Assembly: GCA_964247055.1 (NCBI GenBank)
Contig: OZ176050.1
Location: 1,984,001 to 2,048,000 of the forward strand
Direction of reading: 5' to 3'
Length of the DNA: 64,000 bases
DNA from: Paragordius varius
Lineage: Eukaryota > Animalia > Nematomorpha
A program made the position numbers and the translations under genes. Below, in pieces: positions 1-64,000 of this stretch. Each line of letters begins with the position of its first letter. Position 1 is the first letter of the stretch. Below the pieces are notes generated by a model that saw only the letters and a program-made list of their open reading frames with translations, searched no databases and was not told the origin of the DNA.

Positions 1-2292
1 TTAGGGTAACCGATTTTGTACACTGTTTATATTCACAAACGCTTAATGTTATTCATCCTAATTTTATTTCAAATGATAACGAATTACTAATATTATGTTG
101 TTATTTTTAAGCATCCCATTATATTTGCAAAAAGACATCCAAAAAATAAGATGTAAAACGCTGTCTCAGCTTAGCGAGATATACGCCTCGAAAGCGCACA
201 ATATAAAAACAAATATTTGAATCTGTTGTAACTTAGAATAAATTTGAAATAATGTAATATGTATTTTATCTGAAAACATTATGCAAAACTGTTATACTAG
301 AAGAGTCTCTTAAGGGCGAATGGCTTCATCAACTTAAAATTTTTAGATCCCTTGCTCAATTATAATATTAACATATGTACCATTGAGTTTTATAAAAAGC
401 ATATTGTATTGGTTAGTTATCTTTATATTTATTCCAAATCTTGGTTAAAATGATCGAAGTAATTTCCGTAAAATTTAAATTGTATGGCAAAATGGTTATA
501 TTCAATAGTAAAAGACTTTACTGTACACTTGCTGGTTTAAGTAAACTCTCAACTTACCACGCTTTACTTGCAAGACATGTTCAATTTTTCTCACCCCACA
601 TAATGAAAATTTAGTTATAGAATGAGATCCAAAAGCCCAAAATATTTTCGGTATTCTAAAACGGGGTTTAAAATAAATTTAAATGAGAATCTTGATAATT
701 TTTTAATATATAATAGATTATGGCATCAAATAAATATTTTTAAAAAATTCATACTTTGTTCAAAAATTTATTTTTAGCAAAATATTGTTGAAGCGTACTT
801 ATATTTTAAGGCAGCATGGAAACGGTATAAAAACGCTTTAAGATGTTGTAAAAGCACTTTACCTACATAATTCGAAAATACTGTACATTTGTATCATCGT
901 TCGTCTAAAAATTTATTTTATGTTTTATGTTTAAAATATAACCCCAGTTGAAAGGAAACCGGCTTTGGACTGTTAAAGAAATTCAAAAGCTTTAATATGC
1001 AGTTTTGTAATTTTATTATTATACGTTTCCCCGTGAATTTCACGTGAGATACTTCCTTGTATAACTCTCTTAAGGCATTTGTTTTAATTCTCGTTTTACT
1101 GAACCCATCTTTAGGGTTTCCACGTCTTCCTATATCCATTTGAATTTATTATCGGTATTAAATACATTAAAAGCATTGAAATTATTTTGTTAAAAAAATA
1201 CAGTTTAATTTAACAGGTAAAGTTTGAAATGATTTTTTTTTCAAAACGCAAAAAAATCCCATAGAATGCATATTTTTTGTTTTTCTCTAATATTTATAAA
1301 AGGTGATAAATATTTTAAAATGGCAAACTAATCATGGTAGGTATTTGAGTAGAAATCAAACGGCTTTTCAAACAAATAGCGCATAACATTGCGTCTTTAG
1401 TAGAAAGGTACAAAAAATATCCTGAATATATGTTCCTATTAAAAATGTAACAGGATCATCATGGTGTTTTTGAATTTGGTGCCCTTACGACTTATTTAAA
1501 ATCATTTACACTTTTATGGTAAGGGCTTCATATCAGAAAAGTTACGCATATTTTAATAAAATCTTTTTTGTGAAAGCTACATGGCTCATTTCAAAACATA
1601 TCACTAATATATATCATAAACTGCAGAGAAAAACCAAAACCATATAAAATTCTAAGATATAATCAAAGGTCCCAAATTTTACTACTTCTTAAACGGGCCT
1701 TTCTTAAAATAAACACAAAAGTGCGGGATGCGCAAAAATTCTAAATATATACTAAATATATAAACTAAAAATATTAAGATAATGCATTCTTTTTACAAAA
1801 ATCAATTTTATCAAAATTTTGTTAAACTACTTATCAATTTGAGGCATGATGAAAGAGCTCTAAAACGCTTTAAAATATTATAACACTTTTTCGATGATTC
1901 AATGAATGCCTAATATTTTCGATATAAGGGGGCGTTTGCTTTATGCACATGATTTATTTAAATTTTTGATAAGCATTAACCTTTTATCATTAAATTTTTA
2001 TTTAATAAATTATGCGCAAATTTGGGCCTTTTCCGATTTGGAGCACATACTACAAAAGTGTAAAGAATTTTCTTGAATCATTCGTAAGGGCCAAACTTAA
2101 AGTACCACTTGGTACATTTTTATTAAAATATATATATTTTTTCGGGTCATTTTTTTGTTGGCATTGTTTAAATAGTCAAATATTAATGGAAATTTTGTAA
2201 AGTACATAAATTTTATAAAAACGAGTTAATTGTTTTGAATCGTATTCCGACAATAAATAGAAAATACAGATAAAATAGTTTTATCGGTGTAT

Positions 2293-2859
2293 TTAACACT
2301 TGGATACAACACATTCATTTTAGTCTTCGGATTCAAATTGGGGTAGTTAAATACCCCAATCCTGTTTAAAATTAAATTCTTTAAAAAAATATGGAAGGAA
2401 TCGAAACCATGCCAAAATCTTTCACTTATATAACATTAATAAACCGAAATATATAAAAAATTTTATTCAAAAATACTTGATATTACTTATTTTAAGCTAA
2501 AACCAAAAGGTAAAAATATAGTCAACGTGACATGTGTATTAGTAAAATTAAATAATACGAAATAAACCGCTTTTTCTATTTCTATCAATGTTAGATGTGA
2601 TTTAAATAAAAAATTAGCTTTAATTTTACCCTTAAAATTAAATGAAGACGATACTTTGCAAAAAATCAAAATGGCGTCGAAGTATTTTGATATGAAACTT
2701 TTTTTTCAAAACAAAATTTTATTTAATATTTTGCCATATCTATGTTTATTAGGATAAAAGCATAAATTTAAAATGGGACCGTTTCTCTCAGTAGTTTTTC
2801 AAAAATCCTAAATCAAATTTAGTCTGGTTTAGAGACCCCAATTTGAATCGAAGTGTTAA
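2293..2859. mobile_element. Non-autonomous DNA transposon (MITE), TTAA-flanked, piggyBac-like; family A copy 1
   Basis: TTAA at 2293-2296 and 2856-2859; termini CACTT...AAGTG; subterminal inverted repeat TTCAAATTGGGGTA / ACCCCAATTTGAATCGAAG; four more similar copies in the window. Confidence 0.8.
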
Positions 2860-3047
2860 ATATAAAATAATAAGAGAAAGATAATATACCAATATATTAA
2901 CAATGATAGCAAAAAATCAAGAGTACTGGACTATTTTGATCTTTAATGGACAAATATATCTTTGCCTAAATGTTATTTTTAATAACAATGCCAACAAGTT
3001 ATATTTCTCCTTTTTACATATGACAATAGTTTCTAATTTCGTATAAT

Positions 3048-3620
3048 ATAACACTTTTATTCAAATTAGGGTATCTAAATACCTCAGACTATATTTAAGT
3101 TAGGATTTTCAAAAAAATACTGAAGGAAACGGTCCCAATTTAAATTTATGCTTTTATTCTAATAATTATATAAAAAAGCCAAAATATCTAAATAATATTT
3201 TGTTAAAAAAAAGTTCCATGTCAAAATACTTTAATGACATTTTTATTTTACAAAATTTTCGCAAAATATTACCTTCATTCAATTTTAAGGTCAAAATTAA
3301 AGCTAATTTTTTGTAATTACATCTAACATTGATAAAAATAGAAAAAGCGGTTTATTTTGTATTATTTTTCAATTTTATCATTGCAAACATGTCACTTTGA
3401 ATAAATTTTACCTTTCGGTTTGAGCTCAAAATTAGTAATATCAAGTATTCCTGAATAAAATTTTTTATATATTTCGGTTTATTAATACTATATAAGTTCA
3501 AAATTTTGCCATGGTTTTGATTCCTTTTATATTTTTAGCAGAATTAAATTTTAAACAGTCCTGGGGTGTCCGACTACCCCAATTTGAATTGAAGGACTAT
3601 ACCTTGTATCCAAGTGTAAA
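3048..3620. mobile_element. MITE family A copy 2 (inverted relative to copy 1)
   Basis: Reverse-complement similarity to 2293-2859 over its length; same CACTT/AAGTG ends; TSD degenerate (ATAA/TAAA); ends ~80 bp upstream of the SLK ATG. Confidence 0.75.
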
Positions 3621-3701
3621 AAAAATATTTTTAAATAAACCACAAAAGGTAATCATAAGTACACAATCATATGTACCTAGTGCTTATGTGAACTCAGGTA
3701 C

Positions 3702-13335
<9,634 letters not shown>

Positions 13336-13850
13336 CTTACAAACGCTTTTATTTAATTTTGATAATGCAATATAACGCGTTCATCCAAAAATTGATGTAT
13401 TTATGTTTTATGGGGCCATTTTTACTATTTTAAGATTTTTTATCCGGTTCCTAAAGTATAATATTTACTGATATATTTAAATATATTGCATGAACACAAA
13501 ACTCGTATATTAAAAATTACTATTTACAAATCATCCATTATATATTTAGTTAGTTAAATCACATATGTATGGACATTGCACATTAAATATATATTATATA
13601 TATCAATAGCTAAATTAACCTTTTTGATTTTTTCATATTTATTCATGCGCCACAAAACACTACCCCATATATCCTTATTACCTAGGATAGCCATATAAAC
13701 CTATTTATATTTTTTACACATCACTATACCTTTATACAAAATAAATTTTTATAGCTATATTAATTTTATCCAATCATTCTAATAGCCCAAGGCATATAAT
13801 TGATTGATAGTTATTACATTTTTATTAGATATAAAAACATTCTAATAAGT

Positions 13851-16800
13851 ATGAAGATAACTCGGAATCGATTGTATAAAAGATTAAAATTAAATCTACT
13901 ACCCCTTAAACATATGATTAAAGAATTGGCATATATTTTTTGTTATGGTGCCGGAATGGCTTTTCTGACTGTATTCATGGATTATTTAACAAATTTACTG
14001 CTTACCGGTATAATATTTTACTAATTCACTAGCCCGATTAAAATCATTTAATATGGTGCAAGATATGGCCATTGTTAATTACGTGGTGTGGGTTGCGTTT
14101 CCAATCGTTCTCATAATTTTAAGTGCAGCATTCACCAGATTTCTTAGCAAACAAGCCTTAGGTAAAATGTTGTTATTTCTATGAATAAACTACCAAATTT
14201 GTAGCGCACAGGTTCTGGCATCACCGAAATGAAGATTATTATTAAGGGTTTTCCGCTCCGAGGATATCTCAATTTGCGCTGTTTAATAGCTAAAGTTGGA
14301 GGAGTAATTTTAGCTACTGGGAGTGGTATTCCAGTTGGTCGCGAAGTTTTAATTATATAATAATAATCTTTTTAAACAGGGACCGTTCATACACATAGGA
14401 TGCATGATGTCTGTATTAATTGATAAATTGTTCCGAAGTTGCCATAAAGATTTGGAGATAAATGTAAGATTTTTTCTTTTTAAAATTAAGCCAATGAGAA
14501 AGACTGAATTATTAATAACAGGGTTTGGAGCTGGTTTGGCTTGTTGTTTTTCAGCCCCCATTGGAGGTAATCCTATTTTTATGAGTGCTGATAAAAGAAA
14601 CAAACTCTTATGTTAAAGTTAGGGAGTGCTTTTGACTGGTTAAAACAGAATAATCGGCTGACCGCTTATAAATGTAGGCATCGATTTTCATTTGTCAATT
14701 AATGTCCCTTATATTGAGTACCTTATAAAAATAAAAATTTTAATTATTTAGCTACTAATTGTGTTAATAACATTTATGACATGTCAATAAAGTTTAATAA
14801 TTGTTCAGTTTGGATACTTTAATTATACCATATAATAAATTTATATGTGATAAACATATGAAAAAATTTGACCTCTTATTTTTAATAACAATCACAGTTT
14901 CAATTATGAATTCATAAACTGCATATTCAAATTCATCAAAAGCAAATACCTCATATTTTTGAACAACATTTTGTTAAAAGCTATCTAGTCACATATCAGT
15001 TTTGGTAACAGTTATGTAAACTATTAATAATTGATAAAATAATTATTTATAATAGTCTTAAATTTTTAAAAATATATGACCCCCCAATTATCTTTATACC
15101 TGCGATTCATTATGCTTTGTTATTGTGATTGTAGGTGTTTTATTTGGTATGGAGATTACATCATCCTACTTTGCAGTCAAAAACTATTGGCGTGGCTTCA
15201 TCAGTGCAATAATATCGGTCATCATAATTAAACTCTTAAATATTGTAATCCATGGAAAATGTATTCATATATATATTTATGATTACAGCTTTTATAACGG
15301 TTTATTATCGATACTCATTCAATTACAGTTATTTGTTGGAACCTCCAGAAATTTTTATTTTTATGTTGCTTGGGTATGAAATTTAAACTATTTTTATAGA
15401 TTGTGTTGTGGTTTAATTGGCAGTTTATTTATCTTTTTGAACAAATGGATGTATATTATCATGCACAAACCAATCAAAAATAAATTACTCATATTTATAA
15501 AGAGGTAAATGATTAATTTATTTTATTTGTGTAAATTCGAAGATTAAACTGCTGTTTCAATAATAATAGAACATATTTCCAAGATATCATTTAATAACTT
15601 TATGGCATGTAATTAGATAATATTTTTTCCAAAAATAAATTTATTGAAAATTATGGTGAGAAGGGTGCCTTCAGTAAAATACAGAAGAGAACTCAAAAAT
15701 ATAGCTATATAAAACGGTATACTATATTCTTAGGTTCAAATATATTTTTAAACACCATGTTTAATATATAATTTTATTTGGTGCATTGAAGTGTGATATG
15801 GATTTATTAAAAAACTTTATTTGATTTAAGGTGTGTATATCCTTGATATTAGTAGATATCTTAATAAATGCATAACCTAATTTGTCGTTATAATCAATTT
15901 TTTTAAATCGAACATTTGCATTGTTATATAGGTGGTGGGTATACTGTATTCTGATAACATTTATCGTTTCCACAATGACGTTCCCATTAAACAGTTTGGG
16001 AGCTTTATATCTGGGAAAAGTAAATATATCTACATTAAATATTATGATATATCGTTTTTGATTTTTTCCAGATTTAAAAAGGTAAGCAAATATCTACTAA
16101 ACTATTTTTACCACTTTAAGTTTTAGTTTATTGCCGGTTGTGCGTTTTTTGTGTAAGAAAACCATACAGGCCCTTAAGTAAAGGGAGTCAAATTTTTCTT
16201 CATAAAAAATCGTGGATATAAATATATAAACACTGAATATTTTAAATCTTAAAAAAATAAATTAAAAGACTGGCGAAACCATATACCATCGATATAATTT
16301 TTATCTATGACAGGACGTCTACAAATCTAGTCATTTGAAGAGTGAAAAAATTTAACATAGTTTTATAAACCACGAACAGATAGCGCTAGCCTATTCTGAT
16401 ATACAAACACTGTTAAACATATTTAGTTTCTCTCTTTAGGAAGCGACATGTGACGACAATAGCGCTTCTTTAAACATTTAAAATATCTACATATCCTTTA
16501 AGGGTTAAACATAAACTTGTATTGTTATTTAACCGACAAGGCCTTCGCACACTGTCTAAGATTTCAGATAATAAAAAAATCAGTTTTCGGATATGCAACG
16601 CAACACATTAAAATTTAACCCCTTTGACTAATATTGTTGCGCCTTCATAAATATATTATAATTTAAAATATTATTGTGTTTGGATAATAAATTTTTATAA
16701 AAGATATCTAAAGTTTTTTCGTATAGATTGTTGCGTGTTACTTTATTTTAAGAATCAGGTCATTTTAATCTGTTAGAACTTTTATTGATCTATTTGTTTT

Positions 16801-19800
16801 TATATTTAAAACGTAGGACAAAAATACGTTTTGTGAATTTTAAGTAAACCAATTCAAAGATATCACGATCTACTATATCTTTTATTATTTTATAATTTGA
16901 TTTTAGAAATATACTAGTATTTTTATTAAATTATGAAATATATCGCGATGAGAGAAGCAGCCGTTTTGGCAACCGGCATATTGAGACTGTTTAGGACCCA
17001 TAATATATGATAATTATAGACTGATTCGCTTTATCGTAACAATTTAATTGTTTTTAACATGTCGATTCGGATACCAATTTTAACCCTTCTCCTATGAAAA
17101 ACAATGTAGATTTTCTGAACGATTTGCTTATGCGGTTGAAAAACCATATTTTAGAATATTTTCTGAATCTGTTTGTAAGATGTTCCAGAGTTTACCTCGC
17201 ACGTGGTCCCCAAGCTATAAGCTAGTGACAGGTTACGACCATATATTTGACCCGGTTTAATTTAGGAAAATTATCTGTTCACAATGGGATAATACGGCAG
17301 ATTTTGTTTGAATATTTAAATGTAACAAAAAAAAATTTTCATATTCAATCAATTAAAACGCTTTGGCTTGCGTTCGTACTTTTTCTTAAATTGTCTTATT
17401 TGAGTATGAAACATCAGGTTGGATCTCGGTAAGATTTTGAGATTATAATTATTATATAACTTAAATATCAGAAAATAAATATTGCGGTATAACTCAAGGG
17501 CTATGTATTTTTTATAATATTAAATATATTAAAATATTTTTTTAATGATCAAAAGGAAAAATTTTGCGCCTTCAACAAATGTTTGGACTTTCTAATAAAC
17601 AGGTCTAATAGGTCTTTATAATTGGACCCACATAAAGAGCTAATTTAACCGATTATTTATTTATTTATGAATTTTTTCAATGAATTAATAAACATGATGT
17701 AACATTTTTGTAAAGCTGTCTCAGGCGGAAAAAATCAATTACATGTATTACAATGTGAGAAGCAAGAATTCTTCACTTCATTCCGATGAATCGTTTCAGA
17801 CTATACCCAAGCACCTTAACTATCAGATTGGGATCAACCCATTTGCTATAACAAGTGCAATAACTATCTTACATGTAAAACAAATACTTATTTTTAATTT
17901 ATGGTCTAAAATAATCCAAAGATTGATGTTTATAGATTTTTTACACCTTGCTCATTATATCAATGGAAATTCCTTGCGGAACTATTATACCAATGTTTGT
18001 GATTGGTATGATTCCATAAATTTATATAAAAGGATCTGCCTTTGGACGTTTGTTTGGGGATGTGTTTCAAAAATTGTTGCCAGAAAGATTTATTCATCAA
18101 TACCCAAGCTTGTCACTCTTTTCTGGTATCTATGCTATGATGGGTAAAATAAAAATGATAAAATATTAAATGTATTTTTGATTCAGAAAATAATGCTTTT
18201 TTGAAATATTTGTAAATTGTCAAACAATTTTATTTATATTATTTTAATTAATTTACTATTGACATTACCTCTTAGTTAAAGCATTTATTCTGGTTTTTAA
18301 GGAGCTGCCGCTGTTTCAGGAAGTCTTACACGCACCATATCCACTGCCATAATCGTTTACGAAATGACAAATTACACCGTTCATCTTATCCCTATAATTG
18401 TATTCTCCTTGTTTCATGTTGAGAAAATGAAAGATATTTTTAAAAAGATACCGAAAAAATTAAAAATTTTAATTGTGTTTTATAATATATTGTTTTGTTA
18501 TCGCCTTTTTAGATAACAGTTCTTGTAGGCAACGGCGTTTCCCATTTACTAATTCCATCCATTTATGATACCTTTCTCCTGCTGCTTGAAAAACCATTTT
18601 TGCCAGAGTTAGTAGATATATACCCCAGGTATTCACCAGGCTAATATTGTTGCTTTTAGATTACACAATAAATTCGCATCCGATATTATGCAGACCGAAG
18701 TACACTCACTTGATTGGGAGCATTGTTCTTACAATGATATTGCGCTAATGATTCAAAAATATCCAAAATTTGTAGAATTCCCAATCATAAAACAACCGGG
18801 TTAGTCTTAAACTATTATAATGCGTAAAATTATTTATTCATTCCAAGCTATGATACTCTCGATCCTTATTTTTATTTATCTGTGTAATTTGTTAATTTAG
18901 GAGTTAAACCTGTTATTAAATATATACAATATTGATTGTGTAGAAGGCTATCTTTTAAATACTGTAAAATCTCAAAAACTGGAGGAGATATTGGAGTCAT
19001 GCGCATCCATTCAAAATTATCACAATGACCAAGCCCGACTCCAACTAGATCTGGAAGAATATCGATTTTGGAAAATCAATAAAATGAAAACATTCGTAAA
19101 ATGGGAGCTCATATTACCTAAATACACCAATGCAGTAACGATATTACCGAACACCCCATTCAAAGAGGTAGAAATTCGACCATACATTTAAGATCTTGTT
19201 AAAATAAAATTTGTTTAAAATTATTCGGTTAAATATTGGTGAATATTGGGATAAATTATTTTATTGGATAAACTATTGCGAAGAATCGAATTTTATTTAA
19301 TGTGATCTATTTTTTAGTCAAAAATTTCCGGCTTGTTAAAATATAAATTTTTTTGCAAAATAATTAGGTCACAGCAAAAATATAAATAATTATTAAAATT
19401 TGATCTTGTAATGCCATAAAAATCCTATTTTAAAATAAACTATAAATTTATAATTATCAAATTGCTGGTTATCAGCTGTTTTGTTTTTTTGCATTCCTTA
19501 TGGAGTTTATATTTTTGAATTGTGGCTTTAATCCTTTTTAGCAAAATATGTTTCATACACAAAATCAAATTAAATTTTATAATTTGTTTCAATTAACACT
19601 TAATGACTTTTTGGGGTAGATTTATACCCATCATTAAGTAATTAACTTAAATATTTTTAGCATTAGGCCAAATTTAAAATTATATTTTCTTTAGCTTTAT
19701 TCGCATGATACATAAAATATTTTTAAAATATGTAAAATTGTAAAAATCCTCAACTCAAACTTATTCACCGCCATTTTTTTCTTATTTTTTTATCGCAAAT

Positions 19801-20589
19801 AAAACAGGCAAAATAAATGTATAATTTAATTTTAAATATATCCTGAAAAGCTTTCAAATTCAATTTACCAGCAAATTTTTGATATCTATTGATTCAATTA
19901 TGAATTGTTGAGAATCGTGTTATCTAAATTTGGACTCTTAAATAAAAACTGTAAAACTTTTTAGTTTTTATTTAATTCGGTAGAATTGGGTTTAATAATA
20001 AAAATTTATCCAAAAAACTTTCAAACTAGATTGTTTATTACACTAAGCTCTGGTTATAAAATTACCCCAAAATGTCACGTAAAAAATGGTAAGAAGTGTT
20101 AAGCTCAATTTTTATAAATCTAAATTGCTTATTATTAATATATGACACATTTTTATGACAATTAAAAATGGACAATCATAATATTAAATAAATTATTTAT
20201 AGTACTCGTTTATATTATTATTTTTAATTGTTTATCAATGTTTGCTTATTTAGTCCAAATAAAAAATGGCAGGATTTTTTATTGTAATCTCCAAAACTTA
20301 ATTGATATAACGTTAACATCCCTTGAAACAAAAATTAGTCCTAAAAAATAAATTAAAGTATTCGCACAACAAGTAAATATAATAAACTTAAGTATTTCTA
20401 CCTATGATTTAAATACCTTTTTATGCCATTAGAAATACTCAGGAAATAGTTTTTTAAAATCTATATATTTGTGTTTAGATTCATTATTTATTTACTTTTT
20501 TGGCAATCACTCATGTATATGTGGAATATATGGGAAGAATTGTTGGGGTTATAACCATTTCCGACATTGCGAAATATATGAAAAATTAA
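13851..20589 (+). CDS. CLCN2: CLC chloride channel, ClC-1/ClC-2 (ClC-a) clade, with two CBS domains
   Basis: Motifs [65 protein letters not shown], PSIYD. Exons: ~13851-14007, 14033-14161, 14212-14345, 14380-14463, 14491-14566, 15135-15260, 15289-15373, 15400-15504, 15932-16019, 17716-17874, 17936-18005, 18033-18143, 18302-18399, 18513-18628, 18660-18799, 18944-19167, 20479-20589. Start codon uncertain; an upstream exon is possible. Confidence 0.9.
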
Positions 20590-21417
20590 TTTATTCTGTA
20601 TATTTGACAAAATTAAATATCAAAAGAGATCACGCAAATTAATAAATTATTTTATTTTATCTTATATCTTCTTTGATTTTTAAAATTTTAAGTGTGTAAT
20701 TAGATTATATGCGATCTGTTAATCAAGTTGTTGGATTTTTTGTATGCAAATTCCAGTATTTTTATAGTGAGTAAATGTAATAAAGTTGATTTTAAAATGA
20801 TTTATTTTTTAGATGTCTTGAACATGTTATAATTAAGATAATTATGCCGATTATATATAAAAACAAGTATTGTACTCGAATAAATTTTCAAAAGTCAGGA
20901 ATTCTACCGAAAATTACAATTTGATAAGGACCTTTTCAAGTAATAACAAATTTTTTGGATTGAAACTTTCACTAAAAAATATTTAATAATAAATAAAGAA
21001 AATTATTTGGAAGGAAGTGATTAGCTATGCGAAAAATTTTCCTCAGCATAATCTGTGCTATTTTTGCCAATTTTTCGATTGGAACAATTAGCACTATAGT
21101 GTAAATACTTAAATGACTGGTAAGCCCGAATATCAAAAGCACCAAGATGCCCCTAATACATTATATCATCAGATAATTTTTTCAGCTCAGTCTGTATGGA
21201 TGAAAGCGGAACCCCGCTAAGAAATGGTTCAAGATTTTTTAAAAAATATGTTAATAAACTTTTAATCTCCATTTCCTTAATTATTAACAGATTAACTACC
21301 CAGCGCTCAGACTAGGTCAAAGCGACGTGAGACAGGCTGGCTAGTATATATATAAAATTTTTAAAAATAAACTGTAAAATGCAAATACATTATAATTAAA
21401 ACATTTTTTTCTATACG

Positions 21418-21932
21418 TTGCCAATTTGATAGATTTTCTAGAAAATGTGTTTTAAAATAGGAATTTTACTAAAATTTTAAGCATATTACTGCAAATTATG
21501 GATTTCCAAAATTTTTGCCACCGGAACCTAATATTTGGAAGAACCCGCGTGTTGATCACACCATATCTAAAGGTTTTGTTTTTAAATTTGAGTAAATTTT
21601 ATTAAAAAACAATTTATTTAACAAATATTGGAAGAATGCATTAATCAAAATTGTGTGATAGAAATTTTTAGCATCCTCGATACATAAATTTTTTTTCCTA
21701 TCTTAAATCCATTTTACATCGTTTCCATAGCTCGAAAAATGGATTTTCTAAAAAATGTTTTTTGATGCTATAATGTAGCACAGGGGTGTGTACACGCTGC
21801 CTTTCGAAACTTTGTGAGTAGCCTGCGAAAAATTTGGAACTCCATAAGTTGCAACAAAAGGCTCACAAAATCTTAGTAAAATTGATGTTTCGTAAAACCA
21901 ATGTTCTTCTAAATAAGTCTATAAAATTGGCA
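21418..21932. repeat. Long imperfect inverted repeat (foldback/MITE-like remnant)
   Basis: ~21418-21521 (ttgccaatttgatagattttctagaaaa...ttatggatttccaaaattttt) is a degenerate reverse complement of ~21823-21932; no TSD identified. Confidence 0.55.
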
Positions 21933-23359
21933 AGATCTAGAAAAATATGTAAAAATTGAGTTAAAAATGCGGCCGGCGAAGCCGTTTGTGTTGAACAGTT
22001 CTGATCTAGCATAGACCAAAGAATTAAATCAGATATCTCGGCATTTTACCGTTTATTTTAAGAGAACAAACTGATAGTAGGAGGGAAAAAAATTTGGGAC
22101 TTTCGCACCCCACAAATAAATATTAAATTTTAAAAAAATTCTTTAGATTTTTAAATATAGTATAGCATATATTTTAATGATATTATTTTAGGAATAAAGC
22201 ATTTAGCTTTAAATTTTTTTGGATTATTTATCATTTTTAGACCAAAATATACAATTTGCATATTAAAGTAAGAGTAGAAAGGCGACAAAATAGATAGATA
22301 TAATTTTTTTAAACTTTACATTTTTTAAAATGTTTTTTTGGTATTTATGGGTCTAAAATGCTAAAGAAAGCAAGTTTTTTAATTTGCAGTGATCCCTTAA
22401 ATACTTTTAAACAATTTTTAATCGCCCTGGATATAAAACTACCCCAAAAATAATGAGCTGTTAAAGCAAACAAACTTCTTAAATTAAAATAAAGCGCTAA
22501 AATATTCAGATCCATAAATTATTTATATGAAGTGTTTTTATGATATCCTAAGCGTTTAACTCGCTTTAACCATGCTTCCAAATATGACGTATGCTTCAAC
22601 AAAATTTAGTTAAATTTAAATTTTAAAATAGAATGCATTATTTTAAAATATTTAAAGTTGAAATTCATCATGTATTCAAATTTTATGGCACAATCTTAGC
22701 GAATTTCCCTTTATTCTACGAATTGGCCCATTAAAGAACAGAAAAAATTGGCACTTTTGGAGCCCACCAAAAATAAAAAATTTTTATAATGAATTTGCTA
22801 TTTAAATGTAGTTTACAATGTATGTTGATATTTTTAATGAAGCATTTAGCTTTCATCAAATAAATTTTATTTGAACAAATGTTTGCAAATTAGATTTTTG
22901 GTTAAATAATTTTCTCAAATCACTCGTAAGGGCCTAAGCCAAAACATCATGATAAACATGATATATTAATTAAACAATATGTATATTTATCAGTATATTT
23001 TTTTGTAAATTAGTATAATATAGCATATGGCTAAGTAACTCTCTTTTTCTTTTTATTAATTTCATACATGTCTTATTTTAATATCATCATTTCTATGAGT
23101 CAACCCAACCTCTACGCAACTAAGCGGCTTTCACTGAAACATCATTTACTGATGTATGGAAAGTAAGCAAGGATTGTCGGTGGATAGCGACGTGGGTCTG
23201 CTAAACCCTTTTCTTGAATGATACTGGTAGAAACAAAATAAAGTAGTCATAAATAATTATGCAAATTAAATGTTAAATTTATGAAAAACATGTTTAATTT
23301 TTACTTTTTCCCTACCATCGGCTATTATAGAACCATTTCTTTTCCCAAAAACCTCTCAT

Positions 23360-23913
23360 TTAACACTTCGAATCAAATTGAAGTATCTAAATACCCCAGT
23401 CTATATTTAAATTAAAATTTTTAAAAAACTACTGAAAGAAACGGTCCCAATTTAAATTTATGCTTTTATCCTAATCAAAATTATATAAATAAGCCGAATC
23501 TAAATAAAATTTGGTTTTGAAAAAAAGTTCCATATCAAACTACTTCGACGCCATTTTTATTTTACACATTTTTACAAAAGTACGTGTTTATTTGATTTTT
23601 TAGCTAAAATGAAAGTTAATTTTTCATTTAAATCACATCTAACATTAGTAGAAACAGAAAATGAGGTTTTTTTGCAATCTTTTTAAATTTAGCTAATGCA
23701 TAAATGTCATGTTGACTAAAATTTTACTTTGAGGTTTTACCTAAAAACTAGTAATATTGAATATTTTTGAATGGAATATTTTATATGTTTCGGTTCATTA
23801 ATGTCACATATGTACAAACTTTATTCCATATTTTTTGAATTATTTAATTTTAAACAGGCCTGGGATATCAAACTACCCCAATTTGAATCGAAGGTCTGAA
23901 ATGATTGTGTTAA
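23360..23913. mobile_element. MITE family A copy 3
   Basis: TTAA at 23360-23363 and 23910-23913; same termini and internal sequence as copy 2 orientation. Confidence 0.78.
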
Positions 23914-24127
23914 TAAACAAAGTTAAATTACTTATTATAATATTGTAATTTTTAGAGAAAATTTTTAATAAATGTAAATCTGTATAACTTATAATTTCTA
24001 GGTTAAATCAAACTTTGTAATCAATGCCCGGTGAAGGCTGTGCCGTGAAAGGGATTAGGAAAGTCTTATGCAGACTGAAACTGTCAAATTAGATTGATGT
24101 TGTTTTACCCCTGATACTGATATTGAT

Positions 24128-24696
24128 TTTACACTTGAATACAACAATTCATAGTCATTCGATTCGGATTGGGGTAGATAGATATCAAGCTTGTTTAAAA
24201 TTAAGTATTTCAAAAAATATGGAATAATTTAAAATCATGGGAAAGGTTTGCACTTATATATTAATGAACCGAAATAAAATAAATTCATTTAAAATTACTT
24301 GATAATACTTATTCCGAGGTAAAACCCAAAGGTAAAAATTTAGCCAACATGACATGTGCGCATAGATAAATATAAAAATATTGCAAAAAATACCACTTTT
24401 ACAGTTTATAATGTTAAATGTGATTTTGATAAAAATATTAATTTTTTAGACTTAAAATCAAATAAACACGATATTTTGCAAAAATGTTTAATAATAAAAA
24501 TGGCGTTCATCTAGTTTGATACGGAACTTTTTTCCCAATAAATATTAATTAGATTTTGTGGTTAATTTATATAATTATTATTAGGATAAAAGCATAAATT
24601 TGAATTGGAACCGTTTCTTTTAGAGTTTGGTTAAAAATTTTAACTAAAAATATTGTCTGGGGTAATTAAGCATCCCAATTTAAATCAAAGTGTTAA
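24128..24696. mobile_element. MITE family A copy 4
   Basis: TTTA at 24128-24131 and TTAA at 24693-24696; copy 1 orientation. Confidence 0.75.
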
Positions 24697-24719
24697 GATA
24701 TTTTGGCTTATTTATATAA

Positions 24720-25700
24720 TTACTAGCGTAAATCTCGTGTAGCGACGCAGCCCGAGGAAGTCCTTCGGACTTCTGGGGGGAGGGGGGGAATGGCATTTTA
24801 ATGGGGGAGCGGGTAAAAAATGGGCCTAAATCAAAAAGGTGAGACGACTATGTTCGGCGCAATCGAGAATAAGTAAACAAAAATCATATTTAAAATTGAA
24901 TGGACCAACACGTTCTCTAGAAAATTGTCTCAAAGACACGATTTTTGTGGACTTCTGTTTTCAAAAAACCCGTTTTTCACACGAGGTGGGCCCGAACTTG
25001 GGGCCTATTTCAAAAAACGGGCGAAGCTATTGTCGTGGCATTCATTAACACTTCGATTCAAATTGGGGTATCTAAATACCCCAGACTAAATATAAATTAA
25101 TATTTTTATGAAACTACCGAAGAAAACGGTCCCAATTTAAATTTATGCTTCTATCCTGATAAAAATTATATAAATATGCCAAAATATCTTGATAAAATTT
25201 TGTTTTGAAAAAAAAGTTCCATCTCAAACTTCGACGCCATTTTTATTTTACAAAATTTTTGCAAAATATCGTCTTCATTTAATTTTAAGGGTAAAACTAA
25301 AGCTTATTTTTTATATAAATTACATTTAACATTGATAGAAATAGAAAAAGCGGTTTTATTTTTATTATTTTTTAATTTTATCATTTGACACATGTCAGGT
25401 TGACGAAATTTTTACCTTTCGGTTTTAACTTAAATTAAGTAATATCAAGTATTTTTTAACAAAATTTTTTATATATTTCGATTTATTAATGTTATAAAAG
25501 TGCAAAATTTTACCATAATTTTGATTCATTCCATACTTTTTAAATTATTTGATTTTAAACAGGCCTGGGGTATCCAACTACCCCAATTTGAATCGAAGGA
25601 CTAAAATGAGTGTCTTGTATCCAAGTGTTAATGATTATATTTTTTCGAAGTTTGGATTTGAATGGGTCAACCGGTTTTCCGGTACCAGATCACAAAGCCA
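24720..25700 (-). mobile_element. Possible non-autonomous Helitron-like element, interrupted by MITE copy 5
   Basis: GC-richer segment whose minus strand ends in a GC-rich partial hairpin followed by CTAGT (24720-24760); similar composition resumes after the TTAA-flanked MITE. Class assignment is weak. Confidence 0.3.
25045..25631. mobile_element. MITE family A copy 5 (best preserved)
   Basis: TTAA at 25045-25048 and 25628-25631; left end CACTTCGATTCAAATTGGGGTA, right end TACCCCAATTTGAATCGAAG + ~24-nt spacer + AAGTG. Confidence 0.82.
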
Positions 25701-25747
25701 GCATTTTCCATTTTTATAAATATATAGATTTAGGGTAAAAGCCAAAT

Positions 25748-25835
25748 ATTAAATGGAACCGTTTTTTTCAGTAGTTTTTAAGCATATCAACTTAAATTTT
25801 GTCTTGGGTTACCCCAATATGAATCGAAATATTAA
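25748..25835. mobile_element. Terminal fragment of MITE family A
   Basis: aaatggaaccgtttttttcagtagttttt...accccaatatgaatcgaaatattaa matches the last ~90 nt of copies 1 and 4; ends ~110 bp before the SMC2 ATG. Confidence 0.55.
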
Positions 25836-25944
25836 GAAAAAAATATATATTCATTTTACCATATTTTAAAGCCATCTCCCATATTATAATGTATCGTTAG
25901 TTCTATTCATGCCATAATGCAGTATGTGAGCCGCTCAATTTAAA

Positions 25945-28900
25945 ATGTTTATTAAGGAAATTATAATTGATGGTTTTAAATCTTATCCACAACGTACGGA
26001 GGTTAAGAATTTTGATAGAGAATTTAATGCCATCACGGGATTGAATGGAAGTGGAAAGTCAAATATTTTGGATGCCATCTGTTTCGTATTAGGAATCACA
26101 AATTTGACGCAAGTAATTTTTTATTATTATATAAATGAGGTAAGGGTTAACAATCTGCAAGAACTTATATATAAAAATGGACAGGCTGGAATAATTAAAG
26201 CTTCTGTAACGCTTGTTTTTGATAATACTTATAAAGCGCAATCGCCCATTGGCATGGAAAATATGGATGAAATCATCATAACTCGTCAAGTATTTTATTA
26301 TTTTAATTAATAGATTGTAACCGGAGGGAAAAATAAATATCTGTTAAATGGCTATAATGCAAACAATGCTAGAATAAGTGATTTGTTTCGGTCAGTCAAT
26401 CTTAATGTCAACAATCCACATTTTTTGATCATGCAGGGTAGAATTACCAAAGTTTTGAACATGAAACCGATCGAAGTTTAATTTTATGCTTGATAGCCAA
26501 GATTTTAAGTCTTATCGAAGAAACAGTTGGAACGAAATTGTATGACAGCAAACGGAACGCTGCGCTTAAAATTATAGAAAAGAAGGATCTAAAATTGGAT
26601 GAGATTCACAAGGTTATTAATGATGAGATAATGCCATTACTAAGTAAGCTTAATGAGGATAAAAAGGCGTTTTTGGAATATCAAAAAATCTGCCAAAGTA
26701 TGGATCATACGGAAAAAATTTGCAAGGCATTAACTTTCACTACGCTTCAGGTTCAATAAAGTTACAAATTTTAGGAAAAAATACAAAAGTATCAAGGGCA
26801 ACTAGAACTAGACCAGGAAAATTTTATTTCCAAAAAGAATCAAGTTTCTCACATCGATGACCAATTGAAAATATTGGGAAACGAAATTCAAAATCTTGAG
26901 AATAATTTACAAAAGGTATATATATATATATATATACCCCTGTCGCTTAATAGTTATAGTTATACGTCTGCTTTTTAACTTTAATTTATCTATTTATCAT
27001 ATGTAACCATTTCCTCTAACTAGATAGTTATCGCCTTTACAATGTGTTTTGGATTTTTTGATTTTATATAAAACTAAGGTAAATATTTATTTTGGCTTAA
27101 CTTTCATGCTTTTGTGACATCTCCCATAATCCATTATTTTAGTTATATAAACTTGTATATCCTGTGAGCTGAACAGTTAAGGCGTATAACTTTAATACAA
27201 ATTCCTATGGCATGAAACACATTTTTATTAATTGGCCACGATCATTCGTTAATTTATATTGACAGTCGAATGAACCGTCAGAAAATATATAAAATCTGTT
27301 TGTTTATTGCAAAGCGTTCTGACTTTACCATTTGTTTTAATTTTTTAAACGAATTTGCTTTGTACATTTATTTCAATGGTTTTATAAAACTTTCTTGGAT
27401 ATTTTTCGGCGGGCAACCACCAAATTCTTTCTCCTAAAATCTTGTCAAACCTTTATTTTCTATATTAATCAAAAGTGGCGTTTAGTTTTTTGCTTTACGC
27501 TATGATTTTCTTGTCAACTTGGCTTATATTGGGTTTATACTTACTTATAAATCTGATTTCTTTCGATAGTTATATTTCTTGACTCTTTATTCATAGTTAT
27601 AAATAATTGCGGGTTCATTCGCACCTGACATTTATTCATTAATATTTTTAAACTTTAAAATGTTTTATAATGTCAGGATAAAGGCAACACCATAGTTAAT
27701 TTGGAAAATGCATTGAAAAAACTACAAATCGAACAAGCCAAATGTGAAAGCGCCCACAAAAACCAAAAACTTGTGGCGGAAAATGAAGCCCAAGAATTAG
27801 AATCTATTGGAAAATCGCTTGATGAGGTTTTTAATAAAATGGATCAGTCAAAGATAAATACTTTTTTTGTATAACTAAATTGAAAAAAAACAACATTTAA
27901 CGCAATCTCATTTCCATTAGTTAATAAAGTTTTATGAGAATATGCAAAAATATTGAATCAATTTAATTATCATCAAAATAAAAATCTTTTTCAAAATATC
28001 TCTAAATTGGGTAATTTCAAAACCGTTTCTGCCTTTTGTATATTAATTATAAAAATGTTTACTCAGTCATATAAAACTGGCCCAGTTTCGAATTGCATAT
28101 GGAAATTTAAACGTAATGAGGTAAAGTAAAAATTAAACTGTACGTTTTGGACAATGATAAAGTATTGTCTGTCCACAGCAATAAATAATATAAAAATGGT
28201 GTTGTTTTTTTATCAAATAATTGTTTTTTTATTCAATAAAACAATAATTAATATAATAATTTTACTGGGACATGTTTTGAAATTAATTTGCATTTATTTT
28301 TTTATTATTGTTTGTAAAAGTTGCTTGACTTATGTCATTTATAGTGTATTTAATATTTAGAAAGGTTTCAAATACACCATTTGTAATTTTCCCTTTAATT
28401 TATATAGAAATATAATCAAAATCTGTAGACTTTATATTCAACAGTTAAATGTGGGTAAAAGTATAATAATTCATATGATCTAAAAATAAGCTGTTATCCG
28501 TAATAGTTGTGGCCAATAATAAACAAACGTATATATACCGAGTAAAATTTTTGTCAAAAAATACAATTTAAATTTATTTTCACGAACTTACCATAAACCA
28601 ATCTGCCGAAATGAGGAATTCCGATGACTGCGTCCATAACTCATCTTTTTTTATAATACTTTCATCATTTCGTTATTGTTAAGACAAAGTATCCAATTTT
28701 ATAATGACGGATTTCATCCCACTCCGTCTTATCTTATTCGGCAGGAATTTTAAATATTTATTAATTGAATTTTATTTTAGCATTCGTTCATATTCGCAAT
28801 AACTTTTTTGACAAATGACAGATATTAATTAATTCCATACTTTACTTACTGTTGAAATGAAAGCTTTAAAAATTTATTTATCGTAAATAAGTTAACAATA

Positions 28901-31900
28901 TGATTAAAGGTATATTTCATAACCCCTTTTTGATAAAGATACACTGCAAATTATATCAGTCAGGCATTCTTTACTTTTAACAATGATAAAGTTGCAAATA
29001 TTATAAATTTAATTTCATCATATATCAAAATTTTGATCCCATTGTACATTTAAAACAATCGGTTTTAAACCTAGTTTTCAACATAATGACTTTTTACTGA
29101 GTATGATTTTAAATTTCAAAGGTATACCAGTGATTGGTCAAATTTATGTAGGCCAAGGAAACTAGGCCTGGCTGAGCATTAATGTTTTTTAAAGAGGGAT
29201 TTCTCTCTTATATGAACTCTTTGCTATTTTTGTTTTTTTTGGAAATTGTATCGCTATATGGTATACTTAAAGACAAATAATTTTTTGTCATTAGTTTTTT
29301 AACAAAATCCATGTTATGCCTGAGACGGCATATATGAATCGGGATCAGTACAGAAAAATTTTGTGCATCATCAACCGCTACTTCAGTAGTGCAATCAAAT
29401 GGATAATAACGATGATTAGATAAAAACAGCAATAATTATTTGTTATATTTCTACCACCATTTTAATATCCTCCCTCTGATGTGGAAGGACAATATTTTAT
29501 TCAAATATTTTATCTAGACACGTTTTAATATATTTGTACATTTTTTTATTTAATCTCAATTTAAAATATAAATTAAGTATATATCCTCGAAATATACGCT
29601 TGGTTTATGTATATATATTATATGTATATACGACAGGAAACGAAATTGAAAGAAGAGTTGTTAATAAGAGAAAAAGAACTGGGTCCCCAAATTAGTGTTT
29701 TGGAGAAAGCATTTGACCAATCTGAAGTTGCTTGCAAAAGAGCTCAAGAAGCTTTACAGACCTGTAGTACAGGCATTCTAATTTATCAAGCTGAAAATAC
29801 TGATAAGGAAAAGGAGGATTCTTCCATAGTTATTACATTAGCACAAAGATTAATGCGTATTTATTCATTACTTCACATATATTTATATAATTAAAGGCAA
29901 AATATAAAAAGTAAAAGTCCAGTATTTTCTTATAAACAATATTTTTTAAACATCTATAGTTTATACGTTGCGAAATAAGGAATAACACACGCTTTATATT
30001 TCACAATCGCAACCATAATAGTAATTACAGTAAAATTATTGATTAAAGAATATCTGTATAATAAAGGATTATCACAAATGACTTATATGATGGTATAGTA
30101 GGTTGGGCGCCGGACTCTAACACTGGGTTCCAGAGTTCGAACCCCCGACGCAATTATCACTGTCAGCCCTGAGCAGGAGAGTGTTAAAACCTTCACATGT
30201 CCGGATACAATATAAGTCTTTACCCTTTAATAAAAAAGGAAAGAAGAGACACTAAACTGTATATTTATCACAAATGACTTATAATATAATTGATAGCGAT
30301 CATATTAAATTATAATATGCCATAGAATTGAAGGCCAAACTGGCTGACCTCAAAAACGAACGCCAACAATCGAAAATGAAGTTGCAACACGCTCAATCCG
30401 TGTATTCGGGCGAGCTCGACAAAACAACAAACATCAGTCGCCAAAAGCATATGAAGAACACAGGAAAATCCATGGACCTTTTGCACAAAGAATTTGATGC
30501 TGATTGTAAACTCAAAACTACCATGGAAAATACGCTAAAAAACTTGAAAGTAAATTTTGCATTTGTAATTTCATTCACTTGAAAATTACAGTTTTTTCGT
30601 TTTAGAACAAATTTTTTCCAAAATTATTGTTTATATAGCTTTTTATTTCGAATTGCGGAGAAATGAGTGTAGTATTAAAACGAGATAAATTGCTCACCAA
30701 AATAATCGTAATTTTATTGTTCAGGCAGATATTGAGAATCACCCCTTCAGTCGTGACCCTGAACAGCAAAAAGCGCACTCCTCTAAAGAGATGGAACTCG
30801 CGACGCTCGAAACTTCTATCGATCAAACACGAAATCAATTAATGCTGAAACAAACGAATTATCCTTATTTGGTTTTTGAGCTTTTTATGATGAGTGAAAC
30901 CTCGCAAGCCGCTAAACAATTTTTGGGGGAGGGAAAAGGTGTGTATGGCAAAATAATTTCTTTGATTGATGAAGTCACTGACGCTTCTTACATTCGTGCT
31001 ATTGAGGTGGCCGCTGGAGGCAAGGTTAGACCACTTTATATTGTCACTAATAGATCGAAATAACTAAATTTTGATATTTTTATAAATATAATTTAAAAAA
31101 CCATGGTTATATGAGCACTATTTTGCATAGAGTTTGAAATTTTAACTGTAGAATCATCAGCCAAATTTTGTAAATGTAATAAATGCAATATTATGACATT
31201 TTAGCTTCATAATGTCGTGGTCGAAACTGAAAATATTGCAAAAGCCATCTTGCAAAGCAATCTTCTGACTCAAAGAACAACGTTTATACCATTAAACAAA
31301 ATTAACCCGCGAATTTTGGAGGCATCTGTCATCCGAAAAGCCATAGAAATTGTAATATGATTGTTGTGTTAAATTATGTTTGGTTTTTATCATATTAATA
31401 CATAAATATCAAAAAATTAGCAAACACAATCTTTGTTTTATATCGTTTTGACATCAAAGACCTAAACGCACTTTCATATTTTTTTTCAGGGAGGCGGTGA
31501 GGAATATGTAAAACCCATGCTTGATGTCATAAAATATGGGAAATGCTTGGACCCAAAACCCACAAGCAACAATTCAAAGAATGGGCGAAACTTGTTAACT
31601 CCGGCGTTTGAATTTGTTTTCGGGAACACGCTGTTATGCAAAAATTTGGAGATTGCCAAGCGAGTCGCTTTTAATCCCGCTGTTAGAAGTCGATGTGTCA
31701 CATTGGAAGGTGATGTAGTTGAACCGTACGGAACCATGTCTGGAGGTAACATCAATATATTAAGAATACTTTATTTGGTTAATTGAGAACAGAGGCTAGT
31801 TTAGATATTTTTCAAAAAGATTTACTTTAAAAGGAGTTTTTTCTCAAGGGGACTTGACCATGCATGAGGAAAATATTGGTCAACTTTAATTTTGAAATCT

Positions 31901-34900
31901 AACTACTGCCATCAGATAATAAAAAGGGTTTATCTCTATGACAGGTTAAAAAATTATAACGATGGCATCGCGCTTATGAATACAGTCATTAATGGACTAA
32001 GCTGGCTATACTAAATATGTATAATAATATTACTAATATAAATAAAGGTAACCGTTTAAATTAATTTAGTTTACTTAACATATTTTTATGACAGTAAATG
32101 TATGTTTTATATCAATTTGGTTATTTATTCTTGAGTGCTTTCATGAATGGTTGGAATTAACCTAAAATATATTAATAAATCTTTGGCTCACCAATCTGTA
32201 TTGTGTTTTAAGGCTACCATAACCCTTCAAGTTTTTCACCGCTGAGTATTGCTTTGGGAATAAATACAATTCGTGTCAAACTTCATGATTTGGAGCTTCA
32301 AAAACACAATTTGGTATCCTCTTTTAACCTGAGCAAAGAACTTCAGAAAAGGTATATGATTTTTTTAAAACGATAATATCTCAATTTAAATTTATTTTTA
32401 TTGACTTTTGCCTACATGCCAGTATTTTTATAAATCATATGTCGTATTTTCTAGATTAGAGGACTTGAACCGTTTATTACAACAAAAACAAAGGGAGAAA
32501 GATACACTTGACTTTAAAATCAAGAACAATCCACTTTATCAGGAGCGAATGGAATTGGAAAATACGAAAAAAATAATTGGTAATAATTATGATTTATGTT
32601 TTATAGTTGCAAATATAATTATGTATTATTTAAGATGTTTTTCTTTTGTGTGTTATGAAAAAAGTTATTTTTCCACCAAGCATCTGACCATCAATGCCAA
32701 AATTATACATAATCACTAGCGTATGGCATAAAACAATATTAGTCCATTAAAAAAACAAGGGGAGATTATGGATATGTGTATAATAGGCTTGTTTTTTTAT
32801 AAATAAATTTTTTTAATTATATGGACTAATAATGTTTTATGCCAAACGCTACTGTTATATATATATATATTAACAATTCATTATAAACATTTGTATGCTA
32901 TGGGCTTAAAACTTTGATTGTGAATCAGCACCAAGAGCTTTAATGCTATGTATGACACTGTTAAATTACCACAATAATATTAAAAAATATATCTGCGCTT
33001 CTAATTTGAAGTGATATACCAAACATATTGCAATAAGTATACATTTCTACTTTGAATTTACAAATATTTTAATTTTGAACATCTTATTTACAGATGAGGA
33101 AAGTGAAAAATTAAAAAATTGCGAAATCAATATTACTTGTGTAACGAAAGAAATTAATGAGCAGGAAAATAAATTGAAAAACAAAGATGAATACCACAAT
33201 CAACAAACACAAAAGGCAAAACAAATTTTAGATGAGGCCAAGATTGATATGGAAAAATGTAAATCGGCTTTAAAGCAACACAGAACCGTATGTGTTTTTA
33301 AAATATTTTTTGATTTATTTTTAACAATTAAAATAATTGCGATATTTTGTGATCTTATTAAAGAAAAAAATGCGAAAAATGTTTTATTTTTTTGTCATTT
33401 GATTCAATATACAGTGGATTTCCTCCTAAGGATCCCAATTTGGGAAAAAGTCATGGGTCATTATACCATCATAACCCTATTTAAAGTATATAAAATTGTG
33501 TTTTTAAAAAAATATTATTTTTTTAAACAATAAATAATGTTTAATCATATTCTACAGATATTTAAAATTAATTAAAAAACATTTTTTATTCGGTATTTTA
33601 CTCGAAATTCCGAAATAATCACAAACCAGTAAATTGATAACAAGGTGTTTTCGAATTCAACTTAAAAATCTTTTAAATTTCCATGATCAGCATATTATAT
33701 AGGGAGTTTAAAAAATGTTATTATGAGGGGGGTTAATTACATAAATATATAATCGTATCTTCCGACATTTATTATATATTTATTTTTTATTATGAATAAT
33801 AGGAGTTGGAGAAAATACAATTAAAAATTTCTGAATGTGAAACAAATATCGAAAATCTTCTTAAGCAACGAACTGACTCCGAGGAAAAAAAGAAATCTTT
33901 ACAAAAAACTCTCAATTCTCAAGCAGTAGAGTTGGAAAAGCTATCTGTAAATTATTGATATTTATAACTATTATAACTAATTTTTATTGTTTGTAGGATT
34001 AATATTTTAGTGACTTAATTTTCCAAAAATTATGGATTGTTAAATGCAACATTGGAAATGAATATTTTTTAATTGTGCGGATGAAAGTTTAATATTATGT
34101 TATACCCAATTTATATATCTTTCAGTGGTTAAATTAACTTTAAAATTAATGGATATTGCTATAAATTGATATTTGGTTTCTAATATTTTAGTAAAAAATA
34201 AGTTCCAGTTGGCTAGGATTGATGAGGCAACTATAAAATATTAATTTAAATAAAATTTTCCATTATTTATTTTATATTTATCAATCAACTACTTTCTCAT
34301 TTGTACTAAATAAATTATTCTCCTAGATAAAATATAACGAAATAAATTCGGAATTGGAACACGAAAAGACTGTTTTGATGGCCAATAATGCCGAATTAAC
34401 GAGCAAACAAAATGAAAAACGCACGCTTTTTAAACAAAAAGGCGAACTTGATCTTCTCATACAAAGAATGGAGAGAGAGTGTTCCGTCCTAAGCGATAAT
34501 TTAAATCACCTTAAAGAAACGGTAATTATATCTCATAATTTTAAATTTACGGTGTGAGCAAAAATCCTTCACTTTCTTTTAAAAACATTGGTACTTTTTG
34601 AGATATTTGTTGTAATTAAACCTGTATTCCGATTACCCGCTCTTATTTTTATAATCAATCGTATTTAATAGGGAGCGTTTAAAGAATATAACCTTTATAT
34701 GAGGGTTTATATAATAATTATATTGAATTTTAGTTGTAGTTTTTTTGGTTTTGATGGCGCAAATGTCATAATTAATATAAAATTAGATGGGAAAATTAAT
34801 GCGGGACCATAAATGGATTGAGCAGGAATCGATTTATTTTAGCAAACCCAATTCCATTTATGATTTCAGTGGATTAACTCTTGATGCTGTTGAGAAAAAA

Positions 34901-36244
34901 TTGGGTGATATGAAGGAACGGAAAAACAAACTTTCTCGATTAGCTAACAACAAAGCCTTAGTAATGCTTGAAACTGTGGAGGAAAAGGTTTGATCTTATT
35001 TCTACACATATTCTATTTTTATGTTTAAAAGGCATTTTTAATTTGTCTATTTGATTAGTACAAAGAGCTAATGACTAAAAAGATTACAATCTTGAATGAT
35101 AAACGAAAGATTGAAGATCTGATCAAGGAATTGGATGAAAAGAAGTCACAAGCAATAGAAAAAGCATACTTACAAGTGAATAAGGTAATTTTCTAAATAT
35201 TTACTTCATCTTCTTATATATAAAAATTTTATTTTTTACATTTCCATGTTGCATTAAGTAATTAGATTTATATAGTATTATTATTTTTAAGATTCTATAT
35301 AATTATAACCTATAAGTAATTTCCCAAATAGTAATTAATATATATAATTTAGGATTTTGCTTCCATATTTTCTACCCTTTTGCCTGGATCATCGGCTACT
35401 CTGTGCTTACCCGAAGGCAGTTCTACTATTCTGCAAGCTGGCTTAGAAATACGAGTCAGTTTCAATAATGTTTGGAAAGAGTCTCTTACTGAACTAAGTG
35501 GGGGTCAACGGTATAATTAGTTTGAAAATTATTTAACTTTGATCTGGAAAAATATTAAATTTTATTATGTGTTTCAGATCTCTTGTGGCGCTATCACTCA
35601 TCCTTTCGCTATTACTGTTTAAACCAGCTCCCATTTACATTTTGGATGAGATCGATGCTGCGTTAGACGATAGTCACACCCAAAATATTGGTTTAATGTT
35701 AAGCCGTCATTTCAAAAAATCACAGGTTCCTTCTAATACTATAGTTTGACTTGTCTTCTAGGTTTTAATGTTTTGGATAACTTTTTGAGTTCTATTTGCC
35801 ATATTAATCGCTGAAAACAAGAAACAAGATTATTCTTTTATAATTTCGGTTAAAACAATAATATTTTTATTTATTTATATAAAAAGCATAATAGGAGACC
35901 TGCACATTTAGATTTAAGTTGGATATAAAGAAAAAATGAAAATTATATATTATTTTAGCCTTTAATTGGTAAAAATATTATGGTGGCGATTATCGGGTAT
36001 AATTGTTTTTTTATAAATACTAGGAAATGCTCCTCTTTTATTAAGCAATCCTAAAAAACCTAAATTACTGATTCCATATATAGGAGTGATTGGTTTAGAA
36101 ATGTCTAAACTATATGTATAATATATTTTGTAGTTCATTGTAGTGTCTTTGAAAGATGGAATGTTTCAAAATGCCAACGTTTTATACCGAACACAACTTG
36201 TAGATGGCCGGTCTACCGTTACTCGTTACACTAAAAATAATTAA
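25945..36244 (+). CDS. SMC2: Structural maintenance of chromosomes protein 2 (condensin subunit), ~21 exons
   Basis: GFKSY, Walker [44 protein letters not shown], hinge EFVFG...[26 protein letters not shown], Walker [11 protein letters not shown]. Exons: 25945-26112, 26140-26289, 26314-26475, 26502-26750, 26775-26915, 27677-27826, 29637-29856, 30326-30549, 30725-31024, 31205-31351, 31490-31745, 32213-32351, 32455-32579, 33094-33287, 33803-33946, 34327-34521, 34787-34987, 35059-35184, 35353-35510, 35578-35725, 36134-36244. Confidence 0.95.
30069..30283 (+). mobile_element. tRNA-derived SINE with 19-bp target-site duplication in an SMC2 intron
   Basis: Pol III A-box-like TGGTATAGTAGG (30091-30102) and B-box GAGTTCGAACC (30133-30143); flanking direct repeat TTATCACAAATGACTTATA at 30069-30087 and 30265-30283; purine-rich tail. 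Confidence 0.75.
32714..32854. mobile_element. Small (~140 bp) MITE in an SMC2 intron
   Basis: ~34-bp TIRs: cactagcgtatggcataaaacaatattagtccat versus reverse complement of atggactaataatgttttatgccaaacgctactg (3 mismatches); no clear TSD. Confidence 0.6.
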
Positions 36245-36478
36245 TTTTTGTATAAATATATTATAATTTATTAATAAATATATAAATTATATCATCCAAA
36301 TCGTTTGTAGTTTTGTGCCCCTTGATTAATTTTGTGTTTGAGAGGACTAAAACGCCACAAATAACTTAAAATCACTAACAAGCACAGTGAGCACAAAATA
36401 ATCGTTAGTATGTAATTGGTATACATATAATGTTGACCCCAATCTAAAGTAAAATATGGATTATATAATTATCATATA

Positions 36479-39400
36479 TCATGGAACGTTTCTTAATAAA
36501 GTTTTGATTTTTATACCAAAATCCACAGATTTATCACTTGACTGAAGTCTTAGATTGCATTTGGTCATTTCGCTTGCCTTAAAGCAACTGTCCAATTTTC
36601 TGGTTATATATTCGTATATATCACAAACACTACACTTGCTAAAATGCCAGGCCTTACTTATGAAAGCGCGTTGGCTACAAATAATTAAATATTAGAATAA
36701 GGATTAGGTTTGGGTACGGACGTTTATGAATCCATTTATAACCGTGACTGTGACCGCTTATATATGTTTACCACGTCATATAATATAAAAGCTTTTATAA
36801 ATTAAATTTAAAAAATATATACATTCAAAAAAACAATACCAATTATTTACAGTTGAGACACACATGGTGACTTAAAATCATGCCATTATTACAACCGCCA
36901 TTTAAACCATCTATTGAGAATTTAATTCTTTCACCCAAATGTCTAGCTCAATGCTTATTAGATAGACATATAATATCAATCAACGTTGTCTAAACCTATT
37001 GGGAAACAAGAACTTAAACATATATTGTATAAAAATAATTTTTAACGAATAACTAAATGAAAGTATATTTTTAATTGTTATAATATTTATTTTTTACTAT
37101 AGAATCTTACATGATATATCGTTAATGACGTTTATAATTTTATTGTATGACATTGCAAAAACATAACCAAAAATTATATAGAGTATGAGTAAAAAGTACT
37201 TAATTGAGAACATGAGATAGTTTCCATGACTCAATTTTGTTTCACAACATTCATCCATGCAATCGTGACCATAAACAGTATCGTCGTGATAAGCACCAAA
37301 TGTGTGACCTATTTCATGAGCCAAAACAAGGATTGAATCGTCTAAACGCTGTCTAACCACAAACAAACGGTAAAGACAAAAATTTTATACATGTTAAAGG
37401 AATGTACCTGAAATCTTAAAAGTAAATTTGGTTATATAAATGTCTTTTTATTTTACATCGCTTAAGCTAAACATCTTATATAAGAAATTTTGATATAGAT
37501 GCATATATAAATCCTATATTAGGTTTATATGATAAAATTATTTGCTAAATATTAAATTTTTAAAAAATGTAAAAAATATTTTTTTGTAGTTTAGGTTATA
37601 TTAAAAACATCTCGGCATTTTACCTTTAAAAAACAGCCCGTTGCTTAAAATTTGTTGGGGAGAGCTTACTTCTGAAATTTCAATTATATATAAATAATGT
37701 TTTGCTTTTTTTATAATTTATAATAAAATTAAATGATATTTTTTGAGAAGCATAATGTGCGCATCTGCGATTTGATACGGAGTAATTAGCAAGAGTGTAA
37801 TCACCTTTCTCAAATCCATGACCCTAATCCAAAAGCACCATCATAATCCTGATACTTGTATCAGAATAAATATATATCATTATGTAACTTGCTGTGCCTG
37901 CTAGTCTGCAATATCATTGGTAAAAATATATGTTTGGACTAAAAAAAAGAAGATTTAATCGTTGGATTTTTATATTTGAAGGCGTAAACATAGAATGCGC
38001 TAATTATTTCCTAATTTAAAAAAGCTTATGGCTAAATTTATTGTCTCATACGCGACCGCCTGCAACGTTATTTTTATATGGTAGATTATGGATAAAGTGA
38101 CTCTCTAACGATGTGATAATTTAAAGAGTTCTTGACTATTGATTCTCAATGCATTTTAAAATAATTTGGAGAAAAAATCTTTAATTAATAATCAAATCTT
38201 ATCCCAAATTTAAAATCCATGTATTAAAAAATGGGGAAAAAATTAATATGTAATGAAGTTGAGTCCAGGCTAACAAGCTCGAAATTAGTATACGATTAGT
38301 ACTGATGAGAGATGTTCACATATCATCTGCGTTTTCCTTAATTATTATTTTCGTTTATTTTCATTTAAAATTAATTTTAAATATGATATAGATATTCGTA
38401 ATATCTTATTGATGTATTTGAAAAATTATACTAATTAGTTTATTCTCTATGTTTGTTTTCAATATGATCCTATGAATAAAACTAATTGCGATTAGATACG
38501 TGATTATATTTAACATTAATTTAATGGCCTATATAGTAACACTAGTCTTAAAAGATTTAAGATATGGATTAAAATCAAAAATTGGTATTTTTTGTTACAA
38601 ATTTCACAAAGATGGTATTAAAAATCGGTACCTTTTGTTACCGCTTTTAACGGTTATAGCAGCAATGGCATCTGAGGCACAAGCAGTAGTTCGAAAAGCC
38701 ACTCCCAAAATGTCTGAAACAGTATCAACCGAATTAAGGTCTGCATACGTTAAAACGACATTTACACAGATTGGTTTTTTAGGGCTAAATTGTGTTTATA
38801 ATGAAAAACAAACCGAATGTCACTCATTATATTTGTAATTAAATCAACATAGGCATGCAGGTATCTGGTCAAATTTTTCTTGTACATAGCATCATTGACA
38901 GATCCGTGGTATTTATGGGTATCTGTAGTCAAAAAAATGAGTTCTGCTATTGTGAAACCAAGTTGATCCGAAATCGAAGGAAAGACAGTTTGGGAGAATA
39001 TATGATCTACACCGGATATCAAAATAGCGGCTTCCCTCAACAACCCAACATATATATCTTCATCGGTTTTAAGACGCTGAAACATATCTTGGTATAATAA
39101 CGGATCAATAAACATTCGTACTTGACAGGTTCGTTTTATAGACTTTTCGTGGGATTCCGCATGACTTTTAAAATTTTTTATATTGTTTTCCGACAAAAAT
39201 GGACATCTAAATTTGTGACCGAAGGTGTCGTATCGCGTTTTAGAGAAAAGTGTTGAGGGTACCACTACATCCTTAACGTCTGCATATGTAGATTCTCGAG
39301 CTACCCTACTCAAAAAACAAATAATGTATTTATTGATAATTTAAATAAATCTCTAACTAAATCTAATACATAATTGGTTAAGAAAGGTTAAATATAACCC

Positions 39401-42400
39401 CATTTAAACGCGATTATTTAGACTTAATTTATAAACTTTTGTTTAAATTAAGGGCCTCCACATTACATTATGAACTGTAATAGAGTTAATATTGTCTAAA
39501 ATTGTTATTGGCCCCTGAAATTCCAACTATAAACAATCCAATAAAAAAATTAAAAATCATACCAGCTTTTATACATCAATTACATTGTATTCAATTTTAA
39601 AAAGACTCTGCATCATATCAATAAGAAATTAATAATATATTACTTTGGTCGGCACATTCCATTAAAAATTTAAATATTTGTAAATTACATTATTTTTATG
39701 ACATAAAATATACCGAAAAACTGATTCTATTAACAATTTATTAGGTTAAAAAAATATTTGTAACAATGTTACAATTTTTTTAATTAATTTAAAAATAATA
39801 AAGAAAACAAAAGTATGCATATATAACAATTCAAAGAAAATTATTATTAATAAAATATACTAATTTATAAAATAAATTTATATGGTGAATAATAATTAAA
39901 AAATTAGCAAAATGTAATTGGCAGATTCTTGCTGAGAGGCGCTCACTTTGTTACAAACAATATACCACCGTGTTTTCAACATCTTCAAAGAAATATTTAA
40001 TAATAAAATTTATTTTCTTGTATAAAAGAAGGTAGATAATCATTTTATTAAAAAATGTTTAAAAAAAAATTAAATTATATATATAATAACTCAAAGAAAT
40101 TATTATTATAAAACATGAATTTATATTTATAATAAAATAATTGATATCGCACATTGTTCAAAAATATTAATTTGTTAAAGATGAAAAAAATCAAAAATAA
40201 ATATTAAAATATTAATATTTTTTTTATAATTGAATAAACCGAAACTGTGAAAAGTTTGTTATACATTTTAGTATAAATTGCAATTCATTTGCACTTTATC
40301 AATTATAAATTTTAATTATATACTTAATTTTTTATGATCGTTTTGGTGTATAAGGATTCAAAAAATAAAATATTTAATTTCACAATATATTTTTACATTT
40401 AAATATTTTTTATTTAATATGATGGATTGGACCACTATTGCAACTTCCATTCCAACAACATGTCAAAATAGATTGCCTAACCTCATACCAAGCCAAAAAA
40501 TATCTGACAATCTCTTTGAATGGCTAATGAATTATTCATCAAATGTTTATTATGCATTTCTACTCAGCTCCTCCTCCATCAACCCTAATAATTTGGGAGA
40601 TGTCAGTCCTAATAAGATTGATAGTATTGTGACCAAAGATAAAGTAACATTGCCAAAACCACCATTTTCCTACATAGCCATGATTGTTATGGCACTTAAG
40701 CAGGCACCCGAAAATCAATTGACACTCAACCAAATTTACCATTTTATTATGGATCGGTTTCCCTATTACCGAGTTTGTCGCCACAAGGGCTGGCAAAATT
40801 CGATTCGGCACAACTTGAGCCTTAATCCGTGTTTCATCAAGGTTAAACGATGTAAAAATGATACGTTTAAAGAAATGGAAAAACGCACCCAAGACCCCAG
40901 GAGATGTGGAGGCAATAAGGGAAGTTATTGGAAGTTGGCTCATGATTGTGAAGACATGTTTGAAAATAATGATTACCGAAGACGGAAACGCAAAAGCAAA
41001 AGGGACAAAAAATGGAAGCATTCCGATGATAACAAACACCCCAAACACCCAAGCAATGATGAATCTCCTCAACCAATGATTAATGCTACTCATCCCGATA
41101 TAAATTCAACCTTAACATTTTCCATATCTACTCTATTACAATAATAATATTGATATGATTTTTTATATACTCTCTTTTTACTATTGTAGAGATTATTTAT
41201 TTGTTTTAATAAATAAATTGCAATATAAAATTTAAATTTCATTTGTGATTATTGATGATAAAAAAATTTTAACAAATAATATTTTTTAAGATATTGTATT
41301 GGTCGATATATACCCTTTAAGGATCTATATCTTATATTTTAAACATGAGAATTGTAAAAAAATACCAAGACAATATAACTACTATTTATTTTACCAATGT
41401 TAGTAGCTGAAATTTGGCATTTTTAGAAAATTCGCTTAAAAAAAATCAATTGCTAAGATTTAAAAAGCATATTTTTGCAAATTTCGCGGACTAAAAGACA
41501 TCAAAAATGTCCCAACTTTAATTAATAATATTCATCTTTACCGTAAATTCTATCTGTAAAAATTTAATGAAAAAACTGCTGGAAACTCTTTTAAACATAC
41601 TGTATGACAATACACTTTTAATAAAAAACATAAAAACACTCAAAACGTTTTGCCTAAAACATTTCTCTAAATCTGTAAAATTATTATATACATATCATGG
41701 TAAAATAAAACAGAAAAAAACACTGATCTAAATCGACAAAAAGCAGTTTTACATAAGCTAATAATTCCGATTGCACATACAAAAGGCTTTAGTGTCAATC
41801 TCTAAAAATACTAACGGTTTAAACATGTTTTTAAATGTATGAATTCCTTTTTCCAGCTTTAATAGCCATTAAAAATATGCAGTTAAATTCAATGTGTTAA
41901 GGTTAACGTAATCAGACTTTAAGCGAACCATTTCCACTCTTGCATCTTAAAAAATTAAGGGCAAATTATACTAGTATTATTAGTGAATAACATAAAATTG
42001 TTCACAAAATTAGCCTGATATCTAAAACTTTAATAAATCCAAAAATAAACTTAAAAATAAGTTTGAATTAAAAACATGCATGAATAAAAAGTATCTAACC
42101 TTAGTTTTATAATTTTTGAAGTGCCATTATTTTTCATGACAGTTCCATTGTATTGAACAGAAAAAATTTTGTGATTACCAATTGCAACTCCTTCAAAGGA
42201 GTTTGTATCATCAAAATATCCAAAAACTTGGTAAGGATTTTTTGTGCTTTTGTGCGGTTCACTTTTTACCCGACCCTCCAACAATTGCAAAATATCTTGA
42301 ATATCTATATCATAAACTGGCTCCAATTTCGGACCATCTAGCCAGGCAAATAGGCGTAAATCATTGCTAATTACATGGGAACACGAAAAAAATTCGATTT

Positions 42401-42584
42401 CTGCCGTTTCCGTCTTTGAAAACTCAATTACAAATGTCGTGTTTTGGGGAAGATTGCGTTTAACCCGTAGTCGTCTCGATTGTGAATCTACAAATCGACC
42501 TGAGTTTTCATACATATATGATGAGATCACAGTATAGGGTAGAATTACAATTATAAAACAAATGCTTTTCATATCCAAGTCCAT
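36479..42584 (-). CDS. ADAM10/kuzbanian-like zinc metalloprotease (signal + prodomain + catalytic domain only), 5 exons
   Basis: Exons 42584(or 42572)-42100, 39305-38814, 38784-38632, 37352-37200, 36674-36479 join in phase. Hydrophobic N-terminus [22 protein letters not shown]-like prodomain (LEGRVKSEP...FEGVA), [29 protein letters not shown] zinc motif, GNYLMF Met-turn, HFSKCS...DSCF, then stop. Confidence 0.78.
40419..41144 (+). CDS. FOXL1: Intronless forkhead transcription factor, FoxL1-like
   Basis: Forkhead domain [14 protein letters not shown]...IMDRFPYY...[19 protein letters not shown]...KGSYW...[25 protein letters not shown] and DMFEN..YRRRKRK best fit FoxL1 from memory; FoxL2/FoxC not excluded. 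C-terminal FSISTLL is eh1-like. Confidence 0.85.
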
Positions 42585-44225
42585 CGGTATTACCAAGTTT
42601 TAGAACACACACGTTTTAATTGTATCAGTGGCTATTGTTACTTATATCAGCGTATTCAAATTGCATTTTTTATTATGGGCCGAAATCGTAGCATTTATGA
42701 AAATTAAAAAATATTAATACGAAGGAATTAAAAAACTTCATAAAAGTTTTATTACCACGATTGCTGAGTGCCAAACAAATGCTTGAGTTCTTCTATATAA
42801 ACGATAATTTCAAAAATACATTTTTCTATTAACTTCGTATTAACATCTACTCCTAATTGAAATTATTTGAATTTCGGAAGTATTTATTTTTAGTTTAAAA
42901 TTAAACAATATAATTATAATTTATCCTATTCTTTAATATCATACCGCCAATCACAAAATGTTACTGCCAAAATCATGATGCATTTTAACTTAAAAGAAAC
43001 ATTCTAATTCGACATTAAAGAGTGCAGATTTTTTTTATAAATCCAAGGAATAGGGAATTATTAATTATCAATCTTGTATTCATTAAAACCCGATAAAAAT
43101 AAATGTTTAATCAGAAAATTACTTGTGTGCTAAACACTTTTGACATTAACCTAATTACCAATAAAACGTTTCCCACTTTATTTAAAATATTTTAAGGGTT
43201 AAAAATCAGGTTAAAAATAAATTTACATCTCCTATATATGATTATAATGATAATATCATTACAAAATTGAAATACTATAAAATGCTACAACACATTTTCT
43301 GATTTTAGACAAAAGGGTAAAAACCGCATCAATTAAATTTCATTTATCGCCATCCATGTTTGACAAGTAATATCATAATATTTTAACAATGATTAGAATT
43401 ATAACTAAACTTAATTTTATGTAATAATGACATTTTGAACTAATTTGCTTGCGGAAAGTGTATATTTTTAAAACGCGTTTTATGCTTTTCTCTTCGATTT
43501 TAAGTAGAAAATAATTTTAATTGACTCCTGATATGGCGGTTTTATAGTCAAAAACCAAGATTAAAAATTAATGGCAGCCCCAATTTTCGATCCAAAAACT
43601 TCTAAAAACAAAGGAATTTTTTAATTGTATATAGAATTTAAATTTATTGAATTAATATTAAAAGTCATATATTGGTTTATATTTTAATAACATAAAGGTT
43701 TGAAAATTAAATTACCGTTTTTTTAATTACTTACGAACCAAAGTTTAGTTTTTCAGATCTAATCATTAATTTTCAAACATTTTTGATAAAAATATAATTG
43801 TTTAATAAAAATCATTTTTTATTTAGAATAATTCTGATAAATTGTAACAAATAAAAGACTATACTTAATTGTGGTCCTTTTTTGGACCTAATATGGCAAT
43901 AGCATAACTTTTATATAGTTTACATTTGGAGATTGGATTAATCGCATTTTTAAACCGTTTAAAAATCTAACAAAGGTTCCAAAAAAATTTTCGTTGATTT
44001 AATCAGAATATTAACCTTTTTTTTAATATTTTTTATTTCTATATGAGGGTATATTTTTACATTAATATTTGTATAAGAATATTTGGAGAAAATTTTGTAG
44101 GGGAATGGTGTGTTTTTTGAAAAAATCATGGAAAACTTAATAAAATTCGGGACCAAAAATTCCTGGTTATATTTTTTATAATATTTCGAGGCCTAAGTTT
44201 TACAAAATAATACATTTATTACATG

Positions 44226-45135
44226 TTAATCTTCTCTCAAGATTATGTGTAAAAAATTATCGGGGTGACTAAATGACTGCGCAAGCCATAAAAGTGAAGT
44301 TTGCAAAGGTATTTCAATGCCATGACACAAAACTCGTCTAAAGGTATTTGTCTCATCCTTGCTTTCATAGTTAATATTGTGCATTTTAAAGTTACAAAAT
44401 TTTAAAAGATCGGCTAATACAGATTCACGGTATTCTGATGATTCTTCGGTTGAATTTATTTTTTGATAGAAAGGGAAAAGACGTTGAATCATACAATTTT
44501 TCTATAGTTATGAAATGTAATTACTGTATGAATTCTAAATGGAATGTTAAAAAAGGAAAAATCTTTCTCAGATAGCAAAACGTAATATTGTTTGTTATGG
44601 TCCCAAAAATCTTCAAAATTATCTAATTTATTGATAATTATACTTTGACAAAATGAATTCCATATTTCGTCGGAATCGCTTTGATTTAAGCTTGAACTAA
44701 CCATACATTTAGTTTTCAGATAATCAGATTCTTTTCTGGCAGAGAAAAAATTAGCTCTGAGGCTCTCTTGATTGTAACTAAAAATAACTGATGGAAAATT
44801 CTAAAATAAATAACTAACTAACATCAAAATGAACGTTTAGGCAAAAAGGAGCATTGGACGTCTTATAAAGATCGTAATGAGTTCCTAATGGGTAATTCCT
44901 ATATATTATTAATAAAATACCATTTTAATGGTATTCCATTAAAGTCCACCCAAATATTCTCGAAATTCAAGTCGTTTGGTTTCAACATGCCCAACAACAT
45001 AGGGATGTAAATATTTCTAGGCACAATAAAGTATCTTGATTGTTTATTATGCAGAGGATCCCCATCTTTAATCTTTAAAACTATTGGTATTTTGCCATCC
45101 CACACCTCCTTTCTTAAGTATTCGGTTTCTTCCAT
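44226..45135 (-). CDS. ATG5: Autophagy protein 5, 5 exons
   Basis: VWDGKIP, PLKWNYPLG, IPFRIH, HGIEIPLQTSLLWLAQSFSHPDNFLHI match ATG5. Exons 45135-44921, 44898-44823, 44800-44644, 44622-44525, 44501-44226; introns of 22, 22, 21 and 23 nt. Confidence 0.92.
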
Positions 45136-45232
45136 TCATAATAAAATTGTCATGCGATGTGCAATACATTCATTCTAAAAACTGTTTGAACATCACCTGA
45201 TACAGTAAAGATCGATTATTCTCCAAATAGCA
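45136..45232. promoter_or_regulatory. Putative bidirectional promoter shared by ATG5 and PNPLA2
   Basis: Only 97 bp between two divergent start codons; contains E-box TCACCTGA (45193-45200). Function is inferred from geometry. Confidence 0.6.
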
Positions 45233-48200
45233 ATGGACTGGTCATTTTCTGGCTGCGGTTTCTTAGGTGTATACCATGTTGGAGTTGCCAGTTGCTTAAA
45301 AGAATATGCCCCTCATTTAGTAAACCGAATATATGGGGCATCTGGGGGGGCTTTAGCTGGTTGCTGTTTAATATGTGATTGCTGTTTAGGTAATTTTATC
45401 TTAATATTATTTTACAGGTGAAGCTATCTGTAACTTGTTAACAATTGTAGCTAAAGCAAGGTCCCGTAGTCTGGGTCCCTTACATCCAAGCTTTAATATA
45501 ACAAAAATTTTAAGGAATGGCCTAAATTCCGTATTACCTCCAAACGCTCATCAAATTGCATCAGGTCGACTTTTTGTCTCGTTGACACGAGTATCAGACT
45601 CAAAAAATGTTATCGTCTCTCAATTCGACACAAAAGAGGATTTAATACAAGTATTTTTTGGCTTTTAATTGTCTAGGTCCTTATATGCAGTTCATTTATT
45701 CCAATGTACTGTGGAATAATTCCTCCGACCTATAAAGGAACGGTAAATTTTTACTTGAATTTTTTTGGATTTTATGCGCGTTTTAATTAACATTGACACA
45801 CCTCCAACTGCAACATAATTAAAAAACATATTTTTCTTGTTTTTGTTTACATAACCATACTCTCATTAATGTTTTATAAAATATGTTAAATTCCATTCAT
45901 ATTTTGATTTATGATAATTTTTATTTGCTTAACAAAATAGTAATTATTCAAGTATTTCAAGATTAATATATTTGTTTAATTTATATACTTTAATGTATCC
46001 ACATCCACCTTTAAGTTTATTATCCTTTATTGATTGTCTTTGTGTCTATTAAAACACAAGTGTCCACAATCGAAATTAAATGATAACAAAAATATAAAAT
46101 GATAGGGAAACAGTAAGGTGTTTTGTCGTTAAAAAATGATAATATCTATCAGGTTATTATAGATTATCGTTGTAAAATTTTCTGTTTTTAAATAAAAACA
46201 CTATTAATACATAAAAATTACGAAGTGGACCCCCCCCCACATAATGATCTCTATTAAAATATTAATGGTTCAATATCCGCTACATGCCCCTCTCTTGATA
46301 TTAAATAAATTAATTTATTTTCAATTAATATTTATTTTTTCTAATCTAATTCTATTTGACAACAAATGATAATATAATTAAATTTTAATTGTTCCAGTTC
46401 ATTTTTAGCGCTTTATTCCATAAGTTAAAGTTTATTAGCTCCGAAAATTGCATGGTATCAAAATGAGCTACTCACTGTTTAGGCGCTTTATCTAGAAAGA
46501 ATATCTTTTATGAGAGCGGACTTTACAAGGGGTCCAATTAAATTTTTACAAACGATTTTAATATGTATAGAGGTACCTTGATGGCGGCATTTCTGATAAC
46601 CAACCAATCTTTGACGAAAACACAATAACTATTTCGCCCTTTTCCGGCGAAACCGACATCTGTCCTACCGACCATTCTAATAGCTTTTTAAGCTTTGAAA
46701 TTACCAACACAAACGTCCAAATAAATACCAAGTAAACGTTTTTTTCGTTTTGCTCAACTGTCCAAATAAAATACAGTAAAAAGTTAAATTAAAAATAACT
46801 AATAAGAAAAAGTTAAAAGCTAATTTGTTATGGGAAAACAATATTGAATTTCAATATTTTCTATAAAATTTAAATTAGAATCACACAAACTGCCACTTGT
46901 TTATATCTCTAATCTTTACTTTGCAACTCAAACCGATAGGTTATTTTGGAAGGCACATAAATGGTTTACTACAATAAAAAAAAATTTTCTTTATGGTTTC
47001 CTCTTTATAATTTTCCTTTGTGATATAATTTTTTAGCAATATTCATCGACTTTTATGTGCCTTGTTTCCCCCATCGGCCGAAACTTTGAGCGATATGTGT
47101 AAACAAGGGTTTGAGGACACCCTCAGGTTTTTGCAGCGGAAAAGTTTGATTGCTTGTACACGATGCATGAGCCTTAAAACCGATATGAAAATGGTTGGGG
47201 CAGGTGAGGAGAATGGAGCAGATGGTCGCAAATCGTCTCTCAGCACTTCAAGTGTTGTAAAAATGAGAAGGTCCCCTATTTCGCCTCACCATCGATCTTC
47301 GCTCAGAAAAAGTTTGATTAATAACAGCATACAAATAAATACCGCCGTTGCTGAACCAAATTTACCCATCAAAATTAATTATACAGAGGAGCTGTCGTCC
47401 TCTACAAATCAAGCATCAGCAAATAATATTCACGCTAAAAGACACGCAAACGGTAAATGCAGTCAATGTCGAAATCCGCTCTGTCTCATGACGGGTGAAA
47501 TATTGAAAACGGCATGTCATGAGAAAATTTCCGAAACATTAAAGTTGGAAGAAACTATTAAAGAAACTACTCTTCCGAGTAAAACTGCAAAACTTAAATC
47601 TGACTATTTCGAAGATTTTGAAAAGTATCGCAAATTACCGCCCGTAATCTCGGAAGCATTTAAAGCCGCTTGCAAAAAAATGGATCACGGTTTCATTAGT
47701 TTTTTGTTGCGGTTACCACCCCTTAAATTGTTTGCATATTATGTATACATTTGTCTCTTTCCAATAGACCTCTTTTTACACATCTCCTTGAGGTAAATTT
47801 TTATTTAATATAATACCGAAAAATTATAGTTGTTTAAAAGTTTTTTGAACTTAGATTTCTAGATTGGATTCCATATTTACCAGGTGATTTAGCTTGGATA
47901 TTTAGCCATTTTGTCCCTTTACTCCGGCTATTTTTGCGAAAAATGTGTGATCATAAATCTAAACGAGCAAGGTAAAATTTTTTCTATTCCTTTACATTTA
48001 CATCTTACTTTTCTTCCTCCTGTGGATATGTTGTTACACCATCCCTTTTGACCTAATAATATGGTTAATTATCGATTTTTTAAGAAAATCTTTTGTTGGT
48101 CTAGCTTATAGTCATCTATACATCTCTCAAGGACAATATAAACATTTAAAAATTAAAATAAAGTAAGTATAAGAAAATTAGATTTAATGTTCATGTATTA

Positions 48201-49136
48201 TTATAGAGGCAATTAATCATATTACGCTTATTTAATTATGTAAATATATATGTTGGTAGTTTAACGTGTCAAATCGCTGTTTCACAAGAACAATATTACG
48301 AGGATTATAAACAAGCGCTGTTACTTGATCATCCAGATGACAATATGTGTCAGAAAAAGCAGCAAACTCGTCCTCCAACTCTCCTCGAGGTCAGAAGGCA
48401 CAAAAACAAAGTTTCCGCCGCCGCACCAGCTTTGCACCGACGTGCCTCTTGGTATGGGAATCGTCTCGTCAAAAGCGAGTCTACCATCCCCTCTTACAAA
48501 AACTTGAGGAATGGCGCAGTCCTTAAAAACAAATGCAGTAATATGCATCAAGATAAAAACGGGTCAGCACATTTCCTCCCTCAACTAATGAAGCAAACTC
48601 AAGATGAAACCTTGGTGTTACATCATTATCCTTCAGATCCTGATTTTGTTCGGACCACGGATAGCCTTGTTTGTAACAACAAGAGAACTACTACTAATTT
48701 ATCCACCATGGAACTGGAATCATTGACCTTGTCACCCCCAAGAAATGTCAGAGAAGAGTCACCCAATGATGAAAACTCTCAAGCCGATGGAATGATGGAA
48801 GGGAGTAAACTAACGCGACAAATTACTTCACGAAGCATTCTATCCTTGAATGACCAAGACGCCGTAATGTCTTATTACTACATTGATGAAAAGGATGGAA
48901 AAGTTAAAATGACTGAAATTTATGACATCTCAAGTCCTAATGCAGTGGTGGCCGATCAGCGTCCTCAATCGGGAGATTGTAATCATTCACCAAAATGTGC
49001 CATCAATTTTAACGATCATTGGCACACATTTGAGGCTAAATCTCTCACTAATTCAGAGAGTAAAGGCATGTCACATTTTCAATACCCAGAAGGCAATTGG
49101 CATAATCAACAAACAAGTCCACACTTTTTTGAATAA
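45233..49136 (+). CDS. PNPLA2: Patatin-like triglyceride lipase ATGL/brummer (PNPLA2), 7 exons
   Basis: [24 protein letters not shown] nucleophile motif, [15 protein letters not shown]-like segment, [28 protein letters not shown]. Exons 45233-45389, 45418-45650, 45677-45742, 46571-46731, 47037-47792, 47855-47971, 48260-49136. Confidence 0.92.
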
Positions 49137-50689
49137 ATTATTGGATTAGGAGGATTCAGTATTTATTGATCATATAGAGTATTACATATGAAAACAAGTT
49201 CTGTTTCTAAATACACTACTTTTTTATTTTATTTTATTATCAATTTTTGATAAAACAAGTACTTCCTTTTTAGTCTTTCCCCCTTTTTAGCTAGCCGTTT
49301 AATGTAGCCAAAGGCAACTAATATTAATTATCTATTCTTATACCATGGTGATAGTTAACCAAATTTTAATGTTTAGCTAAATTTATTTATTTATTTAAAA
49401 TAAAATAGACAATTATTCTTTTAACCTGACAACATTCAAGATCACACCAATTAATGCAAATAAAACACCTTTTTACTCGTTTTCCTATATTTATTTGTAA
49501 TTTATTTTCCTTACCATATACTTCGCATTCTTATTTTACATAAAAATAAGCAGCAAAAAAATACAATAAATAAATATATAATCTTTTTTGAACTTTATAG
49601 AATTTTATTTTTTCAAGAATTTACTGATTGAAACCACCTGGAAAAGGCTTTTTTCTCACGAAATTTTTTAATTTAGGATGTTTTAGGTAATTGTGTTATT
49701 GTATAAAGGAACTGGTTGATTAAAAATCTCTACTAATTAATAATTTTACAAGGAGCAATCTAAAGTTTAAATCGCACTTAAAAAAAAGCTTAAGAATGTA
49801 TAAATATAATAATTAAACTATCTATTTATAGGTTAAAATTATAAAAGGCTATTAAAGACAATTTCGCCCATGTTGGCCTAATATAATTTAAAAATTGAAA
49901 CTATTAAGACAGTTTTAATTGCTCAGATTATAGTCGGGCTTTTTTAAAATTAGCCCTATGTCTACCAGGTGTAAAAATAGGGGTTTTTGGAAAATGGAAA
50001 ACCACTAAAACCTTGTTATTGATCTGTTCTTGAAAACTTATAGGCCCCTTATTTAATGATAATTTTATTAAAGTGTTTAACATAGAGACCGCTCACTTTT
50101 GAAATTTAATCATTTTACATAGCCGATCTTCCCGTGAAATAACATTTTTCGGAAACTAACAAAACTTATTTTTGAAGCAAATTTCGGTTGTGAGAACATG
50201 TAATTTTCATCGTGGGTTGTGTCTACAACATAAAGGTTAAAACTTTATCCCAGTGTTTTTTTTAATAACCGCCGTGTTGGGATCCACTTTATGTAAAATG
50301 TGCCAGGTTTTAAATAAAATTTTCGAAAATCTATAAGATTAAAAAGAGTTTTAGCTATTCAAATAAATTTTTTTAAAGAGATTTTAGGAATAGGCTGAGG
50401 CTTCCAGTTTGTGAGGAATAGGCCTATTAACGTGAGTGTGAAGGTGATTGTAGTAGCCAAATTGCTTTAGGGTGGTTAATTTAACGGTTTAAAATAAACT
50501 TATTGGATAAAATCTGAGACCTTGTAATCATGGATTTAGGTATTAAAACACCCAGTCTAACTTGATGAATATTTAATTGTTGAAAAGAAATGGTTGATTA
50601 TCTAAAATATCCAAATAGGACCTGTTAATATTATTGTTAAAAAGTATTGGAAGTTTGGGATACACAAAGACTAGTTTAAATTACACTGC

Positions 50690-51610
50690 TGAAAAGTAAT
50701 GGATGATTGTGTGACACCGTAGAAGATTGATTAATATAGTTTGATTGTTGAAAAGTGTTGAATGACTCTATAAAATATCCATAAAAGATTGTTAATATAA
50801 TTTGATTGTAAAAAGGGTGTGTATGCTTATATATAATACCCATGAAAGATTGGTTATTATTTGATTGTTTAAAAGTGCGGATGATTGTGTAAAATGCCCA
50901 TGAAAGTATTGTTAATTTAATGTGATTTGGATGATTGTGTAAAATAACTATAAAAGATTGGTTAATATAATTTGTTGAAAAGTTGTGGTTGATTATATAT
51001 AATACCCATGAAAGATTAGTTAATATAATTTGATTGTTGTGGATTATTTTAAATAATACCCATAAAAGATTGGTTAATATAATTTGATTGTTTAAAAGTT
51101 GTGGAAAAATACCCATGTAAGATTGGTTAATATAATTTGATTGTTGAAATGTGGTGGATGATTGTATAAAATACCCTTTAAAGATTGGTTAACATAATTT
51201 GATTGTTGAAAAGTTGTGGATGATTGTATATAATACCCATGAAAGATTGGTTAATATAATTTGATTGTTGGAAAGTTGTGAATGATTGTATTAAATACCC
51301 ATGATTGGGTAAATAATTTGATTGTTGGAAAGTAGTGGATGAATATATATAATACCCATGAAAGATTGGTTAATATAATTTGATTGTTAAGTTGTGGATG
51401 ATTGTATTAAATACCCATGAAAGATTGCCTAATATAATTTGATTGTTTGATTTATAAAATATTCATACATGATTGCTTAATATTATATGATTGTTGAAAA
51501 TTAGTAAATTGTATATACCCATGAAAGATTGCTAATAATTTGATTGTTGAAAATTATTGGATGATTGTATAAAATATTCATGAAAGATTGGTTATTATAA
51601 TTTAATTGTT
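50690..51610. repeat. Minisatellite, ~50-63 bp unit, roughly 15-16 degenerate copies
   Basis: Recurrent unit ~atgattgtataaaatacccatgaaagattggttaatataatttgattgttgaaaagttgtgg in head-to-tail array. Confidence 0.88.
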
Positions 51611-51644
51611 AAAATTAGTGGATTAAATATTTAATCATATGGTC

Positions 51645-52613
51645 ATGACCACTCATAATTGGGTGATTTATGTATTATAAAAATAACATTTAAATACCTA
51701 TTTTTTAATATAATAATTTAATCTGGCGCCCCTTCAACTATGCCCCCCGGTGGAACAGCCCACTTCCTCTACCCTCTAGCTACGCCATTGTGTAGATTGT
51801 TTTTGTGATACATGAAATGCTTCGGCCAATTACCGTTAAGTTTGAGTTAAGCCATCAAACAAAGCTTGCACTTGATCGTCTTCCCAGTTATGCGGTCTAA
51901 CAGAACGCCCATTTAACTCTAAAAGCTCAACTCGAGAACGGCGGAGAGGAGAATGATAATTTAACGATAAACCAAACTGATGAAGATAACAACCAATAAT
52001 CGGGAAGTGGGGGAGGAACAAAGCAAAGAAAAAGAAAACGAAAAAGACACCCAGGTTGAAATAAGAACGGAACAGACAACTGAGAAAGAACTTGAAATGA
52101 GATATCCTCTTAGGGAAAGAAAAGCACCAGATCGGCTCGGATTCGGATAAGGAGATATGATAGATTTGAATACATCAGTTTTAACCTTAGACTAGATAAA
52201 TTTATATATTAGATTTGAATAATTTTTTATGACCTTTTATATTTGAGTTAAACTATTGTATCAATTTTGTGTTTAATCTTAACACGTAATTTTACCTTGG
52301 TTTAACATGTAAATATTATATTCACAAAAAGTGTATAAACATTACTTTATATAGTGTAGCTTTTTTATTTTATCTCAATAAATATTATTGTTTTACGGTT
52401 TCTCGATTTACCACAATAATATTCAACAAAATGCTTGCATGACTAAGAACTATGGTTTTATAGTTCTCGCAATTAGATTTATCTCCCTTTTTGATTGAGA
52501 TAAACAGTATTTGCCAATCTTTTGGCATCGACCTCCATACTTCCTGACACAATCTATGTATAACTGATATCGGTATATCTCTTATTAATTCCAAGGAATA
52601 TTATCTATTCCAG
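51645..52613 (+). repeat. Duplicated composite segment, copy 1 (paralogous to 63053-64000)
   Basis: Collinear high similarity from gtcatgaccactcataa to ggaatattatctattcc, with scattered substitutions and small indels. Confidence 0.9.
51790..52428 (+). mobile_element. 3' end of a Ty3/gypsy-like LTR retrotransposon (pol tail, PPT, LTR)
   Basis: Frame ending EMRYPLRERKAPDRLGFG-stop, followed at once by purine run AAGGAGATA (52149-52157) and a TG...CA segment 52158-52428 containing AATAAA. Confidence 0.55.
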
Positions 52614-53960
52614 AGGCTTTCCTTATTGGTATCGATTATAAAGCTTTTACTACCTCTGCTTCTAATATACATAACTCATCATCCCCATTCCCATATAAAT
52701 GTCTATAGTTTGCAAGTGGGTGTGCATTATATAGCTGTTTGGTGTAACTTTCTCATCCTTTAACTTCTATTTCCGTCGTCAAGATCCTTTCATTGTCCTT
52801 AATATTAATGTTTGGAAGTTGGTATTGATTTTTTACTCTTCTGGTTTGGAACAGAGGTTTACTTAAGCCTTTTCTGTAAGCTTCCTCAATAATCGTGCAT
52901 TGTTCAGCTCAGTATTCCTCCAGGTTTTACCTTTCCTGCTTTTAAATTTAATTTTTTAACCATATCTCTTTCTCCGCTTTTCTTAGCTTTTCTTCTTTCT
53001 TCAATTATTTATATACAGTCATCTGATAACCCTTTTTTATATGATGTTTTTTTCTTTGGTAAATATTTTTGTGCTGTCTCGTGAATTATTCTTATATTAT
53101 TCCTTTGGTTTGTGAGTTATTATCCATTTTACCTATTAATTCAATTCTATTATTTACTTCTATCTTATATTCTAAAGAGATTTGTTCTACGTTGTATTTG
53201 TGTTATTTTTTCTTCTTCCGGAGTAACATGTGCGTTTTAATTGTTGTTATTAATAGTTGGTGATCGCTTGAGCAGTCACAAATTATTTTGGTTTTAGCAT
53301 CTATGAAGAACCTTTTCCATTTTTGTCATATAAAATAATTTATTTGGTTTTTAATTTCCGAGAAGGGGAGGTCCAGATGTATAGCCGTCTTTTATGTTGT
53401 TTTTACCATGTATACACAACAAACATTTGATTAATCATACAGAATTCGATCAATCGTTCACCAGATTCGTTCCTTTCGAATCCGTGTTTTCCCAATATCA
53501 TGTCTTACTCTTGATTTCCAACCTTTTTCCAATCACACCTATTATACTGATATCTTTTCGGTACAGAGTTTATTAAGTCTTGGAGCTGTTCGCAAAATGC
53601 ATCTATTTTTTCTTGTTCGGAGTCCGCTGTAGGGGCATAAACAATGATATAAGTTAAGTTAATCGGGCTAGCATTAAATCTGATGCTCATGATTAATTGT
53701 ATAAATTAAACGAATTGACATATTTATTATATTCTTTATTTAATATTACATCAAAACCCTCCCTCTTTATTTCATCGTGTCCCGACATATAATTACAATT
53801 TTCTTCGTGATATAAAACACCTTTGCCCTTGTAATGGGTTTTAGTGATACCCAATAAATTGGATTCTTTGCATATCGTTTCCTATTAGAGTCTTTTTTTT
53901 CTTCATTCCAACTCCTGCGTTCCAGTTTCCTATACGTATTTTATCTATAACTTTAATTTT
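52430..53960 (-). mobile_element. Degenerate RTE-clade LINE (BovB-like) fragment: AP endonuclease and start of RT
   Basis: Minus-strand peptides KIRIGNWN, SIRFNASPINLTYIIVYAPTADSEQEKIDAFCEQLQDLINSVPK and MPKDWQ..ISIKKGDKSNCENYKTIVLSHAS match RTE endonuclease and RT-start motifs; many stops and frameshifts; 3'-truncated at the LTR. Confidence 0.8.
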
Positions 53961-54775
53961 TGGCATATTTTTGTGATCAAGTTTGCCGGGGCTTTGTTGA
54001 ACCATACTTAAGGTGTATGGATTCCGTTACAATCTAAGTAATAACTTAAAGATATTTTAAAATATAATAATCCTGCGCTTGTACGCGCCTTAGGGCAGGG
54101 GGACGTTAATCATTCTTCAGGGCTCCTAACAAAAATATGCAATGAAACGTATGATACCAACAATATATAATAAACAAAAAATTAATATAATTAAGGCTAA
54201 TGATTTATGATAAGGTAGCAATACGATGAGTAAAAATCTAAAAATGAATGGCATGAGATACCGATTTTCAAATTAGTCACCCAAAATTATAGTGCGACAT
54301 CATATTTTATTGCGCTAACAAAGAAACGAATTTAATAGTGAGAATAAACATAAAATCGATTTCCAAATTTTTGAAAGTCCATAAATAGTTACTACATAAC
54401 AGAATCATTTAACTGTGATTATAGAATTGTGATATATTCGGAGGGTTTAAAAAAGTAATAACCAATTTTTTGGTTTAAAATTGGCCAATATGAAAAGGAA
54501 CTTGAAAAATGGAAATAAGATTCGGACAATGATTATTGAAATGTTTAACTCTTAACTTGAAGTTGATATTTTCAATTTAATGTTTATTAACTCACTTAAA
54601 GATATAAGCCTCATGCAATAAAAAACCGGTGATGATATAAAATATTTATAATCTATTCTATTATTTTTAAAACTAAATGTAAAGTAAAAATTAAAAATAT
54701 TAGGTAGAACAGGGGGATTTCTATACAGGTCATGGCATCCTTATTACAGGGCGGACAAAATGATTGTATGATAGA

Positions 54776-54778
<3 letters not shown>

Positions 54779-54806
<28 letters not shown>
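54779..54806. repeat. (TA)14 microsatellite
   Basis: Direct reading of sequence; shorter TA runs also at ~26917 and ~59145. Confidence 0.9.
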
Positions 54807-56586
54807 AGAATTAACCGACTGGGAAAATATAGATACTTGAAGTAGTTTGTTTATATACATAAACAAATTTGTGAAGTACGAAGTAACCGAAAAAACAAAG
54901 ATATATATTTGCTAAAAATTTATACAACAAACACAAAAAGGAAGATTTAAGAATAAAAAAAATACTGTCCTTGGTTTAAATTGAATTCCCCTGATCCAAA
55001 AATTAGGCTAAAGTAAAAGAAAGCTATCCAATGCTGCGCGCCAACGTGCGACCCAGCATAAAAAAAGAAAATTATATATATAAATTTTAAATAGTTATTA
55101 ACGTTTAATCATTTTAATCATTCAGAAACCGTATATCTTTATTAATTTTATAAAATTATTTTTAATGATATGATTTAACATGTGATTAAATATATATAAG
55201 CTTTCTACGTTATTACAACATTGAAAACATTTAAAAGTTAATAATTTTATGAAATGGGAAATAAATTAGTTTGAAAAAAAAGTTTGTGAATAATTATTTT
55301 TTAATGATAAATATATTATAAATAAAGAATAGGTGGAAAATAAAATAAAAAACAAATACAAAAATTATGGTTATATTAATAAAAATATAAGAACCGAAAG
55401 TGTTCAAGGCACTCTTGAAGTAATGGTATTAATATCAAAACAACTAATCAGGTTCTTTAGCAGTTTAATTATAAATCGGTAGATTTTTTTATGTATAAAG
55501 GGACTCAAAACCGAATTATATATTTTTGGATGCCACGATAATTGAGGTATGTTTTTGGAGATTTCGGCAGTCGATAACCCAGACTATGTGAGGCAACATC
55601 TGGCGAAAAGCAATTACTAAGTTTTGCCAACCTTTGGTTTTTTCATCCGAATGCATACAGTTGGCTTGGATCGACAAAATGATGCGAATCAAAAAATCAA
55701 TTCAAACTATTATTCCAGCCCAAATATATTGACTGACGAATGATAAGGCGGATGATGCGTATATAAAGTATCTATCATCGCCAAGTCTAGGTTTCCCCTG
55801 TTAGTGCAGTTTTCTAAATGTCCAAATCCTTTTCATTAAGCCAGCGTTCAACACAAATATAATCGCGGGCCAAATAATCGTCAGGCTGCATTCGAAAAAT
55901 AGATGGGCATAAATAAATTTTAAATTTTAATTCAAATTTTGTAAAAAAGGAAATGAAAAATTCGATATTGACTTATCAAGATAATTTATTTAAAATATAA
56001 CAATTTTACAGATTTTATGAGCATAAAACGTTTATATACTTGGTAATTTTTCAATTTTTTAGCGGGCCACATATAATATCTTGAAGGAAAGAACCAAAAG
56101 AATTTTTATTAGTTCGTTTTGTTTTAAACTGAATATAAAATTATCTGAGTCAGAAATATCGTTTATATCCACTTGACACAGTGTTAGAAGGGGCGTTGTA
56201 ATATGATTTACTTTACCGATATATTTATACGCTCGAATTTACAGTATAAGTAAGTATACATTGCTAGAAAGATATTAATGATTGCTAAATAGCACATGGC
56301 TTGTAGTTTTTTTCTTTTTACCTTTATTAGCTAATAATACTGCTCTTTGTATATACTGTGGAATTAAGCAATGTATACTTACTCATATGTAATTTTTATA
56401 GTATTGGTCTCATTATTTTCATTTTGCATTTATTGATTAGTGCATTGCACATATCTTCAAATTGACAATGTTATATAATCATTAAATTACAATTTTTTAT
56501 TCAATAATTATATTATATCAAATTAAATTATCACGGGCCTCTTAATTTAGCAGGGATAGCTGAGCGTTCATTAACATATTTTGGTA

Positions 56587-57728
56587 TTAGGTCGGTTTTA
56601 CACTAAAACAATTCCACCATTTTTTCTTATTCTTTTTGTGAGTTGTTGCATTCGGGGTGGGTGAACGACGCGGTAAAACTTGAGCACATCTTGGGCTATT
56701 GTTGTTTGGGGGTGGTGGTCTTGGGGCAATGTTTGGCGGTTTTGTGAATCCAGTGGATGGAGAACAAGCGGTAATCGTATATCTTGGGTTGTCGTTGTTT
56801 GGGGGTGGTGGTCTTGTTGCAAAGTTTCCAGTGGATGGAGAAAAGGCGGGAATCACATATCTTGGGTTATTGGTGTTTGGTGGCGGCGGTCTTGGTGCTA
56901 GGTTTTGCGGTAGCGGCATTGGCGGTTTTAATGCTCTAGATGGAGAAAAAGCAGGAGTCTCATGCACACCTTGAGAAAAAGGCTGCCTATTTACTAATAA
57001 ACCTTGGCGTGGGGGAAGTGGCGGCGGTTGTTGATCATGCAATTGATTGATATAAATTGGTACGGATGGATTAGGGGGTCTATTTGTCCTTAAACCTGGA
57101 CCTCGGATTGGTGGCGGCTGTTGATGATTGTTAGGTTGATTTATATAAATTGGTTCTAACGAACTAGGCGGTCTATTCATTATGAAACCTTGACGAGGGA
57201 GAAGTGGTGGTGGTTGTAGATCATTTAATTGATTTATATATATTGGCTCGGATGGATTAGGGGGTCTATTTATCCTTAAACCTGGACCCCGGATTGGTGG
57301 CGGCTGTTGATGATTGTTAGATTGATTCATATAAATTGGTTCTGAGGAACTAGGTGGTCTATTCATTATTGATCCTTGACGAGGGGCAAGTGGTGGCGGT
57401 TGTTGATCATTGAATTGATTTATGTAAATTGGTACGGATGAACCTGGGGATCTATTTTTCCTTAAACCTTGACGGGGTGGAAGTGGTGGTGGCGGTTGAT
57501 GATGATTGTTAGATAGATTTATATAAATTGGTTCGGAGGAATCTGTAAAATCACTCAGACTTTCATTCGTTATTGGTTTTGTTATTTTATTATTTTGATA
57601 GGGGGTTGGAGCGGATAGTTTGCGCTTTGTGACAACTTGTGTCGTTTCTTCCTTTAAGTCCTTTTTCTTTTGCCTTTTACTTTCATTCTTGTGTTCTTTT
57701 GTATCAGCGGTCTTGGATTGCTTTTGTC
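56587..57728 (-). CDS. Orphan proline-rich repeat protein (or last exon of a gene starting at 58970)
   Basis: Frame is stop-free from ~57765 to the stop at 56587, ~130 codons upstream of the first ATG (57366). Contains six ~31-aa PIY(I/M)N/poly-Pro repeats, three ~27-aa RPPPPN repeats and a KKNKKKWWNCF tail; GC content well above background. Confidence 0.6.
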
Positions 57729-58013
57729 CTTTACAGGAAGAAATGTTTATTAAGCTTAAGAATTATAATAGGATATCTATAGTAAAAAATAATACCTTTT
57801 ATTCATTTTATCATAATTTTTAAAATATTTTGTTTAAACGGCATTTCGAAATTGTATTTTGATAATAAAGCCATATATTTACATGAAAATTAAGGAACAA
57901 ATAATATGTTTAAAAATTTAATTATTATTTTTACTTTCTGTAACAGTTTAATTAATAAATAATCTATGATTCATTTAGTTGTTTATAGATGAAAACATTT
58001 TTGATGAAATTAT

Positions 58014-58970
58014 TTAAGTGCATGTAAAACCTTTTTTATTCGGTTTCACCACAAGATCAGTTAGAGATTCTACTTCAAGGTCTGCATATTTTTTCACTAA
58101 TTTTTTAGCTATTTTTTTTTCAAATTGGCGTTCTTTATACCGTTCATTTTCATACATCACATATGTGGACTCCAAGTTTTGCGCAACTTGTCGCGAATAT
58201 TCCTCCAACTGTTTGCAAATTTTGGCTTCTTGGCGTAAAATCTCCTCAATATGAAGGGACGTCAACTTACTATTTTTCTGTTGTATAGTTATGGCTGTTC
58301 CTTGTAATATACAGGGGCCAGGCTTTGTCTTTTGCCAAAGCTCAAAAGGCCTAGGTCGGTATATATAAAAACTGTCATTTGGTCCATACATTTCTGGCGT
58401 TTTGTCTATCTTTTCTCCTCTAACTGATTGATTATCTGCCGTTTTATTTTCGTATGTATCTTTATTTGGTAAATTCTTTGTAGACTTATTATTGCGACGT
58501 TGTACACAATTGTCTAATAATATGCTAATTAATGTTTGTATGGTAAAATAGGCTATTATCTCTTGCCATTTCCTGATTTCAGCAGTATTGTAGAAATTAT
58601 TTTTACTTGTATCGTCAATTGCGGTTTTATCAGTATTTGGTGATTGTGTATTGTTATAATTAATAATAGCATCATTTTGCGAATTATTTTCTGTATCTTC
58701 ATAGGAGATGATATCCTGTTCATCTGCTTCAGCTTTAAAATCACCAAGCTCTGTGTCAGAGCTGGTGTTTTCATTTGTAATCGGAGAATATTCATTGTGA
58801 GGTGTACTAATTGCGTTTTGGGGTGAATTAGTTGTGTTAAACTGCAAAGGTGATGGAGAATGTGATTGAAAATTTGAAGTTGCATTTGGATCTTCGTCCA
58901 TAAATGGTACCAAACAGGTACTGCATTGGTTAAACGGTTTTTGACAAGTTCGGCATATTTTAAAACTCAT
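58014..58970 (-). CDS. Orphan 318-aa ORF with N-terminal CxxC-x6-CxxC and C-terminal charged coiled-coil-like region
   Basis: 957-nt ATG-initiated ORF in AT-rich DNA; MSFKICRTCQKPFNQCSTC; S/T/N-rich linker; no family recognised. Confidence 0.6.
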   Translation of the reverse strand: MSFKICRTCQKPFNQCSTCLVPFMDEDPNATSNFQSHSPSPLQFNTTNSPQNAISTPHNEYSPITNENTSSDTELGDFKAEADEQDIISYEDTENNSQNDAIINYNNTQSPNTDKTAIDDTSKNNFYNTAEIRKWQEIIAYFTIQTLISILLDNCVQRRNNKSTKNLPNKDTYENKTADNQSVRGEKIDKTPEMYGPNDSFYIYRPRPFELWQKTKPGPCILQGTAITIQQKNSKLTSLHIEEILRQEAKICKQLEEYSRQVAQNLESTYVMYENERYKERQFEKKIAKKLVKKYADLEVESLTDLVVKPNKKGFTCT

Positions 58971-59138
58971 TATTAATCGATGTCGGGGTGTATTATTTAT
59001 TGAAATATTAAAAACACAACATTAAATTGAAAGATATTTTTATATAAGATAATTTGATTGTTAATATCAATTTTTAACATGACGTATTAAACCATCAATA
59101 AAACCTCAATTTATTGTGTATAAACGATAAATTAATAA

Positions 59139-59170
<32 letters not shown>

Positions 59171-60599
59171 CCTTTTTTAACCAAAGTTTCTAAATTGGTC
59201 GCGTTTTTTGTCCTATATTTGGAATATAAAAAAAAATAATATGAGTAAATATATTGCATTAAATTAAATTTCATTAAATAATTAATATAATAAAATCCCG
59301 CTATCCATACAAAAGTCGTCAGGGCTATAATCTTTCCTACTAAGCTATCTGCCATCAACATTTTGATGATAAAAGTGTTGCATTGTTATTTTTAGGTATA
59401 TGTGTCAAATTCTTTTTATCTCAACACAAAAAAAGGAATAAAATGTTTAATATGCCTAGGGTTGTGCCCGTTAGTCTATGACCTAAGTCATTTTTTTTTA
59501 TTTTTTTATTTTATTAATTTTCGTTTTAGGAAAACAAAACCTTATATTATTTAAATATGTAGTATTTTGATTTAAATATCATATGATATACATTTTTTCT
59601 TACTTCCTCATAATGAATCAGCCTTGTGGAAATTTATAGAAAACCAAGTTACAAGCTAGAAATGCAATTGCACTATATATTTAAATAAAAACCGAACGAA
59701 GAAACATATAAAGAAGTTTATAAAATAAATTATGACAGAAGGTGATGGTCTAAAGCAAATTAATATTTAATTTCTTAGGTTTAGTTTTATTTTCTGTTTT
59801 CAAGAAGAAAATAGCCAGTAACATTTAGCAAAATTTATTTTTACATCCTCTAATTTTAACATAGTTGAAAAGGAACATTTCCGGATTTCATTAATAGTTT
59901 GAAATAATTATTTGAGCATAAATAGGTTCCAATAAATTCCTATTGTTAGTCTTATCTCTCTGTGATTTAAAACTTTCTATAGTCTTTATGTATGATTCCA
60001 GGTAAGATAGTTAATTGTAGAAATTTATCAGTATTGGTGAAAGTATACTTTTAAAAAATATACTTTATGTAAAATCTTTTTTATGTAATTTAATCAAATG
60101 TATGTAGTTATTTTATTGGCAATAACATATACAACCCTAAATATGCCAATTACTATATCACTCATGTGGATATTTTTAACATATTGCCAATCCGTTGTCC
60201 GTTAACACCAATTTATATTCCTTGAAAACAATATGCATCTCTAGGTTTAGTCAAATTTTACATTGCTTAAACCCTTAAATAATATGGTTATAGTTAGGTA
60301 AAGTGTTTTGGATTTAAAGCTTATTCGTAGTCAAATGTGCGCCAATTTGCTCAGTTGTAAAGGGATATAAAATTTTGTAATTAAAATTTGTGTAATATAT
60401 TTTAATAAATGTTAAAATCATTACAGTGTCCATAATTACAAGGTTCCCTTTTTAAACTAATATGTCTGGTAAGCCTTGATTCTAAATTTGATTGTGTAAA
60501 TGGTTATTTGAATGTATTCGTGCTCTAAATGGGTTTGCATTAAAGGTGATACGGACACCAATATTATTAATTTAATAATATTAACATTTTTATGTAATG

Positions 60600-60960
60600 A
60601 GATGAATTTTGGATTTTTGGAAATATCAAATTATGCCCATAACTCGTTGATACCCCATGACATATGGATATAACAAATAAGCCGGTTCAATTTAGATTCG
60701 ATCTGGCACATGCACATCCTGTTGGAATTTTTTGATTCTGAAAACTACTCATATTTAGACGCAATCTCTAAAGAGCATCGCAAAGAATAAAAATATAATG
60801 AGTTTTGGCAAGATGTGCGAAACAAATATGAAAACATAAAAAAATGTGTCCAGGTTATCTTCACCGTTTTCCCTTCAACTTACATATGCTAGGCATATTT
60901 AAAAATTAAATATATCATACTTCTAATCGCCTCACAGAGGTCAATACGGACCACGTATGA
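60600..60960 (+). mobile_element. Possible hAT transposase C-terminal remnant
   Basis: Translates EFWQDVRNKYENIKKCVQVIFTVFPSTYIC, resembling the hAT dimerisation-domain pattern FW...YP.L...A...L..FPSTY.CE; no TIRs found. Confidence 0.45.
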
Positions 60961-63052
60961 GTATCGGCCTATCATGAGGCTATACAAGATTTTTGTTGAT
61001 TAATATTTAAATTTATTTTATTATCAAAAAATTTGTTTGGTAGGAGATATATTTTGGGTGCTAATTGCGACCCGAAAAAATCTCGGTCTACTGATACATC
61101 AAATATTTGTAGATATTAGCCAAAAAAGATGACCTGTAAAATTTTTTTTGGTGAGTACCACTAGCGTTAAAACAAATCATAATTCTGGAATCGATTTGAC
61201 TTTTGAAGAAGAAGTGGATCTTTAGGCGTCATTCTGATCAGTGTCCAAGTTATATAACAGAAGACCCTTTAAGATGATATTTGCGGAATGACAATCTACC
61301 AAATATAAACTGAATTCCACAGTTTGCACATCTTTTCAACAAATGTTCTATAAAGTTATCCAATTTTTACAAGGGAATTGCGAAAATTGTCGATAATAGC
61401 AGTTATATTGATTTTATTTTAAATACGATAGGTTAACCAACTGTCATTTTTACACATAAATTATATGTTAATTTATTTACACTTTATAATTTGTAACATG
61501 TTTCAAAAACTGTGGTAACTAAACACTCTAAAAATCCTATTATTATATAATATAAAAGTTGAATTGTGATTTTATCTTTCATGGGAGATAATATTTAGTC
61601 TATTTCAAACATTTTTTTGAAATGTGAAATATGGAATTGTGGATTGAAAATCAGTTAAAAGCAATTCAAATAATTTAGAAATGTAAAATATTTTTACAAA
61701 TAGTTTTGTAAGAATAGGCAGGTTTTGAGTGCGGTCTCCCTATTAAAATATAATATATAAACTATATAAACCATTTTCAAGTATATTACAGAGTTCTGTA
61801 TAAAAATTATTAATTGCGGTAATAGCCAATAAAAATAACTGTTTTGATGCCATAGTTTAAACAATCATATCTTAATTATAAAAAATTGTATCCAAAATAT
61901 CTTAAAATTCTCCCATAAAATGTAAGAGTATTTTGGTCTTTAGTATACTTATTTTATTCAATAAATCTTTCAGATTTTGGTTGTAAATAAATTTTCTTTA
62001 ACTCAAAAATTACGCACAAAAATTAAAAGGTTCCCTGATCATTGTATAACCCTATGGTTAAAAAATTTTAGCATTTGTATCGTATAAAGTGCAAAAAAAT
62101 ATGTATAAAAAATTCTAAGTAATTAATTACTCAACATAACAATTTATAAGTATATAGTTTCAGTTAAACATATTATTATTATTGTAATTCATGATTTTGT
62201 AATATTCCAAAACAATAATTATTCCAAATCAAGCCAAGAGTAAAATATGGATATAAGGCTATGCGAAGTTCATACATTTGGCCAGTACCATATTGATTGT
62301 TATATGTGTTTATTAAATTGTCAATAGGGAAAAAAATTATACCTGCAGACAACATTAAAGATTTTTACCGTAGTAAACAATTTTAAAGTCCCATATAACC
62401 AATAATAACTGTTTACCAGTTCAAGATACAACACTGATTAACTTATAACTTGATATATGGTTATCTGCATATTCAATTCTTTATCCGACTCACCTAAAGA
62501 CTTTAAATCAGATTCGATTGGAAGAAAATATAAAACTTTGATATATCTATCACTGAAATGTATTTTAATGGGATGTTTTTTGATTTCATATGAGGAGTAA
62601 AGTATCAAATAGCTGGTAGAGGTAATGGAGGTATTAGACATTATATAAACCTCATTACATTTATAGACTTACCAGTGAAGTAGGTGTCATCTTTCAATTA
62701 ACATCGCGAATGGTTTAGTATATTTTTAAATGTTCATCCATCTAAAAAATAATATTTATAAAAACAAACAGCCTTCATACCATATCAAATAAAATTTTTG
62801 AACAAAAAATTAAGCATGCCGGGAATCACTAAGTCCATGTTAGAAAATATAGCGACCAAAAAATGAAAAGGCGTAGTAAGCTAATAAAAAGTTTAAGATT
62901 ACTTGACGTGTAAGATAAATTCCATTGTTTAGACGGGTTAGCGATTGTAAGGAGATTTTAAATTGATAGCTGATAATAGAGGTGTAGCTTTCATCGCTGG
63001 CGCCCCTACCACTCCATGCAACCACCTGCATTTTAGATATTTAATAAAATTG

Positions 63053-64000
63053 TCATGGCCACTCATAAATGGGTGATTTATGTATTATAAAAATAATAAC
63101 ATTTAAATTCTTATTTTTTAAAATTATACTTTTTATATCTAGCGCCCCTTCAAATATGCCCACCGGTGGAACCCACTTTCTCTCCCCTCTAGCTACGCCA
63201 TTGTGTTGATCGTTTTTGTACGTGTAATGCTCCGGCCGATTACCGTTAAGTTTGAGTTAAGCCATCCAAAGCTTGCACTTGATCATCTTCCCAGTTATGC
63301 GTTATAACAAAACGCCCATTTAACTCTAAAAGCTCAACCTTAGAACGGCGGAGAGGAGAATGATAATTTAACGATAAACCAAACTGATGAAGATTAAAAC
63401 CAATAATCGGAGGTGGGGAGGAACAAAGCAAAGCAAACGAAAAAGACACTCAGGTTGAAATAAGAACGGATAAGACAACTGAGAAAGAACTTGAAATGAG
63501 ATATCCTCTTAGGGAAAGAAAAGCACCAGATCAACTCGGATTCGGATAAGGAGATATGATAGATTTGAATACATCAGTTTTAACCTTAGCCTAGACAAAT
63601 TTATATTAAATTTGAATCATTTTTCTTGACCTTTTATATTTGAGTTAAACTATTGTATCAATTTTGTATTTAATCTGCACACAACCTTGGTTTAACATGT
63701 AAATATTATATTCACAAAAAGTGTATAAACATCACTTTATATAGTGTAGTTTTTGTATTTTATCTCGATAAATATTATTTTTTTACGGTTTCTCGATTCA
63801 CAATAATATTCAACAAAATTTTGCTTGCATGACTAAGAACTATGTTTTTATAGTTCTCGTAATTAGATTAATCTCCCTTTTGATTGGGATAAACAGTATT
63901 TGACAGTCTTTTGGCATCGACCTCCATACTTCCTGACACAATCTATGTATAACTGATATTGGTATATCTCTTATTAATTCCAAGGAATATTATCTATTCC
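63053..64000 (+). repeat. Duplicated composite segment, copy 2 (runs off the window end)
   Basis: Same order as copy 1: DNA-transposon-like end (ctagctacgccattg), gypsy-like tail, PPT, LTR-like 63557-63815, RTE fragment. Confidence 0.9.

Follow-up and report, generated by a model that had tools for sequence, protein, structure and literature searches.

The repeat array that we analyzed, from a 64,000-nucleotide stretch of the Paragordius varius genome (the window), is, on its sequence features, the last exon of a two-exon gene that is intact, comprises about 690 codons and lies on the minus strand (Table 1). The gene appears to belong to an undescribed family that, so far, is found in horsehair worms only. 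We tentatively suggest that the encoded protein may be an intracellular, disordered, multivalent docking scaffold that displays SH2 and SH3 ligands and works in a phosphotyrosine-dependent manner.

Table 1. Features of the gene and its surroundings (positions in the window).
Feature	Positions	Strand	Basis or remark
Exon 1	58031..58970	-	ATG at 58970; 313 codons plus first base of the split Gly codon
N-terminal CxxC-x6-CxxC motif CRTCQKPFNQCSTC	58914..58955	-	aligned with WVCRTCQKPYFQCKTC of the Gordionus protein P0001 and with copy L017
Long helix, exon-1 residues 238-296	58083..58259	-	AlphaFold2; lies within the conserved domain of 183 aa (58032-58580)
Intron, 302 nt, GT...AG, phase 1	57729..58030	-	acceptor ttcctgtaaag/GA
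Exon 2, last exon	56587..57728	-	379 codons plus stop; 21% Pro
Basic patch KEHKNESKRQKKKDLKEETTQVVTKRK	57619..57699	-	C3 copies have a basic patch in the same place
TPYQN, a YxN motif	57592..57606	-	kept in 15 of 16 aligned copies; TSYQI in copy L030
Six tandem 31-33-aa units, A/B alternating, PIY(I/M)N in each	56992..57555	-	translation and repeat finder
PIYxN codons	57517-57531, 57418-57432, 57325-57339, 57232-57246, 57139-57153, 57046-57060	-	
PAFSPS / KPPMPLP / RPPPPN region	56677..56991	-	NPRY at 56854-56868 and 56776-56790
Tail KKNKKKWWNCFSVKPT: polybasic, aromatic, one Cys	56590..56637	-	aligns with NNETNCWNCCSAEPT... of the C3 copies
AATAAA, candidate polyadenylation signal	56496..56501	-	86 nt past the stop; from sequence only
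Direct tandem duplication, first unit, whole gene inside	51623..61090	.	blastn, 88-97% identity to window-equivalent 63033-74000

The original prediction had called the protein an orphan, which does not hold. Six-frame searches of the worm's own assembly (44 contigs, 110.6 Mb), in which the two exons served separately as queries, recovered about 16 largely intact copies. Four are on contig C1, at 2.041 (the window copy), 2.054, 2.275 and 2.303 Mb, and share 91-98% protein identity; another 12, diverged to 50-60% identity, are on contig C3, at 11.59 and 12.00-12.33 Mb, most of them intact and a few damaged. An exon-1-like segment adjoins an exon-2-like segment in all copies fetched. Fragments of the family are present on C4 and C5, and C1:2.600-2.635 Mb holds an array that has decayed, with many stop codons and a period of 5.6 kb. 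The copies group into three clusters of segmental duplications, some tandem and some palindromic: the second unit of the tandem duplication listed in Table 1 begins at 63033 and extends beyond the window end, and the copies at 2.275 and 2.303 Mb lie on opposite arms of an inverted repeat, each arm spanning at least 15.7 kb. The C1 segments that carry the four copies are 95-97% identical to each other, and their mosaic identity suggests gene conversion.

Beyond this genome, a profile of the 183-aa exon-1 domain (A1), which is conserved across the paralogues, found one true relative among 1.84 billion representative proteins, CAK9297721.1 (P0001) of Gordionus sp. (Nematomorpha), with E = 9e-26 and ~37% identity. 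A second profile match, P0002, was dismissed as a low-complexity repeat protein. The Gordionus protein resembles the window protein in having an N-terminal CxxC-x6-CxxC motif, a helical domain of 180 aa and then a Pro/Arg-rich tail. However, between the motif and the helical domain it has a BACK domain (PF07707, E = 6e-15) that is absent from the window protein, its tail contains neither PIYxNQ nor LPPRQG nor the Cys tail, and its conserved domain and Pro-rich tail are encoded in one exon, with no intron between them. One inverted relic of the BACK-adjoining segment was found inside an intron of the C3 copy L028. A homologue search with exon 2 among 5.8 billion proteins, whose length window of 208-663 aa excludes the full protein of ~690 aa, came back blank, one with P0001 as query matched only P0001 itself, and neither the A1 profile nor exon 2 matched any sequence in the PDB.

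The two-exon structure is based on the splice sites and their conservation. The protein had originally been placed at 56587-57560; this span is indeed open, and its upper limit has to be moved. The frame of exon 2 remains open upstream past its first ATG (57366), up to a polypyrimidine tract and an AG at 57730-57729, with the acceptor at 57729/57728. About 300 nt further upstream is a 318-aa ORF (58014-58970) that ends just past a donor, AAAG/GTTTTA, with its GT at 58030-58029. Splicing of 58031 to 57728 is in frame, G and GA combining into a Gly codon in phase 1, the phase of the donor in all 13 copies examined. Donor and acceptor phase are identical in every C1 and C3 copy examined, even though dS between the two subfamilies is 0.6-0.76. 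The read-through sequence past the donor, in contrast, lacks conservation between the subfamilies, and the indels of the intron are not multiples of 3. Because donor, acceptor and phase are shared by the paralogues, and the corresponding parts are contiguous in one exon in Gordionus, we assign the array to the last exon of this gene.

Exon 1 is predicted to contribute little folded structure. AlphaFold2, given exon 1 with the family alignment, returned a mean pLDDT of 45, with the block of the 238-296 helix at 76-88 and the remainder below 50; in this model the helix is a possible coiled coil. Foldseek of the exon-1 model against the PDB gave nothing significant. The claim that the protein lacks a catalytic or folded domain stood as far as Pfam is concerned, since exon 1 and exon 2 matched no family at E ≤ 0.1 and had no PH, PTB, TE or viral domain. 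ESM Atlas offered no usable match to either part of the gene, and exon 2 was without a match in Pfam, the PDB and ESM Atlas alike. The CxxC-x6-CxxC motif is without a Pfam match, and at least one C3 copy has it in degraded form. Because the N-terminus is this Cys knuckle, with neither a signal peptide nor a hydrophobic stretch, the protein is predicted to be intracellular. It is also predicted to be largely disordered, exon 2 probably so. A MINDY-type cysteine-protease motif (Q..GPC.L) considered in exon 1 was rejected, as Pfam and PDB support is absent and the segment is predicted to be disordered.

Exon 2 translates into six units, each combining PIY(I/M)N with a polyproline stretch and ending in PPPL(P/A/L)PRQG in four cases and in PPPIRGPG in two (translation of 56587-57699). 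Tandem Repeats Finder reported both a 93-nt period (5.8 copies, 71% matches) and a 186-nt period (2.8 copies, 85% matches) at 56998-57541, and the two periods together confirm the proposed arrangement of six (E/V)PIY(I/M)N plus poly-Pro repeats in an alternating A/B super-unit of ~62 aa. The three RPPPPN blocks 3´ of the units, of which two contain NPRY, likewise agree with the first description, as does the C-terminus that follows; a 78-nt unit is repeated twice at 56749-56905. The window is AT-rich (~28% GC), and the proline codons give rise to a local GC-skew peak. Including TPYQN, exon 2 has seven YxN motifs, six of them Y(I/M)N. The units had also been read as class II SH3 ligands of the PxxPxR type, which was borne out for only two of the six: PPLPPR at 57472-57489 and 57007-57024 fits the strict PxxPx[KR] consensus, and the other four units, with PPLAPR and PPLLPR among their sequences, fall outside it. 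EPIY was not taken as a PPxY motif (WW ligand), since its position -3 is occupied by E or V where P or L would be expected. The tail is not of the prenylated or CaaX type, in which the Cys is exactly four residues from the C-terminus; here that distance is seven residues (CFSVKPT) in the C1 copies and more than 20 in the C3 copies. Going by its appearance, the basic patch might pass for a bipartite nuclear localization signal.

The likeness of the units to known Grb2 ligands is close. Their core, YINQS, is identical to the Grb2 site at EGFR Y1068, and the EGFR peptide FLPVPEpYINQSVPKR (1062-1076) binds GRB2 with a KD of ~0.7 µM (PMC11391413). The second half of the unit, PPPLPPRQG, recalls SOS1, as its PPLPPRQ resembles PPVPPRQ and PPAIPPRQ; the SOS1 sequences VPPPVPPRRR, PPAIPPRQ (S5), PPLLPPRE (S6) and PPVPPRQ (S9) bind the GRB2 N-SH3 domain (PMC11391413). 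In EGFR and SOS1, however, the two types of ligand reside on separate proteins that Grb2 normally bridges, whereas the window protein, which has neither a kinase nor a GEF domain, holds both ~12 residues apart within one repeated unit, (E/V)PIYINQS being the SH2 part.

Candidate partners are encoded in the same genome. For an SH3-SH2-SH3 gene at C5:3998188-3998743, the best PDB match of the SH2 half is GRB2 (E = 1e-15). The YxN preference of the Grb2 SH2 domain is enforced by a tryptophan (FLWVVKF), and the tryptophan aligned with it is kept in the C5 gene. The gene is the Grb2 orthologue of the worm. There is also an SH3-SH2-TyrK (Src-type) gene at C6:3.887-3.894 Mb, together with many tyrosine kinases and three PID (PTB-type) loci.

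Our model for the docking scaffold is that an ancestral ...TPINT-PPFLPPRQG... unit gained a Tyr in the four-copy C1 subfamily and was then amplified to 6-8 copies of NRPPxxS-EPIY(I/M)NQ-x5-PPPLxPRQG. A Src- or Abl-type kinase would phosphorylate the YxN sites, which would then bind the SH2 domain of the worm Grb2/Drk orthologue, while the LPPRQ-type motifs 11-13 residues downstream could bind SH3 domains. Since an SH2 and an SH3 ligand are present in a single unit, the likely outcome would be that Grb2 is either sequestered from Sos or cross-linked into a Grb2 meshwork or condensate. Multivalent ligands have been found to bring GRB2 into meshworks and phase-separated assemblies (PMC11391413; bioRxiv 10.1101/2023.06.17.545433). 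The exon-1 helix might add valency, and the basic, aromatic and Cys-containing tail might bias the protein towards membranes, although the basic patch could equally direct it to the nucleus. As a counterpoint, one C1 copy has a truncated tail. Caution is also warranted in that function can be predicted only weakly from short linear motifs.

Several known adaptors offer analogies to such a scaffold. LAT/NTAL, Gab/Dos, FRS2 and Shc resemble the window protein in that several YxN motifs in a disordered protein with a putative membrane element would form a multivalent platform for Grb2. The window protein differs from them in lacking homology, a PH or PTB domain, a TM segment and a myristoylation site, in being a near-perfect tandem array with an SH3 ligand per unit, and in that its putative membrane element is the C-terminal polybasic/Trp/Cys tail. 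Proteins of the Sprouty2 type combine phosphotyrosine, PxxPxR and a Cys-based membrane anchor, by which they titrate Grb2 from Sos. The window protein has neither the Sprouty Cys-rich domain nor homology to Sprouty, so that any shared mechanism would be by analogy only.

Comparison of the copies indicates that the reading frame matters. In the exons (2.08 kb), each C1 pair differs by 3-4 indels, all of them multiples of 3 (3, 3, 3, 72, 108, 183), the large ones being gains or losses of whole units, so that six units are found in the window copy and L030 and eight in L029 and L031. The flanks (4.4 kb) differ by 49-74 indels per C1 pair, mostly not multiples of 3. Because the exon indels are this few and all preserve the frame, in contrast to those of the flanks, the reading frame is clearly under selection and maintained. 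Frame-breaking variants, looked for in the four C1 copies, were absent except for a TGA after KKKKW in L029, which removes the last eight residues. At the level of residues the picture is graded: C3 copies compared with each other have a dN/dS of 0.2-0.4, C1 against C3 gives 0.34-0.51, and comparisons within the young C1 group give 0.5-0.7, apart from a single pair at 1.4. Since dN/dS within C1 is 0.5-0.7 and substitution divergence of the C1 exons (1-4%) is near that of the flanks (4.5-5.5%), residue-level constraint within this subfamily is weak or, the copies being young, not yet measurable. P, I, Y and N of the motif are invariant in 28 of 28 units of the four C1 copies; in the window copy there are synonymous codon differences at I, Y and the +1 position, and the flanking residues vary. 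We regard this invariance as a modest signal, the independent units being few and the invariance stemming in part from recent duplication and gene conversion.

These observations also bear on a rather unlikely alternative, namely that the genes form an ampliconic, fast-evolving, lineage-specific family, for example a germline-expressed one, that is kept by copy-number and gene-conversion dynamics, with the low-complexity tail devoid of any specific motif function and the Grb2 likeness a coincidence amplified by duplication of units. The tandem pair, the long palindrome, the decayed array, the mosaic identity, the C1 dN/dS values and the finding of the sole outside relative in Gordionus would all be expected of such a family. 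Strict preservation of the frame against a high indel background and the low dN/dS among C3 copies argue instead that the protein product matters. Moreover, identity to a proven Grb2 site over five residues, accompanied in each unit by a Sos-like motif at fixed spacing, may be more than composition alone would give.

Which features are old and which are new can be read from an alignment of 16 exon-2 sequences and a motif table. The copies in this genome have in common the basic patch, TPYQN, LPPRQG, PAFSPS, KPPMPLP, NP(R)F and (C/W)WNC(C/F) near the C-terminus. Confined to the C1 copies are the 6 or 8 PIY(I/M)NQ units, the NPRY motifs and a polybasic run that contains a single Cys. Where C1 has units, the C3 copies have two Tyr-free proto-units, STLTHTPPPPLPPRQG and SATPINTTPPFLPPRQG, and read TPINT; at the sites homologous to NPRY they have NPRF or NPF, and in place of the polybasic run the other copies have NNETNCWNCC. 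A third NPxY-homologous site reads NSPRC/NSPRF. The number of Tyr residues in exon 2 is 9-11 in the C1 copies versus 1-4 in C3. Because the 12 C3 paralogues have no Tyr units, NPxY or polybasic tail, these features appear to be a trait of a young subfamily, and because the Tyr array is absent from those 12 and from Gordionus, it cannot be the core function of the family. The proposal of a lineage-specific multivalent docking scaffold for RTK/Ras signaling is partly supported, at the level of motifs and by the partner genes, with the Tyr motifs limited to C1. NPxY, a candidate PTB ligand, is represented by the two NPRY of C1, and its counterparts in C3 are NPRF and NPF. The differences between C1 and C3 may reflect a few events that were later amplified, a Tyr-bearing insertion, an F-to-Y change and a remodeled tail, and both NPRY may go back to one F-to-Y change that was then duplicated. 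The apparently "systematic" gain of signaling features is suggestive only.

The motifs retained across both subfamilies could instead be what the protein is for. In this second alternative, which we consider unlikely, the scaffold would operate through proline motifs and without phosphotyrosine: LPPRQG, KPPMPLPPNF, PAFSPS and NPF/NPRF could bind SH3, WW, EH and profilin-type domains, and the Tyr of C1 would be incidental. It is in line with this that LPPRQG, KPPMPLP and PAFSP are kept in C1 and C3 whereas PIYxNQ is not, that strict PxxPx[KR] sites number 3-6 in the C3 copies and 10 in L017, and that NPF is found in several C3 copies. The C1 copies, however, have fewer strict SH3 sites (2) than C3, and the occurrence of P-I-Y-x-N in every one of the 28 units, with synonymous variation beneath it, would be left unexplained.

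The E-P-I-Y sequence in a variably duplicated segment of a disordered region, with 6 versus 8 units, is also reminiscent of the bacterial EPIYA effectors CagA, Tarp, BepD-F, AnkA, LspA and Tir (PMC3593179). Such effectors are delivered by type III/IV secretion, and Tyr phosphorylation by SFK/Abl kinases and SH2 binding are further marks of them. The window gene differs from these in being spliced and located on a 15-Mb animal chromosome, in having no secretion signal, and in that the Tyr is followed by I/M-N-Q (Grb2-type) rather than by A (Csk/SHP2-type). Taken further, our proposal would be that in a horsehair-worm lineage a Tyr-free Pro-rich tail turned into an array in which each 31-aa unit joins an EGFR-type SH2 site to a Sos-type SH3 site, convergent with EPIYA effectors and trapping or polymerizing Grb2/Drk; in its boldest form, the protein would also be exported to the arthropod host to rewire RTK/Ras during parasitism. 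We consider this reading highly unlikely. We give hardly any credence to a related idea, an extension of the host-cell mimic raised at the outset, of a protein that is exported into arthropod cells, phosphorylated by host kinases and hijacks Drk/Grb2 as a eukaryotic analogue of EPIYA proteins. Horsehair worms do parasitize arthropods, and duplication of EPIYA-type motifs in disordered regions is a hallmark of bacterial effectors (PMC3593179). Yet the missing signal peptide, the Cys-knuckle N-terminus shared with Gordionus and the NLS-like basic patch speak against export, the ancestral family had no Tyr motifs, and the worm owns both Grb2 and tyrosine kinases. Least credible of all is an ORF of a transposable element or a virus, or a repeat that is non-coding and open by chance, which the multiple copies and the fragments on C4 and C5 might bring to mind: a search for a known TE or viral ORF found no such Pfam domain, the copies lie in clusters and are not dispersed, the exon-intron structure has been conserved, the frame is selected, and Gordionus has a single-copy-type homologue with a BACK domain.

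If both the SH2 and the SH3 domains of Grb2 bind the units, the C1 protein would be a natural, bidentate and multivalent Grb2 ligand of recent origin. Since the Tyr-free precursor survives in paralogues of the same genome, this would be a clean case, if true, of a signaling scaffold being born through the gain of a motif and the amplification of units. It would likewise provide a first handle on tyrosine-kinase signaling in Nematomorpha, a barely studied phylum of host-manipulating parasites. Should the motifs do nothing, what is documented is still an ampliconic, palindrome-borne, phylum-specific gene family.

An Rfam search for SL1, as a possible mark of nematode ancestry, gave no match, a negative that carries little information. 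Two further observations concern Gordionus. The locus of the homologous gene has a GC content of 28%. In addition, the best genuine match of the forkhead ORF in the window is from Gordionus, the top match, from a duck assembly, having been set aside as an artefact of a two-domain fused model.

A tandem array on the contig carrying the window consists of pseudogene copies of the two-exon gene family; its exon-1-like segments each contain several stop codons, and exon 2 is limited to the first ~50 codons. Elsewhere on that contig, the arms of a large inverted repeat (at least 15.7 kb, 84-94% identical, and separated by a spacer of ~5.7 kb) each carry one gene copy, with the 3' ends of the two copies pointing toward the centre. 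In the window itself, the end of an AT-rich satellite is the exact start of the duplicated gene-bearing segment. A 146-aa ORF listed within this satellite was rejected as coding, and is an artefact of the repeat.

Features of the family, its surroundings and the window (G000, the window's own assembly; C1, contig carrying the window; C3 and C5, further contigs; L-numbers, fetched loci)
Feature	Locus	Coordinates	Strand
Tandem array, decayed, period ~5.6 kb		G000:C1:2599585-2635212	
Large inverted repeat	L052, L055, L053, L056	G000:C1:2270813-2286509 + 2292236-2307849	
AT-rich satellite, non-coding, nested periods 62, 119, 169, 403 nt		window 50723-51623	
176-aa ORF	L019:3458-3985	G000:C3:12024458-12024985	-
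Fragment resembling Gordionus P0001 residues 153-232	L028:3574-3847	G000:C3:12336574-12336847	+
Compact Grb2/Drk orthologue, SH3-SH2-SH3	L039	G000:C5:3998188-3998743	
FoxL1-like forkhead ORF, single exon		window 40419-41144	+
SMC2-like ORF, resemblance by eye		window 25945-26310	+

Two of the diverged C3 paralogues show further features. In one, whose conserved-domain exon is truncated, the 176-aa ORF lies on the opposite strand and separates that exon from exon 2; it may be an insertion that disrupted this copy. In the other, an inverted fragment sits within the intron separating the N-terminal exon from the conserved-domain exon. It resembles the segment directly after the BACK domain of Gordionus P0001 (CAK9297721.1), the only homologue found outside the genome, and may be what remains of an ancestral, BACK-containing architecture.

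The genome also encodes a Grb2/Drk orthologue. The gaps between its exon pieces are very short, and human GRB2 is the best PDB match for its SH2 half.

Two other ORFs were noted in the window. Compared with vertebrate Fox proteins, the forkhead ORF carries an insertion of 16-17 aa in its forkhead domain ([21 protein letters not shown] region); Gordionus provides its best genuine database match. The second ORF, judged by eye, resembles the SMC2 N-terminal ATPase head ([20 protein letters not shown]...[12 protein letters not shown]).
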